Both the position numbers and the translations under genes were made by a program. The notes beneath the pieces are model-generated. The model searched no databases, was not told the DNA's origin, and worked only from the letters and a program-made list of their open reading frames with translations. A stretch of DNA of 64,000 bases from Octopus vulgaris (Eukaryota): NCBI GenBank assembly GCA_951406725.2, contig OX597826.1, forward strand, positions 3,162,001 through 3,226,000. Reading direction: 5' to 3'. Position 1 is the stretch's first letter. Each line of letters opens with the position of its first letter. This document shows positions 1 through 64,000 of this stretch, one piece after another.

Positions 1-172
1 CCCTTTCTAATTTTTAAAAAAACTTCTTAAAACATAAATATTCTTGACAAGTCATACATTGACGAAAACCGGTTGAATAAATATATATATTTATATATTT
101 TATCATTTTCTCATTTTATTAAAATTTTCTTTCATTTGAGCATTCTGCATTTAAAAAAAAAATTTTTCCTTA

Positions 173-235
<63 letters not shown>

Positions 236-292
236 CATATACATACATATATATATGTGTGTGTATGTGTGTGTGTGTATGCGTATGTATAT

Positions 293-359
<67 letters not shown>

Positions 360-362
<3 letters not shown>

Positions 363-718
363 AAATAATAGCTGGAAAATCAATACAAAAAACATTTCAC
401 AAAGATATATATGTAAAATAATATTGTATTGAATAATATATATAGTATATGCAATTATATAAAATAAGACAGTTTAAAAGTTAAGTATTTATCGCATCTT
501 ACGATCGTTTCGCAGGAGTATTGTCCTTTATCAATCTTGGATTCCATTATAAAGACAATACTTTTGCGAAAAGATCGTAAGGAGCGCTAAATACTTACCT
601 TTTACAATGTCATAAGTTATATATTTTCATATACAATACATATTTTAATACAATATTATTTTACATATATATCTATGTAAAATGTTTTTTTATAATGATT
701 TTCTTGCTATTATTTCAA
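360..718. mobile_element. Old, diverged fold-back (inverted-repeat) element with decayed hammerhead remnants in both arms
   Basis: Bases ~361-535 are an imperfect reverse complement of ~545-718 (tgaaataatagc...acgatcgtttcgc vs gcgaaaagatcgt...gctattatttca). The minus strand of the left arm retains GAAACGATCGTA, but the CUGANGA box is decayed. A (TA)n tract lies on the left. Confidence 0.75.
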
Positions 719-865
719 AATATCTATAACAGCTCGTATTAAATGTCTAAATACTTTAATCATATTAATACTTTGACACATATATACAAAGAGCACACAT
801 TTTAAATTCAGTATACTATAGCCTCATGGAATATATTTATTTAAGGGTATATATATATATATATG

Positions 866-1905
<1,040 letters not shown>

Positions 1906-2520
1906 CATATACATACATATATATATACATACATATAAATGTATGACGGGCTTCTACCATATACATTTTTTTTATCCACTCTATCGGAACAATAGAACTG
2001 TATGATATATTAGTCCAGTACCTAAACTTAATATTTTTGTTTTACATGGCCGTATATAGCCTACAATTCCTTCGGGTTCCGTTACGTACTGGTGTACAGC
2101 TACTCAGATAATTGCCATTGCGCAATCTACTTTGACTACACAAATGATCGTAGCCCTGTGCGAATTGGGTACGGAAAACTTCCTTTTAGTTCTGCGTTTC
2201 TTAATGTCTCTGAGTATGTTAAGTAATAAGCATTATAATGCCTAGCACAGCTCTTTCTATATGATGTGCGCAAATATAAGACCCGACGTCCTGCGCATGT
2301 ACTGGTCTACATCTCTTTCAATCATTCTCCAAACACCTGCTATTATAAAGATTGTTCTGTTTTCAATCACCATTTTCGGGTTATACCATATCTTTGTTTT
2401 TGTTTTTATTTATATATCTTTTGGTTATTTGGAATTGGATAATTCCGTTTGCTCATTTTGTCTCATTTAGAGATATATCATAATCCGTTGGGACACATAT
2501 TTAGAGACCTCGACATCACT

Positions 2521-3003
2521 TCCGGTCCCCCTCCTTCTTCTTCTTTTTCTTCTTCTTCTTCTTCTTCTTCTTCTTCTTCTTCTCCTTCTTTCTTCTTCCT
2601 CTTCTACTTTTTCTTCTTCTCCTTCTTCTTCTTCTTCTTCTTCTTCTTCTTCTTCTTCTTTTTCTTCTCCTTCTTCTTTCTTTCTTCTTCTTCTTCTTCT
2701 TCTTCTTCTTCTTCTCCATTTTTCTTCTTCCTCTTCTTCTTTTCTTCTTCTTCTTCTCCTCCTCATACTCCTCCTCCTCCTCCTCCTCCTTCTTCTTCTT
2801 CTTCTTCTTCTTCTTCTACTTTGTCTTCTTTTTCTCCTCCCCTCCTCATCATTCTTCTTCTTCTTTCCTTTATTCGTCATCCTCCCCATCATCAACGTCG
2901 TCGTCGACATCATCGTCATAATCATCACCACCCCCATCACCACTACCACCACCACCACCACCACCACAACCACCACAACCACCACCACCACCACAATCAC
3001 CAT

Positions 3004-3034
<31 letters not shown>

Positions 3035-3081
3035 TTCCCCCTCTTCTTTTTTTATTCTTCTTCGTCTTACTATTATTATTA

Positions 3082-3136
<55 letters not shown>

Positions 3137-3290
3137 CATTATTATCATTATTATTATTATTATTATTATTGATGTTGCTCTTGTTTTGTTTTTATTATTA
3201 CCATCATTATTTTTTATACTACTGCTAGTAGTATTCATAGTAACGGCACTGCGATAGTGGTTGTGGAGATGGCGTTGGTGGCGGTCTATA
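2521..3290. repeat. Compound trinucleotide microsatellite (TTC/TCC/TCA/CAC/CAT/TTA/TTG/TGG blocks)
   Basis: Directly visible; it explains the poly-S/F/H/R/E/K pseudo-ORFs at 2449-3238. Confidence 0.97.
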
Positions 3291-3516
3291 TAAAATAGTG
3301 GATATGTTACTGAAGCTGGTTCGTATTTCTTATTTTCTTCTTACCTTATATCGACGATTGTTTAAACTAATACAGGTATTGCGCATTCCATATACTGCCT
3401 GAACAGCACATAATATACAATTGCATTCACTCCGCACCCAACCCTCTACTCGCATGACTATACATACATTCATCATACATTCATACGAACAAACCTACAC
3501 ACATAGACACACACAC

Positions 3517-3549
<33 letters not shown>

Positions 3550-3754
3550 TATATATATGTATATATATATTTATATATGTAGATATATATTCACATATGT
3601 ATAAATATATATACGCGTACACATACACATACATATGCATATACACACACGCACATATATATATATTTACATGTATGTATATATATGTATATTTGTATAT
3701 ATATATTTATATGTATATGAGTGTGTATATATATATATATATGTATATGAGTGT

Positions 3755-3795
<41 letters not shown>

Positions 3796-4816
3796 TGTAT
3801 GTATGTATATATACATATATACTTACATATATACGTAAGTATGCATGTAGACTGGAGATTAAGTAGAGAATACAGTTTCTGAAATGAGTAGATTGTAGTA
3901 ATATAATTAATGTTTTTGCGGAGGAGACAATCTACCTTAGGAAGTGTATACACTCTCTGGGGAAACTAATTCCTTACTGTTTGTGATTTCACTGTTCATT
4001 CTTCTTTTCTTTTTTTTTGTTTTTGTAGCCAAATTCTTTTTCCATTACATCCGATGATTGTACGATTGTACTACCAAATACTTGTATTCAGCTCTTTTTA
4101 TTTCTCACACACTCACTCTCTTCCTCTCTCTCTATCACTCTCCCATTCATTCACGCACTCCCTTTATGAGTCTTCCCTTTTTCTCGCTCTCTTTCTTATA
4201 TACTATTCTACTGTTCTTGTCATTTAAATCATAGAGCATGTTATGTTTTTAAGATGATTTATAGCTATATTAAGTCAGTTATCGAGAAATCCACCGTTAT
4301 TATATGATGCTACGCAGTAATGCTCTTCCTTATAGTTTCACTATGTATAAAGCTTCGAAATTTGCCAGGAATTTATTCATCTTCACTGTTGATCTTCTTC
4401 GCATATTCTTATTCACATTTACTATTCATGTTTCTCTATACCCAGAAGATGGCGCTATTACTCAGGACTTGATATCTGGACAGCGAGAATATATTGTAAT
4501 ATTTATTTTATTTTTAGAAGAGAAATTTTTAACAAATCCGCCAATAAAAACACGCCGAAAGTTATACTATAAATGATCTCTGTCATTCGAGAGCGGTCAC
4601 GCTGGAGTTTCCACTTTAAAGAGATTTAGCTAATCCGAATGTCAAATAATTAGTTAATCTATCTAAAATATATGGGGTGAGGCATAAACAATATTTTGAC
4701 TCACAACCGCGTTCTTTTTTTTAATCGTAGGCTTGATGAAATACATATACACGATTATAGATTTATAGATAGATATATAGACACAAGCACAGAAGCACAA
4801 ACGCGCTTATATACAT

Positions 4817-4980
<164 letters not shown>

Positions 4981-5339
4981 GCAAAACACACAAGCAACAC
5001 TCTATGCAGTAGGTTTCTGTTTACTAATTGCAGTTCGCAGGCATGGGTCAAATCTTGGCTATATCACTAAGTACTTAGCTACTTTGCTGGGTAGTGAGAT
5101 CAGGGCTTCAATCCCAATGGTTTCTATACAAAATAATGAATCGCTAAGATACGCCTGGGTCATTAGATAACTTCTGTAGGTGTATTTAAACGGTTATCTT
5201 CTTCTTGCATAAACTAAAATGCCAGAGCGCTTTCCAGAGTCAAATTGGCACCTAGAACGGTTTCCTGGACTCTGGCATAGATGACAAAGACCGGACAGGA
5301 CCCATGTCTGTCAAAGGAATACTCATTTTTGCAGCTCAG

Positions 5340-5455
5340 TAGGCTGGAGCAACGTGAAATGAAGTGTTTTGCTCAAGAACACAACCCATCGCCCCGTCCA
5401 AGAGTGAAATCCCAATCTTCCGGTTATGAGTCCAAAACTTTGCCATGCGCCTCCA
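5340..5455 (-). mobile_element. tRNA-derived SINE 5' part with central domain (decayed)
   Basis: The minus strand reads ggaggcgcatggc...ggactcataaccggaagattgggatttc...gtgttcttgagcaaaacacttcatttcacgttgctcca, resembling the family C heads in this window. Confidence 0.6.
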
Positions 5456-6274
5456 CTTTTTTCTTTAGTTTAAGCTGAAAATAAAGTGAGGAAACCCTAT
5501 ATTTTTATACTTCTTGTCAAAATGATCCGAGAAATCGTCAAAAATGGTTTTCGTTATTAGCAATCAGATTAAACTCTATTTCACATGATTACTCTATTTC
5601 ACATTTCATTTTCTATATTTGCGATATTCGAGAGATACATTGTTTAAAATTAAAGACGTGCCGTATGTATCCTTGGTGTTCTGTGTGTAAATATGCTGTG
5701 TAAACCTCAGTTAGCTGCATCCCTTTGTCCTAGTCATCCCTTATATTTGCCCTAGTCATCCCTTATATTTATAATGCTCAACATGCATCAATCCATCGCG
5801 ATTATATTTTGTCTCTTTCTTCAGTACACCGATGTCCCATGATGTTTACAAATATGTATTTAACATACCACTATGCACTCATTTCAAATAGAATACCACA
5901 TCTTAACAATTCAACCCACACATATACATATGTATTTACGTACGGCTGTGTGTGTGAATGTGTTTAGGTATGAACGTATGTAAGCCGATATGTATGTGTC
6001 TACGGATGTATGCATTTCATTCCGGAGCAAGGCGCAGCACAAATGTTATGAATGTAAGTATAAAACTTATGATTTTAGAGTAAATAAACATGATATTACG
6101 TGCACTTACAACTTATTCTAGACACACGACACGTATTTTTACGTATACATTGCTAGAGAGTAGATACATATATCATGGAGATGATCAGTATGGATTAATA
6201 ATTTAACTATATGTGTCTCTCTCTATATTTTTTATGTATCTATCACTCGGGGCATCTGTGCAATTGCATAGCTG

Positions 6275-6314
<40 letters not shown>

Positions 6315-6344
6315 TAAGAGAGAGACAGGAAGAAAGAGATAAAG

Positions 6345-6391
<47 letters not shown>

Positions 6392-9300
6392 TATTTTCAT
6401 AGAGATACTTAGATATAGACATATATGTTTGTGAATGTGTGTGTGTGTGTGTGTGTGTTTGTTTGTGACAGAAAGTAAATGTATAGATAAATATAATATT
6501 GATCTAGGTTTTCTGGGCACATAAATATTCGCATGCAACTGACTCTAATAAAAAAAAAATGCCAAAGCAAAGAGTAAAAAGAAAAAAAAAAACATTATCT
6601 AAACGAATGTAAGAAATGTTTTAGAAAAATCTTAATCGCACATCCTGTATGTCTTACTATTTCCTCTCGATATACCATCCGTGATTTCTTCTTCAAAGCG
6701 CAGGAAGGAATTGATCTTGCGATGAGAGTACAGGAAGGAATACGAGAAAATAAAAATAAAAAGAAAAGAGAAAATTCTTAAGATGTTTAATCATAGGAGT
6801 TATAATCTTTGCGTTATATATTACTTCCCAGTCCAAATACTATGTATATATTAGTAACCATTGCTATTAAATATTATCGTTTTGATAAAGTTTTGCGGGC
6901 CTCTGTTTTATCGATTCCATTAAAAATGAAAAGAAATAAATAAACTCAATGTAAGTACTTACTTTTATATGTTGTAAGAGTTTATCGATCACTAAATAAC
7001 TTAGGAGTATAACATCAAACAATCTGTTACTATTGCAAAATTCCATATCCGTTTCTCTGAGGATACGAATAAAATAATAAAAATGCAGAAAAAAATATAA
7101 ACAAAAAAGGATCAGCGAATGAAGAAAAAAAATGGTATATTTTCTGTAGATACAGAATGAAAGTAGAAGATTTCCCAAGATGAATGTAATATCGACTATT
7201 TCATGTTAACTGCATGGTATAAGCTATTTACCGATAACAAAATTTGTTGTACATAAACGAGAGGTAGGTTGTGTATGAAAGATCATTTTATGCACAAAGA
7301 AATATATGAAGCTAAGAGTCACCGTCTCAGATTAACTTCTTTAAAATAATTAATGGCTTCATTTAAATAGGCATAAAGGCCCTCCGTTTTCGGAGAAGAG
7401 TTGTGAAGTTGTAGCAAGAACATTATCATTCGTTACACAGCAGATGAAATATACTCCAGTTCTCCAAAAACTATTAATCATATGTTGTACACGGAGTTCA
7501 CTAAATTAAGAAACGCCTATATATCTGAATAATATTATCACATTCTGAACTATGTTAATATTCTCGGACAATATATATTTACTTTTGATTTGATTTTTAA
7601 AAGATTTTAAAAGGACTGAAGTTATTAGAAATACAAAAATTAAAATTGAAATTCATAATTAAGTAACAATAATTAATACCTCCGAATATAATTTTAGAAG
7701 GACGTATTTTCGTACCAGTCTACAATATTTGCAAAATTAATTAGAAATAATGAGTAATTTTCTGAAACCAGGCCCAGTTTACTCCCTGCATGTTTATTAC
7801 AAATGGCCTGGATAAGACAAAGACGAAATACAACACACGGTTTGGTAAGAGTTGTGATAGAGAACAATGAACAAGAAAACAAGAAAATGGCGGTGCCCCA
7901 GCATGGCCACAACTCATGAGCTGAAACTGGAAAAATCAAAATCAAATCAAAATCAAAACATGTTTAAATTAAAGGTCATACCATTAGATGACCTATTCTA
8001 ATACTTAAGTACCCGAGTTAAAGCGTCTAATTATCGCTTCGATCTACAATAAATAAAAAATTGGAATCTCACTCAAGTCTCACAACTAATTCTTACTAAT
8101 TTTACACTTTTACTGTTTTCAGCCAGAGACTGAAGCCATGCTGGTAGAACGGCCTTTGATAACAAGAAAAGAACAGGAAAAAACGGCATGTTTACGGCTG
8201 GAATGTCTTTGGCCATTGGACAATTCCACCAAAGCTGACTTGCGGCTAAAGAACTATTAGAACTTATTAAATTAAAAATCGAAATAAGGAAGATAAATGC
8301 CAGATTTTATATAGATAAAGTGTAAAAGTATTGACCAAGACTGTTAACGGTTAGAATATTTATAGCAATGCAATGTAGTTGGTATTATTCTTATGATAAT
8401 GCAGACTCCATTCTCTTGTCTTTTAGTACACCCAATCAATTATAATGTATTCGGTAGAATAATACCAGTCTGTCTTACAGTATATGCAAAGCTAACTGGA
8501 CGCAAACAGTACAAGGCTACGAAGGATAATAATAGATATTAACTTCGAAAAAGTTTGTTTCTAGCTATACATATTTCCATAGTTGCATTTTCCCATAACT
8601 TTTAAAATCTAAAGAATTCAACATGGATCTATCCTAGAGTAGAAGGAACTATGGATATTCGTTGTGTCAGTTTGCGCTACCGATGAAAACAACGACCATA
8701 CTATAGCATTTCATTTATTTTAACAGCGGCGAATGATGTTTAGGTCAAGGACACTAAAAGTGCAAGCGACTTATTAGTATTTAAGTAATTCAAGGTCGAA
8801 GAAGATGCTAATTTCTCTAGTAAACACACGACATCAGTATCGTTAACGATGCCAAGCTTCAGTGACACTGTTACGGCATCGCTTACCACAATAAATGAGG
8901 ATGCGGAACATATCAAGTTCATGTAATGAATACATTACGCATGATTAGTCGTGCATTCCTATCTATGAACACTGACACGCGCACACACAGACAAACACAC
9001 AGACACAAACACACTGTCACACACAGTCGCACACACAAACAGACACAACAACGTATATATAAGTACCTATTCCCCTCAAGGCCAAGTAGATACGCATTTA
9101 TTTCTGTCTACATATACATACATGACTACATTATATATGTGTAGGTATATGAATATGTATATGCATATATATGTTTCTCTATCTATCTATCTATAGATAG
9201 TCTAATATATATATATTAGACTATCTCCCTCCGCATTGCTCCTTATATGTATATATATACAAATTTCTAATATACACACACGTGTGTGTGTGTCTAACTG

Positions 9301-9942
9301 ATGCTCTCACATCGTTTGTGGAAATGTGTGATTCAACAGACCACTATAATTCCGTATTCATTAGCTAAGTAGAAACGTATCCTCGATGGTGCAGAAAATT
9401 GAATTATTTTACGACTATTTTGTCCTCGATGTGTCTAGACCCATCTTTTCTATGTCTGTTGTCGTTTTGTTGAAATTGTCCAAATATAGCTTTCTATTAG
9501 TGATTGAGAAATTATTATTCCAAAGCAGAAATAGGTGAGTATCTACCTTGCAGCATATTAGGCATCTCTGATATTTACAGGTAATTTGGACTGCTATTAC
9601 TTCTGCTCCTCTTTCTCTACCTCTTCTGTTGCTACCTCTCTGTTTCTCCTCATTTTCCGCTACCACCTTTTCGTTTCAGAAAATATTTTCGTTTATGAAC
9701 AAAGGCACGCGGTTTCGTGTATAATGTATTGTATCACAGACGTTTACATAAGCAAGTACTTGTTTTTAATACATGTACACGGAATAGGGCACATATGTAA
9801 AGCACATATGGACAAATACATGCACATTCAGACGCACGCACAATCATAAACTGTAGGATAGATATCAGCGTATGTTTGTGCACATATAATTGTACACACA
9901 CAGAATTCCTCAAACATCCACACACCACAGTTACGCACGTAT

Positions 9943-10245
9943 ATATATGTCGTCTGGCGAATATGGAGGTTGGAGGAGAATCGTTTCTCGTTCAAAGTGC
10001 TCCAGCTTTGGATTGTTATCCTCGCTGTATGCAGCTGAGCATCATCCTGATGAAGGAACAACTTACGTCTTGAAACCAATCGTTGTTCGATGAATGGTTG
10101 AATAACCAAATCCAAGATCCTCTGCTAGTTCCTCAAAAGTTACGATGGGATTTCGTTCCACCAGGAATTGCAAGACCCCTCGTCGAGCTCTACAGATCTT
10201 TCCGAACGAAGATCGTTTTCTAGGCTGTAGTTGCCGGCTCGAAAT
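9943..10245 (-). pseudogene. Internally deleted mariner transposase remnant
   Basis: Minus-strand translation with frameshifts gives GNYSLENDLRS...VELDEGVLQFLVERNPIVTFEELAEDLGFGYSTIHR (second HTH region). This is fused directly to RLVSRRKLFLHQDDAQLHTARIT (HQDNA.PH motif) and PPYSPD (mariner YSPDL motif). Confidence 0.9.
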
Positions 10246-12061
10246 AGTCAGTCTGTACCAATGACCTGAGTAGTTGTCTGATATTTATTTTTGACGACGA
10301 AACCGAGAGAGGCAAAGTTACCCACAGTATATTTTGAACTTAAGATACAAAAAGCCAGTGAAATAAATACTACAACGTATTTTGCCTTCACTATTACCAA
10401 TCTGACAACTCACCACCTTTATACATGTACACATAAATGATCTTCATTTTATTTCCTACGTTATTTAAATACATTTGCACGTATTTTGCTACGTTTCCTT
10501 ATGTGTTTATTTGTTCGTATAATTTAATTTTGAAGAATAAGATGCTTTAAATTTCAAGCGTTATTTTTATGAATTCTCTATGTAGCGGAACGTGCGTTAT
10601 CATTCATAAGTTTGTCTCGATAGAACTTATGGGGAATGTTTGTGATTTTAATATCCATATTCCGAATATCACCATTTCTTAGCTTTCATATTTTCAATGT
10701 TTGTCAAATTTATTTTCAGTTACGTATATTGTGTGATATATAGAGAATTACATGAATTAATCCACGTAATTTCATTAAGTGAATTAGAATAATTTTGTTT
10801 CGTGACTTTGTTTTATTTAAACATTAGCTTGTTTACAAATCCTTTTTTTCCTTCCCTATTTCATGTTGTTACTTTTGTATATTTGTGGAGACCCTAAAAA
10901 TAGAATCTATGTATTTGAAAAATTAATATTTTGTGTTAATTTTTTCACCTTTTTATATTTTGTTAGGTATTTTGGCAAATTTAAAATCTGTATTTTATAT
11001 TAGCATTCTAGTTACAGAAGCCTCCCTACATCTGAGGATTTGTGAAGGATATAATCTTTCTGTATCAAGTTTTAGGTGGTGTGTTTTAAATGCTGGTCAT
11101 TATTTTCCTTACTCTTATCTTGTTCGGCGAAGTCGCTTTATATCCGTTACGCTATTATAGCAGCAATTACTAAGATAGTTAAAGCATTAATACATATAAC
11201 CTTTATCTGGTATCAAGCTTAGTTAATGTATTAATGTAATGTGTCTATAATATTTCTTCCCATTTTCTATCTATAACATAAATCTTAATTAACGATCTAC
11301 ATGAGAAAGTTGATTATTATCTTACAATTTTCGTAATCGGTCCATTGTGAGTTAGCCTGCTGGTTGTTCCGGTTTCATTGTTTTATTCTGTCCAGGTTAG
11401 TCCTGAGTAAAGAAGGGTAAGATCAAAGATAATCTAATATCAATGTTGTTCCATTGCTGAATTAGTATAATCCAAATAAGACTACATTATCCACTGCTTC
11501 TTTGAACGTACCTTCAAGACAATTCTGTGAAATTTCAAGTATATTTCACTTCTAGTTAATAGCAAGTTCAATCACACAAAGAAGGCACCTTATATATTTG
11601 AAAGTTGAAAGTGTTGGTATCACGCAATGAAAAAAGGAGCCGATTTTAAAGAAAGTGTAATCCCATTGAATATTACAATTGTAAAGGGAATGAATTATGT
11701 TTTAACCACTCAATCTTTCTTTCTCTTCGGATTTGTAAACTTTCGCATCCACATATTACGAGTCCGATTTACGATTATTTTACCTATGTTAAAATATTAA
11801 TCGTAATGTCTGCTTCTGATGTGTTCATGTCCACGATATAAATAGTTCCATATATTACCACTAGAAGTTTTGCGAATTTTGCTACCTTTTCAAACTCAGT
11901 ACAACATTATATATAAGGGTAGGTGTGTGTGTGTATGATATACATATATGCACAATGCCTTCTTTATATAAGCATATGCTATCTTAAATTAACTAGTCTA
12001 TGCCAATGGGAAGAAATTTGGAGGACATACTTGATTTCTCTCCTTATATTGGAATTCTCAT

Positions 12062-12476
12062 CGTCGAGCTGCAAAAGTCGATTAGCACCCAGGAGAAAAG
12101 GCTTAGCGGTATTTCGTCAGCCGTTACGTTCTGAGTTCAAATTCAGCCGTGGTCAACTTTGCCTTTCATCCTTTAGGGGTCGATTAAATAAGTACCAGTT
12201 ACGCACTGGGGTCGATGTAATCGACTTAATCCGTTTGTCTATGATTGTTTGTCCTCTCTGTGTTTAGTCTCTTGTGGGTAGTAAAGAAATAGGTATTTCG
12301 TCTGTCTTTATGTTCTGAGTTCAAATTCCACCGAGGTCGACTTTGCCTTTCATCCTTTCGGTGTTGATTAAACAAGTACCAGTTACGCAATGGGGTCGAT
12401 GTTATCGACTTAATCCGTCTGTCTGTCCTTCTTTGTCCCCTCTGTGTATAGCCCCTTGTGGGTAATAAAGAAATAA
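12062..12476 (+). mobile_element. SINE family A, tandem dimer (second unit lacks the A-box head)
   Basis: The B-box gagttcaaattc occurs twice (~12134 and ~12317). The body is repeated from ggtatttcgtc (~12108 and ~12292), with the tail gtgggtaataaagaaat. Confidence 0.9.
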
Positions 12477-12607
12477 GAAGCTTGCTTCCAAACTACATTG
12501 TTCCAGGTTCAGCCTCGTTGCATGTGACCTTGGGCTAGTTTCTTGGATTAAAGCGTAAGGCTAACCAAATCTTGTGGGTACATTTGGTAGACGGAAACTG
12601 AAATAAT

Positions 12608-12675
<68 letters not shown>

Positions 12676-12940
12676 ATATATATATATATATGTGTTTGTG
12701 TATGTGTGTCTGTGTCTTTGTCTGTGTGTATGTCTCTGTCTGCCTGCTTGACTGTGTTTGCCCCCCGTCATTGCCTGACAACCGACTTTGGTGTGTTTAC
12801 GTCCCCGTAAACTAGCGGGTCGGCAAAAGGTGGTCGATAGAATAGGTACTAGGCTTACAAAGAATAATCTCTGGGTTTGATGTCTTCCAAACCGGTGATC
12901 CAGCGAGGCCGCAGTCAAGTGACTGAAACAAGTAAAAGAA
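12474..12940 (+). mobile_element. SINE family B (5'-truncated head, internal (TA)n/(TG)n microsatellite, 3' tail)
   Basis: Reads aagaagcttgcttcc...ccttgggc...ggtagacggaaactgaaa, then the microsatellite, then the tail gtgtttacgtccccgtaa...gcagtcaagtgactgaaacaagtaaaaga. Multiple copies occur in the window. Confidence 0.85.
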
Positions 12941-14159
12941 TATATCTATACATGCCTATGTACTATATATGCATACTAACACACGCCTACCAACACACAC
13001 ACACATGCAGATACACGCACACTGAAACATACACGGGCACTAATACACAGATACATGCACCCAGCAACACACTCACGCACTTATACATCGACACCCTTCC
13101 TTCTATCTTCTGTGTTGTTCTTTTCTTGTTTTCATGTATACGAAGGAGCATGTATGCGATTTAAATGGGAATTCCTATACAAACGCACACGCACACACAG
13201 ACACACACACAAACACACTCAGAGGAACACACAAACCGCACATACAAATACGAGCACAAACACGCGCTTATGTATAAAGATATATAGACATACATCTCGT
13301 ATATTTATACAGGCAAAGGGTGTGAAAAACAGAGACGTGCACGCTGGCGTACAACTTCAGTTTGTGTGTAAGCGAGGATAAATGGAGGTTGGATTTCACA
13401 GTGTGACATTGGGTGTATGTAAGGATAAGTATATTTCTCTTAGAGAGCTTAAGACACAAAAACAACAGCCACTTATCAGATTTAGTCTTGAACACAGACT
13501 CACTCTAAATTTAATGTGAAGCTTCAGTTTTCTAAGAAATCAACAGAATATAAAACAATGTTATTTTAATATTTACCACAACTATTTCCCCTTTCTAAAG
13601 CTTGTAGTCAGTGAATACATTACCTTTAATACTTATCCGAAATAACATCTTAAAAAAACATCTTATGAACCTAAAATAACCGCACCCATTTTGCACCATA
13701 AATCAGGGATTTATTTTTTGTATTTCGTCGCCCGCCTTTCTGTCGGATTTTTTTCCTTGTTAGAAGTGGAGGAATGAACAATATTAAAAGACATCTTTAG
13801 AGATAACTGTGATTCAGATACAAATTATCATTTATACACGCATCCCTAAATAAAACAAATGTGTTTTGGATATGTGAGAGTTTCTACATTCATGCATAGA
13901 TTAATCCCTATATGTTGCGACTGGGTCTGTATATTTTTGATCGTTGGCAGATATGAAAATGCATATAAATATATAGAGGCACATACGCACACAAAGACAT
14001 ACACAGACACACACAAGCCTATATATATATATATATATACATACATACACACACACACACATATATATATATATATGCATGTATTTGTATGTATATATAT
14101 GTATATACATATATGCATGTATTTGTACATATATATATTTATACATATATACATGTTTT

Positions 14160-14206
<47 letters not shown>

Positions 14207-14207
<1 letters not shown>

Positions 14208-14490
14208 GAGACACATGGCCTAGTGGTTAGAGCAGCTTATTCGTGGTCGAGGTATCGCGGGTTTGAATTTCAGACCGGGTGATGTGTGTGATTATGAGCG
14301 AAACAGCTAAGCTCCACGCGGCTCCGGCAGAAGGTTATGGTTAACTTCTGCTGACTCTTTCACCACAACTTTCTCCCACTCTTTCCTCCTGCATCTTCCA
14401 GCTCACCTGCGATGGACCGGCGTCCCGTCCAGGTGGGGAACCTATACGACAAGGAAACCGAGAAACCGGCCCTATGCTCCACAAGGGGAA
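14207..14490 (+). mobile_element. tRNA-derived SINE family C
   Basis: A-box TGGCCTAGTGG (14216-14226) and B-box-like GGTTTGAATTTC. The body is homologous to the copies at 44872-45060 and 57450-57759. Confidence 0.9.
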
Positions 14491-15084
14491 AAAAGGATTA
14501 AGAAGAAGAAATGTATGTATATATATGTTTGCATGCATATATATATATGTATATATATTTGTATATGTATACTTGTATATATAGGTTTTCCACATTAGGT
14601 TGGTAGGGATATACATTCCTAGCGGGTACCGTATTCTCTTTTACCGGTTATGTATGTGTAGAAATGAAAAGACGTGATTGACTGCAGAATAAAACTGGAT
14701 AAATAAATCTCTATTCTCCTAATTATTATACGTATGTATATATGCTCGTTTGTATGTATGTATGCCTCTTCTGTTCTCGATCATTTAAATTTTTACTGTG
14801 AAGAAACAGCTGGTTTCTAACAAAGATATAAAACTTCGTCTTTGGAATGTAGACAAGGAAAATAATGTTATATTTTAAAACCGAAAAAGCCTTGCATTGT
14901 TTTACTGTTCCTCTTACAAACTGTATTTGTAATATGCGAATCGGCTGATATCTTTTCCTGAGAATCCTAGCTTATCTAGACTGATAGTTAAGGATTTACT
15001 TACAAAACCAAGTTACCCCAATTATTATTGGTATAAATATCAATTTTGTAATCCGGTTATGAATGTATGTATGTACATGTACGT

Positions 15085-15357
15085 TTATATATTTGTTGTG
15101 CAAGATTTTTTATGTGAAGTCGTGTGTTGAAACAGATATTGTTATATGACGGTTAGTAAGAAGAGACACAAATAAGAAAGAAGAAAACAAAGGACCTCTG
15201 ATGCGGTCACAGGAGTGTGACGAAGGAACTCTGGCCGAAATAAGATTAAGATTAATGTAAAAAATATATAACACTGAAGCAAAGTAACACCAAATATATA
15301 GTGCGTGTGATTTTATTGGCTAAACTGGCAAAATGACCATTCCGAAATATAACAATA
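15085..15357. mobile_element. Internally inverted copy of a dispersed repeat (family shared with 48497-48645)
   Basis: tgttgtgcaagattttttatgtgaagtcgtgtgttgaaacagatattgttata (+) is joined to an inverted block ending ...gcaaaatgaccattccgaaatataacaata. Both blocks occur at 48.5 kb in a different arrangement. Confidence 0.75.
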
Positions 15358-15448
15358 TATGTACATGTATATATGTATGAATGCATGTATGTATAGATGT
15401 ATGTATGTTTGTATGTGTGTATGCATGCATGCATATATGTATGTATGC

Positions 15449-15490
<42 letters not shown>

Positions 15491-15545
15491 CTATTTTTAA
15501 TTTTTAATCGACGATCGTTTAAACAATTTAGACTGTCAATTTTAT

Positions 15546-15833
15546 CTTATCTCCTCACCATAGACCTCAGATCTCAATATTATTGAGCATTTATGGTGCT
15601 TTTAGAAAAAACATGTAAGGAGTCGATATTCTCTGCCATCATCACTACAAGTATTGGTGATTGTTTTAGCTGAAGAACGGACAAAAATTCATTTCGAAAC
15701 AATTCAAACATTGTAAGAGTTCATACTTCGTAGAATTTAAGCTGTAATTACTGCCAAAGGCAGTCCAACCCCGTGTTAAAATAAATTTGTTTGAAATTTT
15801 AAGGTGTTTCCATTATTTTGTCCAACCCTTGTA
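15546..15833 (+). pseudogene. Tc1-like transposase C-terminal remnant plus right TIR
   Basis: One frame (15558-15779) reads P*TSDLNIIEHLWCF*KKHVRSRYSLPSSLQVLVIVLAEERTKIHFETIQTL*EFILRRI*AVITAKGSPTPC*, matching the Tc1 SPDLNIIE...AKGGPT C-terminus. It is followed by a TIR-like end, ggtgtttccattattttgtccaacccttg, and TA. Confidence 0.92.
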
Positions 15834-16455
15834 TATATATCCATGCATACGTATATAAGTGCTGAGTGAGAGAAAGTGAGAAAAAAGGAAAACAAAAACG
15901 AGAAGAAGAAAAAGAAGTAGAGGAAGAAGAAGAAATGAAGGGGGACAAAATACATGTGTGACATTTGTTTTTACTCTAGATGCACTTATACAGACCTACG
16001 CGCAAGTATACATACGTGTGTGCGTGCCATATATATGTGAGTTATATATACATAGGAAACTACGAATTTTCCGTCTTGTACTTGCAAAGACGTATGACTA
16101 ATTCTTCAAACTGAACGATGCACTGTGTAAGAGCAGAAATTCAAAAACGCGTAAGTGTATGGATAGAAGAGATTTACATACATAGACATTAATAGCTAGA
16201 GATAATCTAATAGAAACATGCATTATTACTGGCGAAGATGAAAAGAACCTGATGCACGATAGTAGTTAAATGCCGTAGATAAAACAAACGTTGAACGTAA
16301 AAGAGATGAACCGAAACAGGTTAGAAATCTTTTACTCTTTGAAATCTACTACACTCTACGATAGGACAACATTCCATTTGTGTTTCTGTTAGAAACTAAA
16401 CAGAAGAAATATGCAAAACAAGACAAAAAGAAAAAAGAAAGACATTATGTGTCTT

Positions 16456-16510
16456 CTGAAGCGTGGGTAGATCCGTCTTGGATCTACCCACGCATTCGGT
16501 TGTTTGCTAG
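16456..16510. other. Isolated GC-rich perfect hairpin followed by CTAG (possible Helitron-type 3' end)
   Basis: GCGTGGGTAGATCC-gtctt-GGATCTACCCACGC (16461-16493) is a perfect 14-bp stem. CTAG lies at 16507-16510. Confidence 0.4.
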
Positions 16511-16693
16511 ACATTAATTCAATCCCAATGCGTAATAGATATGAATCTGTAAACAATACCATACAGTTAGTATTAAAAATATGTAAACGGGCAGTAATGG
16601 AATGTAAAATGGTGAAAGAATTATGAACCATATTCGGAGATGTGAGCACTACTTTCTCGGAACATGAACTGAATCGGTATTTAGTACTATTAT

Positions 16694-17150
16694 GGGATCT
16701 TTTCGGTTTGAACGGCAGTTTTTAACATAATTTCTAGGTAACTAAAAAATTTTAACCTTCGTATACTCGTAGAATGTGTTTATAAAACATATTTTTTCTC
16801 TTGGCTTTATTGAGAAAATTCTATAGTTTGTAAGATATTTGTTTTTTTTTTCTTCAATTTCTGCAATTTCAACCAATCAATGACAGTCTATTGAGGTGAA
16901 AACATTCTGTGCCGTATGAATATGTCCCTCGTTTAAGAAACAGATCGGGTTTATTTACATTTCTAAAGAAAAAAGGATACCCTTCCCCCCACCCCTAATC
17001 CTAACACTAACCCTAATCCAAACTAACCCTAACTAACCCTAACCCTAAAACAGATTCAAATGCAATAGATCGATACTAGGGTCATAATTATGGATGACAA
17101 TTTCATATGACACCGGTAGAAAAAACTGCCGTTCAAACCGAAAAGATCCC
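16694..17150. mobile_element. Non-autonomous DNA transposon (MITE) with ~30-bp TIRs
   Basis: The TIR gggatcttttcggtttgaacggcagttttt and its reverse complement mark the two ends. A tattat direct repeat flanks both sides (16688-16693 and 17151-17156). Degenerate (CCCTAA)n lies inside at ~16993-17047. Confidence 0.92.
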
Positions 17151-17432
17151 TATTATGTTGTATGCTATCGCATAAGTAAATATTTATCATTCTCTAAAAT
17201 GAGTGTGTTAAAAAGGTAACTAATATTTTTTCATGAACATGTCCTAACAGAGTAACGGTATTCGCAATCATATTTTGTATTCCTCATAAGACGTGCTGTT
17301 GCGCGAACGAACCTGCAACTTATGTCTTGTTCAAATGTATTCAACAATATAATGTGTGTGCGTGCATGCGCATGTGTGTGTAGATGCGAGTGTGTCTACG
17401 TACGTTTGCATGTATATACAGACACTTACAAG

Positions 17433-17482
<50 letters not shown>

Positions 17483-17486
<4 letters not shown>

Positions 17487-17670
17487 GTTAAATTATAGAT
17501 AAAACCACTATTAGGCAAATCAAACAATGAAAAACATAAGCCAATACATAAAATTAATTAATTCATATTATTTAAATATATATCAAAAGTATTAAAAGTA
17601 ATAAAAGATAAAAAGTAAAACACTATGATCGTTTCATGGCTGTACAATTCGTAATAATTCGAGTTATGGT

Positions 17671-17672
<2 letters not shown>
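17483..17672 (-). mobile_element. Single-arm copy of the 1.2/47.6 kb family, broken inside its hammerhead
   Basis: The minus strand retains tgtaca-gccat-GAAA-C-gatc-ATA-gtgt (17620-17646); the CUGANGA half is absent. (TA)n lies on both sides. Confidence 0.75.
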
Positions 17673-17714
<42 letters not shown>

Positions 17715-17765
17715 GTGAAGGGAAGAAATGGAGCTGAACGAAGATTCTACAGAATTCCTTTTATT

Positions 17766-17851
17766 ATTTTCTACACATGTTTCAAAGGCCGCAAATTTCC
17801 AAATTCGGATTGAATAAGGAGACCATTTTGCAGCATTCTCTTCAGGAAAAT
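17766..17851 (-). ncRNA. Type I hammerhead ribozyme motif (left arm)
   Basis: Reverse-complement copy of 17958-18042; all core nucleotides are intact. Confidence 0.75.
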
Positions 17852-17957
17852 CCAGGAATTTAAAAATCCAAAACAAATGCGCAGCAAGGTATTCTCCTAA
17901 GGAGCGTTTTGTTCGAATACCTTGCTGCGCATTTGTTTTGGATTTTTAAATTCCTGG

Positions 17958-18042
17958 ATTTTCCTGAAGAGAATGCTGCAAATGGTCTCCTTATTCAATC
18001 CGAATTTGGAAATTTGCGGCCTTTGAAACATGTGTAGAAAAT
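17958..18042 (+). ncRNA. Type I hammerhead ribozyme motif with long stem II (right arm)
   Basis: Stem I is ATTTTC/GAAAAT (6 bp), core CTGAAGA 17964-17970, stem II contains GCTGCAAAT/ATTTGCGGC, then GAAA 18025-18028. Stem III is AC-atgt-GT, with a GUA cleavage triplet (cut predicted after 18036). Confidence 0.78.
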
Positions 18043-18252
18043 AATAAAAGGAATTCTGTAGAATCTTCGTTCAGCTCCATTTCTTCCCTTCACTAAATAT
18101 ATTAAACTTCAATTATCCGCGCTAAGGCACGGTTGTGACACCCCAAGGTCGTAACTTCAACCGTAATTTTTCTGTTGTGATTTTTGCTACCCAGGTATCG
18201 GTTAAATTTTGAATAATCCTTAACAAGATAATTCATTTATCCATTTCAATAA

Positions 18253-18286
<34 letters not shown>

Positions 18287-19164
18287 CTGTCTGTGTCTCT
18301 GTCTCTGTGTGCGTGCGTGAGAGAGAATGAGAGAGATAAATTTTTATAACGTTAACGTATGTAAAGTCGTGTGCATTGTATTCGAAACGTGGAAGCTAAA
18401 TCCCATAAAACCACAGCGTTGCTATTTTCAGCTTATTAATATAATATTAGTTAGAAAACGTGTACGCACAAACACGTGCAAACAATAGAACACCACAGGA
18501 AAACGCTTAAGCGTGCAACACAAAATATTTCTTTTATAATTACAATTTAAAATCTACATACATACATCTTATATTTGCACATATGTACGCACAAATGCAT
18601 ACATACATATACAGGCATATGAATACATACATATACATACATACACACACGCACTTTTGAGTGTATATATTTAACTAAATGCATGTATATATAAAGAATA
18701 CGCCAGTCTGTTAATATGTTTTTATATATGTTTTTGTGTGGTTTTCACGGATATTTTAAAAGAAATTAAAAGAAAAGATTGTCACGATTTTACTATGCAT
18801 AAAATTGGAATCAAGTGATCAAAACTGTAATATTTATGATTTCTAGAAATTTACGTATTTAAACAAACTTATGGAATGTATGTCATATGATGTGTGCATT
18901 TTCGTAAATCATCGCTTCATGCGAATTAAATTCATTGAACGTTTTTAAATCTTCCTGTTCGAAAGAAATATATATATATATATATATAGATGAGTGTATT
19001 TTTACCTTGTTAACAATTATCACGAAAAAAAAAATACATAGTTACCAGGGCAGAAGATTGCATTGTTTATACCATTTATTCTTTTGAATAGTATCAGTGG
19101 AATTTTCGAAACATGTGTCGAAAGTAAAAATATTTGATTACAACTGCGTTAACTCCATTTTTTA

Positions 19165-19228
<64 letters not shown>

Positions 19229-19726
19229 AATCAAGGAACGGCCATAATAGGCCATTCACCCACTAGAAATAACAGCCAAAGCTTCAACCACTATATATAT
19301 ATTCTTTACTCTCTTTTACTCTTTTGCTTGTTTCAGTCATTTGACTGTGGCCTTACTGGAGCACCGCCTTTTGTCGACCAAATCGACCGCAGGACTTATT
19401 CTCTGTAACCCTGGTACGTATTCTATCGCTCTCTTTTGCCGAATCGCTAAGTCATGGGGATGTAAACACACCAGTATTGGTTGACAAGCGATGTTTGGGG
19501 ACAAACACAGACACACAAACATATTCATACGCACACACACACACATATATATATACAATTTGATTTGTTTACATATTTCTCGATAAATTATGAGCGCCAG
19601 GCGATATACCAGAATTCCCTAGTTTTGTCGGGACGTTCGGAGTCTGCGCAGTGATATGATTAGTTAGGGAGAGTAAATCATTAGACGCACATGCTTCTAG
19701 TGAGTTAGGATCCCAGAAAAACAGGG

Positions 19727-19798
19727 TCTCACTGAAGAATTCTCCCTGAGCAAATAAATTATCTTTATTGCTGAAAAGAAAGAAACTGCAGTCTGAGA
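19727..19798 (+). ncRNA. Type I hammerhead ribozyme motif, unit 1
   Basis: Stem I is TCTCA/TGAGA, core CTGAAGA 19732-19738, stem II TTCT/AGAA plus AGCAA(A)TAAA/TTTATTGCT, then GAAA 19782-19785. Stem III is AC-tgca-GT with a palindromic loop, and the triplet is GUC (cut predicted after 19793). Confidence 0.85.
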
Positions 19799-20122
19799 AT
19801 TACCGGTTTAGTAAATGTTTTTATCTTCATTTCACTTAATTTATCAAGCTTCTGTATTCCTAGCACATATTTCGCCTTAATGTACTGATATATGAAAAAT
19901 ATATGGCTTGTGTTAGTAATACCAGCGATTATAATTATTTTTATTTTATCGCAATTTGATTTGTTTACATATTTCTCGATAAATTATGAGCGCCAGGCGA
20001 TATACCAGAATTCCCTAGTTTTTTCGGGACGTTCGGAGTCTGCGCAGTGATATGATTAGTTAAGGAGAGTAAATCATTAGACGCACATGCTTCTAGTGAG
20101 TTAGGATCCCAGAAAAACAGGG

Positions 20123-20194
20123 TCTCACTGAAGAATTCTCCCTGAGCAAATAAATTATCTTTATTGCTGAAAAGAAAGAAACTGCAGTCTGAGA
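20123..20194 (+). ncRNA. Type I hammerhead ribozyme motif, unit 2
   Basis: Identical to unit 1, 396 bp downstream; cut predicted after 20189. Confidence 0.85.
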
Positions 20195-20554
20195 ATCACC
20201 GGTTTAGTAAATGTTTTTATCTTCATTTCACTTAATTTATCAAGCTTCTGTATTCCTAGCACATATTTCGCCTTAATGTACTGATATATGAAAAATATAT
20301 GGCTTGTGTTAGTAATACCAGCGATTATAATTATTTTTATTTTATCGCAATTTGATTTGTTTATATATATATATATATATATATATACGACGGGCTTCTT
20401 TCAGTTTCAGTCTACCAAATCCACTCACAAGGCTTTGGTCGGCCCGAGGCTATAGTGGAAGACACTCACCCAAGGTGCCACGTAGTGGGACTGAACCCGG
20501 AACCATGTGGTTCTTTAGCAAGTTACTTACCACAAAGCCATTCCTACGCCAATA

Positions 20555-20613
<59 letters not shown>

Positions 20614-21106
20614 TATCAAGTAAATTGTGAAAAGATTGTTTGAATACAGCAAAAATCAATTTATTTACATAAATGTCGATTACGTGAAACCTATGATCGC
20701 TTCAAAATCTACCTTCATTCATTTAACAAATAGTAATTGCATTATGAATTCAAAGGGTAAAAATCTCTTCAGGTTTACATTCGACATATTTCTTTCCATT
20801 GTATTTGATTTAGTGTTCATTATAGACTAAGAGAGCAGATAGCGTTTTTTGGAGTGTCTGAGTTTTCTGTTGGTGTGTATATCGAATCAGATGAAAACAT
20901 CCATACGGACTATGGGAACTGTACAATGTGGATAGTATAGTATCAATCAAAAACTAATACTACCACAGATAAACGAATTCCAGTATATTCACAGAGATGT
21001 GGATAAACCCGGGTATCTGGAATGCAAGACTCCATGGAAAGAGTAATTTATTTCATTGCAAAACTCATATTTATATATATATATATGTATGTGTATGTGT
21101 GTGTGG

Positions 21107-21145
<39 letters not shown>

Positions 21146-21620
21146 TATAAATATATATATATATACAGAGATAGGTACATATATATATATAGACAGAAAG
21201 AGAGATTGATTGATAGTTATGTACACATATACGTATACATGTATGTGTATACTTGTCTGTGCGCAGGTGTGAGTGTAATAGTGTGTTTCTATGCAGGTGA
21301 TATTTCATTCTTGAACAAGGCAGAATCGTTTAACTAAGTTGAAATTCCGTCAAGATCGGTATACATTTCATTATTTAGGTGTAGACAAAAAAAGAGGACC
21401 ATTTGGGCACTGGAGTCGATGTAATTGATTTACATCATCCACGAAAAATGGTGACCTTTGCCAAAATTTGAAATGGGTATGTAATTTTTGAAGCGCACAA
21501 CTTTAGAAACATGAAGACTCTTCACTGTTGATATAAAACATGAAATACGATGACAGTAACACAGAAAGAACTTTTGCAGGTAGTCCTATGAGGGATACCT
21601 CTTATGCGTTTAAATGAACA

Positions 21621-21681
<61 letters not shown>

Positions 21682-22900
21682 ATCAGTGCGTTTTTGAGAG
21701 AGACTGAGAGAGAGAGGGGGCAATATAGATACAATGAGTGGTGAGATTACACATTGCATATAAAGTCATTGTTAAAATACTCTTGTTATTAATATCATAT
21801 AAGTATAGCGTATGTTGTCAATAGATAAGGTACATCCATTATCTTGGTTGGTATTTGTCTATTGCTACATTCATGTAAATCTGTCCCTGGCGAAAATGGT
21901 TAACTCTATACATTCATGCACTTAAAATTCTTCTAATACATTGTGGTAAGTAGTGTTCGCACTATGAATATGATAAATATTTCCTTGTGTTAATGCAACG
22001 TGGTTATGATGATGGTTTTTATAATGATGTCAGAATCGACTATGACACCTGACGTGTATTTATTCTATTGGTCCTAGAAAAGAAGGACAGCAAACGTAAA
22101 CTACGACTCTGAAAGCATGACTGACGGAACTTAATACTATATTGGCATTTAGTCTGTTGATTTACTGATACTACGACTGCATCGGCTTAAGTAGGAGAAA
22201 CTTATATTGACGAAGACAAACCGAGACAAATTTGACCTGCAACGTTCGTAAGACATTATAAATTCTATAAAATGTTGTAACGAGTGCTTGGAAAGTAGGA
22301 ATATCGACATTACTCTCAGTTGAGATATACAGTTATTTGTCATCGATTGCACGTTATAATACACACTCTAGAAATATGTTCTTAAAACTAGACATTGTTT
22401 GGCTTCCTCAATAAAGTTTAACATGAGTAGGATTTCGAAAATAAATAAATAAATAAATGACCTTTGTTCATTTGTCGTCCGGTCGAAACGTGATCTTTCA
22501 ATATATTGATCGTCGACTAAGACTGTTCTAGACATCTAAATGTTCTCATTTTGATACCTTAAAACACCACGGAAAACAACGTAATTATTATATACCACCG
22601 GATGTAGCGTTTTCTTTAAACCATATAAAAGTCAATGAAATTACAGACCACAAGATACATTTTCAAAGATCTGTTTACAAGACGAGTTCATATCTCACCG
22701 TAATAACTTGGAGAAACCTAATTTCACTTCAAATATTTCGTATAATATATTGTGTTTTGGACTATTTAAAAGCTGAATGTAATATTCCTATTGTTATATA
22801 TTTGGAAAAAGCAAGGAGATATGTCTTTTAAGTACATTTCATATATGAAAATTTCAGGTGTGGTTCCTGAATGAGTCAATAAGATATATATATATATATA

Positions 22901-23003
<103 letters not shown>

Positions 23004-23479
23004 TAGACGTTGAGATTTAAGTCCTTCAAAGGAATATTAAACATCAAAGTTCACTGGTTCAATCAAAAGAAACGAAAATATAGTTAAAGTATAATAAGGA
23101 ATCGTAAAATGGAAGTGTAGCCGTTACTCTCTTCCAAGCTGATACACATACCCAATCTTAATTAATAATGAATTCCAGAGGAAAAGCTTGATTTGCCATT
23201 TAGTAAGTATTATATTTCGTTTTGTTTTCAATTAATTAGGTTTTGGAAACAACTTGTAGAGTTATAATTGGATATATGCACCAACTTGGAATAAAATGAC
23301 GTTGACACTTCTATTTTCCTTTCTTTATTATACTATATATATATGTGTGTGTGTATGTGTATGTAAAACTAATAGGCATATAGATATATATGATATATAC
23401 ATAGATACATGTGTATATATATGTATATATACATAACCATATATACACAAACACAAATACAAACACATGCATGCATATG

Positions 23480-23536
<57 letters not shown>

Positions 23537-24419
23537 ATTTTGTTTCCAAGCTATGCGGATCTTAATCCGTATAGCAAAGTCTTATGTTTCTACATATACA
23601 TCAGGAAAAACCTTCGACCCTGTTTTCAGGTTATTGTATTGTATAGGATTACCTTGATTATTTATATTACCTTGATTATTTATAAATGATCCAAAATAGG
23701 GTGTTATATTTTATTTTATATGTCTTTCGTATATATTTTTATTAATGCACCCATTCTTTTAAAAAAAACCAATGATTTTTTCAAAAAAAGCAATGTTGTC
23801 AAAATTAGAATGTTGATGTAAGTATGTGTATAGCCGAGGATATGTATTTGTAAGCATGCGTATCTGTGTATGTGTAAGTGAGAGTATGTTTGTGCTTAAG
23901 CACACATATACACGACTTATATGTGTATGTATCCATTCGAACTTGTTTGTATACTTGTCTCCATATATGCCAATAATGCCGTTACACAGATTGTATACAT
24001 AATTTTTTCTTATTTCGTTTTTTCCCCACCCCTCCTTCGTTCCATTTTCTCTCTCTTCCTTTCTTTCGTCCCCCCCCCCCTGCTCAGTATTTGAGAATCG
24101 CTACATACATGATTTTTAACTTGCGTGCGAGATGGTTTTGCGTGAATATATGTACACATGCATTTATGTGTATATTTAGATCTATATTCATACGTCTGTA
24201 TATGTATGGCGTTGGCGCGCATCCTTTTTGTGTATGTTGATATATATATGCACATTTTAATAAAAATATGTATTGCAGTGTAATATTTATAACAGGTTTA
24301 ATTCCTATGAATTAATTTATACTTTCTTCATTAACGTCAATATGTATTTTATTCAATGTAAGGTTTTTTCCTCGGATTTTATAATTTTTTATAATTTTTT
24401 TATATATATATACATATAT

Positions 24420-24700
24420 TTTTGACCTTTTTGTTTATCGCTCGAAGATTGACCGTTTTTTTCTAAAGGGCCAATCAAACAAGTCCATTTCTTTTTAAAG
24501 GTGCAGCGTTTGTAAGAGTCTAGATTGAATTGATATATCGGTTCCATTCTAGCAAAAACTGTCTGATGAACGGCAACGAGAAACTCAGAGTAACAGATTT
24601 TGTTGAATTTTCTGCTGCTTAAAATAAAGCATATTACTCTACCACTGGTATTTGAGTACTCTTTTTTCCACCTTGTTTCACATTTATGTGTTTACTCCGG
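24420..24700 (+). mobile_element. PLE-type terminal segment ending at a (TA)n tract
   Basis: Contains the HHR at 24559-24596. Its 3' tail (aaataaagcatattactctacc...ttccacctt...cacatttatgtg) recurs at ~32160-32226. Confidence 0.65.
24559..24596 (+). ncRNA. Minimal type I hammerhead ribozyme motif
   Basis: CTGT-CTGATGA-A-CG-gcaa-CG-A-GAAA-CTCAGAG-TA-ACAG. Stem I is 4 bp, stem II is 2 bp with a GNRA loop, stem III is near-palindromic ACTC-A-GAGT, and the triplet is GUA (cut predicted after 24592). Confidence 0.7.
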
Positions 24701-25054
24701 TATATATATATATATATATATATGTATATGTTTATGTATATGTTTATCTGTATATTGGTGATCACAACATTAAGTTGTATTGAATAACCCGTAACGAGAC
24801 CAAAAGAGTACTATCTACAACTAATAGGACTACTCAGGTTTTCTCAGTCAATAAAATTATTAAGAATAATAAAATAATATGAACGATGAAACTGTTGTCT
24901 CCCCTTAAACGGGATTCTCGCCCGCTCTTTTAATTCTAAATAAACTCTCTCCATCTCTTCCTCTTTCACTCCGAAAGCAACTGTAGGTAGCAGAACCAGT
25001 ATTCTCACTGAAAGTTATTGCCCGAGTATATATACATATATGTCTCTCTCTCAT

Positions 25055-25121
<67 letters not shown>

Positions 25122-26090
25122 TATATATATATACTGTCACAAACAGAGATGCACAATCGAACAAATAAACTTTGATATATATGTGAGTGTACTGCGTGTC
25201 TTTGTATGTATGTATGTATGTATATATATGTGTTCTAATAGAAATCGGTAGATGCGTGCTACATCACAATGTTCTGCTATTTCGAAACGCTGGTTGAAAT
25301 AACTAGAACTAATTGCATTTTATTCAAATGTGATCTGAACGTAGTTTAAAATTCGCAACCAAGTATTATATATTAAAGCTCAAATATTAAAAAAAAAATC
25401 AATTTTATTTTAAACTACATATCTCCTATTTTCAGCAATATATATATCCGAAACTGTTTTGTTCTCAGCAATAGGCCTGTTCTTTCTGCAAAGGAAGCAA
25501 TATATTTTAGGAATTGATCGAATGCTATATAAGACTTTTAACGGTTTCTTTCAATTCGCACCAAGTAATCGAAACTAAAAATATCATGAAAACTAGAGTA
25601 GCAACGGACATCTGAAAATAAAACTTGCTTCTCAATCCGACTGTCAAAATGTCTATCGATTACAATACTCTAGATATCGTGTTTCTATGAGAGCATAAAG
25701 CTGTTAACATTTATAAAATTCGTTCTGCTAAATGCCTCGCTTGTAGTTATGCATTATTGATATAGAACATTTCACGTCTTCAGTTGTTGATCTCCAGCAA
25801 AGTAAGATACATTTTACTGCACATCGGAAATGTGTTTCTGTATTGGGCGTGTGTATGTATATGTGTGTCTGTGTGTGTATGCGTTTGTGTGCATGTGTAT
25901 GCGTGTGTCTGTGAGCGTATTAGGATTAGCTTGGCTGGTTATCTTACAGACACCTTCAGGTTAAGCCTTATACACAGCAGAAAATACGGATACGTTTATT
26001 ATATTATATTTTTTCTTATTGGAATGAAATATATGAAAAAATGCAATATATCGTACGTCACACGTTATATCTGAATGTATACACACGAAC

Positions 26091-26135
<45 letters not shown>

Positions 26136-26151
26136 ATGCATGTATATATAT

Positions 26152-26205
<54 letters not shown>

Positions 26206-26211
26206 TTATGC

Positions 26212-26247
<36 letters not shown>

Positions 26248-26714
26248 CATACATACGAAAAAAGTATCTTGAAATTTCAAGTCAATTGATTATTTTTATT
26301 GAAGAAGATATTTCTCAGTATATATTTCAAGTGTGTTAGACACATCATATTTCTTTCAATCGATGAAAGAGCTATGTTAGGATTCCAATACTGGAACAAA
26401 TTATTTAAGCATTGATTTTTAAGAGTTAGTGGAGGCGAAATAGACACGTTCTACTTACTTAAATTGAGAGAATCCTGTAAGAGTAACAATCTTTGTCACT
26501 ATCTCTCAGAATAGACTGAAGTTAAAATCATACTAGAAATAAAATATGCCAAACGTCTCGTTAATATAAACGTTTGCTTAAGTCTGTATACAAATATATG
26601 CAGTTTAAGAACAATTAAACCTATACATGTACAAGGAGGAGTTAGTGTTAATAAAACGGTACAGACAACTATTGCTGCATATGCTTCGCTTGATATATGT
26701 ATATGTGTTTTTCC

Positions 26715-26885
26715 TTCTAGGTTCAGTCGTTTGACTGCGGCGATGCTGGGACACTGACTTGAAGACTTGAAGAGTTTTGAGTGTAAACAATCGACACCAG
26801 CCTGGTACTTATTCTATTGAACACTTTTAAACCAGACATCTAAGATACGGGGGTGCAAACACGCCAAGACCGGTGTATATATATA

Positions 26886-26928
<43 letters not shown>

Positions 26929-27118
26929 GTGTGTGTATGTGTGTATGTATGTATGTGTGTATGTATATGCAATGGGCTTCCTTCAGTTTCCGTCTACCAA
27001 ATCCACTGACGTGGCATTGCTCGGGCTGAGCGTATGGTAACCGACATTGAACCACAGTGCCAGGCAATGGGACTGTACACGGAACCATGAACCATATGGC
27101 TGGGAAGCAAGTTTCGTA

Positions 27119-27122
<4 letters not shown>
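26715..27122 (-). mobile_element. SINE family B (decayed, with internal microsatellite)
   Basis: Tail (ttcagtcgtttgactgcggcgatgctgg) and head (gggcttccttcagtttccgtctaccaaatccac...gggaagcaagtttcgtaccac) flank (TACA)n/(TG)n. Confidence 0.75.
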
Positions 27123-27170
<48 letters not shown>

Positions 27171-28179
27171 GTATGTATATAGACTGATATACATAAACAT
27201 ATACACCCACGCAGGCACTCATGCACACTTACATATATTAATTTACGTGTCTTGCACGCAATATCTATCAACCGACTTCGCTAGAGCAGAGGGTTTTGAA
27301 GAGACTGTAGTACATGACACATGCTCAGCAAGCGGAAAACACTTGTTGACCCAATGTGCTTCTTAACTAATGGGCCATGTCTGCCTCTTTCCTTACTTTT
27401 CAGAACTCTCTTCCAATTTTGGCGTAAGTCCTGTAAGTTTTGGATTAGGCTAATAGTGAATACCATCCCCTCCACTTCTCACCAGTCAGAATTTATCGAT
27501 CTCGAAAGGGTGAAAGACAAATTTAATCTCCTACGGCATTTGATTTCAGGATATAACATAATACTTCTAATACGAAAATGAATGGCACGATGCGTTTTGT
27601 CCTATTTCATATCAGGGTTTTCATCTCGCCAGTTAGTGAGTTTTCGCTAAAGCCGGTAATATATACTGCAGTATATATATATATCCGGAAGATTCTAGAA
27701 GCACTTATCCCGAACTAAGATTAAATTTCAGTTTTCACGACAGTCCGGCTTAAAGGTACGTGAAACTCTGAGTACCACTTCTGCGAATAATTTTGCATCT
27801 TCCAACGCCATGGTTCCAGGTTCAGTACCAGCCCGTGGACCCTTAGGCAAGTGTCTTCTACTCTGGCCTCGGGCCAACAAAAGCCTTGTGAGATCTGCTG
27901 GATCTCACTCGTAAGGGAATCTTACATTGCTTATATACTCTATATTTGGAAGGACTCATTTTAAACTCTTTTGGACTTTTGGACTTTACTCATGGGATAT
28001 TGGAATATTGCATATATACCATTATGCCTAAAAAATTATTTTATACACACGCTGACATAGAACCAACGTTGAACCCTTTATTTTTAATATTACGGAATCT
28101 GGAACTTAACTATGGTCTGTCTATAGCACTTATTCAACATTACCTGACACCTTTGGGTCTCAATGACACCATTACCTTT

Positions 28180-28240
<61 letters not shown>

Positions 28241-29130
28241 AGAATTTAGCAAAAAATACGAAGGCGAGTGTGTAAACAACAAACATATGTATATATATAT
28301 ATACGTACAGACATATATATTTACATATACGTGTGTGTGTGTGTGTGTAAATCATTGTAACATTTAATGGTGCTTTTTCACTTATTACTTTATAAAGTAA
28401 TACCTTGAGATATCTTCCACAGTTAATAACAAAAGATATTTTGTTGTTATTATGAAATCTCAAAATAAATATATAACATTTTCCACTTATTCATTCTCTC
28501 TGGCACAATGTTTACACGGTGAGATACAAAAACACAAACTCACACACAAACAAACAGACGCAGACATCCTTCAAAATGTTTTCATTGAAAATATCTTACA
28601 AGACTATACCATACGTGTCATATCATACAAGACTCTATCACATATATGTATAATATATTACGTCGATGCTTTTATTACATAATATATTCAGTATATTTAT
28701 TTAAAAATACCATCACTGTTACTGCGTCGTATAATATTGATTTCAAAATTTTGGCACAAGGCCAGCAAATTCGCTGCGTGTGCTAAGTCGATTAAATCGT
28801 CACCATTATACAACTGGTTCTTATTTTATTGACTGCAAAAGTTTAAAAGGCAAAGTCAACCTCTGCTGAATTTTGACTCAGGACATAAGAACTGCATACT
28901 AACGTCTCTTCCAGCTCACCGTCTTAGATGCATCGTATAATATTATGGCATAAAACAGCATATTTGTTGAAATATTTCTTTGTACAAACACACAAATCTA
29001 TACAGATTGCCCTTACAATTTCGTACATACGTACCCACTCATAGTGACACAGGCGTGTATGAATGCAGGCATTGATAGGCCAATGACCAGCGCTCTTAAA
29101 ATGTTAGATTACGTGTAATAATAGTCATAA

Positions 29131-29586
29131 GGCGGCGAGCTGGCAGAAACGTTAGCATGCCGGGCGAAATGCTTCGTGGTATTTCGTCTGCCGCTGCGTT
29201 CTGAGTTCAAATTCCGCCGAGGTCGAATTTGCCTTTTATCCTTTCGGGATCGATTAAATAAGTACCAGTTGCGCACTGGGGTCAATATAATAGACTTAAT
29301 CCGTTTGTCAGTCCTTGATTGTCCTTTGTGTTAGCCCCTTGTGGGTAGATTACGTGTAATAATAGTCATAAGGCGGCGAGCTGGCAGAAACGTTAGCATG
29401 CCGGGCGAAATGCTTCGTGGTATTTCGTCTGCCGCTGCGTTCTGAGTCCAAATTCCGCCGATGTCGTCTTTGCCTTTCATCTTCTCGGGGTCGATAAATT
29501 AAGTACCAGTTGCATAGTGGGGTCGATCTTATCGATTGGACCCCTCCCCACAAAATTTCGGGCCTTGAGCCTAGAGTAGAAAGAAT
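29131..29586 (+). mobile_element. Two SINE family A copies in tandem (29131-29345, 29372-29586)
   Basis: Both start ggcggcgagctggcagaaacgttagc (A-box-like) and carry B-box-like gagt(t/c)caaattcc; their 3' tails differ. Confidence 0.92.
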
Positions 29587-30064
29587 ATATAATATTGATA
29601 CGAAATCTTGACGCAAGGCCTACATTTTCGGGGGAGCGGCTAAGTCGATTACATCGATCCCAGTGCTCAACTATTACTTATTTCATTGACCCCGAAAGAC
29701 ATTAATATTTAACAAGAATTTCAGCCGACAAGCTTACAGAATTGTTTGCCGGGCACGCCGAGCAAATGCTTCGCAGTATTTCATCCGTCTTCATGTTTTC
29801 AGTTCAAATTCCGCTGAAGTCGATTTCACTTTTCGTACTTTAGGTGTCAATAATATACTTTATATTATATAATATGTGTTTCAAAAAATACAAAACTAAT
29901 TATACTACAGTTGTAGAAACATTATTCTGATATACACTTTACGTCATCACTTCCAACAATAGGTACTACAATCAATATTAGGGCTGGAAATATATATAGA
30001 GAGAGAGATATGTATATATGTAAATATATGTATATATATGTATAAATATATATGTATATATATG

Positions 30065-30137
<73 letters not shown>

Positions 30138-30495
30138 ATAAATTTTCCCGTTATGATACTTTTCCACGACCTCGCATGCCATGTAGAGCACAGACAATCA
30201 AGAACGTTCGAATAATGCTGCTCCTATCTAGGCTCAAAATATGTGTAACCAGGGAGAGGGGTGGGGGGAGAAAAAGAAAAGAGAGAAAGAGAAGGGGAGA
30301 GAGATAAAGAGAGTGAAAACGAGTAAAACGAAAAGCTAAAAATGGGAGAAAGATTACGCACCAAACTGTGGACAAAGGATCAGTTCGAGTATTATTAGCT
30401 AGCACTTTCTACATTGCGGTTTACAATTGAAACAGAAATACCCATCTATGTCCATACGTATCTGTGTGATTCCGTATACGTGCGTGTAAGAATAC

Positions 30496-30873
30496 GGAAA
30501 CAAGTATGGCCTTACATCTTCGAAAAACCCATCACCTATATTGCACTCAGAAGCTTTCAAGAAAAGATCTTTTCAAGCTTATAAGAAAAATTAAATTCCG
30601 TAAGTTCAGCAGTTAGATGCAGAAAGATGTGAAAAAAAATAACAGAGATATAAAGAACTTGGATAAGATTTTCGTAAGTAGCGAGAAAACATGAACCCTA
30701 TACGCAGTTGAAAAACATCTTTACAAACAATTTATTTCGAATTGCCTTACTGACATCTACAAAAAAGATAACACGAATTTATATAAAGAGGTGAATATCG
30801 AAGCGAGAAGGATCGCTAACAACCTTAAAGTTAGTGATAGGACAGAATACCCACCCCACGCCAACCCTTTATA
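30496..30873 (+). pseudogene. Penelope-like element ORF remnant (region N-terminal to the RT core)
   Basis: With one frameshift and two stops it reads ...DLFKLIRKIKFRK...DIKNLDKIFVSSEKT*TLYAVEK...YKKDNTNLYKEVNIEARRIANNLKVSDRTE. This resembles the PLE IKFRK...ADKT.NLY...YKK...DRIE pattern (recalled, not searched). Confidence 0.8.
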
Positions 30874-31340
30874 GCCTGGTAGTTTTTTGGGAGCAAGCTT
30901 TGATCTTGTACCTTCTGTCTTTGCTTTCCGTCCTGAACTTCTCAACCACTGATGGGTTGTTGCTTGATCTGCATTAGCATTTCAAGTTACTAGTAAATTG
31001 TAGATATTAAAGTTTTAAAATTTACTGAAGATGATACTTTGTATGTCCGAGCAGTGAAAACTGCAGGTGTCCTTAGAATAAAAACAAAACATGTTTACAT
31101 TTTCGAACACTGAGGGAGAAAGGTATTCAGAGAAGTTGAGGATATGAAAGTTTTTGAAGCTGATCGTTTGTGTGTTCGAAAGCTGTAGATATATATGTTT
31201 CTTAACTTATAATGATGGAAAATTAAAATATCCACAGAGAAAGGTAGATATTCCAGTCTGTGAGAGTTACTTTTTTTTATGGAGTTGGAATAATAGACTG
31301 GTACGCCAACTATGACAACTATTATTATTATTATTATTAC

Positions 31341-31371
<31 letters not shown>

Positions 31372-31391
31372 GTTGTTGTTGTTAATAATAA

Positions 31392-31435
<44 letters not shown>

Positions 31436-31438
31436 ATC

Positions 31439-31474
<36 letters not shown>

Positions 31475-31884
31475 GTGTTTTGATTTGGCACCATGCATCC
31501 TGTAGATGGCTGCAGGAAACCGATCGGCCACTGGTCATGGAGCGTCACATGGCGCTGTTAGAAAAGGAATTCAGATCCCTTCTGAATTTCCTGGACTGCA
31601 TCGATGAATAGGAAGCGGGTGGCGTCAGGCTGTCTGGATGTGTTGATGTCTATTGAGGATGTGTAAGTGTAAATGGGAGTGTGTGTGTATGTGTGTGTGT
31701 ATGCAACTTGTATCAATGCGAGGATGTAAGTTTCTTATCTACTATGTGTTTGCGTATTGTGGTATATTTGTATGTAAGCTGGATCATCGGTGAAAGTTGG
31801 TGCTTATTTATGTGTATGGGTATGGGTGCGTATCGGCCAAGTGTGATCCCGTTGTGTGTCACCTTTGTATATGTGCTGTTATAT

Positions 31885-32590
<706 letters not shown>

Positions 32591-33697
32591 ATATATAAGT
32601 ATATCTACATATGTATATGCAGATATGCACGTTATATTTATTTGCATAAATACTGGTGAATAAACACAAGCGCTTGCGTGTAAACATGGTCTTAATCATA
32701 TACGACGGCCTGCCCACGCAAACATTCATCTTATGTAGATTTACCTGTAATTCTTCTGCTTACACACAGGCACAGGTTTATGCACGTGCGCTATACTATC
32801 ATGTGCGTATATATGGTACATATATATATATATACAGTGAGTATTTAAATATACGTAAGCATGCATGTCAGCATTCTTATACATGAATAAAATATGCAAG
32901 TTATAAATCAATGTTTTGTTGTTTGTTTGTTTTATATCATTTCGAATATTTTTGTCGAGAGGGACGAGATTTTGTAAATTTGTTCAATGTAATTTCAGGC
33001 AGCATTTAACACCTCATGATATGTTTATTAGAATTCTATTATCCTATTAAACATGCGACAGGCGTGTTAATATCGCTCGATACATATCTGCATATAAATT
33101 TAGCACATTTATGCATAGATACATACATACACCAAATAAGCTATGTCCATATACATACAAGTGTGTCCATATACATACATATATACATACATGCAAACAC
33201 ACGCACACACATATGAAAGTGTGGGCGTATCTGTAATTGTTTTTTGTGCATATCTATATATATAGTTCTCCAGGTGAGTGACAGTTTTAATGAGTGCTAA
33301 AGTATGAATTATTCCTTGGTGTTTTCTTTCTTTTTCATTTGGTATCGAATCAGTGAGATAAATTCGCTTCGTAAAACATTTACATATATCATCATTTCAT
33401 TTCATTTCATTTATATATGAGCTGTAATTCGGTTAAGTGCTGCCTTAGTACTTTCATGATATCGCGTACTGCATAACGGTCTAAGGTAAAGGTTTCACGC
33501 GTAAGTTCTCGTGCACTAAGAATGTATCAACATGAAGACAGTAGCAGGCAGGTGCCATGCAAACGAATGCTTGCACAGCAAACAGAATACTACCTGTTGC
33601 ATGTAATTAGAGAAACTATTTCAAATACTACTGCAGAGTAGTATACATACAAACGTACATATATATATATATATATATGTATGTATTTATGTATATA

Positions 33698-33740
<43 letters not shown>

Positions 33741-33771
33741 ATATACATACACACACACACACACACAATAT

Positions 33772-33836
<65 letters not shown>

Positions 33837-33923
33837 CAATAATTATTTATATTATATTTATATACACACACATATGTATATATACTATACATACACACAC
33901 ATATATATATATACATACCTATA

Positions 33924-33960
<37 letters not shown>

Positions 33961-33961
33961 T

Positions 33962-33992
<31 letters not shown>

Positions 33993-34902
33993 TTATGTAC
34001 TTGGGCGACGCTTTGTGTCTCTGTACATGGAAGTACATATACGCTCAAATCATTTCCCCCTTTTTATAAAAATTAATAAAAAAAACTCTAGAGTTTTTTT
34101 CTTAGCCTACCTCTCTTATTGTCGTTAGACTTAATCACCAGCAATACGCTTTCGCGCTCACGTAGCAAATCTTGTTATAAATTATTTGAATCGTGCAGTG
34201 CGAGCAACCTTATATTTCACTCGAAGATGCCCTAAAAGTTTGTGGAATCGGAGCAAAGTTGCCTCTGGATTCAGCTACGATAATTAAAGGAGCTATTATA
34301 ACTTGCAGCAAAATCGATAATTCAATAGATTGTATGGAATCTATCGTTGGTTTCACCTCGAGATATTTTAAAATTTGTAGCTAATATTTCGCAAATTATT
34401 TCCAAAATGATTATAGTTTATTGTGAAAATTATTTTAAGATTATTTTTTTAAATTATTTTTATTTTTACAGTGCCGGATTGAATGTCGTGTGATATTTAT
34501 CCGGGTCTCTGTATTGTTTGCTCTGATCACGACGAGGCCAACTTCCATCCTTTAAGGTTTGATAAAAAATAATTCCATTTTAACACTGGAGTCGATAGTT
34601 TCGACCAAACTCGATTCCCTAAATTGCTGTGCAGTAGGAATAGCAGCAGTAGTGGTATTAGTAGTAGTATTACTAGTAGTAGTAGTAGTAGCAGTATTAT
34701 AGGATTAAGATTGCTACATTCTCAACATATCTTTCGCATCAACAGGATTCACTCGAGGTAAAATATTGATACGTGTGATTCAGTAAAATGTTTTCTTATA
34801 TTGAACAAATCGGTTGGATATTAATGGCATTCCTTCTGTTTTGCTTTCCTACGTTCTTGCTCCTTTCATTTTTCTTTAAGTGTTGTTCTTCAATATGTAA
34901 TC

Positions 34903-35030
<128 letters not shown>

Positions 35031-36085
35031 GTGTGTGTATTTACGTATAAATAGAGAGAGAAAGAAGGATATATATATATATATATATATATACATACAT
35101 ATATAAATATAAATAGTATATTTATATATATATATATATATATATGCGTGTGTGTGAGTGTGTAATCTTTATCATTGAACTGTTTAGTTGCCGACTAGGA
35201 TGCGTACTTTCTCATTCGTTTAGTACTTTTTGCCACCTTTGTAGACTGGAAAAGCATGAAATAATTTACTTTTCTCTCGTAAGGCAACGAGCCATCCAAA
35301 ACTGGAATGGAACACATGACGTTATCTTCTTGAGACTTATAACATAGTCACTAACCCAAGTGACATACGGAAGACATCTAGATACATAACCAGTAATATA
35401 ATCACCCAGAGGCAATATTCTTTTGACTCTAAGCATTGAAAATGTTGAAGAATAAGTTCTTAATTTATTTTTTAAATTGTGTGCAGCAAAATATGATTAA
35501 TGAATATCGTAGATTTGTAGCTATCCTATATAACATGGGGGGGGGGAATAATTCATTAAAAAAATTAAAGTAACATCGCAGTTAGCACACATGCTGTGGG
35601 AATGAGATATCCCAAAGTGAAAAGCTGTGAACCTGTATTACTGAGTTAACTATCTTCATTACAATTTCAACGTTCTTCACGCTTCCGAACATATCTAGAT
35701 ATTAAGGATTACAAAGGCAGTGAGCTGGCAGAATCATTGGTAAATGCTTAGCGGCATTTCGTCCGTCTTTATGTTCTGAGTTCAAATTCTAGCGCGGTCT
35801 ACTTTGCCTTTCCTCATTTGCGGAAATATGAATAACAGATTCAACTGCATGAGTAGCGAACGTTAATCAAAATATATTCTTTGTATTAAAAGTTTTTCGT
35901 GATTTGAGAAAGTTTGCAGAAACCTAACGGTTATTGATTGTGAGTTTCTGACTCTGAGTAAGTGAGTAAGAGGTGGGTGTAATTTCACGAAGTTAAGAAA
36001 TATTTTTCTATGAATTTATATGCTAGGATGAAACGATCATTTTCTCTCACTCTCTCGCTCCTACTATCTCCAATTACACACACAA

Positions 36086-36163
<78 letters not shown>

Positions 36164-38658
36164 GTATTTGTGTGTCTGTGTACATCAGTGTCTGGAGCGG
36201 GATTCATTGTCAGCCGGTATTCATTCATGCATTAATGATTTACCGATCTTTCGTTGAAATTCTCGAAACGTATTTAGATGTTTCGACTTTTGAAAATGAG
36301 TTTAGAATATTTTTTCGATGAAACGGGACAAAATGTGATTATATATATATATATATATATATACACCCGCGCGCACACACACACAAACATATATATATAT
36401 ATATGTGTGTATGCATGTATGTGTGTGTGTGCGTACATCTAAATACTTTGATATGTCCGTGCGTGTGTATGTATCTCCTGTCTTGTGCCTGTAACACTTC
36501 ATGATTATGCTCTGCCTATTCACATTCCCTATATTGAAGAAATTTTGAATAGCTAGATAATTTAAGAAATTTTGTCGAACTGCGCTATGTAAAATGCTAT
36601 GTGGCCCTTCCATTTTTCAAAATATAACGTAACTATTTTTTCAAACCATATTTTCTAACCAAACTACTGCGCATATTGAATATATCATATTACCCCCACA
36701 CATAAAACTATAAATAATAGTACATAAATATTGAGCTGAGAATCCTTTTTTGGGTAGTAAATGTCGAAGGTATCCTCCGATATTTTCTCACCAAAAGGGT
36801 TTTTCAAACCAGTATTATGTGCACGCTATTATCTATACCTTTATGTGTGTTCCTGGAGATATATATTGTTAAAAAAATAAAGAAAGAAATTATTTCGCGT
36901 TCTCTCAAATGTTTATAAAATTTTTGAGATATAATATTACATTTTTTTTTTTCATATTCTTCCACTGCGTGTAATATATTTCTTTGTTTAGAGGTAGAAA
37001 TGTAATTCCAATATCACATGTTTTGAAACGATCGCTTCTTGTACTAAGTCTCTTCTCTCGTTCATTCTTGGAAATAATAAATGCTGTCTTTTCCAGCTGT
37101 TATGTTGTGTAATCTAAATTCTATTTCATATATCTCTACTTCTTTGATATATATACTACATTATTTCTTTTCTTTTTTTTTGAAATTCAAAGTTATAATA
37201 TTAAAACTGTATCTTTCTTATGAGACTGTATTTTTATCATTTACTTATACATTTTTTGTTAAATTTGTTTCGCTTTGGCTTTCTTCTAAGATTCCCCGAT
37301 ATTTATCACGTCTCTCAAAGTTTTACATAACGCAGTTGAATTCACTTATCCTGGCAACCTCCTTAGTATTTCTTGATCGAAGGAACCTTGCAAAATACAT
37401 AAACCCACACCATCGTTAAAGCTGTAGGCCCTACATATTTCGTTCGGCATAATTCTAAGTGCATTAGTTTCACATAATATTTTCCTTTTGACCTTTCAAT
37501 TCCTTACTCATAGAAGTTTTAACAACTACTTGTTCACATATATCCTTACTTTATAGTGGTTCTAAATTCTGGAAGAAGTGCAGCAATTTTGGGAGACGCT
37601 GATTAACTCAACCCCTGGACGGAATTTAAACTCAGAACGTAAACACGGACGAAATACTGTAAAGCATTTAGCCCAGCATACTAACAATTTTGCCATCTCG
37701 ACGCCCAATGCTCGCTTAATATTGATTTCAAATTATGGCAGAAGATCAGCAAGTTCGGTGGCGGGGCTTAGATCCATTAGTTTTACACCACTGTTCAACT
37801 GGTAGTTACTTTATCAACCTGAAATGGACGAAAGCCAAAGTCGGAATAAAAACTCAAAACGTAAAGACGAGCAAAAATGCCAGAAAGCATTTTCCAAGCT
37901 TGCTAACGATTCTGCCAGCTTTAAAATTAATATTTAAGTTAGAATCATCTGGAAAATAAAAAGACGCTTAGAATGATGTAAGAAGCATTAGTAAAACTCT
38001 AACATAAACGGAATTAGACCTGATCCAATTGTGTATCTTGTAATTTTCATTATTGATGTCTTCTGATGAAATAATACATTTTTAGATTCAGTCTTCTGTT
38101 TTTTCCTTTTAGTTATGCCTAATTACTGAATTCATTCCGCGTTTATTTTGTTTTTATTTCATAGTTCTTCAGAATTGTATTACTCTCAAGCAGTGCCCTA
38201 TTATAGGTCGAGAAATGTTATATTAATCTAATTAATTGTGTCTAGTCTCTGAAGAAATTTTCACAATCTTCTAAGTAGGTTAGTCGATATTTCTCCCGAG
38301 ACAGACCAAGTGATAACGAAGAGTGATCGTAGAGTAAACAAACGATATATTCTAATAAATTTCTGCCCTTGGTTACTGATACTGCTATCAGCCACTATAT
38401 TCCAAACGTTATTTTTGATGAAGCAAGTTGCTAACTTATTTATTATCTATCTCGGTGGAATACCGCTTCATAACATTCGCTTAACGCTTCTTGTATTGTT
38501 GGGGTCAGTATCTTGTATAGATAAGAATTTCCCACTGTGTGGCCCTTTGTGGGACGAGTGGGATAGCTTAGGCCCGACCAATGCCTCGTGAGAGAAATTA
38601 TTAGACAGAAACATTGATATAATATATATATATATATTGATATAATATATATATATAC

Positions 38659-38704
<46 letters not shown>

Positions 38705-38807
38705 TATAAATATAAATATCAATATCAATATATATATATATATATATATATATATGGATCAAAACATTTTGATGGCTGGTTGTTTTGAATGTGAATTCAA
38801 ATCCAAA

Positions 38808-38851
38808 ATGGCTGACGACTAGCATCACTCTCGAAACTCAAGAGTAACAAC
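38808..38851 (+). ncRNA. Decayed hammerhead motif (core intact, stems I and II eroded)
   Basis: CTGACGA...GAAA-CTCAAGAG-TA; stem III ACTC-aa-GAGT resembles that of the 24559 motif. Confidence 0.45.
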
Positions 38852-38942
38852 AAATTTGAATCAGACTGATTTGATCCATACATGTAACTCCCAATAAATT
38901 TGCTGAGTGCCCTTTTTCCGTTTCTCTTCTTCGGCATAATAG

Positions 38943-39120
38943 ATCGCTAGCCACTATATATTCTTTATTTTCTCTCCTTGTTTCTGTCTATGTTCCTTTC
39001 TGTGATGAGCGTAGGCTCGAAACTTTGAAGACTTTTTCACTTCCCGAGCGTTATACTAATACATCTGTTTGTTGTCTGCACCAGTTGTTTTCGCCTTTTG
39101 TTTGATATTAATTCTCCCCA
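38943..39120 (+). mobile_element. PLE-type terminus, GAGC-GTAG-GCTC family (decayed copy)
   Basis: Homologous to 56603-56783 and to the minus strand of ~49805-49995; ends at a TA-type tract. Confidence 0.75.
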
Positions 39121-39149
39121 CATATATACTAATGTATATACACACACTA

Positions 39150-39228
<79 letters not shown>

Positions 39229-39323
39229 GTATATATATTTATTTACTCTGCTATAAATTAATTTACTCTGCTATGTATTGAGTACCTTATTTACTGTGGT
39301 TAACCCCGACTCAACCCGGGACC

Positions 39324-39386
<63 letters not shown>

Positions 39387-42300
39387 TATATTTATCCACC
39401 TATCTATCTGACGATCTATCTATCTAGGGTTGAGCAAAATTTTAGCAGTACAATAATTTCTAGACTGACATTGCCTGTCACCGTTTGTTCAACAAACGTC
39501 TCTAGTCTGGGCTGCATCATGGCTGTAGTCTCTTGAAAGTAACAAGTATTAAGTAGAAATGTATCATAAATCTATAAACGGTTCTATTTCATATTCTATC
39601 CATTTCATTCATTTAACATTTCAATATTTGTTATCTGGTATTTTACTCTGCCTGATGCTTGTGGACTTCTCCCATAACATATCTGATCACGTAGTTTTCG
39701 TTCACCGTGTTGTTTCTATTTTAGTACAAATAGGCCTAGGTCCAACTTTTAAATGGTGCATTAAAAGAAGAATATCCTTCAACATTACTACCTAAATTAC
39801 ACGTGTACTGTACGATGAAATTTGAAGCGTTGATAGGATCTCTGGTAAGCGATATACGAGAGGTAATAACATTTAGAGCTAAATTTGTGGGAGATAAATT
39901 GTTACTAATGTAGGGAGAACTGTATTCGAGGTGCATGTATGTATAGATAGATAAGTGTGAAAGACCGGAATGAGGTCAATTGCTTGGTAATTGGGGAAAA
40001 AAGCCACTTTGAAATGTACGAGGATTAAACAATTTTGGGTGTAATTTAGGGAGAGACATAGAGAAAGAGGAGAGGGATGAGTTAGATTAAAATATTTTAT
40101 CGCTCGTCAGTGAAGGGATCTGAGGATGACGATTATCAGGGTTTGTAGATGTGGAGAATTCGAACGTTTTATGTATTATTGCTATTGTGAATGTTGCGCT
40201 AGAAATAAGTTCTCATTGATAAGGTTAATATACAATGTCGTTTCGATGAAAACCACCGCGTCCTTCTATTGTGAATAGTATCGTATATCTGACCTTGTTC
40301 TGTAAAAAGCATTCATTTCTTAGGAGAATATTGAGTGAATTGAGGAAAACTATGCCATTGCTTTCATCTGATCTACGTCTACATATATGTACTCATTTAT
40401 TTTCTCATAAATTAAAGGATATTTACGCTTCATGATTATTCCTACGCTTGCTTTTTTGTAATCAACGAAATACTCATGCCCCCAATACATCAGCCCCCAT
40501 GCTATGATAATATATCCTGGATATTCTTCCAATTTCCGTGCATTAAAGTACATGCGTAAAAGCAACTTTATTGCGTAAGCTATATTATGCCGGCAATATT
40601 GTTGCTGTTGCTGATGTTTTGTAGGTCCTCTTTCATCGAAAGCGATCCAAGCATAACCTTGATGGAATTTCAAGTTTTGTAAATTGAGAGCTGTATTATT
40701 CAACAGTTCATTTTCCTAGTTATCTTTCTTTTTTTAAAAAAAAACTGCAGTGTGCAATCATATAAAATCTGGCTGTTATTTCTTGTATGTCGATCGACAA
40801 CGTGAAGGCTTCCATTTGTTCCATGTTTTCGGTTCAAGCGTTTTCATGTGTCCCTTTACTTCTTTAAACAAGCAATCGTTATACTCCAATATTTATTTTA
40901 ACTATAGTGTATGAAAGATTAATATTTTTGTTTGTTTTACTTTCTCCATTGAAACGTCTCTGCTCGAGCTCTTCTGTTAGTTTTCTCCAACGTATGTTTT
41001 CTTTTCTCTTCTCCAAATAAATCTCCCATGCGTCGGGTATGCATTATGAAACCGATATTTGTAACAGTATCACTTTGCTAATTATAGAGATCAATATTTT
41101 CAGTGTACACTTCCAATGCAAAATCTCAGGTGAGATCCATAGCAAGAGGATTCAAATTGTTCTGTTTGTCTGCAGTATAGTTTCACCATTGCTATATTCA
41201 TCTGGGTGCTTACAGCGATCTGTTATTGTTGTTTCATTTTTAATGTTTTAGATTGAGTCATTGTTAGGAGAAATAATTCTTTCAGAAATCCTGTTTTTAT
41301 TAAATATTTCCTTTACACAGCGTAACTCAGATCTGTCTTCCTTGGGTTTACGCAGCGTTTTGCTTTGGTTTTGTATTTTATAGGGAATTGAAAGCATTTT
41401 ATATAATACATCTGGAATATTTCTGCGTTACGTAGAATTATAATGCGGCAATTGCTGCTAAATATCTTTGAATATTTTGCATTGGAATTATTGTGTGCTT
41501 TCATTGAGGACAAACATTTTTTTTGTGATTTAGGGAGGAATAAGTTTTCAGATATTTTTATCTGTGAGTAATTCATTATTTTGTTAAGTTATATTTCCGT
41601 AGTACACGTCTATGTGTCTTTATATTTCGTAGCTTGCTCTCGTTTCTCATTTCGTTTAGAATTGAGAGATCACTCTTCATGTTTTTTTTATCTTCTTTTA
41701 GTTATCCTTACATTTCTTTTCCCGTATGGCCACAATGATTTCGAGATCCTTAGATTTTAAGCAAAGGATGTCGCAATTACTTCCATAACAGCGACACTTG
41801 CGGCATATATTATTTCGTTTAACATTGTGATATTGATGTACATACCAGTTTCTATTTATGTTCATCTTATATCACCATTGGCGATACTCACGTTCACTTC
41901 TATAATGACCATCATTTCGTTTTCTACTACTGCTGCTACTTTAACTTCGAGTTGCATCCTCGAGGTGTATTTTCGTCGTTCAATAAGACAAATTATTTCT
42001 CTTATAATTCAATAGCTATTTCGATCATTTAATTATTGTCATATACATGGTGTTCAGTTTAGAATCATCTAATTTTAAACATACCACAGGTTCCTCTCTA
42101 TTATCATTTATACTTCGTTTGACAATATTTCACTGGTCTAAAAAGACTGCGACTTGGCTTGTCTTTTCATGTTTACTCTTTTGCGAAATCTTTGAGAGTT
42201 TCATTCTCGTCTTGTGAACTCATTTACCTCCCAAACTATGGAATATATGTGCTCTCCTCATGCATTCTTCTTTTTTTTTTTGTATGTTGTATTTCTTTGT

Positions 42301-43380
42301 CTAATATTTTTGGTTTGTTAATTTTTCGTCTTTATTTGCTCCCTTTTCATACAAAATTTTCCTGTATATGATTACGATAATCACAAGCAGTTCTTCATAA
42401 AGGTTCTTCTTATCTTAAACAGTTCTGTTCTTAATAGGATTAGGATTATCATAAATAGTTCTTCATAAATGTTTGACGATACTTATCTTCGCAAAACTTT
42501 CATTTCCTGGTGCCCTCACAAATCTTTTCTGTGTTCTGCTATTTAGTTTCAAATGATAAAGTATTCTTAGAGAGAGACTTGGCTGCAATATATTGTAATC
42601 AGAAGAACTGTGCGAACAGTTCTAATAATGATAGAAACAATCGCCATACTTAAAGACTGTATGTACTATAGAAAAGTATTCGACCTTCAGGCTATCGCTG
42701 CAGCTGTCTTGTATTAGCGGGAATTGAGAAAAATGTTTTCGACTTTTAATTAAATGTTCAAATAGTAAAACAAAACAAAAGTTCGTAAAAATTGGTGTAG
42801 TTGGTTACGATGGTACAAATATTTGCATTCAACAATTTTGTACTTCGTAAGTATCAAATACAAATTGCAAATTGAGATGAACAAAATGTTTCCGTTTTAT
42901 AAACTGTAGTTTGCGTGTGTGTGTGTGTGTGTGAGTGTGTGTGTATGTGTGTATGTGTGTGTGTGCGTGTGTGTGTGTTGGGTGTATGGATGGATGTTAA
43001 TGATTTGGTAATGTTGGGCGTAGGAGTGGATGGAAATGATTTGACTTCTCCTCTGTAACTATATAAAATGTTAACCAGTCACTCAGGTGCGTAACCATTT
43101 GCAATGAGTTAAATTACATATGGTAAAAACAAAAAAGAGAAATATTGTTTCATTTTTAACTGAATGAATTCACACAATTAATATTCTAATGCTGTATATT
43201 ATTAACACAGTCGTTCTGCACTTACACTCTTTCGGGGCTTATTGCGCTCAGTTCAAAGTTGATTAATACAGTCGTAACCTTTCCCATAGATACTACGTTT
43301 ACGCTTTGAATGGGATTTATGAATCCCCTACTGTTGGCATATGCTTCTTACTGGCAGGTATCTGAGCACCTTTGATTAGC

Positions 43381-43838
43381 GCTTCTTCTTCTTCTTCTTC
43401 TTCTTCTTCTTCTTCTTCTTCTTCTTCTTCTACTTCTTCCTCTTCTTCTTCTGCTTCCCCTTCCTCCTCCTCCTCCTCATCATCATCATCATCATCCCCT
43501 TCCTCCTCCTCCACCCTCTTCTACTTCTTCTTCTTCTTCTGCTTCTTCTTCTTTTTCTTCTTCTTCTTCTTCTTCTGCTTCTACTTCTTCCTCTTCTTCT
43601 TCTTCTTCTCCTCCTCCTCTCATCATCATCATCATCATCCCTTCCTCCTCCTCCACCTCTTCTCTTCTTCTTCTTCTTCTTCTTCTTCCTTCTTCCTCTT
43701 CTTCTTCTTCTTCTTTCTTCCTCTTCGTCTCCTCCTCCTTCTCCTCCTCCTCCTCCTATCCTCATAATCATCATCATCATCATCATCCCCTTCCTCCTCA
43801 TCCTCCTCCCTCTTCTTCTGCTTCCTCTTCTTCTTCTT
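43381..43838. repeat. Compound TTC/TCC/TCA microsatellite with ~140-150-bp higher-order periodicity
   Basis: The motif (tca)n-tccc(c)ttcc(tcc)n...ctcttct recurs at ~43492, ~43634 and ~43783. Confidence 0.85.
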
Positions 43839-44871
43839 GAACAGATGGAATTAAATAGGAACAAATAATAACCTTAAACGACAGCAACTAACTGTATTCT
43901 ATTTATTTCCCCCAATATTCGTCCAAAGGATATCAGTGGAGACATATTTCGATACCATTTCTTCTTAGATACAAGCACCGGTATTGGAGGGATTTTTTTT
44001 TTAATTGTAAAGACAATGTTACATAATTCAGGTTGATAAAGATACGATACACATAAATGAGGCTCTTTGTCCCGTAACCTCTAAATCCATACACTTCCAC
44101 AGAAGCACACTCACACATATATACATGGATACGTACAAATGTACAAACATATCTACATATGTACATAAACTCACACAAACAGACACGCATACATAGAAGC
44201 TAACACAAACACGTCTGTATACATATGTGTGTGTGTGTATGTGATTGCGTGTGTGTGTGTGTGTTATGCTTGCAATATTAATGAATAATTAATAAGCTGG
44301 CTCAATAATTGTTTTCCTAATTAAATGGAAATATTTATTTCTTCTTCCTTCACAAATTTGATGATTTACTAGGCGTAATTATAAAGCAATCATATAATGA
44401 GTATTTGTCAACTTATCGAATAATAAGAGGTTTTCAATGTTGTATTTCACTTCTCATATGACAGACAAAAATAAGAACTAGTGACTGGAGGTCGTAAGTA
44501 ACTACTACATAATATATTAGTATAGTGTGAAATGGTGATCACTAAAGGAATTGGTCAACATTATATGAATTAAGGTGTTTTTTAGGTCATCATTGATTGT
44601 GAACTAGAAATGTTGTTCATTTCGTTATTTCTGTTTCAGTTGATTGGTGTATTTACAATATACGTTGTAATGCATTTAAAATATGTCTGATGCCGACTGT
44701 ACTTTTACAGGACAAAGAAGAAACAAACAGACCAAAGAAACATTCATTTAGGGTCTATGAGTGCTGCACGGTTATGAGCATATATCACCGTGATCACCCT
44801 GACCGACCAGGCTATCAGATGTTGCTACACATCACTGGTCACAATGCGCTTCGCATTGTTTTAGCCTTCAA

Positions 44872-45060
44872 ATGACGCCACCCCGCTGCCTAACAATGAG
44901 AGAAATTTGTAGCGAAAGAGCACACCAGGGATCAACACCACCCCCTGCTGGAGCCTCATGTTTTCGCTCAATGAACACTCACAACGCGCGGTCTGGGAAT
45001 CGAAACCGCGATCCCACAACCGCGAGTCCGTAGCCCTAACCGCAGGGCCATTGTGCCTCC
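44872..45060 (-). mobile_element. tRNA-derived SINE family C
   Basis: The minus strand has A-box TGGCCCTGCGG and B-box GGTTTCGATTCC. Confidence 0.9.
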
Positions 45061-45068
45061 ACATAAGC

Positions 45069-45159
<91 letters not shown>

Positions 45160-45495
45160 CAACAGAATACCAAAACTCTCACTTGAAGCATAACAAAAAT
45201 GTCCAACAATATCTGGCTCTCAACTGATAACGTACAAACATACTTCTTTTCCTATCTCATTGTATCCGCCTTCTTAAACATCTACTCTCAGGCGTTCATA
45301 CACCAAGGTTAATTATGCTATCACGCGGGAAATGAGTATATGAAACCAAACGAGGATGTAATGAAGTTGATGCGAATGCCCTGCTGTATTAATTCCGATA
45401 TTAGCGTTCTAATTACCTTTATACATACAAACATACATACAAGCATACATATATATATATATGTGCGTGTGTATAATACACACACTGAAACGCTC

Positions 45496-45539
<44 letters not shown>

Positions 45540-47547
45540 AAAGTAAGCGACAAGGATATCCAAGATAGTGTAGTACAATTGTTTGATGCTACTTCAATTT
45601 ATTAAACACTAAGTATTACATCAGTTTTAAACTGTCGAGCAATCTTCACCCACATATAGAATTTTTTAATTAAACGGACAATGCACATTCTTATGCTTAT
45701 TTCATTTGCCAACATTACAAATAGGGTGGATATATATACAGAGAGGTTAATTTCATCATTAAGAACATGGTGGTAGTATGTTCTTCTCCGTCTGTAGATT
45801 TTATATCATACAAAATTCTGGTGCCTTTAACTTAATAACCATATTCATCTGAATCTAAATTTTTCTGAACTTATATATATATATATATATTTGCATCTCT
45901 ATTCTTATACAAAACAGACCCCGCTGCTAACTGTAAGATATAAAACAATTTTTTCACCTTATCGAACTTCGATACGGAAAAATGTACGACCTTCCACTTC
46001 AACAATCCACTATTCTTCTCGAAAGTTGCTTTGTATACCTTCTACAAATTGCACGAAGTTTACTAACGTCCTTCATCTTGATCCTTGAATCTTGCTTTCA
46101 CATATTATACATAAATACATACATATGTACTAGCGTAAATGTTTTTTCATACCTCTTCGGCTTTATACAGGCTCTCAAAAAGAAATATCAAAAACCACTA
46201 GGGATTAGGTTTACAAACGACAAGGTGATATTCGATTGAGAGTCCCAGTTAAACGTCAACTAAAATGAATTGCTACTTAACAAGTATTTACTTGCATGCA
46301 AAATATCATTAGTTTCTTATATTTGCGCAAAATATAGAAAGAATCCATATGCTTATGTATACGTAATAAATGTTTACATAACTCAATCACGCTACCAAAA
46401 ACGTTCACATGCATCAAAGCAGCGTTTGGCAAATAACAGTGTTTGTAATATTTATGGTGAGTGAAGATTGATCTCTTTGATATAATGACGAGGAAATTAA
46501 AGATTTAATTAAATCATAATTTATATCATTAAACTTTCTTAAAGCTAAAAAATTCATTAACCATAAGGTTATCTGAATTTAGTTTTACCGATCCATTTCC
46601 TGTGTCAGAACTGGTTGCTACAACTGTTGTTGATATTGTTGCTGAGCGTGTTAAAGGTAGTCTTGAAGATGGTGGTTGGCGGTGAGATGTTTGTCGTTAT
46701 GGTGTTTGTACTAATGTACTTGTTGTTACTGATAGTGAGTTATTATTTTTCATTACATGGAGTGCAGAACCTAAAATTAAATTCGTTTAAATCGCAAATT
46801 ATCTGATCCGTCCGTCTGACTGGCTGGTCGTCTCTCTTTCTCTCTATCTATCTCTCTCTCTCTCTCCATCTATCTATCTCTCTCTCCTTTGCTGTTTCCT
46901 TCTCTCGGTGTAATTGCTTCTACAATGGTCACAATTCCAGAGATTCTGAAGAGATGATTTTGCTTGAATAAATTTCCCTAGTACTATATGTGAACTTTAT
47001 TCTGTCGACCACGTGAGTTCATCATTTTCATCTCATCTATTAGGAGAGATCCAAATGATGAGCTCAGCTGGTATTAAACACGTTATATAACGAACTGGTG
47101 CAAAGTCGGCAAAAACATCATTTTCTGGTGTTCTAACAAAGCTGCCTGTACATATTCAAATATACTCTGCTACTTCGTTTCAAATTATAAAGCGTTCTTA
47201 GAGATTTGGCTGTAATATCTTGCAATCAGAATAACTGCAGAAACGACTGCAACAATGATCGTAACAAACGTCATCCTTAAATGCTCAAATCGAGATATAT
47301 GAACAAAACTACACGTATATATATGAACATATATACATAGGTGCATGAGTGGATGTGTGGTAAGTAGCTTGCTTACCAACCACATGGTTCCAAGTTCAGT
47401 CCCATTGTGTGGTACCTTGGGCAAATTTCTACTATATCCTCGGGCCGACCAAAGTCTTGTGGGTAGATCTGGTAGATTAAAAACTGAGAAAAACGGTCGT
47501 ATCCATCCATCCATACATACATACACACGCACACACACAGACACACA

Positions 47548-47601
<54 letters not shown>

Positions 47602-47785
47602 ATAAATATTAGGGAATAAATCCAAATTTACAGGGAAAAATCAGATTTAGGATTGAATCCAATTTTATAGTAAAATATAATATAATATTAATTAGAGACA
47701 AAACCACTATTATGCAAATCAAACAAAGAAAGACTTAATCCAATACATAAAAAATTTTTATATAAATTAAATATAATTAAGATAT

Positions 47786-47831
47786 CCACTACGATCGTTT
47801 CTTGTCACTTCAATGGACATTCATCAGGTGG
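47786..47831 (-). ncRNA. Minimal type I hammerhead ribozyme motif (left arm)
   Basis: Exact reverse complement of 48069-48114. Confidence 0.82.
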
Positions 47832-48068
47832 TTTCAAGACCTAAAATATAATCAATATTTTTAAGATATAAATTTGAAATGACTAATATAAAATATAAAA
47901 TTATCAATGAAAATATATATAATCAAGAACTAACATAACCTCTATAAACGATTGTATATAATGAAACCTTGTATTTAAATTCTCATATTTAAAGATGAAA
48001 TAGCTAATTTCAAAAAACAAAAAACAAAAAATATCTTTAAAATAGTGATTATATTTTAGGTCTTGAAA

Positions 48069-48114
48069 CCACCTGATGAATGTCCATTGAAGTGACAAGA
48101 AACGATCGTAGTGG
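48069..48114 (+). ncRNA. Minimal type I hammerhead ribozyme motif (right arm)
   Basis: CCAC-CTGATGA-A-TGTC-cattgaagt-GACA-A-GAAA-C-gatc-GTA-GTGG has a palindromic stem III loop; cut predicted after 48110. Confidence 0.85.
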
Positions 48115-48205
48115 ATATCTTAATTATATTTAATTTATATAAAAAAATGTTATGTATTGGATTAAGTCTTTCTTTGTTTGATTTGCATAATAGTGGTTTT
48201 GTGTC

Positions 48206-48272
<67 letters not shown>

Positions 48273-48496
48273 ATGTTTATCTGTGTGTGTTTGTCCCACA
48301 ATGTTGGTGTATTTACGACCCTGTAAATTAGCGGTTAGGCGAAAGAGTCCGATGAAAGAAGTGTAAAGCTTATAAAGAATACTTTCTGGGGTCTGTTTGT
48401 TCGACTAAATGGGTGCTCTAGCATGGCGGCAGTCAAATAACTGAGACAAATGAAAGGATAAAAGAAATATATATATAATTATATATATATATATAT

Positions 48497-48637
48497 TGTT
48501 ATATTTCGGAATGGTCATTTTGCCAGTTTAGCCAATAAAAACACACGCACTATATATTTGGTGTTATTTTGCAAAATGGTCATTCCGAAATATAACAATA
48601 TCTGTTTCAACACAGGACTTCACATAAAAAATCTTGC

Positions 48638-48645
<8 letters not shown>
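48497..48645. mobile_element. Short fold-back copy of the 15.1 kb repeat family
   Basis: tattgttatatttcggaatggtcattttg...caaaatggtcattccgaaatataacaata forms ~30-bp inverted arms. It lies between (TA)n tracts. Confidence 0.75.
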
Positions 48646-48698
<53 letters not shown>

Positions 48699-49631
48699 GT
48701 ATAAATAAAAAATAATTTATATATACATATATATGTATGTGTGTATGTATGTACTAGTTTGTTCGCTCCTTCTACGTTATATGTACAAAAGATGAAGAAC
48801 ATTTCTTCATATATCCGAATACAGTAAATTTAATATGCGTTGTACCTGGTGCAATGTGCATCGATATTATTCTTTTTGATATTTATTCGTTTGCAACAAT
48901 GTAATAAATTATTGTATGCTTTCAATCCAAATTATCTACGTCACTAAATATCGGGGAACATTAGGATGACTCCCAATGAATAGAAACTTCAAACCGGTTT
49001 CGATTCAGACGTGTCTTTAGTGATGTTTGAAAAATGCACGAACGTCATGCAATCCTATTCATGTCCACTCATAAATGTACGTGCCTTTCTGACCCTATCT
49101 AATCGCATCATGGCGTTGATTTCATACTAGCATCAACCATTTCAATATAAACACAGAGTTATCGATCATTAGAAGGCGCGATAACGTCTTAATGCGTTTC
49201 ATAAAAACATTACTACTTTCATTTCTATTTAAGAAGCAATTAATCTATATAGTATTATAATCATTATGATTTAGAATTCTATGAGAATAAGAATCTACGC
49301 AATAGTCTGTGAAGTAAGATCATTTCTTCAATGACAAAAGTTCAATTCTACGTTGAATTTCTGACAATGTTGACCTGAAAATAAAATAAATATTCAATTA
49401 TCGACATACTTTCTTTCTTATTACCAAGATTTTGTGACTCAGAAACGTATCATTTTCAGTAGCATTTTATTTTAATATTTTGTTGTTAGAAATTAATATT
49501 ATTCTACATTATCAATTACTGGCATTCAGTATAATACATCGATATTCTTACAGTAAGAAATTAGAAGTTACATCTCTCTCACTTTCTCTCTCTCTCTCAC
49601 TCTCTTTCTTGCTTTCTCCCTGTCTGTCTGC

Positions 49632-49688
<57 letters not shown>

Positions 49689-49733
49689 CATATCACTATC
49701 TGTCTGAGCATGTATATGCACATATATATGAAT

Positions 49734-49803
<70 letters not shown>

Positions 49804-49804
49804 G

Positions 49805-49995
49805 GAAAGTTTCCGAAAATAAACAAAAGACGAAGGCAGGTGGTGTAAAAGCAAACAGATGTATTAGTATAGCGCTCAGGAATAGAAAAAATATTTTACG
49901 TTTCGAGCCTACGCTCTTCTACAGAAAGGTACACAGAAAAAACAAGGAGAGAAACAAGGAGAGAAAAAAATGTGTATAGTAGCTAACGATCTATC
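49805..49995 (-). mobile_element. PLE-type terminus, GAGC-GTAG-GCTC family, with variant hammerhead at 49893-49928
   Basis: The minus strand reads CTTT-CTGTAGA-A-GAGC-gtag-GCTC-GAAA-C-GTA-AAAT; flanked by (TA)n. Confidence 0.75.
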
Positions 49996-50022
49996 ATGGC
50001 GTCTGACTCGGACAGAATGGTC

Positions 50023-50072
<50 letters not shown>

Positions 50073-50185
50073 ATATATATGCATATGTATATCTATCTAT
50101 CTCTCAATCTATTTATCTATCAATCTATCTATCTATCTATCAATCTATCTATCTATCTATCAATCTATCTATCTATCTATCTATC

Positions 50186-50220
<35 letters not shown>

Positions 50221-52426
50221 AGACATATATAAATCGTATGGTCTATGCTCGGTAGCTTACTGGTAAAGCACATTCACTTTCACAGTCTATTTGGGTAATT
50301 TGAGTGAGGGAATATGAAATATACAAGAAATTTCATTAAACACGAGAATTTCTTCGACCCATATAGCATCGATCCCTCAAAGGTGGGATACTTAACAACA
50401 GGTTCAGGAACACCCGTCGGTGTAAATGTGTCTCTTCGGTGATAAGGATATAACTCGTTAAAATGAGAGTTCCACAATGTCCGTGTAAAGAATAGCAGAA
50501 AATTAAAGGATATAGCTTCATTTATATAGATGATCAATAAGAAAAATAACATGTAAAAAAAAAAACAATAACAAAAATGAACATACCATACAGTGAAAAA
50601 CGTATTAAATATAAGTGTTAACGGATATGGAGGCATAACCGCACACGCGGTGTTTGTATGGCGCATGTACACTCGTTCGTATGAGCATCCACGAAATCGT
50701 AAACATACACAACCGTGTGATTTGGTTCATACATGTTTACACAACGAGTTAAATAGCCACTTGTTGTTTTTAAGAATGGATACGTTAGAGCTAAATTTTA
50801 TTCGATCATACCTTAAGATGAATTATGATTATTAATTAGGTTAAAGGTTACTCAAAATGAATCCCACTGCATTGTGCAAAAGTGCATTTATATGCAAGTA
50901 AGAGTCTTGGGGGGTCTTTCAGAAATTCTTTGAATGAACTTTGGTCGACAGAATAGACAGGGATTCCTCGCAGCAGAGGAGGCATCCCCTGAAAATGATA
51001 TTATATGAATGAACCGTTGCCCCAATATAAATATACGCTCCTTCCTTTGTGGGTACAATACATTTAAATACAAAATTTGTAATGATACAAAGGTTCATTA
51101 ATGGGCATTTTGATTTTTCTCTGCATGTGCATGTATTATATTTAGTTTTATATATGGCAGTTTTGATTTCATTTTCCGCCGTTGTTAACTTGTTGGATAT
51201 GTCACTATTATTGCTACTATCACGATGTGGCTGGTTACTTCATTGCGGTTTACATCTTCCTTGGTATTTTGTTGTATATGTTTGCTAGTTCCACTAGTTG
51301 GATTTTTGAACTGTTTTTTTTTTAATTCTACTATTATTGATGCAGTGCATATGCTATTCTGAATTAACAGAGTTAGCGAAAGATACCTTCACGGTGTGTC
51401 TTGGATTTCGGAAAGCATTTCTCAAAAGCGGCAAAATATTTCCTAGAGATCTTCTTTGAAACATTTTAACCGAAGAGTGGGTGGTACCAGAGAACATCAC
51501 GGTGCCTATATTTGTTGTTTGTCTTATTTTTTCTGGGTATGTTGTACAGGGTGTCCTATAAGGAGACGGAACATGAAACCTCGTGTATATAGCCATGGCT
51601 GCACTTAATTCATCCAAAAGGCACTGGTTGATCTGTGTCCTTGTGAAGTAGGACTGAACCCGAAACCATAAGGTTGCAAACCGAGTTTCTTAGCCACATA
51701 ACAAATTTACTGAAAATGCATTGATTGGCACAGTTCTCTTGCACAAATTATTTGCAGTCTCTCGGATTGGGATTGATCCGAAAAGAAAGTGGCTGCAAAG
51801 CGAACATATTAGATATACAGTGAATATAACTTATATGTTTAATGCTGTTGAGAGTGACAACCGTAACGTTTACGAATCTACCAAATATTAGAACGCCTTA
51901 TGATTTCACAAGTATTTTGGATGTCATATTCTTATTAGTAAAATCGCTAAAATTAACATTCGCTTATTGAAATGTATTATACGAACAGTTCTTTTCTTTT
52001 CCATTGCAATGTAAACATAACACTTTAAAATGATCTGTATAACAAACTTAAACATTCAGAAAGATGTTTAGATCATTACTGAAAGAGATTCAATAACGAA
52101 TAGCTATATACATACATATTCATGTATATATGTATGCGTGTGTGTGTGTGCGTGTGGGTACATATGTGCGTGTATGAGTAGAGTAACGGCGTGAGATATG
52201 AGAAGATAATGGAAGTTTATCACAGATTTATGTTGATTGAATATATTTTGAGGAGTGTTTCCTCAACAGAGAATTTCTAGTGTCACCTGTTTCTGACATC
52301 AAATCTAGTACAGCAGGCTATTAGGGATTAAAAATATCCAATGCATTCTGTTCAGAGTATTGAAATGAAATAACACTGGATGCCTACCCAAACGCATAAA
52401 TATATATGTATATATATATATATATG

Positions 52427-52523
<97 letters not shown>

Positions 52524-52760
52524 CAACACGTATACCCACGGCACACACGCGTAAAAATCACACAGAGTCACACAAAACCTCGCACATATATAGATTCATT
52601 CGCATATAGGCGTGTTTATATACATACATATATACATACATGCCTACACGTTCGTACAAACACACACGCACACACACACGCTCATATATATACAAACATG
52701 CATATATATATCTACATACACACACATATATATATACATCTACATACATGCGCATATATT

Positions 52761-52794
<34 letters not shown>

Positions 52795-52899
52795 TATGCA
52801 TATATATATCTACGCACATATACATATATAAACTTAGATAAACTTAGATATGTTTCGACCAAAGATTGGTCCAGGCCATGTCTAACTTAATAGCACCAC

Positions 52900-52949
<50 letters not shown>

Positions 52950-53314
52950 GAATATGCAACCACCCCACATACATACACATGTCCCTATAAGCACTCTCAT
53001 ATACATGTATATGAGTGTAAGTGTGTTCGTGTGTGCGAGTTTTCCTGTTTGTAGTAATAAGAAACATTGAATAACTTACAGGAATTGCATGCAAAATATG
53101 AGCCGAATGTATTGTGGCCCTTTAAACATTTACTATATATATTTCTCGTAGATTTCTTGGGCACACTATAAATTGTGAGGACTGTCTGTCACAGATTCTC
53201 CTATCAAGTCTCGATCGCCAATGGTTTGAACAACTGATGACATGGGTATTTGCTATATAGAAGAATGGATATAAACTCAAGCTAAGCACCAGAGAATTAT
53301 ATATTTCGGGGAAA

Positions 53315-53520
53315 ACGCGACGAGCTGGAAGAAACGTTAACACGCCAGGCGAAATGCTTGTATTTCGTCTGTCTTTACGTTCAAATTCCACCGAGTGAGA
53401 ACTTTGCCTTTCATCCTTTCAGGGTCGATAACTTAAGTATCAGTTGCGTACTGGGGTCGATCTAATCGACCGGCCCCCTCCCCCAAAATTTCGGGCCTTG
53501 TGCCTAGAGTAGAAAAGAAT
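53315..53520 (+). mobile_element. SINE family A
   Basis: cgagctggaagaaacgttaac...gttcaaattcc...ccccaaaatttcgggccttgtgcctagagtagaaaaga. Confidence 0.85.
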
Positions 53521-53679
53521 AAATATAACATTTTTTTTTAAATCGCTAGAATATGGTAGGTGTTCGCTCCCGTGCGTCTAATGTATGAGAAACCCATAAG
53601 TTTAGGTGGCACTATGGGACTATATACGAGAAATTAGCTATCCAAATAGAATATTCCCCTTTTCTGCGAACATACAACG

Positions 53680-53900
53680 ATTTGGGGATATTTCTGTCCA
53701 TGACGACGTATTGTTGAAAACATGGCATGATGTATCCTTCAAGTCAACACCCGAGGACTTCTACTGTCAAAGCATTCGCAAGTTAATAGATTGTTTTCAA
53801 GAAGTCGTGAACTATGAAGGTAAAATATTATTGACCGATTTAAAAAAAAATTGAACATGGATTAAAATGAACGAAAACTTAACGATATTCACACAAACCA
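53680..53900 (+). pseudogene. Mariner transposase C-terminal remnant
   Basis: LKTWHDVSFKSTPEDFYCQSIRKLIDCFQEVVNYEGK matches the mariner C-terminal FF.SKP.DFY..GI.KL..RWQ.V...EG.Y pattern. Confidence 0.8.
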
Positions 53901-53934
53901 AAACACACACACACATTCTTCTATTCTTTTATTC

Positions 53935-54165
53935 TTTTATTTGTTTCAATCACTTGACTCTAGCCATGTTGGTTCACTACCATAAAGGATTTTAGTCGAA
54001 GGAATCGACCCCAGAACTGATTCTATGTAAGCCTAGTATTTATGCTATCCGTCCTTTTTGATGAACCGCTACCTTACGGGGCATAAAATCACCAGCACCA
54101 TTTGCCAAAGGATGGCAAGGTGTTGTCAAGCGATGAAATAGCCCCACGCACATAGACACACACAC

Positions 54166-54212
<47 letters not shown>

Positions 54213-54340
54213 TGTATACGATGGGCTTCTTTCAGTTTCCGTCCAAAAAATCCACACTCACAAGGCTTTGGTCGGCCCGATGCTATAGTAGAAGACATCT
54301 TCCCATGGTGTCACGCAGTGAGATTGTACCCGGAACTATG
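53935..54340 (-). mobile_element. SINE family B (tail, microsatellite, partial head)
   Basis: ttgtttcaatcacttgactctagccatg...(TG)n...atgggcttctttcagtttccgtcc...ggtcggcccga. Confidence 0.8.
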
Positions 54341-54996
54341 TGCCGTGTATATATTTCAATTATATATTTCAGCTTCCTCGTACTCAACCCGGATTCAACT
54401 AATTCAAATATATCAGAATTGGTGAATTGATACGAACTAGGTGAACCTTTTACGACTGGTCTGTGAATAAAAGTTTCGGAAATATTATCTTACTCTACAT
54501 CAGTATAAACTTTCAATCCTAGTTATTAATCTACTGGTTTGTACAGTATTCCGTATGATTCTTTTTTCTTTGTAAATTAGAATATCTAATTAAAGCAAGA
54601 CGAACAACTAAAAGAAAATATCATACAATAATAATAAAAACATATATTTATTTACGAACAGACATTGTTAGTTGTTTTGCCGGATTAATTTCTATATTTA
54701 AAAGCAGCTTCAAGAAGAAAGCGCTCTTATAGAAAACACCGACTCAAACAAACAAACAAACACACGCACGTCTGGAAAAGGAAAACAAAAACAGAGAAAA
54801 TCTACGAAACAATAGTGCAATGACAAAATCAAAGAAGGATTCAGTTTAATACATCTAATGGTGTAGTGTCAATAGTAATTAATCAGTATGGAAGTCAACA
54901 CATTTTACTGTATCTTTCTTCGATAGCTTATAGAGATTGTGTTAAACAATACTTTACAGAACTCTTTCAAGCAAAATGACACACATAAGCACACGT

Positions 54997-55028
<32 letters not shown>

Positions 55029-55082
55029 TGTATGTATGTATGTATGTATGTATGTATGTATGTATGTATGTATATATATATA

Positions 55083-55126
<44 letters not shown>

Positions 55127-55505
55127 CATTTATGTATCTATGTGAGTGTGTATGTGTATATGTGTGCTTGTGTGTGTAAGAGTGTATGTATGTGTGTGTA
55201 TACTCAAGTAGTTCTCATCTTAGTGAAAGCAAGAATAGCCGTCGATATACCTGAGAATATTATTTGACCCTATATTTTGCACTCAGTACTACACAGTTAT
55301 GCATGAACGCATACGTAGAAACACGTACATGCACGTTCACACTCCAACCAATATACAAGCAGATTCACACGTATGTATATGTAGGTATGCTTGCATGTAT
55401 ATGTATGTAGTTATGTAAGTATACGCATATGAATATATGAGCTTTCGGAGACACATGTATCATAAACACTTGCACACACACATATACACCCGTATACACA
55501 TAATA

Positions 55506-55544
<39 letters not shown>

Positions 55545-55738
55545 TACATATATATGTCCGTTTATGCATATATACATATATATACATACATACATACATA
55601 TATATATATATACGTATTGTAGCATTCAGTCTTTGCATCTTATGTGCATTATCCTAATACATTTTGCGGCCAATTTTCTTCACTGTATATTTTGCTTATA
55701 CCATATTTAATACAACGTTATACATACTTCCCTGCGTG

Positions 55739-55838
<100 letters not shown>

Positions 55839-56536
55839 TGTATGTAATGTTTGCAGTAATCCAATTATTATTTTTTTACCTTGTGGAATGTCCTTTAAGA
55901 TTTTTGTGTCTCTGTTTTGGACATTATTCCTACCTGTAATTTGATTACATTGTTTACAACACCTAATCACTAATCATTTCTATCTTGGTATATCCAATTC
56001 AATCACTGTTTTTCCGTCCTGATATTTTACTTACACAGAGTGCTAGCGCTACGGTTTGCTGATTCGAAAGAGTATTAGAAAAAGAAATCTCAGAGCCGCT
56101 GGTGTGTGTCATGTTTGTACCACAGCGATGCTTATATAACAAGACCAAGTTTCTCAGTCTCACACTAAAAGGTTTCTGTGACTACTTGAACTTCTCCTAC
56201 AGCCATACTACATTAAAGAGCGCTTCTATGCATCCTCCATGAAAATATTTCAGGATAGACTTAAGAAACATTTCGAAGAACAAAAATTTGATATGCACAG
56301 CTCGTCCACTATTAGGCACAGAAAATAAGTTCTGAAGTCGATTCATTCGACTAACAAGGCGTTTCTCCAGCACTGCTGCAATTAGATGACTGAAACAAGT
56401 AATAGATTATATAGCAAAATTAGCGGTTCAGCAAAAAAGAACGATAGAATAAGTACTAGGCTTTCAAAGGCTCGACTGAAGGCGCTGCTTCTAGCATGGC
56501 CACAGTCAAATGACTGAAACAAGAAAAAGAGTAAAA

Positions 56537-56601
<65 letters not shown>

Positions 56602-56602
56602 T

Positions 56603-56779
56603 ATCGCTAGCCACTAAACCTTTTTCTATGTTCTCTACCTGTTTATTTCAGTGTTCCTTTCTGTCGAAGAGCGTAGGCTCGAAATGTAAAAGACTTTCGC
56701 ACTTCCCGAGCGTTAAACTAATACATCTGTTTGTTGTTTACACACCCGTCTTCGTCTTTCGTTTTTTCTTTGTAAATTC

Positions 56780-56783
<4 letters not shown>
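56603..56783 (+). mobile_element. PLE-type terminus, GAGC-GTAG-GCTC family, with variant hammerhead at 56657-56692
   Basis: CTTT-CTGTCGA-A-GAGC-gtag-GCTC-GAAA-T-GTA-AAAG; (TA)n on both sides. Confidence 0.78.
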
Positions 56784-56858
<75 letters not shown>

Positions 56859-56911
56859 ATAGATAGATAGATATAATATAGATATAGATATAAACAGGCA
56901 GGCGGGCAGAC

Positions 56912-56967
<56 letters not shown>

Positions 56968-57042
56968 GGATATAAATGCTCTCAAATATATGTATGCTGT
57001 GTATATATATATATATATATGCGTGCGTGTGTGTGTTTCTGA

Positions 57043-57076
<34 letters not shown>

Positions 57077-57449
57077 GGTAGCGTATGTATCCCAATCGCT
57101 GGCATGACTCTGTTTTTGACAACCACGCTTTGCAAACATGTGATTAGTTTTACTGATGGTATTGAGTTGACTGTCTTTCGATTTTAACGGCTTTTTCATA
57201 TCGGTAGATAAGCCGTTAAATGACTGGACGAATAAGTCGCTAAAAGTGGAATTATTGGGTTAACAGATAAAGTCTTTCTTGTTTTCCCATTTATTTTAAT
57301 CCTTATGCTTAACAACACTTTTAACAAATCACTCAACGATATATTCGCCTTCATCGTTCACGATTTCTTGCCGATGTTACTCTAACGTGTCAATATCCTG
57401 TCGATAGAATTCTGCTTTCTTGACCCGTTCCACCTTTTTCATCTCTGAG

Positions 57450-57759
57450 TCGTTGTTTGTTTGTTCCTTGTCGAGTCATGCATGGCTCATAAGGGCCGGT
57501 TTCCCGCTTTCTTGGCGTATAGGTTCCCCACCTGGACGGGACGCCGGTCCGTCGCAGGTGATTTTCAAGATGCAGGAGGAAAGAGTGAGAGAAAGTTGTG
57601 GCGAAAGAGTCAGCAGAAGTTTCGCCATTACCTTCTGCCGGAGCTGCGTGGAGCTTAGGTATTTTCGCACATAAACACACGCATCGCCCGGTCTGAGATT
57701 CGAACCCGCGATCCCTCGACCGTGAGTTCGCTGCTCTAACCACTAGGCCATGTGCCTCC
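57450..57759 (-). mobile_element. tRNA-derived SINE family C, near full length
   Basis: The minus strand has A-box TGGCCTAGTGG and consensus B-box GGTTCGAATC; the tail ends in (AAAC)n. Confidence 0.93.
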
Positions 57760-58289
57760 GCTTTGTGTCGTTGTAGAGTGAAACGTGTTGCAAACTGTTC
57801 GAAAGCAAACAAAATGGATGGCAGTTTGAAGGAACATTACCAAGAGAATACGGTGGCTGTAATAGAAGTTCTCACCGAGATTTCGAAGGCTATTTTCGGA
57901 CTCAGTATCAGCGTGGTGCCTTGCTGTTGCGTTAAGGAAACAAGGCATTTACGGGTCAGGTTGTATGATCCTTAACCATTCAGCGAAGGTGACACGCAAC
58001 GTTATCATGAAAGTGTCCGGAGCGTAGGAGTGTCTGTGATATCTCTTTCTTCAATCATGAAAACCATTTCAGTAATGGCACCTTGCGCTAATAGATCAAA
58101 CATGTCTAAAGCAGCTTTGGCAGATTTCGGGCATTGACTGAAAGCAAAGACAAGTGTCTCTGGTATGTTAATTTTTTGTCTAAATGACACACGAAGAGAG
58201 GTGACATTTTATTCAAATTTTTAAGAATGGTAATGGAAATATGGAGTAACAAAACTGTAAAACCTCTCGAAAAATATTATCTTCTTACA

Positions 58290-58521
58290 ATTATATATTT
58301 AAAAGATGAAGAATTATGTACATTATTTACATTATTTACATTATTTTCATTTGACGGATATTTGTCCTTATCTCATTTGTTCTTAACACAATATTTCGGC
58401 TGATACACCCCCTCCTCCAGGCTTCCACCAGTTATCCTGGGGAAATTTCGGACCTGGGTTCTCATTCCTAAGTTATTGTTGTTGTTGTTGTTGTTGTTGT
58501 TATTATTATTATTATTATTAT

Positions 58522-58574
<53 letters not shown>

Positions 58575-58701
58575 TCATTATTATTCAGTTTACTCGAGTT
58601 TTGGGGTTAGTAGCCTATGCCCTTAACCACTACGCCATATGCCCGTGGGCAATTATGGAGTGGATATTTAGGGTTTACAAATCTAATATTTCCCTATCCT
58701 T
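58290..58701 (-). mobile_element. Composite repeat: tRNA-like head + (ACT/AAT/AAC)n + decayed hammerhead-like tail
   Basis: The minus strand reads gggcataTGGCGTAGTGGttaagggcataggctactaacccc (A-box, anticodon-arm-like; B-box lost). After the microsatellite comes CTGGTGG-a...tcagcc-GAAA-TAT-T-GTGT (58386-58431). Confidence 0.5.
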
Positions 58702-58711
58702 CCTTAATACC

Positions 58712-58940
58712 TATTTCTTTATTACCCACAAGGGGCTAAACACAGAGGGGACAAACAAGGACAGACATAGGTATTAAGTCGATTATATCGACCCCAGAGC
58801 GTAACTGGTACTTAATTTATCGACCCCGAAAGGATGAAAGGCAAAGTTGACCTCGGCGGAATTTGAACTCACAACGTAACGACAGACGAAATACCGCTAA
58901 GCATTTCATCCGGCGTGCTAACGTTTCTGCCAGCTCGCCG
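58712..58940 (-). mobile_element. Full-length SINE family A with target-site duplication
   Basis: A ccttaatacc direct repeat lies at 58702-58711 and 58941-58950 (partly overlapping the SINE termini). Head, B-box and tail are intact. Confidence 0.95.
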
Positions 58941-59287
58941 CCTTAATACCGGTTCCCATCTGCTATTCATATCTGCACTCGAACTGCTTAAGAGGTTGTT
59001 GTGTTCTAGCATATGTGCTGCTTCTTAATTCAAAATATTAGAGAGAGAAGAAGGAATGTATCTAAAAACCCAACAAGAGATCCTGTTAACTCAAGAATAA
59101 ATTATAATCACCCAAATGTATTGAGACACAACATGCCTATCACTTTTGTTGGTTTCTACTAAATACTTAAATCCTTTAAAATGTTTTAGCCCGAAGGCCG
59201 CGGCCATGCTGGGGCACCGTTTACTAGTTGACCAAACCACGTAAGCCGCACTGCTTTTACATGCATATGTATGTATATATATATATG

Positions 59288-59339
<52 letters not shown>

Positions 59340-59373
59340 TAAGAAAGTTGGTATATGAAAGCACGTGGTTGAA

Positions 59374-60021
59374 TATATAGAAAAAGTAAAAAGTGAAAAA
59401 ACTACAGAAGGCTTGTTTTAAAAGGTTAACAAATATATATTTGAGTCAATATGTCTGAAGAATGTCACAAACTTTTTACATACAATGACATAGTATAGAA
59501 GAAATGACCCGTTACGCGTTCAGCTTTTCAAATTTCTTAAAACGTTATGTTTACATTGAGTGGTGATCTAGACAATACAGAATGATACCCTTTAGTGAGC
59601 ACATTGGGAAATGCGCAAAGCAACTACTACCACAATTTCTAATCTTTCCATTCTACCAATGTGCTATCGGAACACCAACACAAATTAGACTAAACAAGGA
59701 AACATTCTTCATTGAAAAATACAAGCCCAAACTTAACCATTCCAACCTACTTATACAGAGAAAATCAATCCAAAAGAAAGGCAAATAATTTTAAGCGATT
59801 ATCTCCCTTACACCGGAAGAAATCACTTATTATCTAGATCACCGCTCAACGTAAACATAACGTTTTAAGAATTTGAAAAGCTGAACGCGAAACCGGTCAT
59901 TTCTTCTATACTATGTCATTGTATATAAAAAAATTATAACATTCTTCAGACATATTGACTCAAATATATATTTTTTACCTTTTAAAACAAGCCTTCTGTA
60001 GTTTTTTCACTTTTTACTATT

Positions 60022-60030
<9 letters not shown>
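59374..60030. mobile_element. PLE 3' end with an inverted copy of its terminal ~200 bp (fold-back)
   Basis: Arms ~59374-59577 and ~59828-60030 are reverse complements. The 250-bp spacer encodes a GIY-YIG-like tail, and the right arm carries GAAACCGGTC-ATTTC (59889-59903). Confidence 0.88.
59582..59788 (+). pseudogene. C-terminal fragment of a PLE GIY-YIG endonuclease
   Basis: IPFSEHIGKCAKQLLPQFLIFPFYQC...RLNKETFFIEKYKPKLN has the SEH...R..KE..FI....P.LN ending typical of PLE GIY-YIG domains. The GIY and YIG motifs themselves are absent. Confidence 0.75.
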
Positions 60031-60065
<35 letters not shown>

Positions 60066-60248
60066 GTGTGTATATATGTTATAGCAATAATCATGATGAG
60101 AATATAGAGACTGGTACATCTTCAAAATATTGTTCATTTAACAGTATGTCATACAGCAAAGTTCTATGCTTACGACGACCTACGCGTGTTTCCGTCCGGA
60201 TAATATATCGATCTAAACTAACAGACAGACAGACACACGCGCACGCGT

Positions 60249-60335
60249 GCACGCACACACACTCACGCAAACATGAAGCACGCACACACACTCACGCAAA
60301 CATGAAGCACGCACACACACTCACGCAAACATGAA
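60249..60335. repeat. 29-bp minisatellite, 3 perfect copies
   Basis: gcacgcacacacactcacgcaaacatgaa at 60249, 60278 and 60307. Confidence 0.95.
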
Positions 60336-60501
60336 GCACACACACACACATATATATGTATGTATATATATATTCGAAGGTTTGGAGATGATGTACAGGT
60401 ATTTTATATTAGAAGAAATGAGGTACTCAGAAAATCGGATGGTTTATATTTACAGATATTTATTTGTATATTACATCTTTATACATCATATAACATAGAT
60501 C

Positions 60502-60540
<39 letters not shown>

Positions 60541-61179
60541 CATACTCTCACACACACATGTATGCGTGTATAAGTATATATGCACGCGAAAGTATATATA
60601 TAGACATACCTATGTGTGTATACATATTAGCATTGGTAATATATGCATAACTCTTCTCTCAAAATGCAACAAATTTCTCGAACGTGTTCTGTATTTGTAA
60701 AAGAATAAAGTAGAGGTCGTTGGAAGGATTTAGGCTAATTTTCATAGCAACTCAGCCAAACAAGCAGATTTCTTGTCTCTAACTCTTGCACTTTTGTTGA
60801 AGTTTGAAGCGTGATGTTTACCCCATCGTATCTCTGTATGAGCAGCCCTATGTCAAATGATTATCCTATCTCAATGTGCAACATACGTTTCCAAATTATC
60901 AATTGTTACGACCCCATCATTTTATTGTCTAAATACAGTATATTTAAGTCCTCATTATCCATTGGGGCCTTCTTTAATGCGATAGAATTTATTTAGGTTA
61001 TATTACTAGCGACCTGAGCGATTAGGTAGACAATATCTCCTTGATTTATGTATGTGAGTGTTGTATGCGTATGTAAGAATGTGAACGATTGCTCGATTGT
61101 ACGTAACTAGTTGATGAAAGTGTCAATACGATATAGGTAGATTTTTAATGCGGTGGGTAATATATTGTGGACAGGCATT

Positions 61180-61463
61180 GAAATACCAAGAAGTAAAAGA
61201 AAAAGTGTAAGAAAATAAAAAAAGAACGATAGATGAAATACTGCAATAAGAATCAATAGACAAAAATAATTGAGAACTGTAAGAAAATCAAAAGTGATTG
61301 AGACAGGAAAGTATGGGGAGGGTAGAAAAGATGAATGTGGTCTGGTCATGCAAAATTGTGCAGCAATTTAGACTGAACAAAAAATTAAAGAAAATGCTGG
61401 GAGACAAGGAAAGACAGAGAAAGAGGGGGTGAGAACGTGAGTGAAAATGGATGAATGCAAGAA

Positions 61464-61494
<31 letters not shown>

Positions 61495-62080
61495 GAATTA
61501 GGAAGAAAGGTGGGTAGAAATAATGAAATGAAGGGAATGACGTGTGTGAAGATAAATGATAGAGTGAGAGAGTAAGAAAGGAAGCGAAGCGAGCAGGAGA
61601 GAAAGGAGAGAAAAAGTTATTACAAAAGCTATTGAAAAAGAGCGAAGGAACCAGAGGAAGTTAGTGAATGAGGGAAAGGTAGAGCGAGTAAAAGAGACAA
61701 GCAGAGAGAAGACCAAAGCAGAAAAGAAAGAGTGAACGATAGCAATAGAAAATTATTGAAAGAGAGAATCAAGAGATGTAAAATTTTTAAGAAGATGGGA
61801 GGGTCTGATTTGAGAAATTGTAGGTAGATCGGAAGATATTAAAACATCGATAGACAAAAATTGTAAAGAAGGGGGGAAAATAAAAGTGGAGAACCGATAA
61901 TGATTTGGAAAGCTCTGAACAGAGAAAGACAGAGTGAAACCGAGAGATATTGAGGGAGGTAACGCGGGCATGATAGAGAAAGGTTGAGAAAGAGAGAGAG
62001 GATTGAGATAAGAAAGCGTGAAAACAACAGAGATAGTAGAAAATCGAAATGAAAGACAAGAAAACGTAGAGATACATTAA
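61180..62080. repeat. ~900-bp purine-skewed (A/G-rich on +) low-complexity tract
   Basis: Visible strong G+A strand bias without a clean period; it produces F/L/S-rich pseudo-ORFs on the minus strand. Confidence 0.7.
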
Positions 62081-62573
62081 AATATAAAAACGTGTTGAGT
62101 TGAATGAATTCCTTCGAGTAATGAATTTAATAACTCCAGCCTATGAACTATGAGGAATGTGTCCGGATGGTTTCCGGGAATTATTTAAAATATCGACAAC
62201 ATTGACACTTAATTAAAGCACAAATCCATTGATTCATACGATAGGGTTGCTAAAATCGATAAAATCGAATTAAATCGACAGCAGACGGCTAAATTTCTTA
62301 ATGGACACGAATTTATTTGCATGTATTTTGTCCTTAATTGATTTAAAATAATATTATTTTAGTGACTGTTTTTTATCCCTTCATTATTGACAGTGTTATT
62401 ATTTTTATTATAATTCTCCTTCTTATTATTAATGCCATTTTGTTATGGTGTTTCTGTTAGTTTTTCGTCTAAAATGTCTTTCCAAACATTTCACACAGAA
62501 CAGAAAATCTTAAAGCCGAATAGGATAATTTAAGTCACCCAAAAAAAAAAGCTAACACACATGCACACGTATG

Positions 62574-62625
<52 letters not shown>

Positions 62626-62762
62626 CATCTCTCTCTTTCCCTTTCTCAGTCAATCTATCTATACATACATACATATATACATATACATATATATTTTATA
62701 TACACACACATATATATATGTGTGTATGTGTGTATGTATTTATATATACACATATATCAATA

Positions 62763-62827
<65 letters not shown>

Positions 62828-63252
62828 CGGAAGCAATATCTATATATATATATATATATATATATAATGCAACAAAAACAGAAAGTGAATCACATACATA
62901 TACATGCACAATATATGCACATAAATACACACATGTTTACGCTTTCGCATATATTTCGGGGACTCAGAAGACACTGAATTAAATACAAAGAAAACCAAAC
63001 GTACGTGCATAACTTAACCGTTCACATAAACCGCTGATCTCACACATACAAAGAACGATGGAATAATAAAATTAAACTAAAAAATATAACACAAAATTTT
63101 AAATATACTGATTCATGAAGTACCGAAGCAACCGAAACGCATGAAGTATGAAACTTTTACGATATAACACCGACCAGATAATAGCGACACACAACACTCA
63201 CAATTATTTAATCTGGAATGTAGCATATGATATATAGCTGCCAACAGATTAA

Positions 63253-63558
63253 ACAACAAGGAGTAGGATCTCCACTGCAGAACGAAGAGCAATTGAAACA
63301 GTTCAGAGAAGCAATTTCTATGAAGCAGCTTTCGATTATAACCCAGCAGTTTCTTCTGCAGATGACACTGGTGTTTCCATTGGTGCAATGAAAACTGATT
63401 TCATACGTTGTAAAGGAAGGAAGTGTCCAGGAGAAACACCTGCACTGCACTGCAGTGGTAGAAAGGATAAACTCCCTGCAATACACCAACCTCCAGAACC
63501 ATTGAACCACATATATATTAGAGTGCGCATAAAGTTACTAAGACCAGATATTTAGGGC
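63253..63558 (+). pseudogene. Helitron RepHel N-terminal region remnant
   Basis: The stop-to-stop frame reads ...RRAIETVQRSNFYEAAFDYNPAV...VSIGAMKTDFIRCKGRKCPGETPALHCSGRKDKLPAIHQPPEPLN. This resembles the AF.YDP...IG.M...C..C.A.K...E..G.CC..GKV.LP....PPEPL block upstream of the Helitron_like_N domain. Confidence 0.8.
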
Positions 63559-64000
63559 GATTACATTATATATAACATTTAACAGGCCGCGGGATTAAAA
63601 CAAGCCGCTATACTCATCGAGGGTCAGGATTAAATCTCACAATATACAATGATGTGACGTACAATGTACAGTAACGTGTAGGACGTTCAAACGGTTCTGG
63701 TAATACATTACATTGGTGGATGCAAACATTTAAAAGTCAATATATCCGCTTGCACTTTTTGTGTTGGTAAAACATTGCTTCATCGACGAGTGGCAACGGG
63801 CTCGACATATGAAATTTTGTGATTGAAAACTATACACATGTGCACAATTATATTTACGTGTGTGCGACACCATGATTGTATAATATATATATATATATAT
63901 ACGTCACCTCAGGCAGGAGAGGGGTACAATGATTTCCCTTTGTAAATACTGATCGTGACCAGACAGCGTGTCATTAGCTAGCTGGAGGAGATACCTTCCT

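What the first reader, a model, noticed from the sequence alone, without database searches (positions are those of the whole stretch)
19556..20363. Candidate octopus retrozyme: 396-bp tandem units each carrying an intact hammerhead, predicting a self-excising (circular) RNA
Seen: two head-to-tail 396-bp units plus 16 nt, differing at three positions, none inside the ribozyme. They sit in the TA-type microsatellite of a SINE. Each unit has a complete type I HHR (CUGAAGA, GAAA, GUC, 5-bp stem I, long stem II, palindromic ACUGCAGU stem III). Established: tandem ~150-450-nt repeats with a type I HHR define metazoan non-LTR retrozymes, which self-cleave to monomers and form circRNAs. PLE-associated HHRs with short palindromic stem III cleave as dimers. 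Inference: read-through transcription would release a 396-nt monomer (19794-20189). The 2.04-unit length, starting out of register with the cut site, fits reverse transcription around a circle. I do not know of a description in cephalopods; novelty needs a literature and Dfam/Repbase check.
Basis: partly seen in the sequence, partly recalled or inferred. Interest (0 to 1): 0.85.

Follow-up and report, generated by a model that had tools for sequence, protein, structure and literature searches.

The report
Hammerhead-bearing tandem retroelement in a microsatellite
An 808-base insert made of two near-identical 396-base units, each carrying a hammerhead-ribozyme-like motif, sits in the TA microsatellite of an older repeat; it looks like a retrozyme or Penelope-dependent element, a kind already known from many invertebrates including mussels.

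Summary
There are 2.04 head-to-tail copies of a 396-bp unit (19556-20363) with three differences, inserted in the (TA)n tract of an interspersed SINE-like repeat whose other copies lack the insert.

Each unit carries a type I hammerhead-like motif:
- CUGAAGA and GAAA boxes
- a 5-bp helix I
- an 8-nt palindrome ACUGCAGU at helix III
- C17 at 19793 and 20189

The hammerhead is not fully canonical. Helix II closes with an A·A opposition instead of G10.1-C11.1. Rfam Hammerhead_1 reaches 21.2 bits against a threshold of 34, and only when a ~100-nt slice is searched.

A chance motif is very unlikely. My descriptor expects 0.005-0.017 hits per shuffled window. It finds six hits in three unrelated repeat families, all next to (TA)n. 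Two isolated motif copies fold into a double hammerhead as the minimum-energy dimer.

The best reading is a non-coding, Penelope-dependent retrozyme-type element. Transcription, cleavage and a 396-nt circle are inferred, not shown. The 2.04-unit length does not separate a circular template from a linear multimer. No other copy of the unit could be retrieved, and the organism could not be verified.

This is a new member of a known kind, of moderate-to-low interest.

The parts
19556..19951 (+). Unit 1 of the 396-bp tandem repeat
   Evidence: TRF period 396; alignment of the units
19952..20347 (+). Unit 2, 99.2% identical to unit 1 (differences at 19627/20023, 19667/20063, 19801/20197)
20348..20363 (+). 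Start of a third unit, a 'tail' of 16 nt (CAATTTGATTTGTTTA). The boundary is ambiguous up to 20368 because it runs into (TA)n.
19727..19798 (+). Hammerhead-like motif 1: helix I 19727-31/19794-98; CUGAAGA 19732-38; helix II region 19739-81 (A·A, then UUCU/AGAA, internal loop, 9-bp distal stem, loop UUAUC); GAAA 19782-85; palindrome ACUGCAGU 19785-92; C17 at 19793 (predicted cut after 19793)
   Evidence: Sequence; own descriptor; Rfam Hammerhead_1 19726-19799, 21.2 bits, full model length, E 0.0028 in a 96-nt search, below gathering 34
20123..20194 (+). Hammerhead-like motif 2, identical letters; predicted cut after C20189
19794..20189 (+). Predicted 396-nt monomer between the two cut sites (inferred product, not observed)
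   Evidence: Follows from the two C17 positions. Linear fold z -0.79; circular fold z -0.82, 62% paired
19534..19555 (.). Left flank: (CA)n then (TA)n microsatellite of the host repeat
20364..20387 (.). Right flank: (TA)n microsatellite. No target-site duplication can be read because both flanks are TA repeats.
19300..19533 (-). 3' half of the interrupted interspersed SINE-like repeat
   Evidence: Paralogous copies in the window; uninterrupted copy 12474-12942
20388..20555 (-). 5' half of the same repeat. It has a B-box-like GGTTCCGGGTTCAGTCCC on the minus strand; ARAGORN does not call it a tRNA.

Best explanation
The 808-bp block is one insertion of a short, non-coding retroelement of the animal 'non-LTR retrozyme' or Penelope-associated hammerhead kind. 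It landed in the internal (TA)n tract of an older SINE-like repeat.

**Shown**
- Two and a bit head-to-tail 396-bp units.
- An empty site in paralogous SINE copies.
- A hammerhead-like motif in each unit, on the + strand, with all core boxes, a 5-bp helix I and an 8-nt self-complementary helix III.
- A predicted preference for a double hammerhead formed by two copies.

**Inferred**
- A + strand transcript that spans both units pairs the two motifs. Helix III pairs 19785-92 with 20181-88. Helix I forms crosswise between the copies.
- That transcript is cut after C19793 and C20189.
- A Penelope-like reverse transcriptase/endonuclease, which prefers (TA)n targets, copies more than one unit length into new sites.

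The ribozyme is a variant: A·A in place of G10.1-C11.1 and a long irregular helix II. I therefore expect cleavage, if any, to be slow and dimer-dependent. The SINE's own promoter points the wrong way, so + strand transcription must come from elsewhere.
For: - **Tandem structure:**
- **Insertion into (TA)n of a repeat whose other copies lack it:**
- **No coding capacity:** the longest ORF is 52 aa with no homologue.
- **Composition:** GC is 34.6%, within the low-GC range given for animal retrozymes (PMC7229834).
- **Motif anatomy:**
- **Rfam:** a full-length Hammerhead_1 alignment at exactly the predicted place, 21.2 bits.
- **Chance expectation:** 0.017 and 0.005 hits per window for the two descriptors, against 4 hits (two families) with the first and 6 hits (three families) with the second.
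- **Features the descriptors did not ask for:** all three families share C15.2/G16.2, and all lie beside (TA)n, which covers only 5.5% of the window. The full 8-nt helix III palindrome, not demanded by the first descriptor, is present in families A and B.
- **Dimer folding:** cofolding two motif copies gives the double hammerhead as the MFE, -30.1 against 2 x -12.7 kcal/mol. In the 531-nt tandem transcript the double form is 9 kcal/mol better than two monomeric hammerheads.
- **Literature fit:**
  - tandem 150-450 bp repeats with type I hammerheads, and mussel repeats of 350-390 bp (PMC7229834)
  - palindromic short helix III and dimer cleavage (PMC4209133)
  - (TA)n bias, partial tandems and short terminal 'tails' of Penelope-like elements (PMC8557442)
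  - recently active Penelope families reported in Octopus vulgaris (PMC13282606)
Against: - No Rfam hammerhead hit at the gathering score or in a 1.3-kb E-value search. 21.2 bits would give E of about 2 over the whole window.
- G10.1-C11.1, which Cervera & de la Pena list as highly conserved even in minimal Penelope hammerheads (PMC4209133), is replaced by A·A.
- Only one locus is available, so there is no covariation and no copy number.
- The monomer is not unusually structured, and the double hammerhead lies 10.4 kcal/mol above the MFE of the tandem transcript.
- There is no evidence of transcription, and no Penelope ORF in the window.
- In the one Penelope element studied in vitro, hammerhead cleavage was not needed for insertion, and RNA-seq showed no reads ending at the cut site (PMC11167929).
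Confidence: 0.7

Rival explanations
1. Same class of element, but no circle is involved. A linear, unprocessed multimeric transcript from a donor tandem array was copied by a Penelope-type enzyme that starts reverse transcription inside the RNA. This gives two units plus a short tail. The hammerhead is dispensable for this insertion.
For: - In vitro, a Penelope element starts reverse transcription at internal sites. This explains the genomic 'tail', and hammerhead mutants insert equally well (PMC11167929).
- The insert is a whole number of units plus 16-21 nt, which resembles that tail signature.
- The two units differ at three positions. That is expected if the template was a dimer from a heterogeneous array, though later mutation explains it too.
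Against: - The published tail is 30-40 bp; this one is 16-21 nt.
- Nothing in the sequence excludes a circular template.
- Published retrozymes do accumulate as circles (PMC7229834).
Confidence: 0.3
2. A dead relic. The unit descends from a hammerhead-bearing element, but the ribozyme is inactive because the G10.1-C11.1 pair is lost and helix II is disrupted. The array produces no processed RNA.
For: - Sub-threshold Rfam score, with helix II not aligned.
- A·A at 10.1/11.1.
- The strict descriptor fails.
- Low in vitro activity is reported even for well-formed Penelope hammerheads (PMC4209133).
Against: - The same A·A followed by a 4-bp helix recurs in the unrelated family C motif (48073-48110). 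That looks like a shared variant rather than random decay.
- All 11 invariant core letters are intact in both units.
- The units are only 0.76% diverged, so the insert is young.
Confidence: 0.25
3. Chance motif in a local tandem duplication or minisatellite, or an assembly duplication. On this reading there is no ribozyme biology at all.
For: - Only 2.04 copies at one locus.
- No Rfam hit at the curated threshold.
- The descriptor was relaxed after seeing the sequence.
Against: - The expected number of descriptor hits per window is 0.005-0.017.
- The relaxed descriptor then found two further, unrelated repeat families with the same architecture, both beside (TA)n.
- The whole block is an insertion relative to paralogous SINE copies, not a duplication of resident sequence.
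- Three differences between the units argue against a trivial assembly repeat.
Confidence: 0.05

Closest known systems
Metazoan non-LTR retrozymes (Cervera & de la Pena 2020, PMC7229834), especially the Mytilus galloprovincialis repeats of 350-390 bp
   Same: - Head-to-tail repeats of a few hundred bp.
- Low GC and no ORF.
- One type I hammerhead per unit.
- A mollusc precedent whose hammerheads also lack the classical loop-loop contacts.
- Penelope-like elements are the proposed mobilisers.
   Different: - Here there are only 2.04 units at one known locus.
- Helix II is long and irregular, with A·A at its base.
- Helix III is of the weak palindromic type, whereas the paper says most invertebrate retrozyme hammerheads cleave well as monomers.
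- The predicted circle is not unusually self-paired.
- There are no expression data.
Minimal hammerheads of Penelope-like elements (Cervera & de la Pena 2014, PMC4209133; Lunse et al. 2017, known to me only through citations)
   Same: - Short helix I (4-5 bp) and longer helix II.
- An extra nucleotide after A9.
- Palindromic 15.2-16.2 segment and predicted dimer cleavage.
- (TA)n insertion bias, partial tandems and tails of the host elements (PMC8557442).
- Pairs of motifs on opposite strands 100-700 bp apart, as seen for families B and C in this window.
   Different: - No RT/EN ORF lies between the repeats, so this is not a pLTR of a full element.
- The G10.1-C11.1 pair that those authors found highly conserved is absent.
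Newt satellite 2 and axolotl retrozyme hammerheads
   Same: Tandem ~330-350 bp units. The weak helix III makes cleavage depend on two copies forming a double hammerhead (PMC7229834, PMC6155905).
   Different: Those are present in 10^5 copies and were shown to be transcribed and circularised. Neither is known here.
Rfam RF00163 Hammerhead_1
   Same: A full-length alignment to the model: helix I, CUGAnGA, GAAAC, a 4+4 loopless helix III, and UC.
   Different: The score is 21.2 bits against a gathering score of 34. The model's helix II is skipped and replaced by a 43-nt insert.

Membership tests
Animal non-LTR retrozyme | Head-to-tail repeats of about 150-450 bp, at least two consecutive units | tested here: met
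   396 bp x 2.04. Also found with the TRF settings of Li et al. 2026.
Animal non-LTR retrozyme | A complete type I hammerhead in every unit | tested here: inconclusive
   Core boxes, helix I, helix III and C17 are present in both units. However, there is A·A at 10.1/11.1, the strict descriptor fails, and Rfam gives 21.2 bits, below the gathering score of 34.
Animal non-LTR retrozyme | Low GC (<45-50%), no protein-coding capacity, no LTR/PBS/PPT | tested here: met
   GC is 34.6%. The longest ORF is 52 aa without homologues. I saw no terminal repeats other than the units themselves.
Animal non-LTR retrozyme | Dispersed multicopy family (mobile) | tested here: inconclusive
   There is one locus in the window, and no hits in the metagenome or prokaryote-genome scans. 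No eukaryotic genome collection is available. Mobility is shown only by the empty site in paralogous SINE copies.
Animal non-LTR retrozyme | Unit RNA predicted to be highly self-paired | tested here: not met
   Linear z is -0.79. Circular z is -0.82 with 62% paired. This is a descriptive trait in the papers, not a strict criterion.
Animal non-LTR retrozyme | Transcribed, self-cleaved and accumulated as linear and circular monomers | not testable with these tools
   No RNA data or wet assay is available.
Penelope-like element hammerhead (min-HHR) | Short helix I, palindromic 15.2-16.2 or loop 3, predicted dimer activity | tested here: met
   5-bp helix I and ACUGCAGU. The double hammerhead is the MFE of two copies.
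Penelope-like element hammerhead (min-HHR) | Nucleotide between A9 and 10.1, followed by a conserved G10.1-C11.1 | tested here: not met
   An A follows A9, but it faces another A before G12. The first real pair is U-A. Family C has the same arrangement and family B has G·U.
Penelope-like element hammerhead (min-HHR) | Located in pseudo-LTRs flanking an RT/GIY-YIG ORF | tested here: not met
   There is no ORF over 52 aa in or between the units. No RT or EN domain was found among the ten most protein-like of the window's longer reading frames (>=70 aa).
Penelope-like element insertion signature | Microsatellite, especially (TA)n, targets; partial tandems; short terminal tail | tested here: met
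   Both junctions are in (TA)n, which covers 5.5% of the window. The insert is 2 units plus a 16-21 nt tail. This is a resemblance to PMC8557442 and PMC11167929, not proof of the enzyme involved.

The most novel reading that the evidence does not exclude
This genome, probably a cephalopod's, carries a lineage-specific hammerhead variant. An A·A opposition replaces G10.1-C11.1 and helix II is extended. On this reading the variant is catalytically active as a dimer, is shared by several unrelated Penelope-dependent non-coding elements, and produces abundant ~400-nt circular RNAs. The (TA)n junctions and the tail of this insert would then be direct target-site evidence that animal retrozymes are mobilised by Penelope-like enzymes.
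Probability: 0.25. Interest if true: 0.55.

Novelty: new member of a known kind. Interest (0 to 1): 0.35.

Why it matters
If it is real and active, it would extend retrozyme-type circular RNA biology to the group this window comes from. That group is probably the cephalopods; there, the papers I could search report only a count of Rfam hammerhead hits.

It would also give a clean case of a more-than-unit-length retrozyme insert with an identifiable empty site and Penelope-like target choice. That bears on the still-inferred link between animal retrozymes and Penelope-like elements.

The recurring A·A next to the catalytic core would be a small but testable point about how much variation the hammerhead core tolerates. 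None of this changes the general picture, because such elements are already known to be widespread in invertebrates.

Tried and rejected
**Searches that found nothing useful**
- Rfam at gathering score on the whole window gave no hits.
- An Rfam E-value search on 19300-20600 gave no hammerhead. The sub-threshold matches appeared only in ~100-nt slices. Family C gave none even then.
- There is no other copy of the unit in the window.
- Exact-pattern scans for the family A hammerhead in metagenome contigs and prokaryote genome contigs gave 0 hits.
- I tried to fish out more DNA of the same genome with a SINE 20-mer. The one hit was a chance match in a 49% GC contig.
- I tried to reach other copies through translated ORFs. 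The unit's 52-aa ORF and the SINE-derived 92-aa ORF both had no homologue.
- An exact look-up of a 140-aa window ORF found nothing on record.
- Pfam on the ten most protein-like reading frames found nothing. So there is no Penelope RT in the window and no handle on the organism.
- ARAGORN called no tRNA in the SINE head.
- The supplement of the Octopus vulgaris repeat paper holds no sequences.
- Lunse et al. 2017 is not held in the library.

**Readings considered and rejected for the 396-bp array**
- Helitron: there are no TC...CTRR ends.
- MITE or DNA transposon: there are no terminal inverted repeats.
- A coding gene: there is no ORF.
- A ribozyme on the minus strand: neither the descriptor nor Rfam finds one.

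**Test discarded as circular**
- Counting covariation across families A, B and C is circular, because the descriptor selected them for pairing.

Full report
**1. The observation**

Tandem Repeats Finder reports a 396-bp period, 2.1 copies, 99% matches and no indels at 19556-20368. The TRF settings of a recent retrozyme survey give the same result.

Aligning unit 1 (19556-19951) with unit 2 (19952-20347) gives exactly three differences, at unit positions 72, 112 and 246. The array then continues for 16 nt (CAATTTGATTTGTTTA) before it dissolves into (TA)n.

The unit has 34.6% GC. Its longest ORF is 52 aa, with no homologue in the large protein collection. No second copy of the unit exists in the 64-kb window.

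**2. It is an insertion**

The block is flanked on the left by (CA)n(TA)n and on the right by (TA)n. Outside these lie two halves of an interspersed repeat, 19300-19505 and 20388-20555.

That repeat has at least seven other partial copies in the window at 72-84% identity. In the copy at 12474-12942 the two halves are joined by nothing but microsatellite. The 808 bp therefore arrived later, inside the repeat's TA tract.

- No target-site duplication can be read, because both junctions are TA repeats.
- The repeat has a B-box-like GGTTCCGGGTTCAGTCCC on the minus strand, but ARAGORN does not call a tRNA.
- From memory the repeat resembles the abundant octopus SINE. I could not test this, because no collection available here holds cephalopod DNA.

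**3. The hammerhead motif**

Both units carry identical letters:

| Element | Unit 1 coordinates |
|---|---|
| Helix I, UCUCA with UGAGA | 19727-31 / 19794-98 |
| CUGAAGA | 19732-38 |
| Helix II region | 19739-81 |
| GAAA | 19782-85 |
| Palindrome ACUGCAGU | 19785-92 |
| C17 | 19793 |

In unit 2 everything is shifted by 396, so C17 is at 20189.

As a single hairpin, helix III can form only A-U and C-G around a UGCA loop. Between two copies it forms 8 bp.

Helix II is not canonical. A19739 faces A19781 where G10.1-C11.1 is expected. Then come UUCU/AGAA, a 5x4 internal loop, a 9-bp distal stem with one bulge, and a UUAUC loop.

Rfam results:
- No hammerhead at the gathering score on the whole window.
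- None at E<=10 on 1.3 kb.
- In a 96-nt slice, where the filters are laxer, Hammerhead_1 aligns full length (1-45/45) to 19726-19799 at 21.2 bits, E 0.0028 for that slice, against a gathering score of 34. The model's helix II is skipped in favour of a 43-nt insert.

Scaled to the whole window, that E-value would be about 2. On its own it is not significant.

**4. Is the motif chance?**

I wrote two descriptors.

- **Descriptor 1** requires a 5-bp helix I, CUGANGA, the first five helix II positions, GAAA, a helix III of at least 2 bp, a non-G at position 17, and helix I closure.
  - With no helix II mismatch allowed it finds nothing.
  - With one mismatch allowed it finds both units.
  - The relaxed version gives 5 hits in 300 dinucleotide shuffles of the window, both strands, or 0.017 per window.
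- **Descriptor 2** requires a self-complementary helix III and allows a 4-bp helix I. It gives 2 hits in 400 shuffles, or 0.005 per window.

The relaxation was made after seeing the sequence, so these numbers flatter the motif. However, the same descriptors then found motifs I had not looked for.

**5. Two more hammerhead-bearing repeat families in the window**

- **Family B** is a perfect inverted repeat, 17706-17894 / 17915-18102, next to (TA)n.
  - On the + strand it has AUUUUC / CUGAAGA (17964) / a 54-nt helix II / GAAA (18025) / ACAUGUGU / A18036 / GAAAAU.
  - The mirror image lies on the - strand.
  - Rfam Hammerhead_1 aligns full length at 20.4 bits.
- **Family C** is an inverted repeat, 47680-47869 / 48031-48220, 95% complementary, between (CA)n(TA)n and (TA)n.
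  - It has CCAC / CUGAUGA (48073) / A-UGUC...GACA-A / GAAA (48099) / ACGAUCGU / A48110 / GUGG.
  - Rfam gives no hammerhead hit for it, so it rests on my descriptor alone.
  - Shorter or decayed family C copies lie at 17474-17668, 1570-1758 and 1180-1300, all ending at (TA)n.

The three families share no sequence outside the core. They do share features the descriptors did not demand:
- C15.2 and G16.2 in all three families
- position beside (TA)n, which covers only 5.5% of the window
- in families A and B, found by the first descriptor, a full 8-nt helix III palindrome where only 2 bp were demanded
- in families A and C, the same A·A opposition followed by a 4-bp helix

This is the kind of argument Cervera and de la Pena used for minimal Penelope hammerheads (PMC4209133). 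It makes a chance origin of the family A motif very unlikely.

**6. Folding**

- A single 78-nt motif prefers a non-hammerhead fold: -12.7 kcal/mol, against -6.5 for the hammerhead fold.
- Two copies cofold into the textbook double hammerhead as the minimum-energy dimer, at -30.1 kcal/mol. The 8-bp helix III forms between copies and helix I forms crosswise.
- In a 531-nt transcript that spans both motifs (19700-20230), the MFE is -113.9 kcal/mol. Enforcing the double hammerhead costs 10.4 kcal/mol. Enforcing two monomeric hammerheads costs 19.3.
- The dimer is therefore clearly the better catalytic fold, but it is not the ground state. That is common for ribozymes embedded in longer RNAs and neutral as evidence.
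- The predicted 396-nt product (19794-20189) is no more stable than shuffles: z -0.79 linear and -0.82 circular with 62% paired. The minus strand scores z -2.58. Published retrozyme circles are described as highly self-paired (PMC7229834), so this trait is not met.

**7. Comparison with what is known**

- Animal non-LTR retrozymes are tandem 150-450 bp, low-GC, non-coding repeats with one type I hammerhead per unit. [quoted passage not shown] In the mussel the repeats are 350-390 bp, and their hammerheads lack the classical loop contacts (PMC7229834).
- Penelope-like elements carry minimal hammerheads with a short helix I, a longer helix II, an extra nucleotide after A9, a conserved G10.1-C11.1 and a palindromic helix III. 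These are thought to act as dimers and have low activity in vitro. Pairs of motifs on opposite strands 100-700 bp apart are reported (PMC4209133).
- Penelope-like elements insert preferentially in microsatellites including (TA)n. They form partial tandems and inverted copies and often carry a short terminal tail (PMC8557442).
- For one element, reverse transcription starts at internal sites of the RNA. This explains the tail, and hammerhead cleavage was not required in vitro (PMC11167929).
- Penelope-like elements are proposed as the mobilisers or ancestors of animal retrozymes (PMC7761336; Li et al. 2026 preprint).
- Octopus vulgaris is reported to hold 30 recently active Penelope families (PMC13282606).
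- The giant squid genome paper lists 235 Rfam Hammerhead_1 hits (PMC6962438).
- I found no paper that describes retrozymes in cephalopods.

**8. What I conclude**

Family A meets the structural definition of a non-LTR retrozyme: tandem, in the right size class, low GC, non-coding, with one hammerhead-like motif per unit.

Three reservations apply:
- The ribozyme deviates at 10.1/11.1 and in helix II, and it stays below Rfam's threshold.
- Only one locus is known.
- The RNA is not unusually structured.

Its junctions carry a Penelope-like signature: a (TA)n target, a whole number of units, and a short tail.

The most likely mechanism is the published retrozyme cycle, with dimer-dependent cleavage after C19793 and C20189. 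Every step after DNA structure is inferred.

A linear multimer copied with internal initiation gives the same product. The three differences between the units fit either later mutation or a heterogeneous donor array.

The SINE's own polymerase III promoter would transcribe the minus strand, which has no ribozyme. So + strand transcription needs another source.

**9. Verdict**

This is a real feature, correctly spotted and reasonably classified, but less canonical and less novel than claimed. It is a new member of a known kind. Interest is 0.35.

The decisive steps are a genome-wide copy and covariation survey, a look for back-splice and cleavage-site reads, and in vitro cleavage of one-unit and two-unit transcripts.

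Noticed in passing
window 17706-18102: Family B is a near-perfect inverted repeat (arms 17706-17894 and 17915-18102, 20-nt spacer) beside (TA)n. Each arm carries a hammerhead-like motif; on the + strand this is CUGAAGA 17964, GAAA 18025, cut after A18036. Rfam Hammerhead_1 scores 20.4 bits (gathering 34). The strong Rfam 'miRNA' hits here are just the long hairpin.
   Followed up: partly
window 47600-48250: Family C is an inverted repeat (47680-47869 / 48031-48220, 95%) between microsatellites. It has a canonical CUGAUGA box, the same A·A at 10.1/11.1 as the finding, the palindrome ACGAUCGU and a 4-bp helix I. There is no Rfam hammerhead hit. The left arm extends about 80 nt further than the right (47600-47680), which suggests alternative ends.
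   Followed up: partly
window 17474-17668, 1570-1840, 1180-1300: Shorter or decayed copies of family C keep the outer (3') end and abut (TA)n. The copy at 17474-17668 retains GAAACGATCATAGTG but has lost the CUGAUGA box. The 1180-1760 region is itself a large AT-rich inverted structure.
   Followed up: partly
window 12108-12475: This is the only other long-period tandem repeat in the window: 184 bp x 2.0, 87% matches. It lies next to a copy of the SINE-like repeat. No hammerhead motif was found in it.
   Followed up: no
window 14311-14595 and 57393-57836: A second interspersed repeat family shows up as similar reading frames (…SADSF(A/T)TTFSHSFLLHL…GVPSRWGTYT…) on opposite strands. It has no Pfam match.
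   Followed up: no
window 9831-10284 (-), 53606-53851 (+), 63253-63552 (+): Degenerate reading frames that by eye resemble mariner-type transposase and Helitron N-terminal fragments. Pfam finds nothing at E<=0.01.
   Followed up: partly
whole window: The microsatellite load is very high: 135 (TA)n tracts of at least 10 bp cover 5.5% of the window. There are also long (CA)n and (TAG)n tracts (20555-20613) and purine/pyrimidine-rich tracts (2449-3238, 43372-43864). Overall GC is 32.9%.
   Followed up: no
window 19794-20189, minus strand: The complement of the predicted monomer folds more stably than shuffles (z -2.58), while the ribozyme-sense strand does not (z -0.79). I have no explanation for this.
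   Followed up: no
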